This document shows, in pieces, positions 1 to 64,000 of a stretch of 64,000 nucleotides of DNA (within the stretch, counting starts at the first letter, position 1; each line of letters begins with the position of its first letter). The DNA lies in the NCBI GenBank assembly GCA_017461745.1, contig JAFTXE010000078.1, positions 30,282 through 94,281 of the forward strand. Direction: 5' to 3'. Source of the stretch: Clostridia bacterium (GTDB lineage: Bacteria > Bacillota > Clostridia > Oscillospirales > CAG-272). The notes under the pieces were generated by a model. That model was not told the DNA's origin. It ran no database searches and worked only from the letters and a program-made list of their open reading frames with translations. The translations under genes were made by a program, and so were the position numbers.

Positions 1-262
1 ATATTTTAACGTCCCCGCTCGCAGAAAGCATAGCTTCGCGAACTGCGCTCCCCTTACCTCTATTAGGCGTATGTCCCAATACTCTTACGTTTGCAAGCTG
101 CAAGCTCTCAACTATGCGCATTGAGTTGTCGCGAGAGCCATCGTCAAAAAATATTATTTCATATTCCTCAAAATTACTGCACATATATTCCGAAAGCGTC
201 TTTGCGCTCTGCGCTATTATTTTGCTTTCGTTATACATAGGAATAATTACTGACGGTTTCAT
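1..262 (-). CDS. Family 2 (GT-A) glycosyltransferase, N-terminal fragment; the rest lies outside the window
   Basis: Minus-strand ATG at 260-262. Translation MKPSVIIPMYNESKIIAQSAKTLSEYM..YEIIFFDDGSRDNS..NRGKGSAVREAM carries the classic GT2 N-terminal motifs. It is absent from the ORF track because it runs off the window edge. Confidence 0.7.
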   Translation of the reverse strand, partial: MKPSVIIPMYNESKIIAQSAKTLSEYMCSNFEEYEIIFFDDGSRDNSMRIVESLQLANVRVLGHTPNRGKGSAVREAMLSASGDVKI

Positions 263-291
263 ATATCTGTCCTTTACTTAAATCATTTTGT

Positions 292-1143
292 TTATTGCTT
301 TTGGTATACCGAAATTATGATATCAACTTCGGTAACAAGCGTATTGAGCGTCTTAAGCTTTTCTCCGTCCGATACCGACGTTCGCCAATAATAAGGTGTC
401 ATTGCAAACAAGCTCATTATATGCTCATTGGAGCAAAGCTCAATACTGTACGTTACTCGGCATTCATCTATCTTTATCAAGCGCTCAGGCAGATCTGCTC
501 TTTCCGTATTAACGTGCGCTGTCTTATATATAGCATCCTTCAAGCCGAAAAGATGTCTTTCGCCTGCATATGCCACGGCAAGAATTCCGTCTTTTTTCAG
601 CACTCTTGAAAACTCGTCTTCAGCGCAAGGCGCAAACACGTTCGTAACGCAATCGACAGAGCCGTCGCTAAGCGGAAGTTCAAAAACACTGCTCGCCGCA
701 AATAATCCGTTATAAAGCTCTTTTCTTGAAAAGCGTTTTGCCGCGGCATCGATAGCAAACTTCGATAGATCCGCACCAAAGACAGAAAATCCTTTTTCCG
801 CCAAAAAGCAAGAATAATAGCCCTCTCCGCAGCCTGCGTCTACAAGCAACCCTTTTTCTTTACTATGGCGCTCACAAAGCTCCGCAAGCTTTTCAGCCAC
901 GGGCTGATAATAACCCAATTCAAGAAATTCCGTTCGCGCTTTTACAGCCTGCTTTGAATCTCCTCCTCCGCTTTGTACAGGTGAGGATAAATTTACGTAT
1001 CCGCTTGACGCAAAATCGTAGCAATGAGTTTTTTTGCCACCGCAAACGAGACTCGCTCCCGTTGATACTTTAACTGTCATAGGTGCTTTACAGATAGGAC
1101 AGCAAAGCGCCTTTATTATGTTTTGGTCTTTTAATATTCTCAT
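292..1143 (-). CDS. rlmA: 23S rRNA (guanine-N1)-methyltransferase RlmA-like (Zn-finger plus class I SAM methyltransferase)
   Basis: N-terminal CPICxxx..C Zn ribbon, then GYVNL, YYQP and the SAM motif VDAGCGEGYY, collinear with E. coli RlmA/RrmA. The start ATG overlaps the kinase stop (ATGA at 1140-1143). Confidence 0.8.
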   Translation of the reverse strand: MRILKDQNIIKALCCPICKAPMTVKVSTGASLVCGGKKTHCYDFASSGYVNLSSPVQSGGGDSKQAVKARTEFLELGYYQPVAEKLAELCERHSKEKGLLVDAGCGEGYYSCFLAEKGFSVFGADLSKFAIDAAAKRFSRKELYNGLFAASSVFELPLSDGSVDCVTNVFAPCAEDEFSRVLKKDGILAVAYAGERHLFGLKDAIYKTAHVNTERADLPERLIKIDECRVTYSIELCSNEHIMSLFAMTPYYWRTSVSDGEKLKTLNTLVTEVDIIISVYQKQ

Positions 1144-2711
1144 ATTTCCCCGTCAAAATTTTTTTCATATTGAGCGTCAATAACGTCAGGCATTGAAGCT
1201 ATCTCCAATTCAAACCAAAAGGTTGCGCCATGTCCATACACGCTTTCAACGCCAAACGCCGCACCGTGAGCCTCAAGAACGCCTTTAACGATAGACAAGC
1301 CAAGTCCCGTACCGATAGTCGCACGCTTATGGACCTTATCAACACGGTAATAGCGCTCCCATATATTAGTCATATCCTCTTTAGCTATTCCCTCTCCCGT
1401 ATCGCTGACGCTTATTCTCACGTGAGTTTTCGTATTCTTTTGCTCGACTCTTACGTATTTATCCGCACCCGTATAGTTAATAGCGTTATTTATGAGGTTA
1501 TATATTACTTGAAGTATCATGCCTCTGTCAGCTACAACAGAAACGTTTTCGTCAACGTCAAAATCTATCTTATATCCGTCCTGCATGATAAGCTTCTCAT
1601 ATCTTTTGAGCGTATCGCTAACGGTATCCGTTATACTGAACTTCTCGAAATTCGGCTTCCTCGTTCCCGACTGTATTTTGGAAAGGTCGAGCATATCGTT
1701 AACGAGCTCTGAAAGACGAGTAGTCTCATCTATTATCACCTGTATGTTTTCGGGAGTGTTCTCCCCTGGAATATCTCGCATAACCTCACTATATCCCTTT
1801 ATCATAGTTAAGGGAGTACGCAGGTCGTGTGAAACGTTTGAAATAAGCTCCTTTTGCAAATTATCGGTCTTTGCAAGCTCATGTGACGCATAATTCAGCG
1901 TCATAGCAAGCTCATCTATTTCTCTATATCCCTGTCCCGTAAAATCCGCGCTATAGTCACCGCGTGCGAGCTTTTTAGCGGCTTCATTCATTTTCACAAA
2001 CGGCTTGGTTATAAACTTTGATATTATTATAGCAAGAAGCAATGCCATAAATATCATTCCCATTCCGACGAACGCAAATTGATATTTCAAGGTAGATACA
2101 GTAGCCCTCAACGGTGTAATGGTAGAATGTTGGACTATCATATAACGTCTGCCGTTAACTTCAACCAGCTTAACGTAAATTGCGGAAATCGTATCTTTAT
2201 ACTTTGTTATTTCGGGAAAGACGGAGCTGTTTCCACTGTTATCCTCAAGAACCTCGATGGAAACGCCGTTGACAAAATCATCGGCACGCACCGTGGCAAT
2301 GTATATTCCACCGTTGTCTACCGCTTGCGAATAAAGCGCTTCAAGCTTTTGAGAAAGGAACGGCAAAAACGTATTTCCCGAGCCATCGGCTTTTATCAAC
2401 CAATTCGCTCTTTCTCCCGCTATTTCAAGTATCCAGATATCAAGATAATAATCCTCAGCATAATACAATGCTCTGTTTTTTGCCTCAACCTCATCTTCAA
2501 GCGCGCCTGCTATGACCTCCGCGGATTCCTCAAGCTCATAGAACTTTGCGTTCTGGTAGAAGAAATTCAGCATTTGGAGCTGAACTATCCACGTACTAAA
2601 AAGAACGCAACCGAGGAATATAACGAGAATAACGAATATCTTTCCCTTTACGCCTATTCTATGTTTTTTTACACGGTTTTTAGCAAGGTTAGTTTCATTC
2701 ACTGAGATCAT
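1140..2711 (-). CDS. Sensor histidine kinase (2 TM, extracytoplasmic domain, HAMP, HisKA, HATPase_c)
   Basis: H-box SHDLRTPL, N-box NLINNAINYT, G-boxes DTGEGI and GTGLGLSI, with two hydrophobic segments flanking a ~170-aa loop. Confidence 0.9.
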   Translation of the reverse strand: MISVNETNLAKNRVKKHRIGVKGKIFVILVIFLGCVLFSTWIVQLQMLNFFYQNAKFYELEESAEVIAGALEDEVEAKNRALYYAEDYYLDIWILEIAGERANWLIKADGSGNTFLPFLSQKLEALYSQAVDNGGIYIATVRADDFVNGVSIEVLEDNSGNSSVFPEITKYKDTISAIYVKLVEVNGRRYMIVQHSTITPLRATVSTLKYQFAFVGMGMIFMALLLAIIISKFITKPFVKMNEAAKKLARGDYSADFTGQGYREIDELAMTLNYASHELAKTDNLQKELISNVSHDLRTPLTMIKGYSEVMRDIPGENTPENIQVIIDETTRLSELVNDMLDLSKIQSGTRKPNFEKFSITDTVSDTLKRYEKLIMQDGYKIDFDVDENVSVVADRGMILQVIYNLINNAINYTGADKYVRVEQKNTKTHVRISVSDTGEGIAKEDMTNIWERYYRVDKVHKRATIGTGLGLSIVKGVLEAHGAAFGVESVYGHGATFWFELEIASMPDVIDAQYEKNFDGEI

Positions 2712-2717
2712 CTCAAA

Positions 2718-3407
2718 TTATCCTTCAAATCTGTATCCCACTCCTCTTAGAGTTACTATCATTCTCGCATATCTGCCCAAGCTCTTACGCAATAGCTTAA
2801 TATGCGTATCAAGCGTTCTGACGTCTCCAAAGAAATCATATCCCCACACGTCGCTGATAAGCTTTTCCCTTGACAACGCTATATTTCTGTTTTCAAGCAT
2901 ATAAAAGAACAGATCGTATTCCTTGGGAGACATATCTATGCGAACGTCATCGATATATACTATTCGCGCCGTCACGTCAGCACGCAAGCCCCCGCCGTCG
3001 AGGCTAACGACAACGTTTTGCTTTTTTTCGTTATCAACGCCATTACTCTTGGTTCTCTTCATAACGGCTTCAATTCTGAGCATAAGCTCCTTGGGCGAAA
3101 AGGGCTTTACAACGTAATCGTCTATACCAAGCTCAAATCCGTTTATCTTATCGTATTCCTCACCTCTTGCCGAGAGCATTATGATCGGAATATTTGAATG
3201 CTTTCTTATCTCTCTGCAAGCTGAAAAGCCGTCAAGCTCGGGCATCATTATATCCATGATAACTATATCGTATTCATTTGCTCTGACAAGTCTTACGGCT
3301 TCCATTCCGTCTGCGGCTTCGGTAACGGTGTATCCTTCAAATTCCGCATATTTTTTTATTATTGAACGAATTCTTACTTCATCGTCAACAACGAGTATAT
3401 GATACAT
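2718..3407 (-). CDS. OmpR/PhoB-family response regulator
   Basis: Receiver domain (VVDDE..D..MPELDG..K) plus a winged-helix C-terminus (LTxKEYDLFFYM..TLDTHIKLLRKSL..RGVGYRF). GGAGG RBS. Confidence 0.92.
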   Translation of the reverse strand: MYHILVVDDEVRIRSIIKKYAEFEGYTVTEAADGMEAVRLVRANEYDIVIMDIMMPELDGFSACREIRKHSNIPIIMLSARGEEYDKINGFELGIDDYVVKPFSPKELMLRIEAVMKRTKSNGVDNEKKQNVVVSLDGGGLRADVTARIVYIDDVRIDMSPKEYDLFFYMLENRNIALSREKLISDVWGYDFFGDVRTLDTHIKLLRKSLGRYARMIVTLRGVGYRFEG

Positions 3408-3425
3408 TCTGACTCCTCCAATGCT

Positions 3426-4937
3426 TTAATATTTAGATGTGTTTTCTTGAGCCTTAACATTTATATCGACAAAACTTCCGTCTCTCGCAACACAAACCGT
3501 AACCTGTTCTCCAACTGAAAGCTTTTTGAGCGCGGCATTGTAGTCGCTCATAGTCTCAATTGAAGTATCGTTTATCTTTATTATTCTATCCAAATATTCA
3601 AAATTTGATTTTCCTGCATTAGTAACATACACTCCATATACTTCTTTTTTTCCCTCTTTAATAGATCCGTATTGAACTGTCACACCAAAGGTAATTCTAC
3701 CTCTTACGTAGCCGTATTCAAGTATATCCTGTATATCCTTGTAAACAACGTCCGAGGGAATGGCAAAGCCCAAGCCCTCAATTCCCGTGCTTGATTGCTT
3801 TGCGTTGACTATTCCCACAAGCTCGCCCGCCATATTGAACAAACCACCGCCCGAGTTACCGGGGTTTATAGCCGCATTGGTCTGTAGCAGGGTCATCGTA
3901 TTGTCACCTATGATTATTTCTCTGTCGAGCGCGCTTATAATACCGTCCGTTACAGTACCGCCAAGCTGACCGAGGGGATTGCCTATCGCAACCACCTGTT
4001 CTCCGACAAGCAGCTTATCACTCTGAGCAAAAACCAAATCCTCAAAGCTATGCTCAACGTATTTAATTCCTATTACTGCGATATCCTCCGCGGAATCTCC
4101 CGCTATATATTCAGCGACGTAATCGCTATATGAATCTCCGTCTTTTATTCTTACGCTTATCTCATCAGCGCCGTCAATAACGTGATAATTGGTTACAATA
4201 TAGGTATATCCCTTATCGTTCTGATCAAAAACCACTCCGCTTCCCGCTCCGCTGGTTATATACTGACCGTAAAACGTATTCGTTTCAACATGGGTCGTGG
4301 TTATTTCCACAACGTTTCCGCCAATATATGCGGCAACCTGAGCGACGGTCATATCAGAATATCCCGTTTCTCCCAGCACCTCTTCTACGGTTATTTCTCT
4401 GTTACTGCGAATTATCTTGACAAGCTCGTCATCGCCGTTTCCCGAAAGGTCCAAGATAATACCGCCACCCGCTATTGCTCCCGCAATAGCTCCGAGAGTA
4501 ACGGACAGCGCCACACAGATAGCGCATATAGCCACAAGAGCACCTGCACCGTATTGCTTCTTTTTAGCTTTCTTCTTCTTTGCGTCGGAAGATGACGCCG
4601 CATCCGTATTATTTACCACTGTAAAATTAGGAATATAATGCGGCGGAGTATAGTCGGTGGAGTATTTACTCTCGCCGCTTATATTTTCGTCTTTATCGTC
4701 TTTTTCAGTTGAGAGTTCTTCTTCTCTATCGTTTTGACCTTCCCCTGAAGCTTCTTTGATTTCTTCTTCAGCACCTTCGCCTTGGAACGCATCTGCTTGT
4801 GCTTCTTGTGAAGGGATTTTTTCACCTTTTTCTTCGCTGCCTTGGATGTCTTTATCATTTTTATTATCATTATTTAACGTCACTTCCTCACTGTCAGAAT
4901 TTATATTTTTATTATTTTCATAATTATTTTCGTTCAT
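3426..4937 (-). CDS. htrA: HtrA/DegP-type S1C serine protease with PDZ domain, one TM segment and a long acidic N-terminal low-complexity region
   Basis: Catalytic motifs TNYHVI, DIAV and GNSGGGLF, with a C-terminal PDZ-like region. I prefer the ATG at 4937 (GGAGG 5 nt upstream) over the track's TTG at 4949, which overlaps the RBS. Confidence 0.85.
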   Translation of the reverse strand: MNENNYENNKNINSDSEEVTLNNDNKNDKDIQGSEEKGEKIPSQEAQADAFQGEGAEEEIKEASGEGQNDREEELSTEKDDKDENISGESKYSTDYTPPHYIPNFTVVNNTDAASSSDAKKKKAKKKQYGAGALVAICAICVALSVTLGAIAGAIAGGGIILDLSGNGDDELVKIIRSNREITVEEVLGETGYSDMTVAQVAAYIGGNVVEITTTHVETNTFYGQYITSGAGSGVVFDQNDKGYTYIVTNYHVIDGADEISVRIKDGDSYSDYVAEYIAGDSAEDIAVIGIKYVEHSFEDLVFAQSDKLLVGEQVVAIGNPLGQLGGTVTDGIISALDREIIIGDNTMTLLQTNAAINPGNSGGGLFNMAGELVGIVNAKQSSTGIEGLGFAIPSDVVYKDIQDILEYGYVRGRITFGVTVQYGSIKEGKKEVYGVYVTNAGKSNFEYLDRIIKINDTSIETMSDYNAALKKLSVGEQVTVCVARDGSFVDINVKAQENTSKY

Positions 4938-5128
4938 GAAAACCTCCAATTAAAAATAAGTAAAAAACCACTACTAACATTATAAAATGATAATGTGACA
5001 GTTTTTTGAAGAATTTTGTAATACTTATTGAATTAAAATAAAATTATCTTACATTAGCATATAAAAACGCTATTTTTCCTTGTTTTTACGAATATTTTAT
5101 GATAAAATATTATTGAGGAGGTGTAGTT

Positions 5129-5911
5129 ATGTCAAACAGTAAACGTAAAACCGTGCAATTCTCCGAAGCTGACGCAAAACGGCAGATAAGAAAGCTCACG
5201 GTCGAAAACAGAAGATTAAATCGAGAGATAGACAGTCTGAAAAACGAGCTTGACGAGCTTCACGGAAAAAGTGGAAAACGTTCAAGACAAAATAAATATC
5301 AAGTAGCGCTCAAGCAGCATTCCGATATTGAAGAAATGTTTTCCAAGAAAAATTATCCTTCCTTTATTTTTTCTCACTTGAAGCATACTTCTATATTTCA
5401 AATATACAGGCGTATTATAAACGTAATAAGACGCTATACTTTTATTACCACTTCGCTGAAAATAGTTTCTATTCTATTCGTTTTCGTTGAAACCGCCGCT
5501 CTTTTCGTTTTGTCTACCTCGGCTTTTATCGCTTCACTTTTGCTGACTATTATAGCATCTCACGTTTTGACGGCGCTTACTTTTTTCACCCGAAAGAAGC
5601 ATAACAAAAGGAATTACGAATTAATGTCTCAAAAAAACGTTACGATATTTTTCCCTACGAAATCAAGAGCCTTTGAAGCCGAATCGTTTTTTTCAAGCTT
5701 TGTTTACGGTGAAGCTGAAAAGGAAAATCACATCGTAATTATAGTTTCTCCGTATATGTTCAAATCAATCGGACTTAATCAAAGCAAAAAAGCTTATTAT
5801 ATCTCTCGTATGGACGGAGAAAACATTATGCTTGTACGAAGAAACTATTATTTCACTCTCAAAAAGAACTGCATTGACGCCGTAGCAAGCTCTGTTACGG
5901 AAGTATACTGA
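5129..5911 (+). CDS. Hypothetical membrane protein (N-terminal coiled coil, 2-3 TM segments, C-terminal soluble domain)
   Basis: ORF with a GAGGAGG RBS. Heptad-like basic N-terminus, then hydrophobic stretch IVSILFVFVETAALFVLSTSAFIASLLLTIIASHVLTALTFF. No family recognised. Confidence 0.55.
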   Translation: MSNSKRKTVQFSEADAKRQIRKLTVENRRLNREIDSLKNELDELHGKSGKRSRQNKYQVALKQHSDIEEMFSKKNYPSFIFSHLKHTSIFQIYRRIINVIRRYTFITTSLKIVSILFVFVETAALFVLSTSAFIASLLLTIIASHVLTALTFFTRKKHNKRNYELMSQKNVTIFFPTKSRAFEAESFFSSFVYGEAEKENHIVIIVSPYMFKSIGLNQSKKAYYISRMDGENIMLVRRNYYFTLKKNCIDAVASSVTEVY

Positions 5912-5931
5912 AGCTTTTGGAAAGGACTCCC

Positions 5932-8900
5932 ATGATAAATTTTATTTTCGGAAATTCGGGAACGGGAAAGACTACCCACGTCTTAAATATGCTGAGACAG
6001 GATGCAGAGGTCGGTATTCCGTCAATTCTTATCGTTCCCGAACAGCAAGCTGTCCAAGCTGAAAGACTTACCTTGGAAAAATTACCTCCCTCCGCTCAGC
6101 TTACCTTGGAGGTATTGAATTTTTCCCGTCTTTATAACAGAGTATGCCGTGAATACGGCGGACTTTGCTATTCTTATATAACGACACCATTGAAGCATCT
6201 CATGATGTGGAAAACACTTCGTGAGTTATCTCCGCTGTTAAACGAATATTCCTCAAACGCTAAGAATGACGGTGCTTTTGCATCAACCGCACTCAGCACC
6301 GTAACGGAAATGAAGTATGCGTCCGTAACTCCCGATATGCTTGAGGAAGCGGCTGACAGATGCGCTGATAACGAATCGCTCTCAAAGAGACTTAAGGACA
6401 TCGCTCTTATATACGGAGCGTACGACCTTGCGGTAAACGAGCAATACAGCGATTCGGCAGACGATCTCTCAAAGCTTTGCGATATACTTGACGAGCACGA
6501 TTTCTTCAAGGGCAAAAACGTATATATTGATTCTTTCGTATCATTTACCGCAATTGAACACAGAGTTATCGAAAAGATTTTCAAAGGCGCGGAAAACGTC
6601 TGCGTTACCGTTCCGCTTTCCACAAAAAGCTACAGCGACGTAAGCACGGCAGGTGTGGAAAGGTCTGTCAAAGCCTTGATAAAATCCGCAAACAAATGGG
6701 GCGGATATACTGACACGGTTTTAAATTTTGACAAAAGTGACGTTCATCCTTCTCTGCGATATCTTTCAGAGAATATATGGAATCTCTCCAAATCCCCCGT
6801 TTCCTCCGAGCTACCGTCCGCTGACGGACACATCGTCATGGAAATATGCGATAATTCGTATTCAGAGGCAGAAGCAACCGCATCTCACATACTTGAATTA
6901 CTTCGAAAAGGCGAGCGTTGCCGTGACATCGTAATAATCATGCGAGACGCGGAAAAATACAGGGGTATAATCGACCCTGCGCTCGAAAAAGCGGGCATTC
7001 CCTTCTTTTTCTCTGAAAAGACGGATATATGTGCCCTTGCTCCTATAAAATACATTCTCACTGCAATAAGAATTCGTCAATACAATTGGCGTAAAAACGA
7101 CGTTATTGCTCACATAAAAACGGGGCTTTGCGATTTTTCGCCAAGAAGCGCCGACTTGTTTGAGGAATACATAAACACGTGGAATATCTCAGGCGCACGC
7201 TTTACGGGTGATGCATGGACCATGAATCCCGACGGATTTACGGACAGAATAAGCGACCGCGGCAAAGTAATTCTCAGTACCGCCAACTCTATAAAGCAAC
7301 GGCTATGCGCTCCTCTTGAGGAGCTTTTCGTCATGCTTGATTCAGCAGAAAGCGTAGCTGATATGTGCCGCGCTATATACGTATACGTCGAGAAAGCAGC
7401 TCTAAGGGAAAAAACATTGGAGCTTGCTAAAAAGGAGCTTGATTTCGGCAATAAAAAAGCCGCTTCGGAGCTTGCTTCGTCATACGATATAATATTAAAA
7501 ACCCTTGCCGATATTGGAACGGCACTTAACGACGTTGCGGCTTCTATAGACGATTTTTATGCCATATTAAAAACGGTGTTTGAACAAACCGATATAGGAA
7601 CTATTCCTACGTCGATTGACGAGGTAACTATTGGCTCTGCCTCCAAGCTTCGTTCTTCAAATCCAAAATACGTATTTATCCTTGGAATGTGCGAGGGTGA
7701 ATTTCCCGCAAACGTTGATGACAACGGGCTTTTGAACGATAACGACAGAGCGATACTTTCGGATATGGACATTGAGCTTGGCGCTGACGGAAGCACTCGC
7801 TCCTCGGACGAGCTATTATACGTTAAGAATGCTTTTGCCGCGCCCACCGAAAGACTTTATCTTATGACCTCAGTAGCTGACCTTAAGGGCTCGCTCAGGA
7901 CGCCGTCACTTCCCTTCAGGCGCGTTGAAAAAATGTTCTCAGACGTAAAGCCGCACCGTTTTTGCGGCAACGACCTTTCATATCTCTGCGGCTCTGCTCA
8001 AAGCGCTGCCGCTCACCTCAGAAATATTGATGACGAAACTGAGCGCAAAGCCGCAACGCTTGCCGTTGCGGAGCATTTACCGCTTGTAACAAAGCTTTCG
8101 GACAAGCCCGTAAATCAAGCGGAATGTAAAATAGACCCACAGATTGTTAAGGATATCGTCGGAGATAAAATTTACATATCTCCGTCGAGCCTTGAAAAAT
8201 ACGTAAAATGTCCTTTTAATTATTACGCTTCATATATGCTCTCACTCAGAGAAACCGTAAAAGGAAGCTTTAAATCGACGGATTTCGGTAATTTCGTCCA
8301 CTACGTAATGGAAAACATCATCAGCTTTTCGATTCCTTCAAACGAGGACGAAGCTATTCCCACTAAGGAACAAATAAACGAGGAAATACTGCGTATAGTT
8401 GCGAAATACATAAGAACCATTGCTCCGGACAACGCGTTAAAGACCAAGCGAATGGAGCATCTTTATAAAAAGCTTTGCAGGCTTTCCATGCTGATAGTAG
8501 ACAACTTAGTAAGCGAATTTTCCGATTCAGATTTTCGTCCCGCATTTTTTGAATTAAGGATAAACGGCGAGGACGGCAATCCCGCTCCCTTGGAAATACC
8601 GCTATCTAACGGCGCGAAAATTCTTCTTAAAGGCTTTATCGACCGTGTGGACTTATGGAAAGACGGAGAAAAAATCTACGTCCGTATAGTCGATTATAAG
8701 ACGGGAAGCAAGCAATTTGAGCTTTCCGATCTTGATTACGGACTAAACACACAGATGCTTCTCTATTTGTTTACCGTCTGCTCAAATCCAGGAACAAAAT
8801 TTAGAACGAGCGCAGGACTTGACGGAGACAGTCTGCCCGTACCTGCGGGAGTAGTATATCTGTCCTCCGCCATTCCAAAAGAAAAGCTCGACGATTTCAG

Positions 8901-9234
8901 CGTATCCGAGGAGGACGTTCTTCTGAACGCTGAGCAAAAATTTTCAAGAAGCGGTATAATACTCGACGACGAAAATATTATTAACGCCATAAGTCACTCG
9001 GGGTCGCGTGAATTACTAATGGGAATCTCTCAAAAAGATGGTAAATATACGGGAAAGGCCCTTGTTTCAAGCGAAAAATTTGATGAACTTTACGCTCAGA
9101 TTAAAGATACTCTCACCGATATCGGAGAGCGAATCTACAAGGGTATTGCCGACAGCAAGCCTATCGATAACGCAAGCTACGATCCTTGCAAATACTGCGC
9201 GGTAAAGCCGATGTGCAGAAGGAACGATTTTTAA
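5932..9234 (+). CDS. addB: ATP-dependent helicase/deoxyribonuclease subunit B (AddB/RexB)
   Basis: Walker A GNSGTGKT at the N-terminus. The C-terminal nuclease/Fe-S region has CPFNYY ... D-YKTG ... CKYCAVKPMC. It lies immediately upstream of addA. ATG at 5932 is preferred to the track's TTG at 5917. Confidence 0.9.
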   Translation: MINFIFGNSGTGKTTHVLNMLRQDAEVGIPSILIVPEQQAVQAERLTLEKLPPSAQLTLEVLNFSRLYNRVCREYGGLCYSYITTPLKHLMMWKTLRELSPLLNEYSSNAKNDGAFASTALSTVTEMKYASVTPDMLEEAADRCADNESLSKRLKDIALIYGAYDLAVNEQYSDSADDLSKLCDILDEHDFFKGKNVYIDSFVSFTAIEHRVIEKIFKGAENVCVTVPLSTKSYSDVSTAGVERSVKALIKSANKWGGYTDTVLNFDKSDVHPSLRYLSENIWNLSKSPVSSELPSADGHIVMEICDNSYSEAEATASHILELLRKGERCRDIVIIMRDAEKYRGIIDPALEKAGIPFFFSEKTDICALAPIKYILTAIRIRQYNWRKNDVIAHIKTGLCDFSPRSADLFEEYINTWNISGARFTGDAWTMNPDGFTDRISDRGKVILSTANSIKQRLCAPLEELFVMLDSAESVADMCRAIYVYVEKAALREKTLELAKKELDFGNKKAASELASSYDIILKTLADIGTALNDVAASIDDFYAILKTVFEQTDIGTIPTSIDEVTIGSASKLRSSNPKYVFILGMCEGEFPANVDDNGLLNDNDRAILSDMDIELGADGSTRSSDELLYVKNAFAAPTERLYLMTSVADLKGSLRTPSLPFRRVEKMFSDVKPHRFCGNDLSYLCGSAQSAAAHLRNIDDETERKAATLAVAEHLPLVTKLSDKPVNQAECKIDPQIVKDIVGDKIYISPSSLEKYVKCPFNYYASYMLSLRETVKGSFKSTDFGNFVHYVMENIISFSIPSNEDEAIPTKEQINEEILRIVAKYIRTIAPDNALKTKRMEHLYKKLCRLSMLIVDNLVSEFSDSDFRPAFFELRINGEDGNPAPLEIPLSNGAKILLKGFIDRVDLWKDGEKIYVRIVDYKTGSKQFELSDLDYGLNTQMLLYLFTVCSNPGTKFRTSAGLDGDSLPVPAGVVYLSSAIPKEKLDDFSVSEEDVLLNAEQKFSRSGIILDDENIINAISHSGSRELLMGISQKDGKYTGKALVSSEKFDELYAQIKDTLTDIGERIYKGIADSKPIDNASYDPCKYCAVKPMCRRNDF

Positions 9235-9244
9235 GGAGGAAGGC

Positions 9245-12200
9245 ATGGCTACACAGTGGACAGAAGCACAAAAAACAGCTATTAACACGAAAAACAAAAC
9301 ACTTCTTCTCAGTGCGGCAGCAGGCTCGGGTAAGACCTCTACTCTGACGGAAAGAATAATCCGCTCTATAACTGATCCTGACTCTCCTGCGGATATCTCC
9401 AAGATGCTCATTGTTACCTTTACAAGAGCCTCCGCGACCGACCTCAAAACCAAGATATTCAACGCAGTAAGCAACGCGCTTGCCGAATCCCCCACTGACA
9501 GACATCTGACGGAACAGCTCATAAAGCTTGGAAGCGCAAAAATATCTACTATAGACGCATTCTATCTCAATGCGGTAAAACAGAATTTTTCCGCGTTGGG
9601 ACTCTCTTCCTCATTCAGAATTGCGGATGAATCCGAAACGGTGCTTATAGCAAGAGCCGCAGTTAGTGAGATAATCAACAAATACTACGACACTGTAGAA
9701 GAATTCCCCGCTCTTTGCGAATGCTTTGAGGGCATCAGAGACACAGAAGGCGTTATGGAAGACGTATTGCTTGACCTATATACCGACTGTATGCGTACGC
9801 CTGAAGGCGTTGGATATCTGCGTCAATGCGCAATAAGCGCGGCGGCTGACGCCGACAAGGAATTTTTGGACACGGTATACGGAAAAATTCTCAGCGAGCA
9901 TGCAATATCGACCTTTGGCGCATATATTGACTACTATGAAGACGTGCTTGCAAAAATGCCAGTGGACGAGAAGCTTTACCGAGCGTATTACGACGCTATG
10001 GACAGCGACAGAATTCTGTGCATTAAGACACTCAATATACTCGAAAAGAAAGTAGAAAAACATGAATATTCAGATATTGCTGAGCTTATAAATTCATATC
10101 AATTCCCTGCATTCAAGCCTCTCGGTCCGAAATTTTCAACCGCCCTCAGCGTATTCTGCAAATCTTTGAGAGATAGCTTCAAGGACGCCTTCGGCGAGCT
10201 TAAAAAGCAGTATTTCTGTTACTCTCAGAGAGACTTTTCTATCTTCTTTACGAAAACCGCTCAAATGCTGGAGCTTCTCTACCGTGTACTTTCGGATTTT
10301 GAGGCTCGTTATTCGGAAGAAAAAAAGCACAGAAATATTCTTGAGCTTACTGATGTAAAAAGATACGCCCTCAAGCTATTTGCCAACGAGGACGGCTCGC
10401 CTACTGAGCTTGCGATAAGCTACTCTCAGCAATTTACGGATATTTATATAGACGAATATCAGGACGTCGACCCCGTGCAAGATCTTATATTCCGCTGTAT
10501 TTCTACACCTAAGAACAGATTTATGGTCGGAGATATCAAGCAAAGCATTTACAGCTTCCGCGGAGCACGCCCTCAGCTATTTGCCGATTACAGAGCGGCT
10601 TTTCCCAACCACGATACAAATGCCGCCGAGGGCTCTGACTGCGAGACTATATTCATGTCTGAAAATTTCCGTTGCTCAAAGCCCGTCGTCGATTTCACAA
10701 ACCTTGTGTGTGCCGATATATTCCGCTCGTGTGGAGCAAGTATCGGATACACCAAGGAAGACGATTTGGTATACGCAAAAAAGCTCCCCGAAAACGCTAC
10801 AGAAGCGCCTGACGTAAACGTTGCAATATTCGCAAAAAGTCCCAAAAAGGAAATCTCAGAGGACATTGACGTTACTCTGCTTCCAAGTCCTGCCGAGGCT
10901 GAGGCTGAGTACATTGCTCACGAAATATACGAGTTGATAAAGCACGGACGCAAGCAAGACGGCTCGCGTATTCTTCCCAAGGATATCGCCGTTCTTTTCA
11001 GGAACAAGAGTGCGGCAAGAAGGATATCCGACGCGCTATCCTCGCTTGGAATAATGACGGCTAACACCGAAGCGGCTCAATATTTTCAAAATCCCGACGT
11101 GATTATGACTCTCTGTATTCTCAATGCGGTGGACAATCCTCAGCGAGATATTCAGCTTGCGGGAGCACTGCGCTCACCTATATTTGATTTCACCATGGAC
11201 GAGCTTTTGCTTATAAACCGCAGAGGTGACAAAACACATTCGCTTTACGACAAGCTTTGCATTTGCGCTGAAGAGAAATGTGAGCTTGGAGTTAAGTGTC
11301 TCGAATTTATCAAGCTACTCGATGAATGGCGCAACATTGCGGCTTCGATGCCTATAGATAAATTTTTAAAGCACATATTTGCCTCCGACGCATTCGTTGC
11401 CTCGGGGCTTGTGTGCGAAAAAAATTCGTTGGGAGAGGGCGGAAATCTGCAAAGACTTTACGAATACGCCCGAACCTTTGAGGCAGGCTCTTTTAAGGGT
11501 CTTTACAATTTTATAGAATTTATCAACGCCATAATTGAAAACGGAAAAACTATTGACGTTCGCTCTGAAAGTGATTCCGACACCTGCGTTACACTAACCA
11601 CTATACATAAGTCAAAGGGACTTGAATATCCCGTAGTATTCGTATGCAACGCCTCCGCTGATTTTCAATACGGCAGCTCCAACCCCAATCTCTCCTTTGA
11701 ATATGGCTTGGGAGTGGCGATGACGCTTTCCGACAGCACGGGCTTTGCGTACTACACCTCTCCGCTCAAAAAAATTCTTGACCTCAACAGCAAAAACAAG
11801 ACCGTTGAGGAAGAGATGCGAATACTATACGTTGCACTCACAAGAGCGCGTGAGCGTCTGTACGTCACAGGACATTACTCCAAAACCGTATTGCCTACGA
11901 TAACCGCTTCCGCTGATTTCAACGCAAAATTTGACTGCGACTATGCGAGACTTTCTTCCTCGTCTTATATGGAATGGATACTGTCCGCAATCAAGAAAAG
12001 CGACGGTACGGGTGGAGTTGTACTGCGAGAGTTTGCTACTGATAAGCTTCCAAATCAGAGCTCCGATACTATTGCGCAAGCTAATGATACGTCCGAGAAA
12101 AACGAGAAAAATGTTGAAATGAACGCGGAGCTTTACAATATGCTGAAAGAAAAATTTTCTTTTAAGTATCAGTATTCCGACCTTGGAAGGATACCCGCTA

Positions 12201-12904
12201 AAATATCCGTTTCCAAGCTATCCCCCGACGTTCTTGACCAGAGTGACACTTCCGTTGAACTGTTCGACACGGAAACGGACGTTTCAGTTCCCGAATTTTT
12301 CCTGACCTCTCCAAAGAAGGCAACGAGCGCAGAAAGAGGTACTGCGACGCACTTGTTCTTCCAATTCTGTGATTTTGATTTTCTTAGAAAGCACAATGCC
12401 GTCGAAGCGCTTGCCGCTCTCGTTGACCGAGGATTTATTCCTCAGAAGCTTGCGGACATCACGTATATTGATGAGCTTGAAGCCTTTAAAAACAGCGAAT
12501 TCATGCAAAAGATACTCAACGCAAAAAGGATAATTCGCGAGCAGCGCTTCAATATGCTTTTACCAACGTCGCTTTTCACCCAAAATCCCGAGTTCAGAGA
12601 AAAGACGGAAGCAGAAAAAATAGCGGTACAAGGCGTTATCGACCTTATTCTTATTGACGATAAAGGAAATATAGAGCTATACGATTATAAAACGGACAGA
12701 CTTATGAGACGAGAGCTTGAATCTCCTTCGCTTGCTTGTCAACGCCTCAATCAAACGCACGGTCTTCAGCTCTCTTATTATGAAAAAGCGATAACCCATC
12801 TTTTCGGCAAGTCTCCCGTCCGTGTAGCCGTATATTCAACTCATGCGGCTCGTTTGTTTGATATTGATATAAAGGAGCTTAGTATACCGCGCGACATTCT
12901 TTGA
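9245..12904 (+). CDS. addA: ATP-dependent helicase/nuclease subunit A (AddA, UvrD/Rep SF1 helicase plus RecB-type nuclease)
   Basis: WTEAQKTAI, AAAGSGKT, DEYQD, FSFRGA, TIHKSKGLE and LYVALTRA helicase motifs. C-terminal PD-(D/E)xK motif GVIDLI..D-YKTD. Confidence 0.93.
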   Translation: MATQWTEAQKTAINTKNKTLLLSAAAGSGKTSTLTERIIRSITDPDSPADISKMLIVTFTRASATDLKTKIFNAVSNALAESPTDRHLTEQLIKLGSAKISTIDAFYLNAVKQNFSALGLSSSFRIADESETVLIARAAVSEIINKYYDTVEEFPALCECFEGIRDTEGVMEDVLLDLYTDCMRTPEGVGYLRQCAISAAADADKEFLDTVYGKILSEHAISTFGAYIDYYEDVLAKMPVDEKLYRAYYDAMDSDRILCIKTLNILEKKVEKHEYSDIAELINSYQFPAFKPLGPKFSTALSVFCKSLRDSFKDAFGELKKQYFCYSQRDFSIFFTKTAQMLELLYRVLSDFEARYSEEKKHRNILELTDVKRYALKLFANEDGSPTELAISYSQQFTDIYIDEYQDVDPVQDLIFRCISTPKNRFMVGDIKQSIYSFRGARPQLFADYRAAFPNHDTNAAEGSDCETIFMSENFRCSKPVVDFTNLVCADIFRSCGASIGYTKEDDLVYAKKLPENATEAPDVNVAIFAKSPKKEISEDIDVTLLPSPAEAEAEYIAHEIYELIKHGRKQDGSRILPKDIAVLFRNKSAARRISDALSSLGIMTANTEAAQYFQNPDVIMTLCILNAVDNPQRDIQLAGALRSPIFDFTMDELLLINRRGDKTHSLYDKLCICAEEKCELGVKCLEFIKLLDEWRNIAASMPIDKFLKHIFASDAFVASGLVCEKNSLGEGGNLQRLYEYARTFEAGSFKGLYNFIEFINAIIENGKTIDVRSESDSDTCVTLTTIHKSKGLEYPVVFVCNASADFQYGSSNPNLSFEYGLGVAMTLSDSTGFAYYTSPLKKILDLNSKNKTVEEEMRILYVALTRARERLYVTGHYSKTVLPTITASADFNAKFDCDYARLSSSSYMEWILSAIKKSDGTGGVVLREFATDKLPNQSSDTIAQANDTSEKNEKNVEMNAELYNMLKEKFSFKYQYSDLGRIPAKISVSKLSPDVLDQSDTSVELFDTETDVSVPEFFLTSPKKATSAERGTATHLFFQFCDFDFLRKHNAVEALAALVDRGFIPQKLADITYIDELEAFKNSEFMQKILNAKRIIREQRFNMLLPTSLFTQNPEFREKTEAEKIAVQGVIDLILIDDKGNIELYDYKTDRLMRRELESPSLACQRLNQTHGLQLSYYEKAITHLFGKSPVRVAVYSTHAARLFDIDIKELSIPRDIL

Positions 12905-12930
12905 CATTTTTGTTTGTTGCCACATATGAT
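12901..12930 (+). promoter_or_regulatory. Putative sigma-A promoter for the DUF11 gene
   Basis: TTGACA (12901-12906, overlapping the addA stop), 18-nt spacer, TATGAT (12925-12930). Confidence 0.4.
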
Positions 12931-12976
12931 GTTATAGAGGTGCTATCCTCAAATACATTTTACTTAAGGAGTCACT

Positions 12977-13834
12977 ATGGCAACAATAGAAAATTTCGCC
13001 ACCGTCAGTTATACGTCGGGTGGCGTTAGCGCTACGAAAATTTCAAATCTTGCGGAGATTGAGCTTGATTCTTCGCTGAGCTTTTCAAAAACCACCTTGG
13101 GAACGACTTACTCGGCAAATACACCCGTTACCTACGTTCTTTCGGTAACAAACAGCTCAACCGCTCCTATAACAAACATTGTTATAACAGACGACCTCGG
13201 TACGTTTACGCTTGACACTACCGAGCTTACGCCGCTGACGTTCGTTGAGCCTGCCCTTTTGCTCATAAACGGTCAGGACTCAACGTCTCAGCTTACGGTT
13301 GACAGTACGACGGCGGGCAGCTTGGTATTTACTATTCCTACTCTTGCGCCCTCAGCTACCGCAAACATTATTTACAACGCACTGCCCAATGAATTTGCGG
13401 CGTTAGCATCAGGCTCGTTTATCACAAATAACGCAACACTCTCAAGCGATTCTGACTGTGCTGACGGCGCGGCTACCGCAACGGTTACGGTGGCTGACGC
13501 GGCTGACGTTGAGGTAGTCAAGACGATGTCGCCCAATCCCGTCGTATGCGGTGATACCGTTACCTACACCATACGCATTTACAACTACGGTAACATAGAC
13601 GCAGAAAACGTTGTTCTTACGGATACCTTTACGCCCGCGCCTGAAAATATCACTGTATATCGCAACGGCGTAATGCTTGACGGAACGGGATATACTTATA
13701 TTGACGGCACGCTGACCGTTCCCGCTACAGCGGGTGACACAGTTCCCGCCGCTGTCTTTACAAGGGACGCTACCACGGGTGAGGTAAGCGTTACCCCCGG
13801 TGTTGTGGAGTACGTTATTACCGGAACAATCTAA
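12977..13834 (+). CDS. Tandem DUF11 (conserved repeat domain) protein with no signal peptide
   Basis: Two modules with the DUF11-like signature (TPVTYVLSVTNSSTAPITNIVITDDL and GDTVTYTIRIYNYGNIDAENVVLTDTF). Thr/Ala/Val-rich beta-type composition. AAGGAG RBS. No N-terminal hydrophobic segment. Confidence 0.6.
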   Translation: MATIENFATVSYTSGGVSATKISNLAEIELDSSLSFSKTTLGTTYSANTPVTYVLSVTNSSTAPITNIVITDDLGTFTLDTTELTPLTFVEPALLLINGQDSTSQLTVDSTTAGSLVFTIPTLAPSATANIIYNALPNEFAALASGSFITNNATLSSDSDCADGAATATVTVADAADVEVVKTMSPNPVVCGDTVTYTIRIYNYGNIDAENVVLTDTFTPAPENITVYRNGVMLDGTGYTYIDGTLTVPATAGDTVPAAVFTRDATTGEVSVTPGVVEYVITGTI

Positions 13835-13856
13835 AATAATTTCCCAAAATATTTAT

Positions 13857-13888
13857 GGGAGCTGAATCATTAACTTGATTCAGCTCCC
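13857..13888 (+). terminator. GC-rich hairpin downstream of the DUF11 gene; it is also the left cap of repeat element A
   Basis: GGGAGCTGAATCA-TTAACT-TGATTCAGCTCCC, a 13-bp perfect stem. The downstream T-tract is weak. Confidence 0.6.
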
Positions 13889-14303
13889 ACAATTTTTAAG
13901 ATATATCCCAAAATTATGATTTATCGGGGAGTAAGATATCTATGTTCGCTCTCTTTGGGTGTCATTCTGAGCAGAAGAGAGTTAGTGGGTGTACCTAATA
14001 AACAGTGCGACAATGTTTGCACAAGCAAACTTGGGACGGAGCGTAGCGGAGTGTAGAATCTTTGCGACGAAGGAGCAACTAACGACATAGTTATTGGGAG
14101 ATTTCTTGAAGTACAAGAGATTACCCTTCTAAGTTGGTTATTGCCGCAAGCGGCAAAGATCCTTCGAATTTAGTGCTCCCAATTTTATGCATACGCTCAG
14201 GATGACACAGAGAGAGTGCATACATATCGAACAGCCTGATAAATCATAATTTAGCGATATTGAAAAGTCAAAGGGCTTAAGTCAAGTTAATGACTTAGCC
14301 CTT
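13857..14303. repeat. Hairpin-capped palindromic (MITE-like) intergenic element, copy A, with a 222-nt unique core
   Basis: Inverted hairpin caps at 13857-13888 and 14271-14303. Perfect 15-nt inverted repeats at 13911-13925 and 14238-14252 extend to a ~60-bp imperfect duplex. The termini are shared with 57292-57606. No ORF of 60 aa or more. Confidence 0.6.
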
Positions 14304-14381
14304 TTATACTATGTTATTTGATTTTTCTTATCTTTTATTCGTGTATTTTTTTTGCTAAACGCAACAGCACTTATTAAAATT

Positions 14382-16442
14382 TTATGAGTTTTCCTTCTTA
14401 TAGTTCTCAACTATCTTTGCCGCAATGTTTCCGGGAACGATATCGTAAGCGTTTACAGCGTACTCAAAGCTTCCTCTACCCTGAGTCATTGCGCGGAGAA
14501 TGATGGGATATTCAACAAGCTCTGCCTTGGGAGCGAGAGCGTGTACTACCGTATAGCCCTTCTTATTCTCTACGGGCTCCATACCCATAACTGCGCCGCG
14601 TCTCTTATTAAGGTCTCCCATAACGTCACCCACGAGCGCGTCGGGAACGTAAATATCAAGATCGCCTACGGGCTCAAGAATTACGGGAGCCGCCTGCTCA
14701 AGACACTTCTTATATGCGATATTTGCCGCCGTCTTGAAGGATATTTCATCAGAGTCAACGTCATGGTAAGAGCCGTCATAGAGGTCTGCCGCAAGTCCTA
14801 CGAGCGGGAAGCCTGCAACGCCCTTTGCCATGGAGTCCTGAAGTCCCTTTTCTACTGCGGGATAGAAGTTCTTGGGAACAGTTCCGCCAACGACGGAAAC
14901 GGTAAATTCAAGACCTTCACTCTCAGAGGGAGCAAAGCGAATCTTAACGTGACCGTACTGACCCGATCCTCCATTCTGCTTCTTATGCTTTCCTTCAACG
15001 TCAACTCTCTTGGTTATCTTCTCGCGGTACGCTATCTTAGGCGTATCAAAGTTGACGCTTACTCCAAATCTGTTCTTAAGCTTTGCGGAAAGAACTGCCA
15101 AATGCATATCTCCAAGTCCCGAAACGAGCATCTGCTTAGTCTCGGAATTATTCTCATATTTAACTGTGAGGTCTTCCTCAATCATCTTGACTATACTCTG
15201 AGATATCTTGCCCTCGTCCTTTGCGGTTGCGGGTATCATGGCCTTGGTATAGTAAGAGGTGGGATATGTAATAGGAGCGAACTTCATCTCCTTATTCCAC
15301 GTCAGCGTATCGTTGGTATTAGTACCCGTAAGCTTTGCTACCATACCAATATCGCCGCATGCAAGCTCGTCTACCTCGGTCTGCTTCTTACCGTTCATAA
15401 CGTAGATATGAGCAAGCTTTTCGCTGTCGCCCGTTGTATTATTCTGCATGAGCAGATCGCGCTTAACAGTTCCGTTCATTACCTTGAAGTAGGACATCTT
15501 ACCTACGAAGGGGTCAGCGACTGTCTTGAATACGAACAGCGCAGGCTCGCCCTCGGGAGTAATCTCTACGGTCGAGCCATCAGCCAGCGTTTCGTTCTTC
15601 TTAGCGGTATGTCTCGGGAAGGACTCTGTAATCTTATCGAGCATTGTCCAAACGCCCCAAAGCTTTGTTGCCGCTCCGCAGAATACGGGAACGATATCGC
15701 CGTGAATTATACCCTCGTGAACTGCGTTTATTGCTTCCATATGGGTAATCTCTTCACCGTCGAAATACTTCATCATCAAGTCCTCGTTGGTACTTGCAAC
15801 GGCTTCCATTAGCATATCGCGATACTTCTCTACCGCTTCCATAGACTCGGCGGGAATGACCTCAACGCTATGACGTCCGTTATCGTCGAATACGTGAGCA
15901 GACTGGTCAATAAGGTCTATACAACCCTTAACTACGCCATCCTTAACCATAGGAATAGTCAAGGGGCATATATGCTTACCGAAGGTAACGTGCAAATCGT
16001 CAAGAACACGTGCAAAACGCGCGTCGTTATCGTCGAACTTATTGATAAAGAACGCTCTGGGCAGCTTTGCCTCGTCGGCATATCCCCAAGCAAGCTCCGT
16101 TCCTATTTCAATTCCCGCCTTACCGTCAACAACGATTATCGCGCTGTCTGCAACGCGGAGCGCCTGCTTCGTCTCGCCGACGAAATCGAGATATCCAGGG
16201 GTATCGAGAATATTTATCTTACAATCCTTCCACGTCATATTTACAACGGACGCAGAAAGCGAGAAGCCTCTCTTTACCTCCTCTGCATCAAAGTCAGAAA
16301 CGGTATTTCCGTCACTAACCTTTCCCAAACGATCTATCGCACCCGTTATATAGAGCATAGACTCGGAAAGCGACGTTTTTCCGCTTCCTCCGTGTCCAAG
16401 CAATGCAATATTTCTGATTTTTTTGGTTTCTACCATAGCCAT
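14382..16442 (-). CDS. Elongation factor G paralog (EF-G2-like translational GTPase)
   Basis: G1 GHGGSGKTS, G3 DTPGYLDF, NKFD, and EF-G domains II-V recognisable by eye. The true start is the ATG at 16442 (MAMVETKK, GGAGG RBS). The track's 69-aa upstream extension is intergenic. Confidence 0.85.
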   Translation of the reverse strand: MAMVETKKIRNIALLGHGGSGKTSLSESMLYITGAIDRLGKVSDGNTVSDFDAEEVKRGFSLSASVVNMTWKDCKINILDTPGYLDFVGETKQALRVADSAIIVVDGKAGIEIGTELAWGYADEAKLPRAFFINKFDDNDARFARVLDDLHVTFGKHICPLTIPMVKDGVVKGCIDLIDQSAHVFDDNGRHSVEVIPAESMEAVEKYRDMLMEAVASTNEDLMMKYFDGEEITHMEAINAVHEGIIHGDIVPVFCGAATKLWGVWTMLDKITESFPRHTAKKNETLADGSTVEITPEGEPALFVFKTVADPFVGKMSYFKVMNGTVKRDLLMQNNTTGDSEKLAHIYVMNGKKQTEVDELACGDIGMVAKLTGTNTNDTLTWNKEMKFAPITYPTSYYTKAMIPATAKDEGKISQSIVKMIEEDLTVKYENNSETKQMLVSGLGDMHLAVLSAKLKNRFGVSVNFDTPKIAYREKITKRVDVEGKHKKQNGGSGQYGHVKIRFAPSESEGLEFTVSVVGGTVPKNFYPAVEKGLQDSMAKGVAGFPLVGLAADLYDGSYHDVDSDEISFKTAANIAYKKCLEQAAPVILEPVGDLDIYVPDALVGDVMGDLNKRRGAVMGMEPVENKKGYTVVHALAPKAELVEYPIILRAMTQGRGSFEYAVNAYDIVPGNIAAKIVENYKKENS

Positions 16443-16491
16443 TGGTTTTTCCTCCTTCTCCGCGCTTTGCGGGAAACAAATAATATATATA

Positions 16492-16520
16492 ATTATACAA
16501 TATATTGGTGAATTTTTCAA
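16492..16520 (-). promoter_or_regulatory. Sigma-A promoter of the EF-G paralog
   Basis: Minus strand: TTGAAA, 17 nt, TGTATAAT. Confidence 0.55.
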
Positions 16521-16598
16521 GATATTTTCTTGTATTTTTTCAATGTCACGCGTAGAAATATTAGTGATTTTTTTGTTGATTTTGCCCAAAAGACGAGT

Positions 16599-16636
16599 AA
16601 AAAAAGATGCGAGCCGTCCACTAACTCGCATCTTTT
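16599..16636 (-). terminator. Intrinsic terminator
   Basis: Minus strand: AAGATGCGAG-loop-CTCGCATCTT followed by TTTTTTT. Confidence 0.75.
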
Positions 16637-16653
16637 CTATAAGAATCCGCATA

Positions 16654-16682
16654 TCAAAGGAGCGGGGCTCCCGCCCCTTTGA
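16654..16682 (-). terminator. GC-rich hairpin directly after the zinc-ribbon gene
   Basis: TCAAAGGAGCGGGG-CTC-CCGCCCCTTTGA. There is no clean U-tract. Confidence 0.45.
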
Positions 16683-16708
16683 TACGGCAATTTTTATAAT
16701 TAGTATAA

Positions 16709-17029
16709 TTAGTTATTAGCGTTCTTCATTTCTTCGAAACAAGCGCTACAGTAAACGGGTCTGTCGTTGGAGGGCTGGAATATTACCTTTGCCTCGCCTC
16801 CGCACTTAGCGCATACAGTCGTGAAGTACTCACGAGGAGCTCTTCCCGCATTCTTCTTTGCATCGCGGCAAGCCTTGCAAGCCTTAGGCTTGTTCATAAA
16901 GCCCTTCTCTTTGTAGAATCTCTGCTCACCTGCAGTGAATACGAACTCATTTCCGCAATCCTTGCATACCAGAGTCTCGTCTACAAACTCCTCACCTGTC
17001 TCCATACCGACTTTTACTTCTTCGTTCAT
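16709..17029 (-). CDS. Small zinc-ribbon protein with four CxxC motifs
   Basis: CKDC..CKAC and CAKC..CSAC pairs, with FYKEKGF between them. 106 aa with a GAGG RBS. Confidence 0.7.
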   Translation of the reverse strand: MNEEVKVGMETGEEFVDETLVCKDCGNEFVFTAGEQRFYKEKGFMNKPKACKACRDAKKNAGRAPREYFTTVCAKCGGEAKVIFQPSNDRPVYCSACFEEMKNANN

Positions 17030-17126
17030 GATTTTACCTCGCTTTGTAATTATGTTTGTTCTCTCCCACCGTCAGCTCATGGACTCTTCCGCGGTGAGAT
17101 ATATATGATTCGGTTTCCCGTATCAT

Positions 17127-17708
17127 TCAAAATGTTTCATGGAGCAATGCTCTCAGCTTTCTTCGGATTCTATATATGGCATTAGTCACGGATTTTTCAT
17201 CTTTGCCAAGCAAAACGCATATCTGCTTTGCCGTTCTTCCCGATACATATAACTGCCATATGTGATATTCAAACTCAGAAAGATTTATTCTTATGACCGA
17301 ATAAAGCGATTTCAAGCTCTCCTGTTCCAGAATTCTCATGGACGGATCTTCCGAATCGTTATTAAACAAACCTTCCCCAGATGTGTCAGACAGCCTTTCG
17401 GACTTTCTCTTCTTGAGTACTCTCATTTGCGATATCAAAGCGTTTGAAATACATATCTTAGCGTACAAGCCAAAATCTACCTCATGCTGCTCTGTGTCAT
17501 AAGTCAGTATGGAATTATAGAACACTACCGTTGCCTCCTGTCGAAAATCCTCAATATGAATTACATATTCTTCATCAAGGCATTTTACGACCGACGCTTC
17601 TATAAGCGGGGTGTATTTTTCGAGAAGTAACTCAAAAGCGCTATTATCCCCGTCTTTTACTCGGGAGATAAGCTCATTGGTATCTCGATTTTTTTCGCAA
17701 TCGATCAT
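17127..17708 (-). CDS. Sigma-70 family RNA polymerase sigma factor (SigH-like, regions 2 and 4)
   Basis: Region 2 is like DNSAFELLLEKYTPLI..FRQEATVVFYNSI. Region 4 HTH is GRTAKQICVLLGKDEKSVTNAIYRIRRKL. 193 aa. Confidence 0.75.
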   Translation of the reverse strand: MIDCEKNRDTNELISRVKDGDNSAFELLLEKYTPLIEASVVKCLDEEYVIHIEDFRQEATVVFYNSILTYDTEQHEVDFGLYAKICISNALISQMRVLKKRKSERLSDTSGEGLFNNDSEDPSMRILEQESLKSLYSVIRINLSEFEYHIWQLYVSGRTAKQICVLLGKDEKSVTNAIYRIRRKLRALLHETF

Positions 17709-17757
17709 GCTTCCTCCGCCTATCCTGCTCGGATAGTATTTTTAGTCCACACATATT

Positions 17758-17785
17758 ATTATATCATGAATTTACATAATGTCAA
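17758..17785 (-). promoter_or_regulatory. Sigma-A promoter of the sigma-factor gene
   Basis: Minus strand: TTGACA, 16 nt, TATAAT. Confidence 0.5.
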
Positions 17786-17904
17786 GGGTATTTTTAAAAA
17801 AAGTTTTGTAAAAAATTGATGAAAATAGTCGTTCATAGTCATTGTAAACATAAAACGACGCTTTTTTTTGGCAAAAATCCACACACGAGGGTTATCGGTA
17901 AAAA

Positions 17905-18450
17905 TCAGTTAAATATATAATTGACATTTCCTGACAGCAAAGCAAGCACGCCTCTGTAAAGAGCCTCGGGTCTTTCGTAAAAATTTTCCTTCATTCGTTT
18001 TGCTCTGTCCAACGAGTCCACGATTATCATCTGAGAAAACATACATTCTCCGTTTTCAAAAAATCCCGTATCTATTCGATACTTGCCCTCGTCGGTTTTC
18101 TCAATATCAAATTTTATTACTACGCCTCTCTTTTTAAAGTCAAGATAGCGAAGAGCGGCTGCCAAGGATTTGTCAAGTATACTTGATAGTATATCGCTTT
18201 TGAGCTCACTTGCGACAATTGCTCCGTTATCCGTTACTCTGTACTTCTCTTCTCCGTTCTCGTCTATCTTTTCTATAAGCCCCGTATCAAGCAAAGAATT
18301 GAAGGCTACGGCAAAATCAAGGTACATAACGTAATCCGTTTGCATCACTATATCATTTATAGTAACAAAATCCAACGGATAATTTATATTCTGCATAAGA
18401 TACAGTACGAAAATTTTTACGTTATTTATACTTCCTATAGCTGAACTCAT
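17905..18450 (-). CDS. DUF4364-like putative winged-helix protein
   Basis: 181 aa. The pattern VKIFVLYLMQNI..PLDFVTINDIV...LLDTGLIEK..YRVTDNG resembles the clostridial DUF4364 family. This is from memory and was not searched. Confidence 0.45.
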   Translation of the reverse strand: MSSAIGSINNVKIFVLYLMQNINYPLDFVTINDIVMQTDYVMYLDFAVAFNSLLDTGLIEKIDENGEEKYRVTDNGAIVASELKSDILSSILDKSLAAALRYLDFKKRGVVIKFDIEKTDEGKYRIDTGFFENGECMFSQMIIVDSLDRAKRMKENFYERPEALYRGVLALLSGNVNYIFN

Positions 18451-18531
18451 TATCTATACCCCCAAAAAACATGAAAAATTGGTTTTACAATAATAATTTT
18501 ACCATATTTTTTATTTTTTTTCAATATATAT

Positions 18532-18560
18532 TTGCAATTTGAGAAAAAATGTGGTATAAT
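18532..18560 (+). promoter_or_regulatory. Sigma-A promoter of hom
   Basis: TTGCAA, 17 nt, TGGTATAAT (extended -10). Confidence 0.6.
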
Positions 18561-18594
18561 AGAATATACTTTTTTTTGAAAGGCAGAAAAAAAC

Positions 18595-19794
18595 ATGGTT
18601 AATATTGCTTTATTGGGCTTTGGGGTCGTCGGCGGAGGTACTGCCGAGGTTCTGACTGAAAACAAATCTATTATTGAAAAAAGACTCGGCTGTGAATACA
18701 ACATAAAATACATTCTTGACCTTCGCGAATTTCCCGACAGTCCGTTCGGAAGCTTGGTCGTGCACGATTTCAACACCATACTTAACGACCCCGAGGTTAC
18801 CGTAGTTGCTGAAATGATGGGTGGCTCACACCCTGCTTACGATTTTACCAAGGCTTGCCTATTGGCAGGTAAAAACGTCGTTACCTCAAATAAAGAGGTC
18901 GTCTCCACGTTTGGCGAAGAGCTTTGCCGTCTTGCCCGAGAGAATGGAGTAAGATATTTATTTGAAGCGAGCGTTGGCGGCGGTATTCCGATAATCCGTC
19001 CTCTTATCAACGACCTTTCTTCAAATAAAATAAACAAAATAAGCGGTATTCTCAACGGAACTACCAATTATATTTTAACGTCTATGCGCGATAACGGCGC
19101 CAGCTTCGAGGACGCTTTGAAGAAGGCTCAGCAGCTTGGCTATGCCGAGGCTAATCCGTCCGCGGACGTTGACGGTATTGACGCGGCAAGAAAGATAGTT
19201 ATACTTGCGGCTCTTGCTTCGGGTAAGCTCATTGACCCCAAGTCCATACACGTTGAGGGTATTACCAAGATAACGCTTGAGGAGACAAAGCTTGCGCAGG
19301 AATTGGGCTTTACCATTAAGCTTATCGGATATACGGAGATCACCGACAAGGGTCTGCTTGCGTTCGTTTCTCCTCGAATGATTCCCTCCTCCAATCCTCT
19401 TTGCAGAATAGACGACGTATTCAATGGAGTTTTAGTTGACGCAAACATGGTTGGCGAGGTAATGTTCTACGGTCCCGGAGCGGGCAAGCTTCCTACGGCA
19501 AGTGCTGTAGTCGCCGATATTATTGACATTATCGCAAACAGAGACGCCGACGTCAAGCCTATCGTTTGGGAGCAGGCTACGGACGTAGACAAGCTATGCT
19601 TTGACGAATACGCTTGCAGAAGAGTATTTATCACCAACGATAAGGCAGAAGACGCACTTCCCGCTTGCGAGCGTCTCGTCGTTTCAGACGGACTTCGCGC
19701 ATACGTAACTAAAGACATTGTCAGCGAAAAAGAAGTGAGAGTGATTTCCGACAAGCTCGGCGAAAAGCTCGTCTCGGTTTACAGAGTTCTGTAA
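18595..19794 (+). CDS. hom: Homoserine dehydrogenase
   Basis: NAD fold LLGFGVVGGG, then SNKE, GGGIPII, ILNGTTNYIL and GYAEANPSADVDGIDAARK, with a C-terminal ACT-like region. Confidence 0.92.
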   Translation: MVNIALLGFGVVGGGTAEVLTENKSIIEKRLGCEYNIKYILDLREFPDSPFGSLVVHDFNTILNDPEVTVVAEMMGGSHPAYDFTKACLLAGKNVVTSNKEVVSTFGEELCRLARENGVRYLFEASVGGGIPIIRPLINDLSSNKINKISGILNGTTNYILTSMRDNGASFEDALKKAQQLGYAEANPSADVDGIDAARKIVILAALASGKLIDPKSIHVEGITKITLEETKLAQELGFTIKLIGYTEITDKGLLAFVSPRMIPSSNPLCRIDDVFNGVLVDANMVGEVMFYGPGAGKLPTASAVVADIIDIIANRDADVKPIVWEQATDVDKLCFDEYACRRVFITNDKAEDALPACERLVVSDGLRAYVTKDIVSEKEVRVISDKLGEKLVSVYRVL

Positions 19795-19806
19795 TTTAAT
19801 ATTTTT

Positions 19807-19852
19807 GACTGTCTCAAATGCAAAAATAAAGCATTTGAGACAGTCATTTTTT
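19807..19852 (+). terminator. Intrinsic terminator of hom
   Basis: GACTGTCTCAAATGC-loop-GCATTTGAGACAGTC followed by a T-run. Confidence 0.85.
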
Positions 19853-19932
19853 ATTTCTACACTTTTTGACACATTCGAAATCAAAATTCAGTAAAATCCT
19901 TTGTGCAAAATGTAGAAATGTGTATATACATA

Positions 19933-19961
19933 TTGCAAATCAAATATGTATATGATATAAT
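19933..19961 (+). promoter_or_regulatory. Sigma-A promoter of the Cys-rich lipoprotein gene
   Basis: TTGCAA, 17 nt, TATAAT. Confidence 0.55.
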
Positions 19962-20017
19962 TGAGTTGGTTGAATTTAGTTTATATTTCATTATTTAATA
20001 TAAATAGGAGGACGGAT

Positions 20018-22261
20018 ATGAAAAGTGGCTTTTTGTGGCGGCTTGCATGGCTTGCTACACTCCTTTCTCTTGCCTTTTGCCTCATAGCGTGTGATGGCGA
20101 TACGGTCAAGGACACCGTAGTTCAGCTTACTCAGCCGCAAGAACAGCAAACACAAGCTGAAAGCGAGTCGGATACCACCACTTCTGACACAACGCATACA
20201 CACAGTGGTGGAAAGGCTACCTGTAGCGCCAAAGCAATATGTGAAGCATGCGGAAAAGAATACGGAGAGCTTGCCGAACATCCAATGGCAGACACTTATA
20301 CCAAAGACGAAACGCATCACTGGTACGCAACGACTTGTACGCATACCGACGTTAAATCGGGATACGAAAAGCATTCGTATACAAGCAAGGTGACACCGCC
20401 TACCTGCGCGGAGCAAGGCTATACAACTTACACCTGCGTATGCGGATATTTCTACAAGGACGATTATACTCCTACAAGTGAGCATTCCTTTGAAAGCACT
20501 TATCAATATAATGACTTAAAGCATTGGCACAAGGCTACCTGTGAGCATACTGAGGAAAAAGGCGGAGAGGAAAACCATACCTTTACTCAATCGGTAGTAC
20601 CGCCTACCTGCTCCGAGCAAGGTTATACCCTGCACTCCTGCGTTTGCGGATATTCTTATAAAACGAATTACGTTGACGCGCAAGGTCACAGTGTCAGCGC
20701 GTGGACAAAGGCAAAAACGGAATTAAGTCAGGCATCAAGCTGTGAATACGCGGTGACCTATGAGGGCTTATGCGGCGTATGTCAAAAGACGCAGACCCGA
20801 ACGGAATACATAGAACAGCATTCGTTCTATTGGAGCGTTGCTGTTGAAGCCAACTGTCAAAACAGCGGAACGAAGGTTAAGCTCTGCGCATCTGAGCAAT
20901 GTACGTATCACACCACTCCTGCGGAGCAAACGAGTTATTCTGACCCTGACAAACACATTTGGGACAATGGAACTACCGTTGGCTCTGTCACTACGTACAC
21001 TTGCGTATGCGGCGAGACCAAAAGAGCCGTTGAGGTAACGGGAAATACGGCTGATATCAGCGGTTCTGACGTTGCCGCTACTGACGAGGTGAAAATATCC
21101 GATATAGTTATCGGCTTTGACAATGACGCAAAGCAGACGCTTTCGGAGAATGACAGCGTAAAAATTGAAGCGTCAACCTTGGACGGAGCTGACAAACAGC
21201 AAGCGGTCGAGGAGCTTGGGCTTAATGCCGAGCAGATAGCTCAGCTTGGAGACAGCGTAATTTATGATTTCACCGTAAACAACGGCGCTGTGTCTCAGCT
21301 TGGCGGAACGGCAACCGTCAGAGTTCCCTACACGCTTAAAAGCGGAGACAATCCCGAGGAAATAATAGTTTGGTATATCTCCAACGGCGAGCTGACTCCA
21401 ATTACCGCTACATATGAAAATGGCTTCGCGGTATTTGAGACCACACACTTTTCATATTACACCGTAACCAAAATCGCCCCCGAGGAGCGTTGCAAATATT
21501 ACGGACATTCAAATGCTGTAAAGACCATTGCTCCCACGTGTGACGAAGAAGGTTATACTCTTTGCTTGCATTGCGGTGAAATTATCAAAAGTATTTCGCC
21601 CATAGGTCATAATTGGAATGAAGAAATAATAAAAGAGTCTTCCTGCGATACCACGGGACTTATCAAGCACGCTTGCACGAATTGCAAAGACAGTTACGAA
21701 GAAATTCTGGCGGCAACGGGACATAATCCTTCTTCCGATTGGACGGTTACAGACAAAACTCACTCTCATAAATGTATCGACTGCAATACCGTTACGGACG
21801 AGGGCGAGCACAAATGGGATTACGAAGAGGCTACGGTTGAGCATGGAGTAAGCTGTACCGTCTGCGGATTCGTTCGTGAAGAGAAAAAGCCCGCTGTCGA
21901 CGACAATCCATTGACGGATAACACAGTAAAGATAGAGCATACCCCTCTCAGCGACGGTAGCGTAAGCGTTTCCGTAAAGCTTATGAACGTCAATATGGCA
22001 GGAATACGGCTGAGCATATCTTACGGAGAAAAACAAGCTAAGTCTTGCGACGCTCCCGAGGCTGCTGTTTATTACGATGTGGGTGGATGCATCAACTATA
22101 TTTTAGCTGCTCAAACCAATTTCAGCGGTAATGAGATTACGTTAATTACTTTTAACGTAGCAGACAAGAATACAAAAATCAGCGTTGAGATAGTAGAAAT
22201 ATACGTATTCGACAAGGATTACAACATTATCGTACCTGATTACGCGGAAAGCGTAAATTAA
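20018..22261 (+). CDS. Surface lipoprotein with repeated Cys-rich modules and a C-terminal cohesin-like domain
   Basis: The ATG at 20018 (AGGAGG RBS) gives a lipobox signal peptide, MKSGFLWRLAWLATLLSLAFCLIAC. The module H-x-PPTC-x-EQGYT-x-CVCGY-x-YK (or a variant) occurs six or more times. The last ~115 aa (VKIEHTPLSDGSVSVSVKLMNVNMAGIRLSISY...ITLITFNV) fit a cohesin beta-sandwich pattern. Confidence 0.65.
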   Translation: MKSGFLWRLAWLATLLSLAFCLIACDGDTVKDTVVQLTQPQEQQTQAESESDTTTSDTTHTHSGGKATCSAKAICEACGKEYGELAEHPMADTYTKDETHHWYATTCTHTDVKSGYEKHSYTSKVTPPTCAEQGYTTYTCVCGYFYKDDYTPTSEHSFESTYQYNDLKHWHKATCEHTEEKGGEENHTFTQSVVPPTCSEQGYTLHSCVCGYSYKTNYVDAQGHSVSAWTKAKTELSQASSCEYAVTYEGLCGVCQKTQTRTEYIEQHSFYWSVAVEANCQNSGTKVKLCASEQCTYHTTPAEQTSYSDPDKHIWDNGTTVGSVTTYTCVCGETKRAVEVTGNTADISGSDVAATDEVKISDIVIGFDNDAKQTLSENDSVKIEASTLDGADKQQAVEELGLNAEQIAQLGDSVIYDFTVNNGAVSQLGGTATVRVPYTLKSGDNPEEIIVWYISNGELTPITATYENGFAVFETTHFSYYTVTKIAPEERCKYYGHSNAVKTIAPTCDEEGYTLCLHCGEIIKSISPIGHNWNEEIIKESSCDTTGLIKHACTNCKDSYEEILAATGHNPSSDWTVTDKTHSHKCIDCNTVTDEGEHKWDYEEATVEHGVSCTVCGFVREEKKPAVDDNPLTDNTVKIEHTPLSDGSVSVSVKLMNVNMAGIRLSISYGEKQAKSCDAPEAAVYYDVGGCINYILAAQTNFSGNEITLITFNVADKNTKISVEIVEIYVFDKDYNIIVPDYAESVN

Positions 22262-22289
22262 ATAAATTATATTATTATGGAGGAAAAAC

Positions 22290-23669
22290 ATGAGAAGATC
22301 AAAAAACTACTCTTTAGTAGCGGTTATTACTCTTTGCATACTGCTTACACTGTGCGTAATACCCGCTATGGCTGCCGAAGGCGAGGAAAACAAAGAAATA
22401 AGCTATGCTACAAGCTATGATACCAACGTTACCGTAAGCACGGACAATTACGTCACAGTCCTCCCCGAAGTAGATACCGACAAAAATGAGGACACCGACG
22501 TGGCAAGCAATGAAATTATCATCAAGAGCGATGATATGACTATTGACGATGCCGACCACTTGAGAGAGCACCGCATTCCCATATACTGCGAAGGAAAGGC
22601 TTCTTCGTTCACCATAGAGTTTGAAATGCCCTATTTCGTTGAGGTCAGCGGTATTGAAATTTCTGATAACCTCAAAAAACCAGAGAACGCGGTTTCGGAT
22701 TATTCCATCGACAGAAATTACATTTACGTAGCATATTCTTCCCCCACAGACTTTGAAGATGAAGTTCTGTTCTACGTAACATTCTATCTCTCTGAGGGTA
22801 CACTCAAGGATAGCGGTCGCATATACGATTATGATATGCAGTTTGTAAATTCTTCCGCCGAGGAAGTATGGGGATACTGCGATTTTGGAAGAATAACGGT
22901 TGATGCAGATATAGACGTGCTCATGGGTGACGCAAACCAAGACAACGAGGTCAATCTTGAAGACGTGATGTTCATACTGCGTTATAAGGTTCACGGTGAT
23001 GAAATCAGCGAATACGGATTTTACGCGGCTGACATAGACGGCAATGGCAGAGTCGACATGGTAGACTGTCAGTATATTCAGAATTATCTTGTCGGAGCTA
23101 TTGACTCCCTTGAAAACATAAACGGCAGCACAGAGGAAGACAAGGAGCAGGAAGATAACGTCACAGACGCAACCTGCGACCATTTACCTACATATGAATA
23201 TTCCAGAACAGATGCCACTTGTAACAAAGAGGGATATATTATATATAGATGCTCTTGCGGAGAAAACGAAATAACAAGGACTTTTGCGCCTACGGGTAAG
23301 CATGCATATGTAGACGGTAAATGTCTCGATTGCGGAGCTGTAGAGGGCGAATCCGATGAAGGCGGAAGCGATGCGCCTTCCACTGACAGCGGTAAAACGG
23401 ATGCCGAGGACACTACCCCCGACGACGAGGTAACTGAGACAAAAACGCAAAAATATACGTATAAGGACGAAACGTCGTATTTCGTTCTTTACGATGACGG
23501 AACCGTTGAGGGAACCGTTCGGGAATATACCGCCGACGGCGTCGTTACAGAGACGGCAATCGACGGCAAATGGGCTATAGACGATTCCAATACTATTACC
23601 GTATACTATGGCGAATATAAAGTAGCCTTTGTAATATTAGCAGAGACCGGAGAGTTTGTTAGACAATAA
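22290..23669 (+). CDS. Secreted dockerin-containing protein (signal peptide, cohesin-like/beta-sandwich region, type I dockerin, Cys-rich module, acidic linker, C-terminal domain)
   Basis: Signal peptide ending AMA-AEG. The dockerin duplicated Ca-binding loops GDANQDNEVNLEDVMFILRY and ADIDGNGRVDMVDCQYIQNYL map to nt 22920-23105. The Cys module is TCDH..CNKEGYIIYRCSCGE..CLDCG. Confidence 0.75.
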   Translation: MRRSKNYSLVAVITLCILLTLCVIPAMAAEGEENKEISYATSYDTNVTVSTDNYVTVLPEVDTDKNEDTDVASNEIIIKSDDMTIDDADHLREHRIPIYCEGKASSFTIEFEMPYFVEVSGIEISDNLKKPENAVSDYSIDRNYIYVAYSSPTDFEDEVLFYVTFYLSEGTLKDSGRIYDYDMQFVNSSAEEVWGYCDFGRITVDADIDVLMGDANQDNEVNLEDVMFILRYKVHGDEISEYGFYAADIDGNGRVDMVDCQYIQNYLVGAIDSLENINGSTEEDKEQEDNVTDATCDHLPTYEYSRTDATCNKEGYIIYRCSCGENEITRTFAPTGKHAYVDGKCLDCGAVEGESDEGGSDAPSTDSGKTDAEDTTPDDEVTETKTQKYTYKDETSYFVLYDDGTVEGTVREYTADGVVTETAIDGKWAIDDSNTITVYYGEYKVAFVILAETGEFVRQ

Positions 23670-23684
23670 AATAATATTAATTTT

Positions 23685-23710
23685 GGCAGCCTCGCAATTG
23701 CGAGGCTGCC
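23685..23710. terminator. Hairpin between convergent genes
   Basis: GGCAGCCTCGCAATTGCGAGGCTGCC is a perfect palindrome with a T-run on the plus side. Confidence 0.75.
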
Positions 23711-23717
23711 CTATTTT

Positions 23718-24494
23718 TTATGCCGTCAGCTCATCAAGCGTTCCGAAGGTATAGCCCATGGATCTTAATTCGTCTATAACCTCGCCTAAGACGGCGGCGT
23801 TGGTTTCTGAGGTTGGGTGCAGAAGTATCACCGCTCCGTTGTGGATATTATCAAGGATCTTACGCTTTGCCGCCTCAAAAGACGGTTGCTTGTTATTATC
23901 CCAATCCTCGTACGCAAAGCTCCAGAATATCGTCTTATATCCTAAATCTTGCGCAAACTCTAAGGTCTCCTTATTGAACCTTCCCTCAGGTGGACGGAAA
24001 TATTTGCTCAGTTCCCTTCCCGTATATTCGCGGTAAATATTCTCAAGGGACTCAAGCTCCGCCCTGAAATCCTCAAGCGTTACTTTCGTCGTCATATCAG
24101 GATGACTGTTCGTATGATTACACACAAGATGTCCTTCATCTGCCATTCGTTTTACAAGCTCGGTGTTCTTCGTCACGAGATTACCAAGTATAAAGAACGC
24201 GCCCGTGGCTTGCTTTTGCTTCAGAACGTCGAGAATTTTCTCAACGTTTCCATTTTCATAGCCCGCATCAAACGTCAGATATACCACCTTCTCTTCACTT
24301 CCGTCTCCGTGACGGTGGTCAATATAATACCCGCCGATATTTTCAACGTAGTTGAGATCGGCGCTCAACACAGGTTGACGGTGATCCTTATTTCTGACAC
24401 AGTACCAGCTTTGAGCTTCCGCGGCGCTAAAGCCCGTAACTGTAAACGCACAAATCAAGATTACCGACACAGCAATTGCGACAGCTTTTTTCAT
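23718..24494 (-). CDS. pdaA: Polysaccharide deacetylase (NodB domain), PdaA-like delta-lactam-biosynthetic de-N-acetylase
   Basis: Signal peptide, then LTFDAGYENG..ILDVLK..ATGAFFILG..MADEGHLVCNHT.SHPDM, collinear with B. subtilis PdaA. Confidence 0.75.
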   Translation of the reverse strand: MKKAVAIAVSVILICAFTVTGFSAAEAQSWYCVRNKDHRQPVLSADLNYVENIGGYYIDHRHGDGSEEKVVYLTFDAGYENGNVEKILDVLKQKQATGAFFILGNLVTKNTELVKRMADEGHLVCNHTNSHPDMTTKVTLEDFRAELESLENIYREYTGRELSKYFRPPEGRFNKETLEFAQDLGYKTIFWSFAYEDWDNNKQPSFEAAKRKILDNIHNGAVILLHPTSETNAAVLGEVIDELRSMGYTFGTLDELTA

Positions 24495-24569
24495 AATGTG
24501 ATTTTGCCTCCTTTCGCAGTTGCTGTTATTATTGTTTGCGTTTTTTTAAAATTTAATATTGAAATTTTT

Positions 24570-24605
24570 GGATAAAAACAAAGACTATCCGCAGATAGTC
24601 TTTGT
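24570..24605 (-). terminator. Intrinsic terminator of gdhA
   Basis: Minus strand: ACAAAGACTATC-TGCG-GATAGTCTTTGT followed by TTTTTA. Confidence 0.85.
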
Positions 24606-24628
24606 CATAAATAATTAAGATTTTAAAA

Positions 24629-25981
24629 TCAGACCACGCCCTGAGCCTTCATAGCCTCTGCAACCTTGATAAATCCTGCGATGTTTGCGCCTGCTACAAG
24701 GTCGTCGCCGAGTCCGTACTCGTTAGCTGCCTTTACGGAAGCAGTGAAGATGTTCTTCATGATGCCCTTGAGCTTCTCATCAACCTCTTCTGCGCTCCAG
24801 GAGTAACGCATGGAGTTCTGAGACATTTCAAGACCTGATACTGCAACGCCGCCTGCGTTAACTGCCTTGGAAGGAGCAACGATAACGCCATTTGCCTTAA
24901 GATATGCAACTGCCTCGTTGGTCGTAGGCATATTAGAAACCTCAACGTAGTACTTAACACCGTTAGCAACTATCTGTTCAGCTTCCTTAACGTCGACCTC
25001 GTTCTGTGTTGCGCAAGGCATGAGAATATCAGCCTTTACGTTCCAAGGCTTTTGTCCAGCGAAGAATTTAACACCGAACTTATCTGCGTAATCCTGTACT
25101 CTGTTGCGGCAGGATGCGCGCATTTCAAGCATAAAGTTTATCTTTTCATCGGTGCTGATACCGTCGGGATCGTAAACGTATCCGTCAGGACCGGAGATAG
25201 TAACTACCTTACCTCCAAGCTCGTTGACCTTCTTTACAGTACCCCAAGCAACGTTACCGAAGCCCGAAATAGCAAAGGTCTTGCCCTTTATATCGTCGCC
25301 GAAGTGATTGAGCATATTTACAGTATAGTAAACTGCTCCGAAGCCCGTTGCCTCAGGACGAATGAGAGAACCGCCGTAAGAAATTCCCTTACCTGTAAGA
25401 ACACCCGTAAACTCGTCACGGAGTCTCTTATACTGACCAAAGAGATATCCTATCTCACGAGCGCCAACACCGATATCACCTGCAGGAACGTCCGTGTCAG
25501 GACCTATATACTTCTGAAGCTCCGTCATAAAGCTCTGGCAGAAGCGCATAACCTCTGCGTCAGACTTGCCCTGAGGATCGAAGTCGGAGCCGCCCTTACC
25601 GCCGCCCATGGGCAAAGAGGTAAGAGAGTTCTTGAAGGTCTGCTCGAAGCCGAGGAACTTGATAATGCTCTCGTTAACGGAGGGGTGGAAACGGAGACCG
25701 CCCTTGTAAGGACCGATAGCGCTATTGAACTGAATTCTGAAGCCGCGGTTTACCTGTACGTTGCCCTTATCGTCAACCCACGGTACACGGAACTTGATAA
25801 TTCTTTCGGGCTCTACCATTCTCTCAAGAACGCCTGTTGTTATGTAGTCGGGGCGAGCTTCGATAACGGGCTCGATGGACTCGAGAACTTCTTTAACAGT
25901 CTGATGGAATTCGGGTTCGTTGGGGTTTCTCTTAACGACTCTTTCCATAAGCTCGTTAAGATACTGATTCTTAAAACTCAT
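24629..25981 (-). CDS. gdhA: NADP-specific glutamate dehydrogenase
   Basis: KGGLRFHPSV, PMGGGKGGSDFDP and GFGNVAW motifs. The true start is the ATG at 25981 (MSFKNQYLNE) with an AGGGAAGG RBS. Confidence 0.93.
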   Translation of the reverse strand: MSFKNQYLNELMERVVKRNPNEPEFHQTVKEVLESIEPVIEARPDYITTGVLERMVEPERIIKFRVPWVDDKGNVQVNRGFRIQFNSAIGPYKGGLRFHPSVNESIIKFLGFEQTFKNSLTSLPMGGGKGGSDFDPQGKSDAEVMRFCQSFMTELQKYIGPDTDVPAGDIGVGAREIGYLFGQYKRLRDEFTGVLTGKGISYGGSLIRPEATGFGAVYYTVNMLNHFGDDIKGKTFAISGFGNVAWGTVKKVNELGGKVVTISGPDGYVYDPDGISTDEKINFMLEMRASCRNRVQDYADKFGVKFFAGQKPWNVKADILMPCATQNEVDVKEAEQIVANGVKYYVEVSNMPTTNEAVAYLKANGVIVAPSKAVNAGGVAVSGLEMSQNSMRYSWSAEEVDEKLKGIMKNIFTASVKAANEYGLGDDLVAGANIAGFIKVAEAMKAQGVV

Positions 25982-26041
25982 TGTTGATACCTTCCCTTTA
26001 TAAAATATAGCGTTTAACGGCGTTTCCGCCAACTGAATATT

Positions 26042-26070
26042 ATTATAGCACACCTATAGCTCCGTGTCAA
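26042..26070 (-). promoter_or_regulatory. Sigma-A promoter of gdhA
   Basis: Minus strand: TTGACA, 17 nt, TATAAT. Confidence 0.6.
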
Positions 26071-26179
26071 TAAAAAATGATATATTTTTTTTAACAAATT
26101 GCGATTTTATTCAAGCGAGTGAAAAAAACAAATTGCACAAAGCCGTTATTTTTGTTAAAAAAATATCGAATATTTTGCA

Positions 26180-26215
26180 AAAAACCGCGGACTTTTCGTT
26201 GAAAATCCGCGGTTT
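26180..26215 (-). terminator. Intrinsic terminator of the THUMP methyltransferase gene
   Basis: Minus strand: AAACCGCGGATTTTC-AACG-AAAAGTCCGCGGTTTTTT. Confidence 0.85.
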
Positions 26216-26310
26216 AAGGTAAAAATACCAAAAAATATTTTTAACGTTGAATTAAAATATCAAAATATCTTGGATTGCAAGTTTTAGAATTGAAACTTTC
26301 AAAATGCGCA

Positions 26311-27462
26311 TTAAAATGTTCTTCGTTTATTAAAATCATCTTTTGGCTTAAAGTATTGATAAAGTTTGCATGGAATCATACCGTTATAGAGCTTTCTTAC
26401 CTTATCGGCGCGTCTGCCGTAGAGGCGTTCGAAGTTCTCGGCAGACGTAAGTACGTATATTTGCCACGGCGAGAGCCTTTCAAATGCTTTTCCCATAGCT
26501 CTGTAAAGCCGTTCGACGTCTTCGGGTGTCATGAGCCGTTCGCCGTAGGGGGGATTACAAGCGACAGTTCCCTTTCTGCCGTCAAGCTTTTTTATGTTTT
26601 TAGCGTCTGCCACAAAAAATTTTATATGCTTATCCATGCCCGCGCGCCTTGCGTTTTCCTTGGCTTTTTCAAGCACCTCCGCATCGATATCCGAGCCGTA
26701 CGCTTCAAAGCATGAATCGGTTATTATCTCCGCTCTTGCCTTTTCCCTTTCCGTCTGCCATATTCTTTTATCTATTGCGGGAAAATCCTCAGCCGCAAAG
26801 CTTCTCAGAAGTCCCGACGCCGTATTGGTTGCTATCATTGCCGCTTCTATTGCTATTGTACCCGAGCCGCAGAATGGCTCCCAGAAAAGTACGTCCTGTC
26901 GCGGTCTTGCAATAGTGGCAATAGCTGCGGCAAGCGTCTCGCGCAGAGGCGCTTCGCCTGAGGCAGGGCGATAGCCACGCTTATGAAGAGCTACTCCCGT
27001 AGTATCTATCATCAGCGTTGCCGTGTCCTTGAATATGAAGAACTCTATTTGATATTTTACGTCGGTCTCGGGAAAAATTCTTATTCCGTAAATTCCCGAT
27101 AATCTGTCCACTATAGCTTTTTTGACTATGCTCTGACAATCGGGGACAGAATAAAGGCGCGAATGAATGGCGTGTCCCTTGACGGGAAAAATATCGTTCT
27201 TTCCAATGAACCTTTCCCAAGGCAATGCCTTAGTACCCTCAAACAGCTCGTCAAAGCTATATACGGGAAAGCTACCGAGCCATATAAATACTCTTTCCGC
27301 GCATCTGAGACGCAGATTTGCCGACACGAGCGTTGTCTCGTCTCCGTCAAAGGTTATTCTTCCGTCCATCGTTTCAACGCGTTTGCCGCCGATTTTATCT
27401 ATCTCCTCACCAAGCAGCTTTTCGAGACCGAAAAGGCAGGTAGCAACCATTCTAAGCTTCAT
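26311..27462 (-). CDS. THUMP-domain class I SAM-dependent RNA methyltransferase (RlmL/YpsC-like, COG0116 type)
   Basis: N-terminal pattern CLFGLEKLLGEEI..LRLRCAERVF, then PLRETLAAA, DPFCGSGTI-like (EPFCGSGTI) and NPPYGERL motifs. Confidence 0.8.
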   Translation of the reverse strand: MKLRMVATCLFGLEKLLGEEIDKIGGKRVETMDGRITFDGDETTLVSANLRLRCAERVFIWLGSFPVYSFDELFEGTKALPWERFIGKNDIFPVKGHAIHSRLYSVPDCQSIVKKAIVDRLSGIYGIRIFPETDVKYQIEFFIFKDTATLMIDTTGVALHKRGYRPASGEAPLRETLAAAIATIARPRQDVLFWEPFCGSGTIAIEAAMIATNTASGLLRSFAAEDFPAIDKRIWQTEREKARAEIITDSCFEAYGSDIDAEVLEKAKENARRAGMDKHIKFFVADAKNIKKLDGRKGTVACNPPYGERLMTPEDVERLYRAMGKAFERLSPWQIYVLTSAENFERLYGRRADKVRKLYNGMIPCKLYQYFKPKDDFNKRRTF

Positions 27463-27499
27463 ACTTTTTACGTCCTTACAATAAATATTTTACCTAAAT

Positions 27500-27528
27500 A
27501 TTATATTGCAAATCGTTTATTATGTCAA
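27500..27528 (-). promoter_or_regulatory. Sigma-A promoter of the THUMP methyltransferase gene
   Basis: Minus strand: TTGACA, 17 nt, TATAAT. Confidence 0.6.
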
Positions 27529-27553
27529 GAGCTTTGAGGATTTTTAACCGATT

Positions 27554-27997
27554 TCAACTGATTTCATAAGAGAGCGGGCAAATTATCTCACCGAGAGCAA
27601 CTGCCTTTTTACTTTTAGATTCGCCTATTCTCAATTCTCCGCCAAGGATCTCACATACGGATATTTTTCCCGTAAGAGCCGTACACCAAGCAAATCCGTT
27701 TTTGTTATAAAGAGGCGGCAAAGACCATCTTGCGCCTTCCTTTGATACGAAAGATAACGGATAAACGCTGACAGACTCGTCAAGACCGTTTGCGGTGACG
27801 CACGCGAGAAGTCCAAGCGGCGTATAATAAAAGCTTGCTCTTCCTTTTATTTCCCCGTCCTTTTCGTTGATATCCGAGATATCGGCATAAGCAAACGGTG
27901 CTCTGCCGCGGCATAGCTCGGATACTCCCGCACAGACGAATTCCTCGTCGGAAATTTGTGCTGACGTATTACTTTTTGCTAAATTTAAAGTGACCAA
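27554..27997 (-). CDS. Hypothetical protein, 147 aa
   Basis: ORF with a TTG start 5 nt after AGGAAGG. No motif recognised. Confidence 0.4.
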   Translation of the reverse strand: MVTLNLAKSNTSAQISDEEFVCAGVSELCRGRAPFAYADISDINEKDGEIKGRASFYYTPLGLLACVTANGLDESVSVYPLSFVSKEGARWSLPPLYNKNGFAWCTALTGKISVCEILGGELRIGESKSKKAVALGEIICPLSYEIS

Positions 27998-28149
27998 AGC
28001 ATACCTTCCTTTTTTTGTTTATTTTTGCTTTCGCATTATAATTATATTCATAAAAATGGCTTTTGTTTACTGTTTTTAGCTGTTTTTTGCTTGACGATGA
28101 GGATTTTGGGGATATAACTAAAAGCCCAGTGAATGTTTCTCTGAGTTTC

Positions 28150-28178
28150 TTGACAATATTTATTGTTTATGATATAAT
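28150..28178 (+). promoter_or_regulatory. Sigma-A promoter of the orphan membrane cassette
   Basis: TTGACA, 17 nt, TATAAT. Confidence 0.6.
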
Positions 28179-28227
28179 AAACTGACGGGATTTTAACCGC
28201 GAGTTAATAAGTGAAAGGAAAATAGCT

Positions 28228-29481
28228 ATGAATAAGGTTCAGGAATTATTAAATTCATATGGCATCTCGGTATATACGCAGAATAAAAATTGCGCTCAGA
28301 TATGGGACTCAATTAAGGAAATCGAAGATTCGGAGCTTGCCGTAAAGCTTATAAACGCGCTCTGTCAGGAAAAAAAGAATAACGAAAGATACGTGATCTG
28401 GCTGTCCGACGATCAGGAGGGCGTTGGAAATTATCTGTTCGGTTACAAGCGCTTTGACTATCATGTGAATGAAACAAACAGTCAAGGAAAGACTGTCAAA
28501 AAAACTAAAAGAGTTTACGCAAAGCGTGTACTAAAGACAAAAATAGATACCTTGATCCAAGACGAGATACAGGCGAAAAAGGATTTTCTTGCGCGTAGCT
28601 ATGTCATGAAAACCGACCCCGCCGAAGAGTCCGAAAAGGATGCTGCGCTCAGGGTTACCACTCAGATAAAGCGTGACAAGGAAGCAAATAAGGCCATTGA
28701 AAAAAATAAAAAATACTTTGAAAAAATAAATAGAGAATACGAGAGAAATCAGCGCAAGGAGCTAAGTAAAGCGAAAGAAGTCGTATATATTATCGCGGCG
28801 TTGGTATATAGCGTTATCATAGCTTCTCTTGCGACAGCCGCTATAATGTTATCTACGTTCTTCTTAACATTGTGGAGTTTTCTTCCCGTCATTTGTGTTT
28901 TGCCAACGCTTGCGCTCATATATTTGATTGTCAGAATAGAGATCGCGTTTATTGAACGGTCACCCATAGTCAAGAACAAAAAAGCAATTATTTTCGTTTT
29001 GATCCCTACAGTCATATCACAAATCGTGCTCTTCGGTATACTCTTTATCCAAAACGGATTGCTTGAAGAAATATCGGAGGCATGGTCTGTGCTGTTGGCA
29101 TTGGGAATTATAGCGCTGGGTGTGGCGTCGTACGTCATTGCCTTTTTCTGCAGCTACAAGACCTGCTGGCATTGCCATACTACCGGTCTTGCATTATATT
29201 ATGTTACAGAAGAAGTTTTAAATACGAAGTTTGATAAACAAACCACACCCGGAATAATCTCCAGAGAAACAGTTGGAAGCGCAACTATTACATATTCCGA
29301 CGGTGCAAGAGAAAACGTAGACGTTATGATGGACGTAAGTAGAGATAATACTACGTACACTCAAACAGACGACAGACAAATTTGTTATGAGTGTAAAATA
29401 TGCGGCAACGTGCATTTCAAAAAAAGAACGATCATTGTGGGATGGTTCCAAAAAATAATAGATAGTATACGCGGCGTATAA
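28228..29481 (+). CDS. Hypothetical polytopic membrane protein with a Lys/Glu-rich N-terminal domain and a C-terminal Cys4/His zinc-ribbon-like domain
   Basis: About 190 aa of charged, coiled-coil-like N-terminus, then four or five hydrophobic helices (aa ~195-320), then CWHCH ... CYECKICGNVH. GAAAGGAAA RBS. Confidence 0.55.
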   Translation: MNKVQELLNSYGISVYTQNKNCAQIWDSIKEIEDSELAVKLINALCQEKKNNERYVIWLSDDQEGVGNYLFGYKRFDYHVNETNSQGKTVKKTKRVYAKRVLKTKIDTLIQDEIQAKKDFLARSYVMKTDPAEESEKDAALRVTTQIKRDKEANKAIEKNKKYFEKINREYERNQRKELSKAKEVVYIIAALVYSVIIASLATAAIMLSTFFLTLWSFLPVICVLPTLALIYLIVRIEIAFIERSPIVKNKKAIIFVLIPTVISQIVLFGILFIQNGLLEEISEAWSVLLALGIIALGVASYVIAFFCSYKTCWHCHTTGLALYYVTEEVLNTKFDKQTTPGIISRETVGSATITYSDGARENVDVMMDVSRDNTTYTQTDDRQICYECKICGNVHFKKRTIIVGWFQKIIDSIRGV

Positions 29482-29613
29482 AATTTTTATAATAAGTAAA
29501 AAAATATAACGAGCTAATAATACAATCGTTGACCGACTTGTTAAAGTACAGAGAGACGTATAACAAGGTAATGAACCGTCCTATATCTTTTTGACACTTA
29601 ATAGGAGCACAAG

Positions 29614-30441
29614 ATGCGAATAATAAAAAAATATTTTTTCTTTACCGCCTTATTTGTTTGTATTGGTTCAATTTTTACCTTAAGTGTTTTCCCTTTTGTA
29701 AGCGACTCTTTCAGCGTATCAGACGAAGAAAAAGAGGTTATATCGGAATATATTGATATTACATCAGATACACCTATAATAAAAATCTATGCCAATATAC
29801 CTATAAGTTCTTTAGGACAAAAAAGCTTTCAGGATGCCGTATCACATTCCAAAGGAATAATATACGCAAATGGTGATGAATGTTGTTTTATTGATGAAGA
29901 AAATAAAAATATAGATTTCAATGATTATTATGGCGCAAAAAAGCTACGTCATATTGCATTATCGGGAAAAGACGTATTACTGAGCGCAGAGCATTTAAAA
30001 ATAACTTCTGACATAAAAATTACGGAAACATATTGCGCTCTTGGGGTATATTCGTACCATGACTTGATCGTATATTTTGTTACAGATCAAGGAGATTTCG
30101 TATATTGCACATCAACAAGCGAATCAAACAATGAATTTGTTTTACCCGCCGACACATTTAATGAGCATTGCGCGTCGTTGAATTTTAACAAAGATGAGAA
30201 TGGCTATGAATTATACGGTGCGGGAATAGTTGATGATGAACTCTTCAAAGATTATGCAATTGGAGAATACACCGAGCAAACCTTTTTGACATCTCCGCAA
30301 ACACAAGAAACAGATACCGATACTGAAGCGCTCGCTTCTACGAATAACAATTATATACATTTGATATGGATAATCCCCCTATCAGTATTAATCGTTATAT
30401 TGATTGTATTAGTGATATTAAAAGTCAAAAAACAAAGATAA
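29614..30441 (+). CDS. Hypothetical bitopic surface protein (N-terminal signal/anchor, C-terminal TM anchor)
   Basis: N-terminal FFFTALFVCIGSIFTLSVF and C-terminal LIWIIPLSVLIVILIVLVILKVKKQR. Very AT-rich coding sequence. AGGAG RBS. Confidence 0.5.
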   Translation: MRIIKKYFFFTALFVCIGSIFTLSVFPFVSDSFSVSDEEKEVISEYIDITSDTPIIKIYANIPISSLGQKSFQDAVSHSKGIIYANGDECCFIDEENKNIDFNDYYGAKKLRHIALSGKDVLLSAEHLKITSDIKITETYCALGVYSYHDLIVYFVTDQGDFVYCTSTSESNNEFVLPADTFNEHCASLNFNKDENGYELYGAGIVDDELFKDYAIGEYTEQTFLTSPQTQETDTDTEALASTNNNYIHLIWIIPLSVLIVILIVLVILKVKKQR

Positions 30442-30447
30442 TACTTT

Positions 30448-30497
30448 TGCGCCCAAGGTGACGTCGTTAAGATTTCACCTTGGGCGCAGATTTTTTG
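30448..30497 (+). terminator. Intrinsic terminator
   Basis: TGCGCCCAAGGTGA-loop-TCACCTTGGGCGCA followed by GATTTTTT. Confidence 0.85.
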
Positions 30498-30550
30498 ATA
30501 TATTTATTATCTAATCAACGAAGTTTATAAAAATATTTTCAAAAAAGCTA

Positions 30551-30579
30551 TTGACAAAATAAAGGTTATGTGGTATACT
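30551..30579 (+). promoter_or_regulatory. Sigma-A promoter of the ylxM-ffh operon
   Basis: TTGACA, 17 nt, TGGTATACT. Confidence 0.6.
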
Positions 30580-30632
30580 TGTAAAGTATTTTGCTTTACA
30601 TCTGTATTTTAGCTTGTAAAGGAAGTGTTTTA

Positions 30633-30968
30633 GTGTTTGAGAAAAATCTGAATATCGGATACTTGTTGGACTTCTACGGAGTGCTTCTTTCGGACAGAAA
30701 GAGGTCGGTCATGGATATGTATTATAACGAGGATCTCTCGCTTGCCGAGGTTGCCGAGGAGATTGGAATATCAAGGCAAGGCGTGCGCGATATAATCAAA
30801 AAATCCGAAGAGGAGCTTCTCTTTTACGAGGAAAGGCTCGGGCTTGCCGAAAAGCTTCAAAGGGTCGAGGCGGAGACGTCTGAGCTTTGCCGCATTGCCG
30901 ACAGCGAAAAGCTTCCAAGCGAAATACACGAAAGAATAGTTAAGCTTTCGGAGCTTGTTAGACAATAA
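30633..30968 (+). CDS. ylxM: YlxM/UPF0122 putative DNA-binding protein (SRP operon)
   Basis: LLDFYGVLLSDRKRSVMDMYYNEDLSLAEVAEEIGISRQGVRD, positioned upstream of ffh. I prefer the GTG at 30633 (AAGGAAG 7 nt upstream) to the track's TTG at 30591. Confidence 0.8.
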   Translation: MFEKNLNIGYLLDFYGVLLSDRKRSVMDMYYNEDLSLAEVAEEIGISRQGVRDIIKKSEEELLFYEERLGLAEKLQRVEAETSELCRIADSEKLPSEIHERIVKLSELVRQ

Positions 30969-31006
30969 GCTCTCGGTATCTAAAGTCTGTAAAGGAAGGT
31001 GAGAAA

Positions 31007-32347
31007 ATGTTTCAAAGTCTAAGTGAAAAATTAGAAAATGCCTTCAGAAAATTTAAAAGCAAGGGTAAGTTGACCGAGTCGGACATAAAAGCGGGTATGC
31101 GTGAGATAAAGCTTGCTTTGCTTGAGGCTGACGTTAACTTCAAGGTCGTTAAGGACTTTATAAACAGTGTTTCCGAGCGTGCCGTGGGCGCTGACGTGCT
31201 TGAATCGTTGCTCCCCGCTCAGCAGATAGTTAAAATCGTAAACGAAGAGCTTACCAACCTTATGGGTGGAACGCAATCCAAGCTCACCATCGCTTCAAAG
31301 CCACCTACGGTTATTATGATGGTAGGTCTTCAGGGTGCGGGTAAGACGACGCACGCGGGCAAGCTTGCGGGAATGTACAAAAAACAAGGTAAGCATCCCC
31401 TTCTCGTTGCCTGCGATATATACCGTCCCGCCGCGATAAAGCAGCTTGAAATAGTCGGTGAAAAGCTCGGTATTCCCGTTTTCACGATGGGCGACAAGGT
31501 ATCTCCCGTCAAGATAGCCAAGGAGGGCTTGAAATACGCCAACCAAAAGGGCTACGACATGGTATTCATTGATACCGCGGGACGCTTGCACATTGACGAG
31601 GAGCTGATGAAGGAGCTTCAGGATATAAAATCCGAGGTCTCTCCTACAGAAATACTTCTTACGGTTGACGCAATGATAGGTCAGGACGCCGTTAACGTTG
31701 CAAAAACCTTTAACGAGCTTCTCGACATCACGGGTGTAATTCTGACTAAGCTTGACGGTGATACGCGTGGCGGTGCGGCTCTGTCCGTAAGACACGTCAC
31801 AGGTAAGCCCATCAAGTTCATAGGTACGGGCGAAAAGCTTGACGCTATTGAGCCCTTCTACCCCGACAGAATGGCCTCAAGAATTCTCGGAATGGGCGAC
31901 GTGCTGTCTCTTATTGAGAAGGCAGAGCAAGCCTACGACGAAAAGAAGGCGGTCGAGCTTGAAAAGAAGCTCAGAGAATCGACCTTTACGCTTGACGATT
32001 ATCTTGATCAATTCGCTCAGCTCAAAAACATGGGAAGTCTTGAGCAGATAATGGGAATGATGCCTGGGGTAAAGCCGGGAGCGCTCAAGGACGCAAAGAT
32101 CGACGAGAAGGCTTTGGCTCGCACAGAGGCTATTATAAAATCAATGACAAAGCAAGAGCGTGAGAAGCCCGAAATACTTGGTGCGTCACGCAAGAAAAGA
32201 ATTGCCGCGGGAAGCGGAACGACGGTTGAAGAGGTCAACAAGCTTCTTAAGCAGTTTGACCAGACGAGAAAGCTTATGAAGCAGTTCTCCAACCCCAAGC
32301 AGATGTCGAGATTCGGCAAAAAACGAATGAAAATTCCGTTTAATTAA
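31007..32347 (+). CDS. ffh: Signal recognition particle protein Ffh
   Basis: NG domain GLQGAGKTT, DTAGRL and TKLDGDTRGGAALS. The Met-rich M domain is MGMMPG. Confidence 0.95.
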   Translation: MFQSLSEKLENAFRKFKSKGKLTESDIKAGMREIKLALLEADVNFKVVKDFINSVSERAVGADVLESLLPAQQIVKIVNEELTNLMGGTQSKLTIASKPPTVIMMVGLQGAGKTTHAGKLAGMYKKQGKHPLLVACDIYRPAAIKQLEIVGEKLGIPVFTMGDKVSPVKIAKEGLKYANQKGYDMVFIDTAGRLHIDEELMKELQDIKSEVSPTEILLTVDAMIGQDAVNVAKTFNELLDITGVILTKLDGDTRGGAALSVRHVTGKPIKFIGTGEKLDAIEPFYPDRMASRILGMGDVLSLIEKAEQAYDEKKAVELEKKLRESTFTLDDYLDQFAQLKNMGSLEQIMGMMPGVKPGALKDAKIDEKALARTEAIIKSMTKQEREKPEILGASRKKRIAAGSGTTVEEVNKLLKQFDQTRKLMKQFSNPKQMSRFGKKRMKIPFN

Positions 32348-32399
32348 TCAACGGGTTTTTATATAAAATTATTTATTATACTTTTGGAGGAAACAAAAA

Positions 32400-32639
32400 A
32401 TGGCAGTTAAAATGAGACTTAGAAGAATGGGCGCTAAGAAAGCTCCTACTTACCGTGTTATCGTTGCGGACAGCCGCTCTCCCAGAGACGGTCGTTTCAT
32501 CGAGGAGCTCGGTCACTTCGATCCCCGTAGCAACGAGCTGAAGATCGACGCTGAAAAGGCTAAGAAGTGGATATCCAACGGCGCACAGCCCACAGAGACT
32601 GTTAAGGCACTGCTCAAGAAGTCCAATATCATCGACTGA
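32400..32639 (+). CDS. rpsP: 30S ribosomal protein S16
   Basis: [42 protein letters not shown]. Confidence 0.95.
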
Positions 32640-32658
32640 TCGGTATAGGTGAGCGCAG

Positions 32659-32895
32659 ATGACCGATTTGAAAGAAACCTTGATAAACATCGCCAAGGCT
32701 ATTGTCGATCATCCCGATGCCGTTAACGTTCTCGAGTCCGAAGAGGGCAACAAGGTTACTCTCGTTCTCAACGTTGCTGAAAGCGACATGGGCATGGTAA
32801 TCGGTAAGGGCGGAAAAATCGCTAAAGCGATTCGTACGTTGATGAGAGCGGCAGCTTCTGCTGATGGCAAGGAAGTCAGCGTTGTTATCAGATAA
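32659..32895 (+). CDS. KH-domain RNA-binding protein (YlqC-like)
   Basis: GxxG motif VIGKGGKIAKAIRTL. 78 aa, in the conserved position after rpsP. Confidence 0.85.
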   Translation: MTDLKETLINIAKAIVDHPDAVNVLESEEGNKVTLVLNVAESDMGMVIGKGGKIAKAIRTLMRAAASADGKEVSVVIR

Positions 32896-32914
32896 CAGTT
32901 CTGTAATTTTTGAA

Positions 32915-32961
32915 AAGCAGAGCCATAGTCGGCGTTTTTTCGCCGTACGGGCTCTGTTTTC
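32915..32961 (+). terminator. Intrinsic terminator after the KH gene
   Basis: GCAGAGCC...GGCTCTG outer stem with an inner GGCG-TTTTTT-CGCC, followed by TTTT. Confidence 0.7.
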
Positions 32962-32976
32962 ATTTTCGGAGGATAT

Positions 32977-33387
32977 ATGTTAAAAACATCGAAAAATACC
33001 GTCACAACTATTTTGGATAATTCCCTGCTCTGTCTTGATAAGTACCGTACTCAGCTTGACAACTCCGCGGGAAAAGAGATTAAGGAAATTACGCTTGAGC
33101 ATCATATTTTCTCAGGCTCGATATTAGGTATACTTACAGAGCTTGAAGAAATTTCAGTTAAGCTCGCAGAGCTTATATGCGGATATGACGCCGAAAACGA
33201 TTTTTCAAAAAGAGATAGTGTAAATACTTTACTTGACACTTGTATTTCCTTCAGAAAAAGCGTTGAGGCTTATATGAAGAACTGCGATGACGCATTGAAA
33301 AATTCTATGCCAACAGCGGTATACGCTCTTATAAATCACACGGATATTCTTACAAGGAAAATTTTGTTCTTGAAAAGTAATTTATAA
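32977..33387 (+). CDS. Hypothetical helical protein, 136 aa
   Basis: ORF with a GGAGG RBS and helix-rich composition. No motif recognised. It sits where rimM/trmD/rplS usually follow. Confidence 0.45.
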   Translation: MLKTSKNTVTTILDNSLLCLDKYRTQLDNSAGKEIKEITLEHHIFSGSILGILTELEEISVKLAELICGYDAENDFSKRDSVNTLLDTCISFRKSVEAYMKNCDDALKNSMPTAVYALINHTDILTRKILFLKSNL

Positions 33388-33414
33388 ATTTACATTTTAA
33401 TAATAGTGCCTGTA

Positions 33415-33443
33415 TTGACTTTTGCTTTTAGGGAGAGTATAAT
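33415..33443 (+). promoter_or_regulatory. Sigma-A promoter of mgtE
   Basis: TTGACT, 17 nt, TATAAT. Confidence 0.6.
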
Positions 33444-33477
33444 AAAGTGTAATCCTTTTTCTCGGGAGGTATCCGAT

Positions 33478-34815
33478 ATGAATTTTGAAGCTCTTAACGT
33501 TTTGTTGGAAGAAAAGAAATATAACGAGTTTATACCTCTTATAAATTCGTTGAACCACGTTGATATTGCGGATTTTTTGCAACAGCTATCCGATATTCCG
33601 CTATATAAGGTCTTCCGAATGTTAAAAAAAGATATCGCGGCAGACGTTTTCGCTGAGCTTGATTCGGAATTTCAGCAACAGATAATTGATTCCATGAAGG
33701 ACTCTGAAATTTCAAGCTTTATCGATACCTTAGCAATGGACGACACCGTTAATATGCTTGAGGAGTTCCCTGCCAACGTCGTGGACAGAATACTGAAAAG
33801 CACAACGCCTGAGTTAAGGAAAGAAATAAACAGATTTCTCAAATATCCCGAGGGCAGTGCCGCAAGCGTTATGACCTCGGAGTTCGTTCGAATAAAAAGT
33901 CATTTCACGGTAGCTGAAGCCGTATCGTATATCAGAAAAACAGGTATAGATAAGGAAACGGTCTACGTAATTTACGTAACCGACAGCTCACGCAAGCTAT
34001 TGGGTATTGTAGAGCTTAAGGACCTTTTGTTCTCCTCTGAGGACGCTACCATTGAGTCTATAATGGACAGCGCTGTTATAAGCGCGTCAACTCACGACGA
34101 CCAGGAAACCGTCGCAAATATGATTTCAAAATACGACCTTCTGGCGCTCCCTATCGTTGACAGCGAAAGCAGACTTGTCGGTATCGTTACCGTCGACGAC
34201 GCTCTCGACGTCATCAGCGAGGAGGCTACCGAGGATATCGAAAAGATGGGTGCTATCGTCCCCTCGGACAAGCCATACTTAAAGATAGGTGTATTTGAAA
34301 CGTGGCTCAAGCGCATACCTTGGTTGCTCGTTCTTATGATATCCGCCGCCTTTACGGGTTCTATTATAACGCATTACGAAAGCGCTCTTGCGCAGGTCGT
34401 TATACTGACGGCGTTTATTCCCATGCTTATGGGCTCGGGCGGTAATGCGGGCGGTCAGGCATCGGTTACCATAATAAGAAGCTTATCTCTCGGTGAGGTA
34501 AGAATGGGAAATATTTTCAGAATTCTCTGGAAGGAGCTCAGAGTTTCCCTGCTCTGCGGACTTACGCTGTCGGTCGTTGCTTTCGGAAAGGTAATGCTTA
34601 TTGACCGCGCAAGCGTTGGAGTTGCAAGCGTTGTAGCGCTTGCTCTGCTCTCAACCGTCGTGCTTGCAAATCTCGTCGGGGCGTCTCTGCCTATACTCGC
34701 AAAGAGAATAAAGCTTGACCCCGCGGTCATGGCAAGCCCCTTTATAACGACCATAGTTGACGCCGCCTCGCTTGTAATATATTTCTTTTTCGCCACAAAA
34801 ATATTGGGACTTTAA
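33478..34815 (+). CDS. mgtE: Magnesium transporter MgtE
   Basis: N-domain, tandem CBS (LPIVDSESRLVGIVTVDD), and a TM domain with PMLMGSGGNAGGQ and PFITTIVD. The true start is the ATG at 33478 (GGGAGG RBS). Confidence 0.92.
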   Translation: MNFEALNVLLEEKKYNEFIPLINSLNHVDIADFLQQLSDIPLYKVFRMLKKDIAADVFAELDSEFQQQIIDSMKDSEISSFIDTLAMDDTVNMLEEFPANVVDRILKSTTPELRKEINRFLKYPEGSAASVMTSEFVRIKSHFTVAEAVSYIRKTGIDKETVYVIYVTDSSRKLLGIVELKDLLFSSEDATIESIMDSAVISASTHDDQETVANMISKYDLLALPIVDSESRLVGIVTVDDALDVISEEATEDIEKMGAIVPSDKPYLKIGVFETWLKRIPWLLVLMISAAFTGSIITHYESALAQVVILTAFIPMLMGSGGNAGGQASVTIIRSLSLGEVRMGNIFRILWKELRVSLLCGLTLSVVAFGKVMLIDRASVGVASVVALALLSTVVLANLVGASLPILAKRIKLDPAVMASPFITTIVDAASLVIYFFFATKILGL

Positions 34816-35924
34816 TTTTCAGCTCTACGGTACGCTCTCCAAAGCTTATCGTAGAGCTGATTTGTTTTTTTCGTCATTGCCTCGGCATTCAGCTCCGTGC
34901 AAAATCTTTGATAGGCTTTTTTCGACATTTTCGCATACAAGTCACGGTCATTTGCCAGACGCTCAATATATTCAGCCATTTCAGAGCTGTCAAAGCATTT
35001 ACAAACAAACCCGTTTTCTCCGTGCTTTATCATATAAGGGTTTCCACCGTAATCGCTTACAACGGCGGGAATTCCAAGACTCATTCCCTCGGATAGCGCT
35101 AAGGACGACGTCTCCGTTCCTATCGAGCAATTTATATTTATATCTACGATATTCATAAAGGGCGATACGTCCTCAACAAATCCGCAAAAGATCACGCTTT
35201 CATTTATACCAAACTCACGGCAAAGCTCTCCGAGCCTTTGTCTTTGTGTCCCGTCACCTAAGAGCAGTACCTTAAAATTCATACCGTGCTTGGAAAGTAT
35301 TTTTACACTTTGCAAAAACCATTCGTGACCCTTACATTTTTCAAGGCGCGCTGATAATCCGATGACGGTTGTGCTTTCGTCAATATTCAAGTCTTGCTTC
35401 AAGCGTTTTTTCTCATCTGCGTCTATTTTTCTCAGCGCTCTTGAACCGTTTATTATAACGTTTATTTTTTCCTCGTCTATTCCAAGCTCCAGAAGGTTGT
35501 CCTTAGCCGCATACGCTACCGCAATGAAGCTATCCGAAATATAATTATTGAAAAATCCCCACGCTCTATCGCTTTTTTTAACGGGAAAGACGCAATGTCT
35601 CGTGCATATTTTTATAGGTACTCGGCACATCTTCGCCGCGATACGCGCAGACAGACACCCGTGGCAATTTACGATATCGGGGGTGTTTTCTTTAAATATT
35701 CTTTTATAGATTTTTATTGCTTTGAGATCAAACGATATATCGCCGTCACAATCGGCTTCAACGTAATCGACACCAATAGCTTCAAGGCGTTGGCAGAGCG
35801 CACTCCCCCTTGGGACTACTACGAGAGTAGGATATTTATTCAAGTCCGTATTCGACAAACGGTTGATAAGCAATACTCCCGCACCGCCTATGTTTGTATC
35901 GCTGATAGCTTCAATTATTTTCAT
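34812..35924 (-). CDS. GT4-family (GT-B) glycosyltransferase
   Basis: C-terminal E-x7-E region TSSLALSEGMSLGIPAVVSDYGGNPYMIKHGENG. 370 aa. Confidence 0.8.
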   Translation of the reverse strand: MKIIEAISDTNIGGAGVLLINRLSNTDLNKYPTLVVVPRGSALCQRLEAIGVDYVEADCDGDISFDLKAIKIYKRIFKENTPDIVNCHGCLSARIAAKMCRVPIKICTRHCVFPVKKSDRAWGFFNNYISDSFIAVAYAAKDNLLELGIDEEKINVIINGSRALRKIDADEKKRLKQDLNIDESTTVIGLSARLEKCKGHEWFLQSVKILSKHGMNFKVLLLGDGTQRQRLGELCREFGINESVIFCGFVEDVSPFMNIVDININCSIGTETSSLALSEGMSLGIPAVVSDYGGNPYMIKHGENGFVCKCFDSSEMAEYIERLANDRDLYAKMSKKAYQRFCTELNAEAMTKKTNQLYDKLWRAYRRAEN

Positions 35925-35984
35925 TTTTACATCTCCGAAATATAGTTATTATTATTTTTTCCAAAGAGCATATAAAAATACGAA

Positions 35985-36013
35985 TATATACAAAAAGCCT
36001 CGCTCCAAGCGGA
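35985..36013 (-). terminator. Intrinsic terminator of the YtrA-type ABC operon
   Basis: Minus strand: AAAGCCTCGTTCCGCTTGGAGCGAGGCTTTTT. Confidence 0.8.
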
Positions 36014-36045
36014 ACGAGGCTTTACTGTTTTAGTGATTACTCACT

Positions 36046-36672
36046 TTATAGTTCCCGTTTTTTATAAAATGCAACGGATAAATACCAAGAAAGGACATAT
36101 ATTCCAATACCTATAAGACAAGCGATAGGTAAAACACCGTTTAGCTGAATCTCATTTTGCAGACCTTCCTTGAAGATCGTAGTTGCGATAATACTTCCTG
36201 CGCACGCCACGCCTATCATCACATAGTATGCACCGCGTCCTTTTTCTACTCCGTATTTAAAAATAAATGGGAGAGTCAGTGACGAGGTAACACTCGCCAT
36301 TATAAGCAAGAGCATCATAATCACCAAAAACTCTTTCAAAACAAAAGTGCCTTCTACACCCATTTTGATTCCCTGAGTAATACAAATTACTGTCAGCATA
36401 GCAATTTGTGTGAACAAGCCTATCAAATATTTCGCTGATACGATTTGTGTTTTTGTGTACGGCAACGTACCGACATACTCAGTCCATCGACTGCGCTCAT
36501 CATATCCAAGTAGGTTGACGGGAATCATACCACAAAGTACACAAGGGTAGAATATGAAAAACATATTTCCGCTGCTCATCATAGAGAGAAGTATAAATCC
36601 GATACTAACGAAAAGATAATACCGACAATACTTTCTCATCATATACCAATCTTTTAATAATAGTCCCCTCAT
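36046..36672 (-). CDS. ABC-2 type transporter permease
   Basis: 208 aa with six hydrophobic segments, directly downstream of the ATPase gene. Confidence 0.7.
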   Translation of the reverse strand: MRGLLLKDWYMMRKYCRYYLFVSIGFILLSMMSSGNMFFIFYPCVLCGMIPVNLLGYDERSRWTEYVGTLPYTKTQIVSAKYLIGLFTQIAMLTVICITQGIKMGVEGTFVLKEFLVIMMLLLIMASVTSSLTLPFIFKYGVEKGRGAYYVMIGVACAGSIIATTIFKEGLQNEIQLNGVLPIACLIGIGIYVLSWYLSVAFYKKREL

Positions 36673-36673
36673 A

Positions 36674-37516
36674 TCATTTCGCCTCCTTTACCATAAACAC
36701 GAATAGCTCCTCAATGCTTATTGGACTTAACTTAAATCCATCGGGAGCGTCTTTTCTTGGCACGATGATCTCAGCGCCGTAGGGCGTTTCTTTTCTGTAT
36801 CTTATTACTTCCTTGTCAAGTTCTGAGAGCTGTTCTATCGTACAATGAATAATGCCGTATTCGGATAAAAGCACGTCCTTTTCCTCGCAAAGTAAGAGCT
36901 TTCCTTTATGAAGAAATGCTATATAGTCGCAGAGCTTTTCAAGGTCACTGACGATATGTGAAGATATAAGAATGGAATGGTTTTCTTCTCTTGTAAAATC
37001 GTAGAACATATCAACTACCTCGTCACGCACAACGGGATCAAGTCCGCTCGTCGGTTCGTCAAGCAGTAACAGTTTTGCTCCGTGTGACATTGCAACGGCA
37101 ATACCGAGCTTCATTTTCATACCACGCGAAAAGTCCTTAAAAGGCTTGTTATCGGGCAGAAACAGCTTTTGCAAAAGTCTGGAGTATTCGTCCTCATTCC
37201 AATTACGAAACGTCTGCTTCATAACATTGCCGATCTGCCTTGCCGTCAAGCATTCGGGCATACCAACATCGTCCATTACGACGCCAACTTCTTCTTTGGT
37301 GAGTGAAATATCCTTTCCGTTATCCTTGCCAAGTATTGTGATCGTTCCGCTGTCCTTATGAAGCATATCCAAGATAAGCTTTATCGTTGTGCTTTTACCT
37401 GCACCGTTCTCTCCTATAAGCCCCATAATACAACCGCTTGGTAAAGTAAGACTTATGTTATCCAAGAAAAATCCCGAAAAGGATTTACTTACATTCTTTA
37501 TTTCAAGTGCGTTCAT
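36674..37516 (-). CDS. ABC transporter ATP-binding protein
   Basis: Walker A GENGAGKST, signature FSRGMKMK, Walker B LLLLDEPTSGLD. Confidence 0.92.
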   Translation of the reverse strand: MNALEIKNVSKSFSGFFLDNISLTLPSGCIMGLIGENGAGKSTTIKLILDMLHKDSGTITILGKDNGKDISLTKEEVGVVMDDVGMPECLTARQIGNVMKQTFRNWNEDEYSRLLQKLFLPDNKPFKDFSRGMKMKLGIAVAMSHGAKLLLLDEPTSGLDPVVRDEVVDMFYDFTREENHSILISSHIVSDLEKLCDYIAFLHKGKLLLCEEKDVLLSEYGIIHCTIEQLSELDKEVIRYRKETPYGAEIIVPRKDAPDGFKLSPISIEELFVFMVKEAK

Positions 37517-37890
37517 TCTTGTTCCTCCATACCGAACGTAATCATTTCTACAATATCGTCACGGCTCAGATTGCACGAGACGGCGAGCTTTGCTATCTGC
37601 TCGATATATTCCTCGATCCTTTTCAGATTTTCCTCACGTAAAAGCTCTACGTTCTTCGGCGCAACGTAACATCCTTTTGCAGGAAGTGTGTAAATAAAGC
37701 CTTCCTTTTCAAGTTCTTCATACGCACGCTTGGTCGTAATAAAGCTGATGCGCAGATCTTTTGCAAGCCCTCGTATAGACGGCAGCATCTCATCCTCTTT
37801 CAACTCACCGCTTATGATCTGATTTTTTATTTGAGAATATATCTGATTATAAATCGGTTCGCCGCTCTTGTTGTCGATTAGAATATTCAC
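37513..37890 (-). CDS. GntR-family transcriptional regulator, YtrA subfamily
   Basis: 125 aa with the wHTH LPSIRGLAKDLRISFITTKRAYEELEKEGFI. GTG start with an AGAGGTGA RBS. The stop overlaps the ATPase start. Confidence 0.85.
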   Translation of the reverse strand: MNILIDNKSGEPIYNQIYSQIKNQIISGELKEDEMLPSIRGLAKDLRISFITTKRAYEELEKEGFIYTLPAKGCYVAPKNVELLREENLKRIEEYIEQIAKLAVSCNLSRDDIVEMITFGMEEQE

Positions 37891-37907
37891 GTCATCACCT
37901 CTGTTAA

Positions 37908-37950
37908 AACTGTATATCTATATTATATACAGTTAGTGCGTTTTTGTCAA
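37908..37950 (-). promoter_or_regulatory. Promoter plus palindromic operator of the YtrA-type operon
   Basis: Minus strand: TTGACA (37945-37950), 17 nt, TATAAT (37922-37927). A 10-bp-arm palindrome, AACTGTATAT-N7-ATATACAGTT (37908-37934), overlaps the -10 and +1. Confidence 0.6.
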
Positions 37951-38070
37951 TAGGTTTTACAAAAATAATTTCAAAAAGTTGTAAACATAAAAAAAGAAAG
38001 ATACGAAAACACCTAAATGTTATCATATCTTTCTTCACCTTAACAATGCGCTTATTTCACGACATGGAAA

Positions 38071-38859
38071 TCAAACGCGTTTTTTTAGTCTGCCCACTAC
38101 CTTACCGCAGCAAACGACCTCGGAATAACCATGCAATAGAATATCACCGTAATCCTTATTGAGAGATATAAGTCTGTCGCCGCCGAACATTTTGAAGTAT
38201 CCATTTCCGTCCAGAACGAATATACCAAGCTCTCCGACCTCAACGGAATCCGTGTCCTCAACGAGCACGATATCGCCGTCGTGATACTTAGGCTCCATAC
38301 TGCTTCCGTTTATGCGCAACGCAAAGTCCGCAATACGCGTTTTATCATTATCGGGAATGGTAATCTCGCTTGTTTCAGCGTCGTCAAGATACACGCCCGT
38401 TCCTGCGGATACGGACAGGTCGTAAAGAAGAATACTTCTTTTTCCGACGCCGCTGACTGTTGAGGGAGTTGAAAGTATCTTTGCTCTTTTAGGCGCAATG
38501 CTTTTTTTCTCGGACACAGAGACAGATGCAAGCTCTGCGCGCTCCGCTTCCATTTTCGCGACCGTATTTACTATATTTTGAGAATAAGGGTCAAGCTTGC
38601 GATACGCTTCGATAAATTCTATCTCATTTGAAGTAAGCAAAAAATTATTATTATTTTCGGGAACACCGCTGACGATATAGTCAAGTGAGCAACCAAGCGC
38701 CTCGGCTATTGCCACTATATTGGAAAGCTTGGGCGAATCGCTGATCCCCGCCATTATTTTACTGAGAGTTCCGAGCGGAATACCCGTCATCTCAGACAAT
38801 TTATCGTTTGTTATTTTCTTTTCACTTTTAATCTTTTTTATTCTTTCAATATAGTCCAT
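38071..38859 (-). CDS. XRE-family HTH plus S24 (LexA/CI-type) self-cleaving repressor
   Basis: N-terminal HTH is KITNDKLSEMTGIPLGTLSKIMAG. The C-terminal S24 catalytic region is INGSSMEP with a later Lys (GYFKMF). ATG at 38859 is preferred. Confidence 0.75.
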   Translation of the reverse strand: MDYIERIKKIKSEKKITNDKLSEMTGIPLGTLSKIMAGISDSPKLSNIVAIAEALGCSLDYIVSGVPENNNNFLLTSNEIEFIEAYRKLDPYSQNIVNTVAKMEAERAELASVSVSEKKSIAPKRAKILSTPSTVSGVGKRSILLYDLSVSAGTGVYLDDAETSEITIPDNDKTRIADFALRINGSSMEPKYHDGDIVLVEDTDSVEVGELGIFVLDGNGYFKMFGGDRLISLNKDYGDILLHGYSEVVCCGKVVGRLKKRV

Positions 38860-38893
38860 AGCGCCCACAGCCTCCAATTCCGTTTATGGAATA

Positions 38894-38922
38894 ATTATAC
38901 CACGTTTTTTGGAGTTTGTAAA
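38894..38922 (-). promoter_or_regulatory. Sigma-A promoter of the XRE-S24 repressor gene
   Basis: Minus strand: TTTACA, 17 nt, TGGTATAAT. Confidence 0.55.
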
Positions 38923-38965
38923 GAGGTTTTTGAAAATTTTATTCCAAAATCGAGTATTTATTGTT

Positions 38966-40207
38966 TTAAATTTCTTGAACGAGCGTTACCAGACTTTTTC
39001 CTATCAGCTCGGCGCTTCTTTGCGCTTCCTCAAGGCTATTTCCGCTTGCGCCCACTTCAAGAAGCAACGAAAAGGGCGCAAGCTCCTGATTATAAGTATT
39101 GGGCTTCAAAAAGACGGGGCGACAGATATTTTCACATTGGGAATTCAGAGAGCTTCTCAGCTTTAGCGCAAGCGAAAGATTATTTTCCCAATCGGGACAA
39201 TCGTCTCCCGCCCAATCGCTCCCCACGACGCACATTATCTGAGCCGCCGCTTCTCCATCAAGCTCAGCCACGGGGCGAACTATCTCTCCGCTTGATTTGA
39301 TTATGGAGTCTCTGTGCACGTCTATAACCAGCTTTATAGTCGGATATTCTTCAAGGTAGTTTTTTATGGTCTCCTCTGCTCTCGCATAAGAATCCTTATA
39401 TTGCACGCTATCGTGCATTATCGTGCAATGAACCGTCGGTATTCCGTTTTTATTCAATATATCCGCAATCGTCTTCCCAACTGCCACCACGTTTTTTTGC
39501 GTGTCCGAGGTTCTTGCGTAATCTCCGTCGTCTTCGCAATACAGCGCACCGTCCTTACTGTAGGCTTCCGTTCCGTGAGTGTGAACTATAAGCACCTGGG
39601 GCTTTGACGATACGGAAAGAAATTCATATCCGCCGTTTCCATTAAGTTTTTTATTCAAGAGATAATAAATATCGGGAGAGTATCCCGTAGAATTATTTAT
39701 ATACCGCTCACCGTACGACGACAAAGACAAGTCCATGGGTATTATCGGAGTATATCCATCGGGGACTACGGAATAATCATAATCGTACAGTCCTCCAAAT
39801 TCAGCACCTACGTCCGTGCTTGGATTATTATTGGGCTTATGCGACTCTTCATCAGTACTCGTCCCGCTCTCCGAGCTATCGGTAATAGCGATAAAGCCGC
39901 CGTCATCCGTTGCTTTTTCATGCCTGCTGCCAAAATCTATACTGACAAAAAAATCGGAAATGCTCTCCGCTATTTTTTTTAATGAGATATTCTCCGCCAA
40001 CGCTTTGTTCCCGCTCCCAATGCCAAACACCAACAACATCGTAACTACGACCACCGTCAGCAAGGTCGTCGTCATATAGACAACGTACCATTTTTTTAAT
40101 ATATTTCTTCTGTTATCGCTATATTCGTAGTCATAAAAATTCACCCTTTTCCCTTCAATTCTCTTTTGTTCTTCCGCTCCTTTGAGTCTACTTTGCCTTT
40201 CTTTCAT
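38966..40207 (-). CDS. spoIIP: Stage II sporulation protein P
   Basis: N-terminal TM segment, VLIVHTHGTEAY, IDVHRD and LLEVGASGNSLEEA motifs. Adjacent to gpr, as in Bacillus. Confidence 0.85.
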   Translation of the reverse strand: MKERQSRLKGAEEQKRIEGKRVNFYDYEYSDNRRNILKKWYVVYMTTTLLTVVVVTMLLVFGIGSGNKALAENISLKKIAESISDFFVSIDFGSRHEKATDDGGFIAITDSSESGTSTDEESHKPNNNPSTDVGAEFGGLYDYDYSVVPDGYTPIIPMDLSLSSYGERYINNSTGYSPDIYYLLNKKLNGNGGYEFLSVSSKPQVLIVHTHGTEAYSKDGALYCEDDGDYARTSDTQKNVVAVGKTIADILNKNGIPTVHCTIMHDSVQYKDSYARAEETIKNYLEEYPTIKLVIDVHRDSIIKSSGEIVRPVAELDGEAAAQIMCVVGSDWAGDDCPDWENNLSLALKLRSSLNSQCENICRPVFLKPNTYNQELAPFSLLLEVGASGNSLEEAQRSAELIGKSLVTLVQEI

Positions 40208-40276
40208 AATTCCTCCTTTAAAACATCAGGTACACAAAAAAGTTTTCTCTGAGGAATTATATTCAGCGTCTGAGAT

Positions 40277-41185
40277 TTATATGACACCCAGAGCCTTATC
40301 TATTGAAAGCGCCAGAATTTCCGATGCGCTTTGTGCTATAATATCGCACTCCTTGGGGGCGACGAAATGATTTTTTCCTCGCTCAAGAATTTTTTCAAGC
40401 TCCAAGCTGATTCTACCGTATTTTGACTTGATAAGCGCATCTCCGATAACCGTGGCGGCTGAAACGACGGTTGGAACGCCCACGGCAATGACGGGAACGC
40501 CGAGAGTCTCTTTCGTTATGCTTGACTGTCTGTTCCCTATTCCCGCCCCCGGGGATATACCTACGTCGGAAATCTGAACGGTAGCGGCAAGTCTGTCGTA
40601 TTCCTTAGCGGCGAGAGCGTCAACGACTATAACTGCGTCAGGAGAGAGCTTATCCGCAACCGCTCTTAACAGCTCAACGCTTTGTATTCCCGTTTCTCCC
40701 ATAACTCCGCAGGCTAACGAATACACGGAGCACACGTCAAGCGTTGAGAATGACTCGGGGCTTATCACTTTTACGTGGCGAGTCACGTTTATTTTTTCCA
40801 CGGTCAGAGGTCCTATACTGTCTGAGGCTATGCGTCTGTTTCCTATTCCCGCAACAAGAAATGACAAATCGGGAGAGATTGTTTTTTTAAGAGCATTTGA
40901 AAGAGCTTGAGACAGCTCCTTGGCAATTATACCGGAAAGCTCCTCCTTCAAGTAAATATCCGCATCGCACAGCCTCGGTGTATATACCGTGATATATCTG
41001 CCTTTTTTACATCCGTACTCCCGTTCCTGCTCCGCGTTTTTTACGTCCAATCTGCAAATTTTGCAAGCGCCTTGAAGTTCTTCCGTAAATAAGCTCTTAT
41101 TTTTTTCGGTATTTTTGTTGTTTAACCGTATTTTTTCTATATACGTATTTTCCATAACGAGATCTGACGTTATATATTTATTCAT
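40277..41185 (-). CDS. gpr: Germination protease GPR (spore endopeptidase)
   Basis: TDLVMEN near the N-terminus, GIGNRRIASDSIGP, VIVVDALAA and GVPVIAVGVPTVV. The true start is the ATG at 41185. Confidence 0.85.
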   Translation of the reverse strand: MNKYITSDLVMENTYIEKIRLNNKNTEKNKSLFTEELQGACKICRLDVKNAEQEREYGCKKGRYITVYTPRLCDADIYLKEELSGIIAKELSQALSNALKKTISPDLSFLVAGIGNRRIASDSIGPLTVEKINVTRHVKVISPESFSTLDVCSVYSLACGVMGETGIQSVELLRAVADKLSPDAVIVVDALAAKEYDRLAATVQISDVGISPGAGIGNRQSSITKETLGVPVIAVGVPTVVSAATVIGDALIKSKYGRISLELEKILERGKNHFVAPKECDIIAQSASEILALSIDKALGVI

Positions 41186-41274
41186 AATATCCTTTCTTAT
41201 GCGGCAAAATAGACAAGTATTATAACGCAATATTGTGCAAACAACCAAAACTAAAAAAGTTAGTGTGTTTATCA

Positions 41275-41303
41275 TTGATTTTAGTGAAAAAAAATGTTAT
41301 AAT
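41275..41303 (+). promoter_or_regulatory. Sigma-A promoter of the substrate-binding protein gene
   Basis: TTGATT, 17 nt, TGTTATAAT. Confidence 0.55.
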
Positions 41304-41368
41304 ATTATGAGTAAATTGCCACTGTTGTGGTGTATAGTTTTTCAAACCATGAGGAGGTTTTCAAGAAA

Positions 41369-43264
41369 ATGATGAAAAGAGTTATTTCTCTTGCTCTCTG
41401 CTTGCTTATGCTCGCTACTGTTCTTGTAGGTTGCGCAGAGAAGGACGAAGACGACAAAGGTGCGTATATCAATATGTATCTTACCGATCAGGTTTATGAC
41501 CTTGACCCCGCGCGCGCTTACAACAACGAGTCTGCTCTCAGACTTGTAAGCCTTGTTTTTGACAACCTGTTTGTTCTTGACGAGGACGGTAAGGTTAAAA
41601 AGTCTCTCGCGAAGGATTATGAGATCCGCGAGGATGAAAATGCCGGTGAATACGAAATGATCATTACGCTTAACGATACCTGCTGGACTGACGGTACTGC
41701 AATTACGGCTAATGATATTTATTATGCTTGGACCCGTGTTCTTCAGTCGAGCAACGATTTTGACGCGGCCGCTCTTCTCTTTGATATCAAGAATGCACGC
41801 GCCGCTAAGGAAGGCGACGTATCTATTGACGACGTCGGAATAAGCGCTATAAACGAAAAGCAGTTCCAGATAATGTTTGAAGAGCCTATCGATTACGACC
41901 AGTTCCTTTTGAATATTACGAGCTATGCACTTGTTCCTCTTCGTGAAGACATTGTAGGTAAGACGGTTGACTGGGCAAAGAAGCCCGCTACCATCTGCTC
42001 AAGCGGTCCATTCAGACTCAGAGAGGTTTCTTATGCTGAGGGCGAGGAAAGATTGATACTTGAGAGAAACGCTTACTATTATCGCGACGTTCTTGAGGAT
42101 GAAATTGACAAGTCGGTTACTCCTTATAGAATTATCGTTGACTACACGCTTTCCGATGAGGATATCAAGGCTAAGTATGAAAAGGGTGAGATATTCTTCG
42201 TTGGCGATATTCCCCTTTCCGTAAGAGGAAGCTTCAAGGATTCCGCTGAGATTACGGATGCTTTGAGCACTCATACATATTTCCTTAATGAAAATGCGGT
42301 GATCAGATATTATTCCGCACGCGCGTTTGAGGATCTCGCATCCGACGAGGATCTTGTTGATCTTAAGAAAAACGCTTGGCTTGAAGAAGCTGCTCTCGTT
42401 GAAGGAACGGACGGCGAAAAGATATTCGCTGACGCTAAGGTAAGAAAAGCTATGTCTCTCGCAATAGACAGAGACGCTATTGCAAATGCCGTAGTATTCG
42501 CTAAGGCTGCTACCGCGCTCGTTCCCTACGGTGTTTATGATTCCAACTCCAAGAAGGACTTATTCAGAGAAGTTGGCGGTGACATAATAGCAACGTCGGC
42601 AGATATGTCTGCGGCAAAGGCACTCCTTTCCGAAGCAGACGTTGATCCCTCCAAGTTTATGTTTGCAATTTCCGTTGCGGCTTACGATGACGTTCATATG
42701 GCAATTGCCGAAATGGTAAAGGCTGCTTGGACCGAGCTTGGCTTCAACGTTCAGATCAAGGCTGTAAATCACATTGAAAACACTGACTACATGAAGTCTA
42801 TCGACGATACTCCTAAGGATATTCGCGACGACGTATTCACCGAGGCATTCTACGAGGGCAAGTTTGAAGTAGCCGCTATCGACTACGTTGCAAAGTCCGC
42901 TGATGCGTTCTCAGTTCTTGCTCCCTTCGCAAAGTGCTTCACAGGACGCGCTGCTTCCTCTGCTCACAGTGTTGATTTTGAAATTCCCACTCACGTCACG
43001 GGTTACAACAGCGAGGATTATAACAATCTTATCGAAGACGCACACGCTGAAAAGGATATAGAGGCTCGCGCTGAAATTCTTCACGACGCCGAAAAGCTTC
43101 TTATCGAAGATATGACCGTAATACCGATAATCTTCAATCAGAACGCAACGCTTGCAAGCGACGATCTTTCCAAGATAAAGTTCACCTACTACGGAACTAT
43201 GATCTTTACAAAGACCAAGCTTAAGGATTACGAGCTTTACGTTCCCAAGGAAGAGGAAGAATAA
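41369..43264 (+). CDS. ABC transporter substrate-binding lipoprotein, family 5 (Opp/Dpp/Nik type), orphan
   Basis: Lipobox LATVLVGC. The length and pattern (LDPARAYN, LVSLVFDNLF, WTDGT.ITANDI) fit the SBP_bac_5 type. No permease or ATPase genes are adjacent. Confidence 0.75.
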   Translation: MMKRVISLALCLLMLATVLVGCAEKDEDDKGAYINMYLTDQVYDLDPARAYNNESALRLVSLVFDNLFVLDEDGKVKKSLAKDYEIREDENAGEYEMIITLNDTCWTDGTAITANDIYYAWTRVLQSSNDFDAAALLFDIKNARAAKEGDVSIDDVGISAINEKQFQIMFEEPIDYDQFLLNITSYALVPLREDIVGKTVDWAKKPATICSSGPFRLREVSYAEGEERLILERNAYYYRDVLEDEIDKSVTPYRIIVDYTLSDEDIKAKYEKGEIFFVGDIPLSVRGSFKDSAEITDALSTHTYFLNENAVIRYYSARAFEDLASDEDLVDLKKNAWLEEAALVEGTDGEKIFADAKVRKAMSLAIDRDAIANAVVFAKAATALVPYGVYDSNSKKDLFREVGGDIIATSADMSAAKALLSEADVDPSKFMFAISVAAYDDVHMAIAEMVKAAWTELGFNVQIKAVNHIENTDYMKSIDDTPKDIRDDVFTEAFYEGKFEVAAIDYVAKSADAFSVLAPFAKCFTGRAASSAHSVDFEIPTHVTGYNSEDYNNLIEDAHAEKDIEARAEILHDAEKLLIEDMTVIPIIFNQNATLASDDLSKIKFTYYGTMIFTKTKLKDYELYVPKEEEE

Positions 43265-43271
43265 TAAAATT

Positions 43272-43305
43272 ATCCGACTGTTCAAATGAACAGTCGGATT
43301 TTTTA
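43272..43305 (+). terminator. Intrinsic terminator
   Basis: ATCCGACTGTTCAAATGAACAGTCGGAT followed by TTTTT. Confidence 0.88.
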
Positions 43306-43326
43306 TATTAAATTCTGCAAAAGCAC

Positions 43327-43355
43327 TTGCAAATTCAAAACAATTGTGTTATAAT
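43327..43355 (+). promoter_or_regulatory. Sigma-A promoter of the pheST leader
   Basis: TTGCAA, 17 nt, TGTTATAAT. Confidence 0.6.
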
Positions 43356-43361
43356 AATATG

Positions 43362-43620
43362 AATACTGAAAATGCATTGATGAAGCTCGCGCCTTTGATA
43401 CCTTACCACAGAGAAGATCGCCTTGGCTGGAAGCGGTCGTAAACGTACTCAGGTCGGCATTTCACTTCGGAGCAGGTTCTGTGAACGCTTATGCTTTTAG
43501 CGGAACTCGGAGACACCGTTACAGTCAACAAGAGAGCTAAAAGCCCTATGCTTTTGGAATTTAGGTGGTACCGCGGAGTATATTACCCCGTCCTATTTAT
43601 TTAGGATGGGGTTTATTTTT
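43362..43620 (+). promoter_or_regulatory. T-box riboswitch leader (Phe specifier) with terminator
   Basis: Conserved T-box AATTTAGGTGGTACCGCGG (43558-43576). AGAGA box in stem I. Candidate specifier UUC-A in CATTTCAC. Terminator CCCCGTCCTA-loop-TAGGATGGGG plus T-run (43586-43620). Upstream of pheS. Confidence 0.88.
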
Positions 43621-43661
43621 ATATCAATAATTAAATTTCACTATAAACGAAAGGAATCCAA

Positions 43662-44675
43662 ATGAAAGAAAAACTTCAAAAAATCAAAGCAGATGCGTTA
43701 GCCGCGATAAATTCGGACAACGCAGATCTTGAACAGATCAGAATTCAATACCTCGGAAAAAAAGGTGAGCTTACCTCCGTGCTTCGCGGAATGGGCGCTC
43801 TCTCCGCTGAGGAACGACCCGTAGTTGGTCAGATTGCCAACGAGGTAAGAGCTGAAATAGAGTCGGCGCTGAAGGTTAAGGCAGAAGCTAAAAAGGACCA
43901 AGAGCTTCAAAAACGTCTTATTTCCGAAAAAATAGACGTTACTCTTCCCTCCAAAGCTGCCACCCCAGGTAAGCTTCATCCATTAGTGCAGGTTCAGAGA
44001 ACTATTGAAGATATTTTTATAGGAATGGGCTTCTCAATTGCGGAAGGTCCTGAGGTTGAATACGATTACTACAACTTCCAAGCGCTCAATATTCCCGAAA
44101 ATCATCCCGCAAGAGACACGCAGGATACGTTTTATATTACCGACAACATACTTCTCCGCTCTCAGACGTCTCCCGTTCAGGTAAGAACCATGGAACATCA
44201 AAAGCCTCCGATAAGAGTTATTTCTCCAGGTCGCGTTTACCGCTCCGACGCAGTTGACGCAACGCACTCTCCTCTGTTCCATCAGGTAGAGGGCTTGGTC
44301 GTTGACAAGGGCATCACCATGGGTGACCTCAAGGGCATGCTTGAGACGTTTGCAAAGACGCTTTTCGGAAATGACACGAGACTTCGTTTCCGTCCTCACC
44401 ACTTCCCGTTCACCGAGCCTTCGGCTGAGGTTGACGTTTCCTGCTTCGTATGCGGCGGAAAGGGTTGCAGAGTCTGCAAGAATGAAGGCTGGATAGAAAT
44501 ACTCGGTTCGGGTATGGTACACCCCTTCGTGCTTTCAAACTGCGGCATTGACCCTGAGGAATACAGCGGCTTCGCATTCGGAATGGGCGTTGAAAGAATT
44601 GCTATGAAATACTACGGTATTGACGATATGCGTCTGCTTTATGAAAACGACACCCGTTTTCTTGAGCAGTTCTGA
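43662..44675 (+). CDS. pheS: Phenylalanine--tRNA ligase alpha subunit
   Basis: [17 protein letters not shown] and GSGMVHP class II motifs. Confidence 0.95.
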
Positions 44676-44713
44676 GAGATAGATTATTGAAAGAAAGGTA
44701 CGGTCATATATAA

Positions 44714-47104
44714 ATGAATTTATCAAGAAATTGGCTTTCCGATTTCGTCGACGTAAGCGACATTTCGGCTAAAGATTATTGCGACAGAATGACTGACACA
44801 GGCTCTAAGGTTGAATGCTTTGAAGAGCTTGGCGCAGATATTGAAAACGTTGTCGTTGCTAAAATACTTAAAATAACTCCTCATGAGAACAGCGACCATC
44901 TTCAGATTTGTCAGGTTGATATCGGTGACAAGGTAGTTCAGATAGTTACGGGCGCTCAGAATATTTTTGAAGGCGCTATAGTACCCGCGGCTATTCCCGT
45001 AGCTAAGCTCCCGGGTGATATTACAATCAAGGCAGGAAAGCTTCGCGGAGTTGAGTCCAACGGTATGCTCTGCTCTATGGGCGAGCTTAACCTTACCGAG
45101 CATGATATGCCCGGCAAAGAGCCTAACGGTATACTCATTCTTGACAACGATTTTGCGGACAAGCTGGGCATGGATATTCGCGATGCTCTTATGCTTAAGG
45201 ACACCGTGGTTGAATTTGAAATAACCTCCAACCGCCCCGACTGTCTCTCTGTTATCGGACTTGCAAGAGAAAGTGCTGTTTCGTTTGAAAGAAAACTGAA
45301 CGTTCCCACTCCTACTGTCAAATGCGTAGACGACGGGGACAAAATAGAAAATCACCTTTCCGTTGCCATTGACGCTCCCGACCTCTGTCAGAAATATATG
45401 GCAAGAGTTGTCAAGAACGTAAAAATACAACCCTCGCCTCTGTGGTTGCGTATGCGTCTGCGCGCAAGCGGTGTAAGACCTATCAACAACATAGTTGACA
45501 TAACGAACTACGTTATGCTTGAATACGGTCAGCCAATGCACGCATTTGACTATAGCTGTCTTGACGGCTCTTCCATAATAGTTCGCCGCGCAGGTGACGG
45601 TGAGAGCTTCATGTCCCTTGACGACCAGGAGCATACGCTTGATTCCTCTATGCTCGTTATTGCAGACAGCAAAAAGGCTGTAGCTCTCGCGGGTGTTATG
45701 GGTGGCGCAAACAGCGAAATAAAGGACAGTACGACCACCGTAGTATTTGAGTCAGCTTGCTTCCTTGGCACTTCCGTTCGTGTTACCGCTAAGAAAAACG
45801 GCATGAGAACCGAAAGCTCCGCTCGTTTTGAGAAGGGACTTGACCCCGAAAACTGCTATGCGGGTCTTGAACGCGCTTGCGAGCTTGTTGAGCTTCTCGG
45901 AGCGGGCGACGTTGTAAACGGCATTATTGACGTTTACCCCGATAAAAAGCCTTTGACAGAGCTTGATTTCAAGCCTGAGGTTATAAATGCTTTTCTTGGA
46001 ACGGATGTTTCTGCTGAGGATATGGCAAATATCCTTACTTCTCTTGAATTTAAGGTTGAAGGCAATAAGATAATTGCTCCTTCCTTCCGCGCCGATATCG
46101 GCTGCATGAACGACGTTGCCGAGGAAATTGCGAGAATTTACGGCTACAACAAGATAAAATCGAGCAGAATCAAAGCGGAAACCACTCAGGGCGGACGTAC
46201 TCCCAAGCAAAAATTCGAGGTTGACGTTGAAAACGCTATGTGCGGAATGGGACTCAATCAAATCGAGACCTTCTCCTTTATCAGTCCCAAGTATTACGAC
46301 AAGATAAGACTTGCAGCAGACAGTACTCTGCGCAAATCAGTGGTTATTTCCAATCCCTTGGGTGAGGATACGAGCGTTATGCGTACCACTACTCTTCCCT
46401 CCATGCTTGAGGTTCTTGCGCGCAACTACAATTACAACAACGCAAACGTAAAGCTCTTTGAGATTGGAAAGGTTTATATTCCTACCACACCCGACAAGCT
46501 CCCCAACGAGAACAAGGTTCTTTCCATTGGTATGTACGGAGATTGCGATTTCTATACCGTTAAGGGTGTTTGCGAAAATATACTTAAAATGGCGGCTATA
46601 AATGAATTTTCCGTAGTTGCTAACCCCGATAACGCTTCCTATCACCCAGGCAGATGCGCTAATATAAGCGTTGGCGACAAGGTAGTCGGAATTTTGGGCG
46701 AGGTTCATCCCTTGACGCTCAGAAATTACGATATCGATACCCCCGTATATGCGGCTGAGCTTGATTTCGACGCAATATTCGAGCTTATGAATCCCAATAA
46801 GCTCTACACTCCTCTGCCCAAGTATCCCGCAACCACACGTGATTTCTCCTTCGTCTGTGAGGAAGCTCTTGAGGTTGGAACAATATTTGCTGAGGCAAAG
46901 AAGGCGGGCGGAAAGCTCGTTGAGGACGTTAGTCTGTTTGATATATACAGAGGTCCTCAGGTTGGCGAAAACAAGAAGTCGGTATCCATAAGAGTAACGC
47001 TCCGCGCATCTGACAGAACTCTTACCGTTGAAGAAGCTGAAAAAGCAGGAGCTAAAATTCTTAAAGCTCTTGAGGCTCAGCTTGGAATTACACTGAGAAT
47101 GTAA
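44714..47104 (+). CDS. pheT: Phenylalanine--tRNA ligase beta subunit
   Basis: N-terminal tRNA-binding domain (NLSRNWLSDFV), B3/4, B5 and C-terminal FDX-ACB domains by pattern. 796 aa. Confidence 0.95.
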   Translation: MNLSRNWLSDFVDVSDISAKDYCDRMTDTGSKVECFEELGADIENVVVAKILKITPHENSDHLQICQVDIGDKVVQIVTGAQNIFEGAIVPAAIPVAKLPGDITIKAGKLRGVESNGMLCSMGELNLTEHDMPGKEPNGILILDNDFADKLGMDIRDALMLKDTVVEFEITSNRPDCLSVIGLARESAVSFERKLNVPTPTVKCVDDGDKIENHLSVAIDAPDLCQKYMARVVKNVKIQPSPLWLRMRLRASGVRPINNIVDITNYVMLEYGQPMHAFDYSCLDGSSIIVRRAGDGESFMSLDDQEHTLDSSMLVIADSKKAVALAGVMGGANSEIKDSTTTVVFESACFLGTSVRVTAKKNGMRTESSARFEKGLDPENCYAGLERACELVELLGAGDVVNGIIDVYPDKKPLTELDFKPEVINAFLGTDVSAEDMANILTSLEFKVEGNKIIAPSFRADIGCMNDVAEEIARIYGYNKIKSSRIKAETTQGGRTPKQKFEVDVENAMCGMGLNQIETFSFISPKYYDKIRLAADSTLRKSVVISNPLGEDTSVMRTTTLPSMLEVLARNYNYNNANVKLFEIGKVYIPTTPDKLPNENKVLSIGMYGDCDFYTVKGVCENILKMAAINEFSVVANPDNASYHPGRCANISVGDKVVGILGEVHPLTLRNYDIDTPVYAAELDFDAIFELMNPNKLYTPLPKYPATTRDFSFVCEEALEVGTIFAEAKKAGGKLVEDVSLFDIYRGPQVGENKKSVSIRVTLRASDRTLTVEEAEKAGAKILKALEAQLGITLRM

Positions 47105-47116
47105 TTGGTGTATCTT

Positions 47117-47320
47117 ATGGAAAAAGAGAAAATCGACAGAATCAACGAGCTGGCGAGAAAATCAAAGCTCTCGCCACTGAGTGATGAAGAAAAGGCGGAG
47201 CAAGCAGAGCTCAGACAGCAATATATTAAGGAAATACGAGCTTCCTTTGGCGCAACTCTTGACAACACGGTCATTCAATATCCCGACGGTTCAAGAAAGA
47301 GCCTGAAAAAAGACAAATAA
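47117..47320 (+). CDS. DUF896/UPF0291 family protein (YnzC-like)
   Basis: IDRINELARKSK...LSDEEKAEQAELRQQYIKEIRASF is collinear with B. subtilis YnzC. Confidence 0.8.
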   Translation: MEKEKIDRINELARKSKLSPLSDEEKAEQAELRQQYIKEIRASFGATLDNTVIQYPDGSRKSLKKDK

Positions 47321-47325
47321 AAATC

Positions 47326-47353
47326 ACGGCTGTTGCTTTTTTAGCAACAGCCG
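47326..47353. terminator. Bidirectional intrinsic terminator
   Basis: ACGGCTGTTGCT-TTTTT-AGCAACAGCCGT, flanked by an A-run and a T-run. Confidence 0.85.
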
Positions 47354-47364
47354 TTTGATTTATA

Positions 47365-47841
47365 TTACTTTTTTACAGCACTCCATGCGCAAATCAATTT
47401 TTCCAAATTCCATGCGGCATTTGCGGGTGACGTTGAGGGCAGACAGATCGCTTCTCTTTTAAGCGTGTCCCTGAGATAAGTATTATAGTACTTATACGCC
47501 GTTTTCCCGTTAACGAATATTTCTTCAATATTTGATTGCTCAAGTATAGTATTTAAATTATTTGGCACTACGTTTTTTATCGAGCTATCGGAGCTTCCTT
47601 CAATATCGCAAGAGGCTATTACATCCCAAAGCGCAATTTTGTGATCTAACAGAAAGCTTCGTTTTTCTTGAATGCTTTTGGGAACGCGCTCCGCAAAAAC
47701 GCCTGCAAGCACCTTCCAGAATCTGTTTTGCGGGTGACCGTAAAAAAACATTTCCTCTCTTGATTTTACGGACGGAAAGCTACCTAATATCAATACTTTT
47801 GAATTGTTGTCATATACTGGCGCTATTGGATGTTCAACCAT
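47365..47841 (-). CDS. DNA-deoxyinosine (hypoxanthine) glycosylase, UDG superfamily
   Basis: ILGSFPSVKSRE..FYGHPQNRFW ... LPSTSPANA. The start is the ATG at 47841 (AAAGGAG RBS). Confidence 0.7.
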   Translation of the reverse strand: MVEHPIAPVYDNNSKVLILGSFPSVKSREEMFFYGHPQNRFWKVLAGVFAERVPKSIQEKRSFLLDHKIALWDVIASCDIEGSSDSSIKNVVPNNLNTILEQSNIEEIFVNGKTAYKYYNTYLRDTLKREAICLPSTSPANAAWNLEKLICAWSAVKK

Positions 47842-47959
47842 ACGTACTCCTTTGAAAAAAGTAAAAAATTTCGAGTTCTTCAAGCTATCTCATCTCCCTG
47901 CTACAACAGTACTTTTTTCAGTAAACCTTTCCTTACGTATTTTTTTGTTTTATTATATC

Positions 47960-47988
47960 TTGACAAATTCGTAAAATGGTGGTATAAT
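47960..47988 (+). promoter_or_regulatory. Near-consensus sigma-A promoter driving the structured RNA/leader
   Basis: TTGACA (47960-47965), 17 nt, TGGTATAAT (47980-47988). Confidence 0.65.
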
Positions 47989-47994
47989 AGGCAT

Positions 47995-48203
47995 GCTGAA
48001 CTAATTAAATATTAAAATTGGCATAGTTTTCTCACGAGGGGGATATTATACCTTTTTCGACATTTCAATTTTTTTGAATTTGGTAAAAATGCAAATTCCA
48101 CAAATTGAGATGAAGAAACTATTTCCATTTTAATTTAGATTAGTTCAGCGACTATCGGAGTTTGCGTTTTTCGGTGCGTGACTTCGATGTCGCGCACTTT
48201 TTT
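47995..48203 (+). ncRNA. Candidate structured RNA: a 155-nt rod-like fold plus intrinsic terminator. It could be an independent sRNA or a cis-regulatory leader of the downstream lipoprotein gene.
   Basis: Nested helices: 47995-48005/48139-48149, 48011-48021/48125-48134, 48023-48032/48114-48122, 48061-48071/48102-48112 and 48076-48082/48092-48098. A 28-nt one-sided bulge lies at 48033-48060. Terminator GTGCGTGAC-TTCGAT-GTCGCGCAC plus T6 is at 48174-48203. Confidence 0.5.
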
Positions 48204-48271
48204 ATTTTCCGCATATAAAAGTGGGCAGATACATAAATACCGAAGAAAAAATATTTTACGGAGGTTTTTCT

Positions 48272-49006
48272 ATGAAAAAAATTTTTGCTTTAATGACGCT
48301 GATTGCCATGTCCTTAACGCTTCTTATCTCCTGCGGTACCGTTGAAGAAACACCCGCACAGACCGAGTGTACGCACGAGTTTAAGGACGCTACGTGTACC
48401 ACACCCAAAACCTGCTCAAAATGCGGAGAGACTGAGGGAGATGTTATTGCCCACACAATTGAGAACGGCGCTTGTCCCACCTGCGGTGCGTCTTTGTTTG
48501 AAGTTATGAAGCTTTGGGACGAAAAGCCTGGCAAATCTTCCAACAGTGACCCTGTATACGCTCATTATAATGTGAACGATGATCGATTTGAGTTTGGTAG
48601 CGGCAGGGCTATTGAGTTTGGACAGGAGTATAACATTACGGGCGTTTCCAATCCTGTATTTGAATATCAAGCAGGAGGTTCGCTTATAATCACTCGCGAG
48701 GGGATTGAAAATAAAACTTATGTATGGGAATTGGTCGTACAAAAATACGATGTTGATGGTCATGCTTACCATAAAATGACAATAACGGGCACTTTAGACG
48801 CGTCAAATTTTTCAGAGGATTCTGTTCTGCATATGAAGTCATTTTCAGACCCTTTTAATGTTGGCTTGACAGAAGATCAAGCGGAAGAATACGTCTCGAA
48901 ATATGCCACACCCCTTATATGGAGCGCCGTTACAGGAAGCTTTGCGGAATTCCTTTCAGCGAATGGCGAAACTCCAACCGTTCTGGGCTTTTCAAATTAT
49001 AAATAA
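48272..49006 (+). CDS. Lipoprotein with an N-terminal Cys-rich module, unknown function
   Basis: The ATG at 48272 (GGAGG RBS) gives the lipobox LTLLISC. The module is ATCTTPKTCSKCGETEGDVIAH..CPTCG. Confidence 0.65.
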   Translation: MKKIFALMTLIAMSLTLLISCGTVEETPAQTECTHEFKDATCTTPKTCSKCGETEGDVIAHTIENGACPTCGASLFEVMKLWDEKPGKSSNSDPVYAHYNVNDDRFEFGSGRAIEFGQEYNITGVSNPVFEYQAGGSLIITREGIENKTYVWELVVQKYDVDGHAYHKMTITGTLDASNFSEDSVLHMKSFSDPFNVGLTEDQAEEYVSKYATPLIWSAVTGSFAEFLSANGETPTVLGFSNYK

Positions 49007-49063
49007 ACAAAACAATTTGAAAAAGTAGCTCGTTAAAGTCGTGCTATAGAAGATAGTTTTGTA

Positions 49064-49108
49064 ATAATACGGCATATCTCAAAGGAGATATGCCGTATTA
49101 TTATTTTA
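49064..49108 (+). terminator. Intrinsic terminator
   Basis: AATAATACGGCATATCTC-AAAG-GAGATATGCCGTATTATT followed by ATTTT. Confidence 0.85.
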
Positions 49109-49211
49109 CATTATGTAGGGACAACTCCGCAAAATATTGGCTGTTGCGTATGCGACAGGACAGATACGTGCCTTTTTCTTTATCTAAAAAGACTTTCAAA
49201 TTTCTATAAAA

Positions 49212-49243
49212 AGCAAAACACCCGAGCTATTTGCTCGGGCGCT
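49212..49243 (-). terminator. Intrinsic terminator of tRNA-Leu
   Basis: Minus strand: GCGCCCGAGCAAATAGCTCGGGTG followed by TTTTGCTTTTT. Confidence 0.8.
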
Positions 49244-49246
49244 TTT

Positions 49247-49330
49247 TGGTGCGAGAAACGGGACTTGAACCCGTACGGTGTAACCACACGCCCCTCAAAC
49301 GTGCGCGTCTGCCAGTTCCGCCACTCTCGC
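49247..49330 (-). tRNA. tRNA-Leu (anticodon GAG), class II with a long variable arm and encoded CCA
   Basis: Manual fold. Acceptor GCGAGAG/TTCTCGC. Anticodon stem CACGT/GCGTG with loop TTGAGGG. T-arm ACGGG-TTCAAGT-CCCGT. 3' ACCA. Confidence 0.9.
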
Positions 49331-49358
49331 ATTCGTTACCTCAGCGGCAACATATAAT

Positions 49359-49386
49359 ATTATACTCTTTTTTTCAAAAAAGTCAA
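49359..49386 (-). promoter_or_regulatory. Sigma-A promoter of tRNA-Leu
   Basis: Minus strand: TTGACT, 16 nt, TATAAT, about 25 nt upstream of the mature 5' end. Confidence 0.6.
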
Positions 49387-49579
49387 TACCTTTTTCGCAT
49401 TTTTTTTGAAAATAAACGATTTTTTTCATTGATAACAAAAAGACTTGAGTTTTATGGCGTTTTTATGGTTATTTTTCCGTCTTTATTCTCTTATGTATCC
49501 AATACCGTAATATACATAAGTCAAGCGCGTCGTAAATAATATATATTTGAACTTAAAAAATCTATTTACGGAGTTTTTT

Positions 49580-50164
49580 ATGAAAGCCACGCATCTCAAG
49601 ATCAAATTCGGTTTTTTTGCTGTTTTTATGCTCTGCGCATTGGCTATTGCCTCTCCTCAATATTTTCCCGCGCTTATTTGCTCGGTAGCGATTCACGAGA
49701 GCGGGCATATAATTATGGCGCGGATTTGCAAAGTACCCTTATACGAATTAAAATTAGGCATCTTCGGCGCGGCTCTTTCTCTTGCAGACAATGTTTTTTC
49801 ATACAAAAGCGAAATTTTGATTTGCTCGGGCGGACCGATATTCAATTTTATTTCCGCATTCGTTGTCTGGCGATTCATTACCGTATTTGATACCTCTTTG
49901 TTCGTTATGTCTTCAATCGCCCTGGGCGCTCTCAATATGTTACCTATCGTCAGCTTTGACGGCGGACGGATATTAAGCTCCGTTCTTCACATGATATTTT
50001 CAGTTCGTTTATGTGAAATTCTGTGCAAGCTCATATCGTTTATTTTTATTTTTCTTTTATGGAGCTTATCGGTATATCTGCTTATCAAAGTCGGAGCATC
50101 GCTCACGCTATTCGTTTTTTCAGCATCTACGTTCGCAAAAATATTCATTCCCGACGCGCTATGA
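49580..50164 (+). CDS. M50-family site-2 metalloprotease (SpoIVFB-like, short form)
   Basis: HExxH (AIHESGHIIMA) within a TM helix, and the NxxPxxxxDG motif (LNMLPIVSFDGGRIL). ATG at 49580 with an ACGGAG RBS. Confidence 0.75.
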   Translation: MKATHLKIKFGFFAVFMLCALAIASPQYFPALICSVAIHESGHIIMARICKVPLYELKLGIFGAALSLADNVFSYKSEILICSGGPIFNFISAFVVWRFITVFDTSLFVMSSIALGALNMLPIVSFDGGRILSSVLHMIFSVRLCEILCKLISFIFIFLLWSLSVYLLIKVGASLTLFVFSASTFAKIFIPDAL

Positions 50165-50314
50165 CCTTACAAATCACTTAGCGCAGAATTGTGAGATTTT
50201 CAAAGTTTTGAGGAGAAAAAACGAGGTTTTCCGTAAAAAATTCCATTTTAATCGATTTAATTAAGGTTTTCGCCGTTTTTTGCGAAAATTTTAAGAAAAA
50301 TTTTGAAAAATATA

Positions 50315-50343
50315 TTGCATTTTCGGCGATTATCTGTTACAAT
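50315..50343 (+). promoter_or_regulatory. Sigma-A promoter of the pot operon
   Basis: TTGCAT, 17 nt, TGTTACAAT. Confidence 0.55.
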
Positions 50344-50420
50344 ATTCGTATTGATATTTTTCAGAAGAAATATCAATGCTTTTTTGGTTTAATTTTTTCT
50401 TGAAGGAGTTTTTATGTGGA

Positions 50421-51542
50421 ATGAAAAAAAAGCTGATAGAGCTAAAAAATATTTGTAAGGCGTTCGACGGTGAACAGGTACTTTCAAACGTTGACCTTTA
50501 CATTAACGACCATGAGTTTATAACGTTGCTCGGTCCTTCGGGCTGCGGAAAAACCACCACGCTGAGAATTATCGGCGGCTTTGAGACGCCCGACGAGGGT
50601 GAGCTGTTATTTGAGGGACAGAAGATAAACGACGTTCCCGCATACCGCAGAAACGTCAACACGGTCTTTCAGAGATACGCGCTCTTTCCCCATCTCAACG
50701 TATACGATAATATCGCATTCGGTCTGAGAGTAAAAAAGGTAAAGGAGCAGGAGATATCCGAGCGTGTTTCGGAAATGCTGTCTTTAGTTAATCTTAAGGG
50801 CTTTGAAAAGCGCAACGTTTCCCTTCTCTCAGGAGGTCAGCAGCAAAGGGTCGCAATTGCACGAGCACTTATAAATCAGCCTGAGGTGCTTCTTCTGGAC
50901 GAGCCTCTCGCCGCTCTTGACCTTAAGCTTCGCAAGGACATGCAGGTCGAGCTTAAAAATATTCAAACCAAAACGGGCATTACGTTTATCTACGTTACTC
51001 ACGACCAGGAGGAAGCTCTCTCTATGTCTGACACCGTAGTCGTAATGGCTGACGGTAAAATACAGCAGATAGGCACGCCTATTGATATTTACAACGAGCC
51101 GATAAACGCTTTCGTTGCGGACTTTATCGGTGAATCCAATATTCTTGACGGCGTTATGCTCAGCGACTACAAGGTTAGATTTGCGTCGCACACCTTTGAG
51201 TGTCTGGACAAGGGCTTTGCTCAGAACGAGCAGGTTGACGTTGTCGTACGTCCCGAGGACGTTGACGTCGTTCCCGTTGAAAAGGGTATGCTCTCAGGTA
51301 TCGTTACCTCGGTTACCTTCAAGGGTGTTCACTACGAGATAATCGTCGATATAGGCGGATTTAAGTGGATGATACAGACCACCGATTACGTCGCTCCCGA
51401 CGCTCTTATCGGTATCTACATAGAGCCCGACGCTATTCACGTCATGAAGAAATCCGAGTATTCCAATATGTTCGGTGACTATTCCACCTTCTCGGATGAG
51501 ATCGATCATCTTTCCGACGTTACGGAGGACGAAGAAGAATGA
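50421..51542 (+). CDS. potA: Spermidine/putrescine ABC transporter ATP-binding protein
   Basis: [24 protein letters not shown] and [11 protein letters not shown], plus a C-terminal TOBE-like domain. ATG at 50421. Confidence 0.9.
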
Positions 51543-52396
51543 CGCATAGCTCCAAGACACGAAAAAGCAATATGTCGCTGTTGCAGCGCTACGCTGCTGC
51601 GCCGCACATCGTCTGGTCCGTTCTTTTTATAATTGTTCCGCTTATATTCGTGGGATATTATGCGTTCACAGACGTTTCTACGGGCGAATTTACCTTTTCA
51701 AATATTTCCGCGTTCTTTACAAAGGAATATTTGCTGATATTCGGAAAATCGGTAAAGCTCGCTCTTATCGCTACCGCGATATGCTTGGTGCTCGGTTACC
51801 CGATTGCGTATTTTATGACCAACTGCAAGCCAAAAACCCAGCGTCTTCTTATGATTCTTATAATGCTCCCTATATGGATGAACTTTCTTATAAGAACTTA
51901 CGCGCTGATGACGCTTTTGCAGGACACGGGTATTATCAACACATTTCTATCCAAGCTCGGACTTCCGACTATGCATATACTCGGAACTGAGACGGCAGTT
52001 GTCATCGGAATGGTCTACGACTATCTTCCTTATATGATACTCCCCATATACTCGGTCATGTCAAAAATGGATCACCGCTTAGTTGAAGCGGCATCCGACC
52101 TCGGCTGTAACAGCTTTGGGGTAATTCGCAAGGTTATATTCCCATTGAGTCTTTCAGGAGTTATTTCGGGAATAACCATGGTTTTCGTTCCGTCCATAAG
52201 CACCTTCTATATCTCACAGAAGCTTGGCGGTGTTGACACACTGCTTATCGGTGACGCCATAGAACAGCATTACACGGCTGCAAATTACAACATGACCGCT
52301 TCCCTTTCCTTCGTTCTTATGTTAATTCTTATCGTCGGACTCGCTATAGTGAATCACTATACTGACAGCGACGAGGGAGGAGGTATGCTCATATGA
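51539..52396 (+). CDS. potB: Spermidine/putrescine ABC transporter permease
   Basis: Six TM segments with the EAA loop [21 protein letters not shown]. The start overlaps the potA stop. Confidence 0.88.
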
Positions 52397-54432
52397 AAAA
52401 ATTCTCTAATTTTTACATAGGACTTATTCTCTTTTTACTCTTTGCCCCTATTGCCGTTATGATATTTTTCTCCTTCAACGAGGGAAAAAGCACGGCGGTA
52501 TTCACGGGATTTTCGCTCAAATGGTACATGGAGCTGCTGAAGAGTAGCGAAATGCTGAACGCACTTAAAAATTCGCTTATTCTTGCTATTGCTTCATCAA
52601 TGATAGCCACGGTTATCGGAACTATGGCGGCATTCGGCATACACCGTATGAAGAACAAATATACCCGTCAATCAATTATGACGGTAACCAATATTCCGAT
52701 AATGAACCCCGAGATCATAACGGGTATTTCCCTTATGTTTCTGTTCGTTTTCGTAGGCGGACTTCTCGGACTTACAACCAAGCTGAATTTCTGGACTATG
52801 CTGATAGCGCACGTTACGTTCTGCTTACCGTACGTTATCCTCAACGTCCTTCCAAAATTCAAGCAGATGCCCAATGCCCTTCCCGAAGCGGCTATGGACC
52901 TCGGTTGCACTCCGTTCCAAGCGTTCTTCAAGGTTCAGCTTCCCGCCATTATGCCAGGTGTGATAACGGGACTCATCATGTCGTTCACGCTGTCTCTTGA
53001 CGACTTCGTCATAAGCTATTTTACGTCGGGAACGGATTTCCAGACCTTACCCGTGCTCATATACAGCATGACCAAAAAGTCTGTAAAGCCTACGATATAC
53101 GCGCTTTCGACTATAGTATTTATCATCATTCTCATTCTTCTGCTTATATCCAACAGAGAAAAGTCCTCCTACGAGCGACTTGAGGCTAAGAAAGCTAAGG
53201 CGGAAAAGAAGAGACAAGAGGCAATAAAGAACGCCAAGAAGGCTGCCGCGCAAAAGACCAAGGTCAAGGTCACCGCGCCCAAAGCGCCCAAAAGACATAC
53301 CGTTTCTCCAAAGCTTACCAAAATCATCGCGCTTGTTTGTACGCTTGCGATAATCGTTACCTTCTGCGTCGTTTTAAACATCGCATCGAAGGAGACCGTT
53401 ACGCTTAACGTATACAACTGGGGTGAATACATTTCAGACGGCTCTGACGACTCCTTAGACGTCAATAAGGCGTTTGAGGACTACTGTAAGAATACGCTTG
53501 GAATAAACGCAAAGGTCAACTACGTAACCTATACGTCTAACGAGGACCTTTACGCAAAGCTATCAACCGAGGCTGTAAGCTACGACGTCATAATTCCTTC
53601 GGATTATATGATTGCGAGACTTGCATCCGAGGGACTTTTGCAAGAGCTTAATTTTGATAACATTCCAAATTACGAGCTTTGCATAGATGACAGCTTCAAG
53701 GGCTTATATTACGATCCCGACAACAAATACTCCGTTCCGTACACCTATGGAATGGTCGGAGTTATTTACGACGCCAATGTTGTTGACGAAGATGACGTCG
53801 GTGATTGGGATTTGATGTGGAATGAGAAGTACAAGGGCGAAATATTACAGTTCAATAATGCCCGCGACGCGTTTGGTACAGCGTTTTACAAGCTTGGACT
53901 TGACGTCAACACCACCGACACGAAGATGTGGGATGCAGGTCTTGCAGAGCTTCAAAAGCAGACTCCTCTGCTATATAAGCGAGTCATGGACGAGGTATAC
54001 AACATGATGGAGACCGGCGAGGCTTCTATCGCGGCGTATTATGCTGGTGACTATTTGACAATGGTCGAAAATCAGGCAGACAATATCGATCTGCAATTCT
54101 ACTATCCCGAAAACACTAACCTTTTCGTTGACGCAATGTGTATTCCCTCATGCGCTCAAAACAAGGAGCTTGCTGAAGAATACATCAACTTTATGCTCAG
54201 CGAGGAGGCGGCTATTGCCAATGCGGAATATATTTGTTACGCATCCCCTAACAAGCTGGTTTATGAGAGCGAGGTCTACAAGGAGGATATGGGTGAGGAT
54301 GCATTTGATATTCTTTATCCCACTGACTTCGATTTTGCCGATAAATACGATGCAAACTGCTACAAGGACCTTGACAAGAAGACCAAGGAATATATCAATT
54401 CCCTTTGGAACAGACTTACTATAACCTCATAA
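52393..54432 (+). CDS. potCD: Fusion of the PotC permease with a PotD-type polyamine-binding domain, joined by a Lys-rich linker and an extra TM helix
   Basis: aa 1-~255: permease with EAA loop EAAMDLGCTPFQAFFKVQLP. aa ~260-300: KAKAEKKRQEAIKNAKKAAAQKTKVK. TM helix IIALVCTLAIIVTFCVVL. Then the PotD pattern LNVYNWGEYI..YDVIIPSDYM..EGLLQELN. Confidence 0.85.
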   Translation: MKKFSNFYIGLILFLLFAPIAVMIFFSFNEGKSTAVFTGFSLKWYMELLKSSEMLNALKNSLILAIASSMIATVIGTMAAFGIHRMKNKYTRQSIMTVTNIPIMNPEIITGISLMFLFVFVGGLLGLTTKLNFWTMLIAHVTFCLPYVILNVLPKFKQMPNALPEAAMDLGCTPFQAFFKVQLPAIMPGVITGLIMSFTLSLDDFVISYFTSGTDFQTLPVLIYSMTKKSVKPTIYALSTIVFIIILILLLISNREKSSYERLEAKKAKAEKKRQEAIKNAKKAAAQKTKVKVTAPKAPKRHTVSPKLTKIIALVCTLAIIVTFCVVLNIASKETVTLNVYNWGEYISDGSDDSLDVNKAFEDYCKNTLGINAKVNYVTYTSNEDLYAKLSTEAVSYDVIIPSDYMIARLASEGLLQELNFDNIPNYELCIDDSFKGLYYDPDNKYSVPYTYGMVGVIYDANVVDEDDVGDWDLMWNEKYKGEILQFNNARDAFGTAFYKLGLDVNTTDTKMWDAGLAELQKQTPLLYKRVMDEVYNMMETGEASIAAYYAGDYLTMVENQADNIDLQFYYPENTNLFVDAMCIPSCAQNKELAEEYINFMLSEEAAIANAEYICYASPNKLVYESEVYKEDMGEDAFDILYPTDFDFADKYDANCYKDLDKKTKEYINSLWNRLTITS

Positions 54433-54441
54433 AGCACTTTT

Positions 54442-54479
54442 CGACTGCTTGACTTTTTAAAGTTGAGCAGTCCTTTTTT
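54442..54479 (+). terminator. Intrinsic terminator of the pot operon
   Basis: CGACTGCTTGAC-loop-GTTGAGCAGTCC followed by TTTTTT. Confidence 0.8.
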
Positions 54480-54518
54480 GTTTTTATATACTTTTTTTGA
54501 CAGTTTTCAAATAAGGGG

Positions 54519-54547
54519 TTGCAATTTAATAAAAAATGTGTTATAAT
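54519..54547 (+). promoter_or_regulatory. Sigma-A promoter of the small ORF
   Basis: TTGCAA, 17 nt, TGTTATAAT. Confidence 0.55.
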
Positions 54548-54589
54548 ATAAGGTGAACAAGATAATTTAAAAGAAAGGACAATATCACG

Positions 54590-54823
54590 ATGAAAAAGAT
54601 TATTTGCAAGGTTGAATACAATACCGAAGCATCCGAGCTTCTTCTTAAGAAGACCGTAGGTAATTTCGGTGATGCAGACGGATACGAGGAAAGCCTCTAT
54701 GTAACCGCTGACGGCAAGTACTTCCTTTACACCAACGGTGGCGAGGAGTCTCCCTATGCTAAGGAAGATATCAAGCGTATGTCCAAGGTGAAGGCTGACG
54801 AGTGGCTTGCAGCTAACGCTTAA
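54590..54823 (+). CDS. Small hypothetical protein, 77 aa
   Basis: It has its own promoter, RBS (AAAGGA) and terminator. The sequence is acidic and soluble. No motif recognised. Confidence 0.55.
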   Translation: MKKIICKVEYNTEASELLLKKTVGNFGDADGYEESLYVTADGKYFLYTNGGEESPYAKEDIKRMSKVKADEWLAANA

Positions 54824-54835
54824 TTTCCAATACAT

Positions 54836-54870
54836 AAAAAATCGCGTGAATTTTTTCACGCGATTTTTTG
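54836..54870. terminator. Bidirectional intrinsic terminator
   Basis: AAAAAATCGCGTGAA-TTTT-TTCACGCGATTTTTT. Confidence 0.88.
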
Positions 54871-54871
54871 T

Positions 54872-55723
54872 TTATTTCTTCATTCCAAAGGTATCGGGGT
54901 CATGTCCTGAGCCAGCAAAGTATTCCATTGCGTTAATTGTTTCCATATCCTCGTCCGATATCTCAAAGTCAAATACCTTGGCGTTTTCTCTTATTCTTGA
55001 AGGCGTTACCGACTTTGGAAGCGGCAGTACTCCGTTTTGAATACACCAACGAATACAAAGCTGAGCTACCGTTTTACCGTATTTCTCGGCAAACGCCATA
55101 AGTGTTTGATTTGTAAGCATCTTTCCTCGTCCCAAGGGTCCCCACGCTTCAACGAAAATATTATGCTTACGGCAATATTCAAGCGTATCTGCCTGCATCT
55201 GACCGGGATGAAATTCTATCTGGTTAACCATAGGAGCAACCTCTGAATTTACAAGAGCTTCAAGATGGTGCGGCTGAAAATTGGAAACTCCGATAGCTTT
55301 GATTTTTCCCGCACGATACAACTCAGTCATTGCTTTCCACGTCGATAGATTTACAGCATTGTAATCGTCATACTGCAAGGGTGAAGCAGGCCAATGTATA
55401 AGGTACAAATCAAGATAATCAAGCTTAAGATCAGCAAGCGTTTTCTCAAACGCCTTCATGGTCTTATCGTATCCTCTGTCGTCGTTCCACACCTTACTCG
55501 TTACAAAAATTTCTTCTCTATTTATTCCCGACGCAATTATTCCGTTCCCAACGCCGTTTTCGTTTTCATAGCGTGACGCTGTATCGATATGTCTATATCC
55601 TATGGAAATTGCGGTTTTCACAGCCTCTTCAGCCATTTCCTCGGTCGTTAACCACGTGCCGTAGCCAACACACGGAATTTTAACCCCGTTATTTAAAATA
55701 AATCCGTCCTTTAATCCGTTCAT
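54872..55723 (-). CDS. Aldo/keto reductase (2,5-diketo-D-gluconate reductase-like)
   Basis: GYRHIDTA..Y.NE, LDYLDLYLIHWP and the pattern of the C-terminal IPKS-type motif (LPKSVTPSRI). Confidence 0.88.
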   Translation of the reverse strand: MNGLKDGFILNNGVKIPCVGYGTWLTTEEMAEEAVKTAISIGYRHIDTASRYENENGVGNGIIASGINREEIFVTSKVWNDDRGYDKTMKAFEKTLADLKLDYLDLYLIHWPASPLQYDDYNAVNLSTWKAMTELYRAGKIKAIGVSNFQPHHLEALVNSEVAPMVNQIEFHPGQMQADTLEYCRKHNIFVEAWGPLGRGKMLTNQTLMAFAEKYGKTVAQLCIRWCIQNGVLPLPKSVTPSRIRENAKVFDFEISDEDMETINAMEYFAGSGHDPDTFGMKK

Positions 55724-55887
55724 TTCATCAACCCTCCTTATATATTTATTATATCACAACGTTATCTTAAAGTCAATCTCAGACAGTTATTTCTATATAT
55801 TTTTGGGTCAAAATCATTTATTTATCAAGGGTTTCTTTTTTCTCGGTAAAAAGAAAGCAAAATTCTTTAAAAAACTTGTTTTTTGTA

Positions 55888-55916
55888 TTGACATTCAAGT
55901 AATAAAGTGCTATAAT
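55888..55916 (+). promoter_or_regulatory. Sigma-A promoter of the antiporter gene
   Basis: TTGACA, 17 nt, TGCTATAAT. Confidence 0.6.
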
Positions 55917-55955
55917 TTCAAAGGTGAATTTTTAGTTATAATTTTGGAGGATGTC

Positions 55956-57281
55956 ATGGAGACATTATTAAGCTTATCAATCGCACTTTTCGTCGGACTT
56001 ATGCTATCGCGACTTGCAAAGCTCGCAAAGCTCCCTGCCGTTACCGCATATCTTGTTGCAGGTATTCTCGTAGGCCCGTATTTACTTGGCTCTTTCGGAA
56101 TACACGGTCTTGGATTCGTAAGCATGGACGACGTAGGTACATATTCTTTACTCTCTGACGTTGCGCTTGGATTCATAGCATTTTCAATAGGCAATGAGTT
56201 CAGACTGTCCCAACTCAAGCAAACGGGAAAGCAAGCAATGATTATAGGCATAGTTCAGGCAGTATTTACAACACTCTTGGTTGACGCCGTCCTTATTGCG
56301 CTTCACTTCGCTATGCCCGACAAGCTTCCCCTTCCCACAGCTATCGTACTCGGCGCTGTTGCATCGGCAACCGCTCCCGCGGCAACCTTGATGGTAGTTC
56401 GTCAGTACAAGGCTAAGGGTCCACTCACAAATCTCTTGCTTCCTATAGTAGCGCTTGACGACGCTGTCGGACTTATTCTTTTTGCTACGTCCTTCGGAGT
56501 TGCCAAGGCTCTCATTTCGGGTAGTGTTGACATTATTTCCGTAGTAGTTGAGCCCATTATAGAGGTCGTTGGTTCTTTGGCTCTCGGAGCTATCATGGGT
56601 CTGCTGTTTACCTTCTTCGAGAAATTCTTCCATTCAAGATCAAAGCGTCTTTCTATGTCGGTTACCTTCGTATTCCTCACGGTTGCTTTTTCAATGCTTA
56701 AATTTGAGGTATTCGGTATCCACGTTTCCTTCTCTTCTCTTCTCGTTTGCATGATGCTCGGTACGGTCTTCTGCAATGCTTGTGACTTTTCCGAGGAGCT
56801 TATGGACAGAGTTGACCGTTGGACAGCTCCCCTATTCGTCTTATTCTTCGTTATAAGCGGCGCTCAGCTTGAGCTTTCGGTATTCACCGACCTTGCGATA
56901 GTCCTTATCGGTGTAGTTTATATCATAGCACGTTCCGCAGGAAAATACTTCGGTGCGTTTACCAGCGCTAAAGCCACTAAGTGCAGCAATAGCATTGTAA
57001 AATACCTTGGAATAACGCTTCTTCCACAAGCGGGTGTTGCGCTTGGAATGGCGATAAAGGCTGAGCAGGAGCTTGGAGAGTACGGCTCTATGATCGCAAA
57101 TATTACTCTGTTCGCTGTACTTATTTATGAGCTTGTAGGACCTATGCTTACAAAAATATCTCTTCTCAAGGCGGGTGAAATTCAGCCCGAGGGCGCTGTC
57201 AGCGCACGTGAGGAGGCTCGCAAAGCAACGGAGCATAAGCACCTCGGAATTCATTTCCATCACAATAATCCCCAGCAATAA
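55956..57281 (+). CDS. Cation:proton antiporter (CPA2/Kef-type membrane domain)
   Basis: About 12 TM segments. The N-terminus SIALFVGLMLSRLAKLAKLPAVTAYLVAGILVGP is typical of Na+/H+ exchanger family proteins. ATG at 55956 (GGAGG RBS). Confidence 0.8.
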   Translation: METLLSLSIALFVGLMLSRLAKLAKLPAVTAYLVAGILVGPYLLGSFGIHGLGFVSMDDVGTYSLLSDVALGFIAFSIGNEFRLSQLKQTGKQAMIIGIVQAVFTTLLVDAVLIALHFAMPDKLPLPTAIVLGAVASATAPAATLMVVRQYKAKGPLTNLLLPIVALDDAVGLILFATSFGVAKALISGSVDIISVVVEPIIEVVGSLALGAIMGLLFTFFEKFFHSRSKRLSMSVTFVFLTVAFSMLKFEVFGIHVSFSSLLVCMMLGTVFCNACDFSEELMDRVDRWTAPLFVLFFVISGAQLELSVFTDLAIVLIGVVYIIARSAGKYFGAFTSAKATKCSNSIVKYLGITLLPQAGVALGMAIKAEQELGEYGSMIANITLFAVLIYELVGPMLTKISLLKAGEIQPEGAVSAREEARKATEHKHLGIHFHHNNPQQ

Positions 57282-57291
57282 ATAACATAAT

Positions 57292-57332
57292 AAAACGGAG
57301 CTGAATCATTACCTTGATTTAGCTCCGTTTTT
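57292..57332 (+). terminator. Intrinsic terminator of the antiporter gene; it is also the left cap of repeat element B
   Basis: ACGGAGCTGAATCA-TTACCT-TGATTTAGCTCCGT followed by TTTT. Confidence 0.8.
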
Positions 57333-57606
57333 ATTGTTTAAATCATGATTTGTAGGAGTTGCGAGGATGCGATTTCCGCTTTTTTTGAAAAAAAGCTTGG
57401 CAAAAAACTTCCTTGCACGGTGGTAGCCCTTAAAACTGTTCTTAAAATATATATGTATTACAAAGGGCTACCGCCATGCAAGAAAGCTTTTGCGGAGCTT
57501 TTCTCGAAAAGCGACAACGCGTCCTCCGCAGCCCTGACAAATCATAATTTAAAAATACATATCAAAAAACATATGGGAGCTGAGTCGGGTTAATGACTCA
57601 GCTCCC
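57292..57606. repeat. Hairpin-capped palindromic (MITE-like) intergenic element, copy B; almost fully self-complementary
   Basis: Caps at 57295-57328 and 57575-57606. Inverted repeats AAATCATGATTTGT (57340-57353) and ACAAATCATAATTT (57537-57550). Nested palindromes throughout. The termini are homologous to 13857-14303. Confidence 0.6.
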
Positions 57607-57611
57607 TATTT

Positions 57612-58277
57612 TTAGTCTTTCTTTTTTATATAAGAAATATTGCTTACCACAGTTGCCGCTATGGCGGTAATTATTATCTCGGGTATCATATAAAGTCCGT
57701 TGTAGAATATGGAATAAATAAGCGCAAGTCCCTTGCCGCTGAAAGTGCCCAATATCTTTTCGCCTATTGCGTAAAAGCCCTCCTGCGAGAAGAACCATTC
57801 CGCCCATGCACCGTAAAAGATATATCCTGAGATAATATGACATACGTATCTCAAAGACAGCGCTACGATTACGCCAAGAACTATCGCAAGCATCTTATTT
57901 TTTATACGGTTTCGGAATATTCCCCCCACGCCAAGCACGGTATACGCAATAATATAATCTATTATGATTATCGCAAACGCCGCGCCAAGTCCCATGTAAT
58001 CATCGGATGACGGAGTGAATAAGAGAAGTACCGTTTTACCCATTACAAGCGATATTAGCATTTGTATAACGGAATACGCAAATGATACGAACATTCCCCA
58101 TCTTACTCCGTACATATACGACACGATTACGATGGGTAGCATACTCGCCACGGTAAAGCCTCCGCCAAACGGCATACTGAGGAAAGGAATAAATTCGCAT
58201 ACGAGCGCAAGCACTGTCGCAAACGCCAGCATGACAGCTGACAAGGTCAGCCTTTGTGTCTTTTGTGTGGATTTCAT
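57612..58277 (-). CDS. thiT: ECF-transporter S component for thiamine (ThiT/YuaJ-like)
   Basis: Six TM segments in 221 aa, directly downstream of a TPP riboswitch. GGAGG RBS. Confidence 0.75.
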   Translation of the reverse strand: MKSTQKTQRLTLSAVMLAFATVLALVCEFIPFLSMPFGGGFTVASMLPIVIVSYMYGVRWGMFVSFAYSVIQMLISLVMGKTVLLLFTPSSDDYMGLGAAFAIIIIDYIIAYTVLGVGGIFRNRIKNKMLAIVLGVIVALSLRYVCHIISGYIFYGAWAEWFFSQEGFYAIGEKILGTFSGKGLALIYSIFYNGLYMIPEIIITAIAATVVSNISYIKKKD

Positions 58278-58304
58278 ACCAACACCTCCAAAATAAAAGT
58301 ATAC

Positions 58305-58465
58305 GAAAACCGCACGGAAATCTCCGTGCGGTTGAATTTTTATCCGTATCTTTTATTGACACTCGGAAAAGCAATCTCCCTACGCCGGCATTATCCGTAT
58401 CAGGTTAAAGGGTTCAGCTTTCGCCATCTCAGCCATAATAGGCACCCCCGATTTCTATGCGGTTT
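58305..58465 (-). promoter_or_regulatory. TPP (THI-box) riboswitch with terminator expression platform
   Basis: Minus strand: GGGGTGCC..GCTGAGA..ACCCTTTAACCTGATACGGATAATGCCGGCGTAGGGA, followed by AACCGCACGGAGATTTCCGTGCGGTTTTCG. Confidence 0.9.
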
Positions 58466-58475
58466 TACATAGCAA

Positions 58476-58504
58476 ATTATACCACAGATCCGCACATATG
58501 TCAA
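58476..58504 (-). promoter_or_regulatory. Sigma-A promoter of the TPP riboswitch-thiT unit
   Basis: Minus strand: TTGACA, 17 nt, TGGTATAAT. Confidence 0.6.
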
Positions 58505-58518
58505 TAGCTTTTATAAAA

Positions 58519-59868
58519 TCAATAATTATAATTTGCGCCTACGGTCTTCATGCTCACCGATTTGAGCAGTTCTTCATCTATAACGATATCCTCCTTATAT
58601 TTCGCAAGATATTCGTCAAGCAGTTCATTTTTCAGTGAGGATAAGAAGCTATAGCTTCCATCGCTTGACATAAAGAAGGTCTCGTTTTTCTCGTCGGCAT
58701 ATCCGCCCTTATCAAGCTCATATTTCATTACTATATGAATACCGTATTCGGATTCGACTCTTCTTATCTCTCCCTCTTCCATTTCAAATAGCGCCTTCAC
58801 TACCTCGGGAGAATCATAATCGCTGTTTTTAGTAAGATAGTAGCCATTGGGATAATTAGTCATTCCCTCGTCCTCGCCGTATTCCTCGACGAGCTTATCG
58901 AAAAGTGCGTATTCTCCCTCTCTCGCCTCGGTCTCCATAATGATTTGAACCTTATCCGAAAGCTTTATCAGCTCATCCTTGGAAAGCTCTCGTGTTAGCA
59001 CGTTGCCCTTTTCATCAAGAATGGGATTTCTCTGTGAGGGCTGCTCAGCCGTTCCCTTTTCGTCGTAAGAAACTCTCTCCTTGCCACCTTCATCTGTGTA
59101 CACCCAGACTATATCTCCTTTGGAGTCCTTAACTACGTTGCCATCGGCGTCGGTCTTCTTTTTAACTCCCTCTCGGTCGTCGTCATAAGCTATCTTTTTT
59201 GCCGTAATATCCGAATAATAAATGGTATCTCCGTTTTCATCGGTCTCGTAAACCGCTTCGGTGGTAAAGAAGAATATATGTCTGAACTTTACGTAATTAT
59301 TCTGATAATATTCTTCGTAATTTTCTGCGGATATCAAAGAACCGTCAGCACCGAAGAGGTGGTCGTTAAGATACGCTATCTTAGCTTCCATGATATAAGC
59401 CTCGCGGAGTATCTTGATATTTGCTCCAAACTCTGAGAGAACGGTGTTGAGATAGGTCTTTGAGCCCTCTCCGTCGGTATCTATAAGTCTCTGTATCTCA
59501 TCGTCTATTTCGTCGACGGTCTCATCGGGAAGCTTCAGGTCAAGCTCGTCAAAAAGATAGAGTGCGGCAAGATAAGTCTTTGCGTTATCCACCACCATAT
59601 CCGTATAATACTCGTTATACGTCTTTCCCGTTGAAGCATCCATAACGGTATCCCAGAAGGAGTCGTTAAGCGCCTTAGTACCAAAAGCGTAGCCCGATGC
59701 GAGATTGCCCTTCATTCTTGACATCAGAAGCATCAGCATATTCACCGTGATATCCTCGCCCTCAAGCTCCATGACCTTTTTTCCTCTTGAGGAGCAGCCC
59801 GCAACGCAGGAGAGAATAAGCATACATGAAAGTGTTAGTACAAGTATTTTTTTCAGTAATGCCTTCAT
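58519..59868 (-). CDS. Lipoprotein, PrsA/SurA-like peptidyl-prolyl isomerase (parvulin-type) foldase
   Basis: Lipobox SCVAGC. Long SurA-N-like region, with a parvulin-like segment near the C-terminus (SEYGIHIVMKYE). In the conserved position after mfd. Confidence 0.6.
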   Translation of the reverse strand: MKALLKKILVLTLSCMLILSCVAGCSSRGKKVMELEGEDITVNMLMLLMSRMKGNLASGYAFGTKALNDSFWDTVMDASTGKTYNEYYTDMVVDNAKTYLAALYLFDELDLKLPDETVDEIDDEIQRLIDTDGEGSKTYLNTVLSEFGANIKILREAYIMEAKIAYLNDHLFGADGSLISAENYEEYYQNNYVKFRHIFFFTTEAVYETDENGDTIYYSDITAKKIAYDDDREGVKKKTDADGNVVKDSKGDIVWVYTDEGGKERVSYDEKGTAEQPSQRNPILDEKGNVLTRELSKDELIKLSDKVQIIMETEAREGEYALFDKLVEEYGEDEGMTNYPNGYYLTKNSDYDSPEVVKALFEMEEGEIRRVESEYGIHIVMKYELDKGGYADEKNETFFMSSDGSYSFLSSLKNELLDEYLAKYKEDIVIDEELLKSVSMKTVGANYNY

Positions 59869-59885
59869 TTAATATTTCCTTTCTT

Positions 59886-62800
59886 TTACGGGGTATCCCC
59901 GTTTTCCTTTATTATTTCGCAATATCTGTCGAACATCTTAAGAAGAAGCTCGGGAATATTATCGCCCGATTGCTTTTTGAAATTAACAGTTGGGTTATCT
60001 CCGCCGCTGAGTCTTAACCTTCCTCTGAATTCGTTTGAAAGCTCGTGCCAGACGAGATAATCAACGTAGTTGCATTTTATCTTGACTATGCTCTGCTCTT
60101 CAATGATAGAAATTATTCCGCAGCGCTGAGCCGCCGATTTAACGAGCGCCACCGTAAGCAGATTAGTTACCGATTTTGGCGCTTCTCCGTATCTGTCTAT
60201 CAATTCGTCGAGAACATCCTCTCTGTCCTCCTCGCACTCGATAGCGGCTATCTTTTTATAAAGCCCCATTCTCTGCGCGGATTGCTTTACGTATCTATCT
60301 GGAATGTACGCATCGCATTTGAGCGTTACGGTACATTCTATCTTTTCGGGTATTTTTTCTCCGCGTTCTTCAAGCACCGCTTCGTTAAGCAGCTTGATAT
60401 ACAGCTCATATCCAACGGCGTCAAGATGTCCGTGCTGTTCAGAGCCGAGCAGATTTCCCGCGCCTCTTATTTCAAGGTCACGAATGGCTATCTTAAAGCC
60501 CGCGCCGAATTCGGCGTAGTCTCTTATGGCTTCAAGTCGTTTTGCGGCGACCTCGGTTACCGTTTTATCTCTCGGATAGGTAAAGTATGCGTAAGCTCTT
60601 CTTGCCGAACGACCGACACGTCCTCTTATCTGATGAAGCTGTGAAAGTCCGAGGCGCTGAGAGTTTTCCACGATAAGCGTATTGGCGTTTGGAATATCTA
60701 CGCCCGTTTCGATTATAGTAGTGCAGACGAGTATATCTATCTCGCCCTTAAGCATATCCTCCCATATCTCCTCAAGTCTGTCCTTATCCATCTTTCCGTG
60801 CGCCACGGTTATTCTTGCCTCAGGGATAGCCCTTGCGAGCTTTGCCGCGCATCCGTCTATGCTCTCGACAATATTGTAGAGATAGAATACCTGACCGCCG
60901 CGCCTAAGCTCTCTGCGAATAGCTTCTATGATTATCAGCTCGTCGTGCTCAAGAACATAAGTCTGAACGGGAAGTCTGTCCCCCGGCGCTTCGTCAAGAA
61001 CGGATATATCTCTTATACCTCCGAGCGCCATATTAAGCGTTCTCGGTATGGGAGTTGCCGTAAGAGTCAGCACGTCGATATTTCCCGACATCTGCTTGAG
61101 TCTTTCCTTATGGGTCACTCCAAAACGCTGTTCCTCATCTATAATAAGCAAGCCGAGATTTTTAAATTCAATATCCTTGGAAACAAGTCTATGAGTACCG
61201 ATAATAATATCGGTATTTCCGTTTTTAAGATTACGAAGAGATTGAGATTGCTGTTTGGTGGTTCTGAATCTCGATATCATATCAACGGTCACGGGCAACG
61301 TGCGCATACGTGCGCAGAACGTCTGGTAATGCTGTAGCGCAAGTATGGTAGTAGGCACGAGAACCGCTACCTGCTTTCCGCCAAGCACTGCCTTGTACGC
61401 CGCGCGCATAGCCACCTCCGTCTTACCGAAGCCTACGTCTCCGCACAGAAGTCTGTCCATAGGTACGCTTGACATCATATCCTTCTTAATATCTTCAATA
61501 GCGTCAAGCTGTCCGTCGGTCTCCTCAAATTCAAACGCCGCCTCAAAATCAGCCTGCATATCGTCGTCGGGTGGAAATGCGTAGCCCGGACGTCTGCTTC
61601 TCTCAGCGTAAAGCTGTATAAGCTCCTTAGCTATATCCTTGACGGCCGCCTTGGCTTTAGCCTTTGCTCTTCCCCATTCCGTGCCCCCGAACTTTGACAA
61701 TCTTACAAGTCCGTCATCCGCGTGCGCGCCTATATATTTGGACACCATATCAAGCTTATCTACGGGCAGAAACAGTCTATCGCTTCCCGCGTAATGAATA
61801 TTGATATAGTCACGGCTGACACCGTCAACCGTTAGGTTCTCAATTCCCATATACTGTCCGATACCGTGTATCTCGTGTACGACGTAGTCGCCGACCTCAA
61901 GGTCGTTATAGGACAGAATTGCCTCTGTTCCGCTTCTCTTTTTCTTCTTTTTCTTGACGAGTCCGCCCGCGGCAAGTGCGCCCTCGCGGCTTTCGGGACA
62001 AACGGTAAGCACGGCGATTTTGGGAGTTGTCAGCTCGTATCCCTTAACGTACTGCTTCCAGCGTATAAGAACTACAGATTTCGGAAGTGCGTCTATCGTA
62101 TATTCGCCCGACTCTGCCTCAGGTATCGCGCGGATATCTCTGTCGGCAAGCATTTCGCAAAGGTTCTTTGCCGATGCTTCATTCTCGGCGGTAACTATAA
62201 TTCTGTAACCCGTTCTCTTATACGATGCTATATCCTCGCAAAGCAAGTCAAGGTTTTCGCAATACGATACCATATGCTTACTTCTGAAGCTGAACATGCC
62301 TCCGAGCCTTTTGCCCGAAAGTCCCTGACCCAATGATTCAAAATATACGACCGAGCTGAGCGACAGGAAATTTTCAAGATACGGCTGTCTTTGGGTATAA
62401 TCGGTATACTTGGGATTTATCGTCCCCCCCTCAAGTAGCTCCTCAATAGTTTGGTTTATATGCCACTCGGACGCTTTTATTCTATCAAGGCAAGCGGTAA
62501 TTCCCTTCATAAACACCGTACTCTGCCTTGAAAAATAATCAAGAAGGCAGGTCTTTTCGGGATATATCAGAGTAATATATTTATCGAGAAAATTAAGCTC
62601 TGTGCCGCTATCTATGGCAAGAAGCTCCGAGCGCATCTCCGAGACTGCTCTTTCGTCCTTGCTTTTCTTTATCCATGCGTCAACCGCCGCCCTGAGCTCT
62701 TTTCTTTTTTCTTCGCTTACGAGAAGCTCTCTTGCGGGAGAAAATTCTACTTTATTAAGCGCCACGGTCATACGCTGAGTTTCGGCGTCAAATATCTCCA

Positions 62801-63467
62801 TTCGGTCTATTTCGTCGCCGAAAAGCTCAATTCTGAAGGGCTTTGAGTCCACGATGACGTTGCCGTCTATATCGCAAAATCTTGCGCTTGACGGATAAAC
62901 GTCAATAATTCCTCCTCGAAGCGCAAATTGCCCCGCCCCCGTTACAAGCTCGGTGCGGACATAGCCTATGCTTACGAGTCTTTGAGCAAATTCCGAAGGC
63001 TCAATTACGGTGCTGTCAAAATCCACCGTTGTCATTGAGTTTATCAGCTTATCAGACGGCATTGTATATCCAAGAGCCGCATCGGGTGTCGTAACGACGG
63101 CGTCAAACGCTCCGTCAAGAAGTCCCGAAAGCACCTTTAGCCTCTCATGCTCATACTCATGGGAGGCGGTAATATTATAAAACGTAAGGTCTCTGCCCAT
63201 ATAAAAGGCGGCGCGTAAGCCGAACTGTCCAAGAAAATTCTTGATACGGATACATTCCTTTTCCTCGGGGCAAAGGATAAGAGCGGTACGCTTATCGAAT
63301 TTTTTAACGTCCTCAAGCAAAGAAGCAAAGCAGGCGTCCGTTGCGCCCTCGCACAGTCCCGTTACCGCAAGCGGAAGGGGGCGATTTGCGTTCTTTGAAT
63401 CGGCGACGGCTCGCAGAAGCTGACGGTATTCGCTGTCAGTTCTGAGCGTATCGGTTATTATATTCAT
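59886..63467 (-). CDS. mfd: Transcription-repair coupling factor
   Basis: UvrB-homology N-terminus, CarD/RID domain (GDYVVHEIHGIGQY), SF2 helicase motifs GDVGFGKTEVA, DEEQRFG and HQIRGRVGRS, and a TRG motif region. Confidence 0.95.
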   Translation of the reverse strand: MNIITDTLRTDSEYRQLLRAVADSKNANRPLPLAVTGLCEGATDACFASLLEDVKKFDKRTALILCPEEKECIRIKNFLGQFGLRAAFYMGRDLTFYNITASHEYEHERLKVLSGLLDGAFDAVVTTPDAALGYTMPSDKLINSMTTVDFDSTVIEPSEFAQRLVSIGYVRTELVTGAGQFALRGGIIDVYPSSARFCDIDGNVIVDSKPFRIELFGDEIDRMEIFDAETQRMTVALNKVEFSPARELLVSEEKRKELRAAVDAWIKKSKDERAVSEMRSELLAIDSGTELNFLDKYITLIYPEKTCLLDYFSRQSTVFMKGITACLDRIKASEWHINQTIEELLEGGTINPKYTDYTQRQPYLENFLSLSSVVYFESLGQGLSGKRLGGMFSFRSKHMVSYCENLDLLCEDIASYKRTGYRIIVTAENEASAKNLCEMLADRDIRAIPEAESGEYTIDALPKSVVLIRWKQYVKGYELTTPKIAVLTVCPESREGALAAGGLVKKKKKKRSGTEAILSYNDLEVGDYVVHEIHGIGQYMGIENLTVDGVSRDYINIHYAGSDRLFLPVDKLDMVSKYIGAHADDGLVRLSKFGGTEWGRAKAKAKAAVKDIAKELIQLYAERSRRPGYAFPPDDDMQADFEAAFEFEETDGQLDAIEDIKKDMMSSVPMDRLLCGDVGFGKTEVAMRAAYKAVLGGKQVAVLVPTTILALQHYQTFCARMRTLPVTVDMISRFRTTKQQSQSLRNLKNGNTDIIIGTHRLVSKDIEFKNLGLLIIDEEQRFGVTHKERLKQMSGNIDVLTLTATPIPRTLNMALGGIRDISVLDEAPGDRLPVQTYVLEHDELIIIEAIRRELRRGGQVFYLYNIVESIDGCAAKLARAIPEARITVAHGKMDKDRLEEIWEDMLKGEIDILVCTTIIETGVDIPNANTLIVENSQRLGLSQLHQIRGRVGRSARRAYAYFTYPRDKTVTEVAAKRLEAIRDYAEFGAGFKIAIRDLEIRGAGNLLGSEQHGHLDAVGYELYIKLLNEAVLEERGEKIPEKIECTVTLKCDAYIPDRYVKQSAQRMGLYKKIAAIECEEDREDVLDELIDRYGEAPKSVTNLLTVALVKSAAQRCGIISIIEEQSIVKIKCNYVDYLVWHELSNEFRGRLRLSGGDNPTVNFKKQSGDNIPELLLKMFDRYCEIIKENGDTP

Positions 63468-63482
63468 GTATATATGCCTTTC

Positions 63483-64000
63483 TTATTTGCCGTTGCATAT
63501 CTGCATAGCTCCGTTGATATCTTCGGAAACTATTTTCTCGACGCCAGAGAGCGCCTTAGTATATATCGCCGAAAGCGCTTCTTTTTCCTCCTTGGTAAAC
63601 GAGGACAGCACCCAATCCTTTATATCGTAATCGGGATGCGGTTTTTTACCGACTCCAACGCGAATACGCGGTATAGACTCAGTTCCCATAACCTCAATAA
63701 TATCATTAAGCCCCTTCTGTCCGCCCGCGCTACCGCTTTTACGGACGCGAAGTCTGCCGACGTCAAGGTTTACGTCATCGGAGATTACTATTATATTTTC
63801 GGGAGCAAGCTTATAAAATCTCGCCGCTTCACCAACTGCCTCACCTGAATTATTCATAAACGTCTGAGGCTTCATGAGCAGCACTCCAACGCCGCCGATA
63901 TCCACGGTCGCGGTCAGCGCCTTAAATTTTGCTCTGTCTATTTTTACGCCTTTTTTCTCCGCAATATAGTCTATAGTCAAGAATCCCGCGTTATGTCTCG
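63483..64000 (-). CDS. pth: Peptidyl-tRNA hydrolase (N-terminus outside the window)
   Basis: The frame stays open to the window edge and reads ..TRHNAGFLTIDYIA..MKPQTFMNNSGEAV..VISDDV.L..G.LR.R..GS.GG.KGL. The track's 'M' at 63980 is an internal TTG Leu. Confidence 0.9.
   Translation of the reverse strand, partial: RHNAGFLTIDYIAEKKGVKIDRAKFKALTATVDIGGVGVLLMKPQTFMNNSGEAVGEAARFYKLAPENIIVISDDVNLDVGRLRVRKSGSAGGQKGLNDIIEVMGTESIPRIRVGVGKKPHPDYDIKDWVLSSFTKEEKEALSAIYTKALSGVEKIVSEDINGAMQICNGK

What the first reader, a model, noticed from the sequence alone, without database searches (positions are those of the whole stretch)
13857..14303. Hairpin-capped ~450-bp palindromic element between convergent genes (copy A of a repeat family)
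The gap between the DUF11 gene stop (13834) and the EF-G-paralog stop (14382) is one two-fold-symmetric unit.

- Outer caps: 13857-13888 is GGGAGCTGAATCA-TTAACT-TGATTCAGCTCCC. The reverse complement of 14271-14303 (AAGGGCTAAGTC-ATTAACTT-GACTTAAGCCCTT) has the same loop.
- AT-rich spacers follow each cap.
- Perfect 15-nt inverted repeats come next: AAATTATGATTTATC (13911-13925) and GATAAATCATAATTT (14238-14252).
- These continue inward as a ~60-bp imperfect duplex: GATATCTATG/CATACATATC, CGCTCTCT/AGAGAGTG, and GTGTCATTCTGAGC (13959-13972) / GCTCAGGATGACAC (14195-14208).
- The duplex encloses a 222-nt non-symmetric core.

There is no ORF of 60 aa or more and no transposase. The same caps and terminal repeat recur at 57292-57606, also between convergent genes, so this is a dispersed element family rather than a single elaborate terminator. 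The architecture resembles MITE or Correia-type elements. I cannot place it in a described family.
Basis: seen in the sequence. Interest (0 to 1): 0.7.

Follow-up and report, generated by a model that had tools for sequence, protein, structure and literature searches.

The report
Foldback intergenic repeat with twin terminators
The 450-bp palindromic stretch between two convergent genes is a real, non-coding, hairpin-forming repeat element of a small family found in uncultured ruminant-gut Clostridia. Its two outer hairpins appear to serve as the terminators of the neighbouring genes, so it is a new example of a familiar kind of "junk-like" mobile DNA, not a new kind of system.

Summary
Element A (13857-14303) and element B (57292-57606) share about 75-nt inverted terminal modules. 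Each module is a hairpin "cap", a T-run, a spacer, then TAAATYATGATTTRTMRGG ("BOX"). The modules enclose unrelated foldback cores.

- **No coding or known RNA:** no ORF above 55 aa in A, no Rfam family, no plasmid, phage or literature match.
- **Empty sites:** six related species with the same convergent gene pair have only one 35-55 bp bidirectional terminator there.
- **B's core is a true family:** at least 37 variants in ruminant metagenomes and at least 4 copies in this species. The arms are invariant, the loop varies, and pairs show compensatory changes.
- **BOX-type ends occur elsewhere:** they bound other foldback or REP-like arrays in related Clostridia, including at the same EF-G-paralog site in three relatives.
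- **Not found:** target-site duplication, transposase, strand bias in wobble pairs, or consistent promoters.

Best reading: a non-autonomous REPIN/MITE-like foldback repeat whose caps act as intrinsic terminators. The mobilising enzyme is unknown. A's own core is single-copy in everything I could search. This is a new member of a known kind, of moderate interest.

The parts
12977..13834 (+). Left flanking gene (DUF11/CLIPPER repeat protein, 285 aa). Its stop lies 22 nt before cap A-left.
   Evidence: ORF list; Pfam PF01345 on the called gene.
13857..13888 (.). Cap A-left: GGGAGCTGAATCA-TTAACT-TGATTCAGCTCCC, a 13-14 bp perfect stem flanked by an A-rich and a T-rich run. Probable bidirectional intrinsic terminator.
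   Evidence: I3. Called terminator-like on both strands. 28/30 identical to cap B-left.
13889..13910 (.). Left spacer (T-run plus GATAT-type motif). Homologous to the spacers of the other three ends.
   Evidence: Alignment A1; flank symmetry score 19 against shuffles 8.4 +/- 1.6.
13911..13929 (+). BOX-left: AAATTATGATTTATCGGGG, the terminal inverted repeat shared with B and with elements in other Clostridia.
13930..13972 (.). Left inner arm of the imperfect duplex, ending in GTGTCATTCTGAGC.
   Evidence: I1, I2. The GTCATYCTGAGC module also follows the BOX in L045 and L031.
13973..14194 (.). Non-symmetric core of 222 nt. Weak structure, no relatives found.
   Evidence: z -2.4/-2.1; searches found no homologues.
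14195..14234 (.). Right inner arm, starting with GCTCAGGATGACAC.
   Evidence: I1, I2.
14235..14252 (-). BOX-right: CCTGATAAATCATAATTT, the reverse complement of the BOX motif.
14253..14270 (.). Right spacer. On the minus strand it holds TTGACT-17-TATGAT, the only sigma-70-like match among the four ends.
14271..14303 (.). Cap A-right: AAGGGCTTAAGTCA-AGTTAAT-GACTTAGCCCTT, a diverged copy of the cap with one bulge and T-rich tails on both strands.
   Evidence: I4, I5. Not called by the simple terminator scan.
14304..14381 (.). AT-rich 78-nt tail outside the symmetric unit. Absent from relatives' intergenic regions.
14382..16652 (-). Right flanking gene (EF-G paralog).
   Evidence: Pfam GTP_EFTU/EFG_III/IV/C.
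57292..57331 (.). Cap B-left with A- and T-runs. Terminator of the Na+/H+ exchanger gene.
   Evidence: (I4).
57340..57550 (.). B element, BOX to BOX: one long imperfect hairpin (about 85 pairs). Member of the B-type family.
57575..57606 (.). Cap B-right: 12-bp perfect stem. Terminator of the thiT-like gene.
   Evidence: (I5).

Best explanation
A is a non-coding, non-autonomous foldback repeat element. It is one member of a superfamily of hairpin-forming intergenic repeats in ruminant- and gut-associated Clostridia that share the terminal inverted motif TAAATYATGATTTRTMRGG ('BOX').

Shown: it occupies a site where related species have a single bidirectional terminator, and elements with the same ends lie elsewhere in the same genome.

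Inferred:
- It spreads, or once spread, as DNA with the help of an enzyme encoded elsewhere. A REP-associated (HUH/Y1) transposase acting on single-stranded hairpins, as for REPINs, fits better than a DDE transposase because there is no target-site duplication.
- The long palindrome is kept intact either by selection for the hairpin or by arm-to-arm template switching.
- The two outer 'cap' hairpins, each with a T-run, now work as the intrinsic terminators of the two convergent genes. That would be why an element can be tolerated at a junction that otherwise has room for only one shared terminator.
For: 1. Real, far-from-chance symmetry and shared 75-nt ends between A and B.
2. Six relatives with the same DUF11/EF-G-paralog convergence (EF-G 84-90% aa identity) have only 35-55 bp holding one hairpin.
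3. B-type core:
   - 13, then 37, spurious-ORF variants. Most of the first 14 begin MIYRG/MIYQG (the BOX read as codons); several end ...NHNL (BOX-right).
   - At least 4 copies in the same species MAG GCA_017518005.1, in unrelated contexts.
   - Invariant 45-nt arms, a variable loop, matched numbers of 9-nt repeats.
   - 97.7% of cells paired, and 11 pairs changed on both sides against 5.6 +/- 1.5 in shuffles.
4. BOX or close variants bound other foldback or REP-like arrays in other Clostridia. This includes the same site downstream of the EF-G paralog in L107, L108 and L131.
5. No ORF, Rfam, phage or plasmid match.
6. No flanking direct repeats. The BOX pair matches as well or better as an inverted repeat than as a direct repeat in the five copies compared: better in four, equal in B (sequence read).
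7. A REP-associated tyrosine transposase-like gene sits in relative L119. Group 1 RAYTs are reported in Clostridia (PMC5581495).
8. The caps are terminator-like on both strands and are the only hairpins between each stop codon and the element. None of at least 9 other perfect-stem terminators in the window resembles them.
Against:
- There is no strain-level presence/absence: every assembly with the identical flanking protein carries A or B.
- A's own core has no second copy anywhere.
- Only 2 elements lie in 83 kb.
- The exact BOX 20-mer is rare in 185,579 species genomes: 13 hits, about 8 of them in Clostridia.
- The elements are two to five times longer than described REPINs, and the GTAG foot is only approximate.
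- The 93% identity of caps between A and B, which have unrelated cores, is not explained by simple transposition of either core.
- Compensatory changes could come from template switching, not from selection.
Confidence: 0.58

Rival explanations
1. Locally grown palindrome, not a mobile element. An original single terminator region was expanded in place by fold-back or template-switch duplication. This copied the terminator and its neighbouring sequence to the other side in inverted orientation. The resemblance between A and B reflects gene conversion or a shared mutational process.
For:
- Numbers of 9-nt repeats match between the arms.
- G.T and A.C mismatches are equally common, as expected for a DNA-level process.
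- No TSD and no transposase.
Against: - It does not explain identical invariant arms at at least 4 unlinked loci of one genome and in at least 37 metagenomic variants.
- It does not explain the same 19-nt BOX on unrelated cores in different genera.
- Two copies (L198-1, L203) have no symmetric flanks.
Confidence: 0.15
2. A structured non-coding RNA gene, or a convergent sense/antisense pair. The BOX (TATGAT) is the -10 box, the transcript starts at GGGG, the long hairpin is the RNA, and the opposite cap is its terminator.
For: - The BOX contains TATGAT/CATAAT. The right end of A has TTGACT-17-TATGAT on the minus strand (10/12).
- In L198/L200 and several spurious-ORF variants, BOX-right is followed by a hairpin and T-run.
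- Very stable folds. A folds 23 kcal/mol better on the + strand.
- Covariation in the B-type.
Against: - Only 1 of the 4 ends in the window has a -35. Genuine promoters here are TTGACA/TTGCAA-17-TATAAT with an extended -10 (TG upstream). No consistent -35 lies upstream of the B-type copies (sequence read).
- No strand bias in wobble against A.C mismatches in the B-type.
- No Rfam match even at permissive thresholds beyond generic hairpins.
- Copies sit in every orientation relative to genes, some 25-50 nt from start codons.
Confidence: 0.12
3. Cassette bounded by recombination sites. The BOXes are inverted binding sites of a site-specific recombinase (Xer/dif-like or another tyrosine or serine recombinase). 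Cores are exchanged between docking sites made of cap, spacer and BOX. This would explain identical ends with unrelated cores. An invertible switch is a special case.
For: - A and B share 75-nt ends but have unrelated cores.
- The BOX is itself near-palindromic (AAATCATGATTT), and in L058, L081 and L070 it forms a single perfect palindrome such as CCCGATAAATTATGATTTATCGGG.
- The geometry (15-19 bp inverted repeats around 190-310 bp) is typical of invertons.
Against: - No recombinase in 83 kb.
- No consistent dif-like arm-spacer-arm layout at the four ends (my reading).
- BOX positions co-vary between the two ends, which is not expected for a fixed protein site.
- Loop or core orientation is the same in all 6 B assemblies and 2 partial A assemblies.
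- A position between convergent genes gives a switch nothing to control.
Confidence: 0.07
4. Nothing but two elaborate, independently evolved bidirectional terminator regions.
For: The caps are terminator-like, both loci lie between convergent genes, and only two copies are in the window.
Against: - The ends are homologous over about 75 nt, including non-hairpin spacers.
- The B core recurs upstream of genes and between tandem genes.
- Relatives manage with one 35-55 bp hairpin.
- Other terminators in the window are unrelated to the caps.
Confidence: 0.03

Closest known systems
REPINs / REP-BIME elements mobilised by RAYTs (Bertels & Rainey 2011, PMC3116915; Bertels et al. 2017, PMC5581495)
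   Same: - Non-coding and extragenic.
- Two highly conserved inverted arms separated by a less conserved spacer, predicted to form a long hairpin, with frequent compensatory changes and no TSD.
- Each B-type arm contains its own short palindrome.
- Singlet or tandem copies of the arm module exist elsewhere (L207, an Anaerotruncus plasmid).
- REP-like GTAG/CTAC hairpin arrays bounded by the same BOX occur in relatives, and one relative has a RAYT-like gene.
   Different: - 211-447 bp instead of about 70-110 bp.
- The foot motif is RT(A/C)RGG, only sometimes GTAG.
- The copy number seen is small.
- No RAYT could be shown in this genome.
- Extra outer terminator hairpins; A has a large asymmetric core.
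- The host is an uncultured Clostridia lineage, whereas REPINs have mostly been described in Proteobacteria.
Correia repeat-enclosed elements of Neisseria
   Same: Small, non-coding elements with inverted-repeat ends that fold into a hairpin, often lie next to genes, and can act as terminators (from general knowledge).
   Different: - No sequence similarity.
- Correia elements are 100-155 bp with 26-bp TIRs and a TA duplication. Here no consistent TA or other duplication is seen, the size is larger and the phylum differs.
Pneumococcal BOX and RUP elements (modular MITE-like repeats of Firmicutes)
   Same: Modular foldback repeats in a Firmicute: conserved terminal modules pair with each other around variable internal modules, with no coding capacity (from general knowledge).
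   Different: Unrelated sequences. boxA/B/C modules are absent. RUP has IS630-type ends and a TA duplication.
Bidirectional intrinsic terminator between convergent genes
   Same: Each cap is a GC-rich hairpin with A- and T-rich flanks, sited directly after a stop codon. Relatives have exactly one such hairpin at this site.
   Different: There are two caps, 380 bp apart, that are copies of each other and of the caps at a second locus. The DNA between them belongs to a repeat family.

Membership tests
MITE (generic) | Small (under about 500 bp) with no coding capacity | tested here: met
   447 and 315 bp. Longest ORF lying wholly inside: 55 aa in A, 82 aa in B (spurious, starting in the BOX).
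MITE (generic) | Terminal inverted repeats shared by the copies | tested here: met
   15/15 in A, 17-27 nt in B, four ends aligned.
MITE (generic) | Several dispersed copies in one genome | tested here: met
   A, B, L200-1, L200-2 and L204 all come from the same species. Only a draft MAG was reachable, so the total number is unknown.
MITE (generic) | Target-site duplication flanking each copy | tested here: not met
   No direct repeats at the borders of 7 copies. Flanks are either unrelated or inverted (sequences). TA next to the BOX is inconsistent (A-left, L203-right and L205 lack it).
MITE (generic) | Autonomous IS with the same ends | tested here: inconclusive
   None was seen in the loci hit by the BOX pattern, in plasmids or phages, or in 83 kb of the source contig. 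ISfinder and the whole genome were not available.
REPIN / REP-RAYT | Two conserved inverted arms, a less conserved spacer, a hairpin, and compensatory changes | tested here: met
   B-type: invariant arms, variable loop, 11 pairs changed on both sides, 97.7% of cells paired. A: 55-nt arms at 78% around a 222-nt spacer.
REPIN / REP-RAYT | Arms are 20-40 nt REP palindromes with a conserved tetranucleotide (GTAG) foot; unit of about 70-110 bp | tested here: inconclusive
   Arms contain local palindromes (GCTTTTTTGAAAAAAAGC, GCTTTTCTCGAAAAGC). The foot is GTAG in B-left and L201 but ATCG, GTCG or GTCA elsewhere. The unit length is 211-447 bp.
REPIN / REP-RAYT | A RAYT gene in the same genome, usually flanked by the repeats | not testable with these tools
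   Only 83 kb of the genome could be read, with no RAYT there. A RAYT-like ORF (NF047646, 53.9 bits, below the 80-bit cut-off) lies in relative L119 next to the EF-G paralog.
Correia element | The Correia TIR sequence, a TA duplication, a Neisseria host | tested here: not met
   Different terminal sequence and host. No consistent TA. The Correia consensus is recalled from the literature, not aligned here.
IS200/IS605-derived PATE | Subterminal hairpins in direct orientation, no TIR | tested here: not met
   The cap loops are in inverted orientation at the two ends, and true TIRs are present.
Any Rfam RNA family | Score at or above the family's gathering threshold | tested here: not met
   Nothing at gathering score. 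Permissive scans give only generic hairpin or miRNA-precursor matches far below threshold.
Intrinsic terminator | GC-rich stem-loop followed by a T-run, directly downstream of a gene | tested here: met
   Cap A-left is called on both strands and caps B-left and B-right are called. Cap A-right has a bulged stem and was not called. This applies to the caps only, not to the 380 bp between them.
Inverton (invertible switch) | Segment found in both orientations, with an invertase | tested here: inconclusive
   Same orientation in 6 assemblies of B and 2 partial assemblies of A. No recombinase in 83 kb. Read-level data are not available.

The most novel reading that the evidence does not exclude
BOX-ended foldback elements are a Clostridia-wide, REPIN-like class of replicators whose palindromes grow outward by copying adjacent DNA. 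In this lineage one variant has captured an intrinsic terminator at both ends and so acts as a mobile 'twin terminator'. It can settle between convergent genes by replacing their shared terminator, and different cores are swapped between identical cap-spacer-BOX ends.
Probability: 0.15. Interest if true: 0.65.

Novelty: new member of a known kind. Interest (0 to 1): 0.4.

Why it matters
- **Genome quality:** repeat families of uncultured gut and rumen Clostridia are almost undescribed, yet they break metagenome assemblies. Most B-type copies sit on contigs under 1.5 kb, and several contigs end inside A or B. They also generate spurious "hypothetical proteins" (37 clusters for this family alone).
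- **Practical use:** a defined family with a recognisable end motif helps to mask such ORFs, to interpret contig breaks, and to look for the enzyme that moves them.
- **Biology:** if the caps are carried by the element, it would be a concrete case of selfish DNA supplying terminators to host genes.

None of this changes a major concept. Hairpin-forming non-autonomous repeats are well known.

Tried and rejected
- **Promoter reading of the BOX:** only A-right has a -35. True promoters in the window are canonical with an extended -10 (TG upstream).
- **RNA strand test:** wobble against A.C counts and the energies of the two strands show no bias for the B-type. The apparent excess of G.U is an artefact of deriving the structure on that strand.
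- **TSD / TA-target idea:** inconsistent across copies.
- **BOX as a duplicated palindromic target:** rejected, because the two BOXes match as well or better as inverted than as direct repeats (better in four of five copies, equal in B).
- **dif/Xer-like site, sigma-54 promoter, hammerhead ribozyme, 6S RNA, type I toxin ORFs:** considered from the sequence and dropped, with no layout or model match.
- **Cap pattern (30 nt):** 0 hits in 185,579 species genomes. The cap-BOX gap pattern gave only chance hits in JGI metagenomes.
- **Exact BOX 20-mer:** 13 hits in species genomes, about 8 real. B-type arm: 1 hit. No hits in viral contigs.
- **Spurious ORFs of A:** no homologues; the two hits were low-complexity giants.
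- **Plasmid and phage BLAST:** only the short arm module in an Anaerotruncus plasmid.
- **Literature:** string and keyword searches found nothing on these sequences.
- **My first claim of '0 BOX in 875 kb of relatives':** it held only for the strict motif. A relaxed scan found variant BOXes (AAATTTTGATTT, AAATTGCGGTTT) in L107, L108, L131 and L149.
Full report

Yes. Reading 13700-14500 and 57150-57750 shows every feature at the stated coordinates. The repeat finder reports:
- the left cap (13848-13869/13876-13897, 22 nt, 86%);
- the right cap (14270-14284/14291-14305);
- cap-to-cap complementarity (18 nt, 89%), which keeps the loop TCATTAAC in the same inward orientation;
- a 55-nt (78%) arm pair, 13903-13957/14206-14260;
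- a 32-nt (78%) arm pair, 13941-13972/14195-14226, enclosing 222 nt.

The 15-nt terminal repeat is perfect. No ORF exceeds 55 aa. Element B has the same layout, but its interior is one long hairpin.

The four ends align over about 75 nt: cap, T-run, spacer with a GATAT-like motif, then TAAATYATGATTTRTMRGG (alignment A1). Cap A-left is 28/30 identical to cap B-left and 29/33 to cap B-right.

This is more than chance:
- The 12-mer AAATYATRATTT ('BOX') occurs exactly four times in 64 kb, only at these ends. With one mismatch there are 8 matches against 2.5 expected, reached by 0 of 100 shuffles.
- Fold energies lie 10-15 standard deviations below dinucleotide shuffles.

Two small corrections. The last 78 nt of the gap (14304-14381) are outside the symmetry, and the 222-nt core is only weakly structured (z about -2.4).

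**2. Where it comes from, and how stable it is.**

The flanking proteins are found on ENA ERZ28654221 scaffold_352, a 126.6-kb contig from a ruminant gut metagenome. The window is bases 45378-109377 of that record. The same species is represented by MAG GCA_017518005.1.

- A lies between a DUF11/CLIPPER gene and an EF-G paralog.
- B lies between a Na+/H+ exchanger gene and a thiT-like gene that has a TPP riboswitch.
- Every assembly carrying the identical flanking protein also carries A or B, with a handful of substitutions and the same orientation.
- Extending the contig to 83 kb found no further copy.

**3. Empty sites.**

Eighty related loci were fetched with the EF-G paralog. Six relatives (L089, L090, L092, L093, L098, L115; EF-G 84-90% identical) keep the same convergent DUF11/EF-G arrangement. 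Their stop codons are only 35-55 bp apart, and that space holds one A-run/hairpin/T-run terminator, different in each species. The 547-bp gap of the window is therefore derived.

The picture is not a simple single insertion. A relaxed motif scan shows that three more distant relatives also have foldback or REP-like arrays just after the terminator of the same EF-G paralog:
- L107 (8168-8493);
- L108 (two in tandem);
- L131 (from 6119).

These arrays are bounded by variant BOXes: AAATTTTGATTTATCGGTG and AAATTGCGGTTTRTCGGGG.

In L119 the same site holds a gene resembling a REP-associated tyrosine transposase (NCBIfam NF047646, 53.9 bits, below the 80-bit cut-off). In L087 it holds an RHS-toxin-like ORF. 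The site is a recurrent landing or turnover spot.

**4. Is it a family?**

For B, clearly yes. The 82-aa spurious ORF that runs through B found 13 other spurious ORFs. A profile built from them found 37. Most are from ruminant metagenomes and on contigs below 1.5 kb.
- Most begin MIYRG/MIYQG, which is the BOX read as ATG ATT TAT CGG GG.
- They share FFEKKLGKKLPC...KKAFAELFSKSDNAS.
- Several end ...NHNL, which is BOX-right.

Two of them are from GCA_017518005.1. With an nhmmer scan of the fetched loci, this gives at least four B-type copies in this species: B, L200-1, L200-2 and L204. The contexts vary: between convergent genes, between tandem genes, 25-110 nt upstream of start codons, and between two half-size TauE genes.

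Among copies (alignments A2 and A5):
- the two roughly 45-nt arms are invariant;
- the terminal loop is free to vary;
- the distal stem and even the BOX itself change in a compensatory way;
- the stem base carries matched numbers of 9-nt GGGGAYGCG repeats.

On 8 copies, 97.7% of cells are paired. Eleven pairs changed on both sides, against 5.6 +/- 1.5 in shuffles (0 of 500 reach it). Slid controls pair at 41-48%.

For A the evidence is thinner. Its core has no relative anywhere. Only the beginning recurs, in two other Clostridia MAGs, L045 and L031: BOX, ATCGGGG, then a GTCATYCTGAGCG hairpin module.

**5. The BOX beyond this species.**

A scan of 185,579 species genomes with the degenerate BOX gave mostly chance hits. 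A coherent subset in gut and rumen Clostridia stood out. In that subset the motif follows a gene's terminator and opens GC-rich hairpins.
- Minimal forms exist, such as AAATTATGATTTATCGGGCAG-cttcg-CTGCCCGATAAATCAGAATT (L023).
- Some genomes have several BOXes bracketing arrays of GTAG/CTAC hairpins typical of REPs (L058, L049, L026, L081).

The exact 20-mer is rare: 13 hits, about 8 of them real. The caps are found nowhere else. The superfamily is therefore diverse and individually low in copy number in the genomes available.

**6. How does it work? Tests run.**

- **(a) Promoter.** Only A-right has a -35 (TTGACT-17-TATGAT). The real promoters of the T-box and TPP leaders are TTGCAA/TTGACA-17-TATAAT with an extended -10 (TG upstream). 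B-type copies have no consistent -35.
- **(b) RNA or DNA.** Both strands of B-type copies fold equally well. Transitions giving G.T on one strand or the other are balanced (9/9, 4/7, 5/5, 6/8). Only L198-2/L200-2 lean to the strand of the surrounding genes (3/11, 2/8), and A leans to the + strand (18/13; -130 against -107 kcal/mol). There is no convincing RNA signature.
- **(c) Transposition marks.** There are no flanking direct repeats. The two BOXes match as well or better as inverted than as direct repeats (better in four of the five copies compared, equal in B). Several copies instead have copy-specific inverted flanks beyond the BOX:
  - the caps in A and B;
  - a perfect 15-nt pair in L198-2/L200-2;
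  - a short weak one in L201.
- **(d) Enzyme.** No transposase or recombinase lies in the 83 kb read.
- **(e) Known families.** There is no Rfam family even at permissive thresholds. Nothing turned up in phages, plasmids or viral contigs apart from a tandem copy of the arm module in an Anaerotruncus colihominis plasmid. The same arm module occurs as a tandem pair upstream of rpmG-secE-nusG in L207.

**7. The caps.**

Each cap stands directly after a stop codon, has A- and T-rich flanks, and is the only hairpin available to end the adjacent gene. Cap A-right has a bulged stem and is not called.

At least nine other perfect-stem terminators in the window are unrelated to the caps. The cap sequence is therefore tied to these two elements and is not the house style of the genome.

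Any DNA that sits between a terminator and the next gene will trivially lie 'next to a terminator'. At a convergent junction with one shared terminator, however, there is no free room, and both elements found at such junctions have a cap on each side. I infer that the caps now serve as the two terminators. Whether they were carried in, or copied across by palindrome extension, is open. The 93% identity between caps of A and B, whose cores are unrelated, is not explained by any simple model.

**8. Comparison with known systems.**

The best architectural match is the REPIN, as defined in PMC3116915: two highly conserved inverted arms, a less conserved spacer, a hairpin in single-stranded DNA or mRNA, frequent compensatory changes, and a RAYT encoded elsewhere. 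Further points in favour:
- the lack of a TSD;
- the approximate GTAG foot;
- REP-like arrays bounded by the same BOX in relatives;
- a RAYT-like gene in one relative;
- the reported presence of Group 1 RAYTs in Clostridia (PMC5581495).

Against membership: the size is 2-5 times larger, the foot is variable, few copies are seen, and no RAYT has been shown in this genome.

Generic MITE criteria are met for size, TIRs and dispersal, but fail on the TSD and lack a parent IS. Correia, pneumococcal BOX/RUP and IS200/IS605-derived elements share the general idea but neither the sequence nor the defining details.

**9. Verdict.**

The most likely nature is a non-autonomous, hairpin-forming REPIN/MITE-like repeat that doubles as twin terminators (confidence about 0.58). 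Rivals:

| Rival | Confidence |
|---|---|
| In-place palindrome growth | 0.15 |
| RNA gene | 0.12 |
| Recombination-site cassette or inverton | 0.07 |
| Plain terminators | 0.03 |

It is a new member of a known kind, of moderate interest.

Noticed in passing
window 43368-43598 (+): T-box leader (97.3 bits) with a canonical TTGCAA-17-TATAAT promoter (extended -10, TG upstream), upstream of the ORF at 43662-44675.
   Followed up: partly
window 58360-58459 (-): TPP riboswitch (66.6 bits) with a perfect TTGACA-17-TATAAT promoter (TG upstream), in front of the thiT-like gene that borders element B.
   Followed up: partly
window 49247-49330 (-): Single tRNA-Leu(GAG). Next to it lie a 19-bp perfect-stem hairpin (49062-49103) and A/T-run palindromes (TTTTTTCAAAAAA) like those inside the B arms.
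   Followed up: no
L168 and L169 (Logan assemblies), equivalent to window 14051: Two independent assemblies both end exactly 217 nt after the DUF11 stop, inside A's core at ...gagcgtagcggag. Four assemblies of B also end inside the element. This may reflect a repeated k-mer, a palindrome or a polymorphism; it is unresolved.
   Followed up: partly
L087 4888-6722: In one relative the same DUF11/EF-G intergenic site holds a 2-kb insert with an RHS/YD-toxin C-terminal-like ORF and a second ORF. The junction is a variable spot.
   Followed up: no
L119 4384-4938: REP-associated tyrosine transposase-like ORF (NF047646, 53.9 bits, below cut-off) directly after the EF-G paralog's terminator. Its N-terminal half appears interrupted by a pair of GTAGGGGAGG.../...CCTCCCCTAC hairpin sequences read in frame.
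   Followed up: partly
L028 (reverse-complement coordinates 2921-3940), L040, L075 (MAG CAKSNH01, Hadza gut): A non-coding palindromic repeat of about 1 kb, present several times in the three loci fetched from this MAG. It starts with TAAATTATGATTTGTAGGGG or ...GTCGGGG. No Rfam match.
   Followed up: partly
L025 and L072 (Johnsonella sp. HGM12372): Another multi-copy non-coding sequence of about 300 nt that begins right after the BOX (TAAATTATGATTTATCGGGAAG...). It is unrelated to A or B.
   Followed up: no
L206 1470-1545 (Anaerotruncus colihominis plasmid NZ_CP094683) and L207 2425-2510: The left-arm module of B (GCTTTTTTGAAAAAAAGCYTSGGCAAAAAACTT) occurs as a tandem direct pair without the palindromic partner. 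In L207 it lies upstream of rpmG-secE-nusG. It may be a REP-like singlet unit widespread in Oscillospiraceae.
   Followed up: partly
L201/L202 4591-5614: A B-type copy lies between two 128-aa TauE-family ORFs. Either it split a full-length TauE gene or it sits between two natural half-size genes. Its inverted repeat extends outward (CTGTACGTCATAGTATG / CATACTATGACGTACAG).
   Followed up: partly
L198 6743-6960 and L200 3288-3504: In this B-type copy the right arm has CGGAGC replaced by TTACGAAGCGTAGCGAAGT. This short motif (GAGCGTAGCGAAG) also occurs in A's core and in the L045 module, which suggests exchange of small modules between element types.
   Followed up: no
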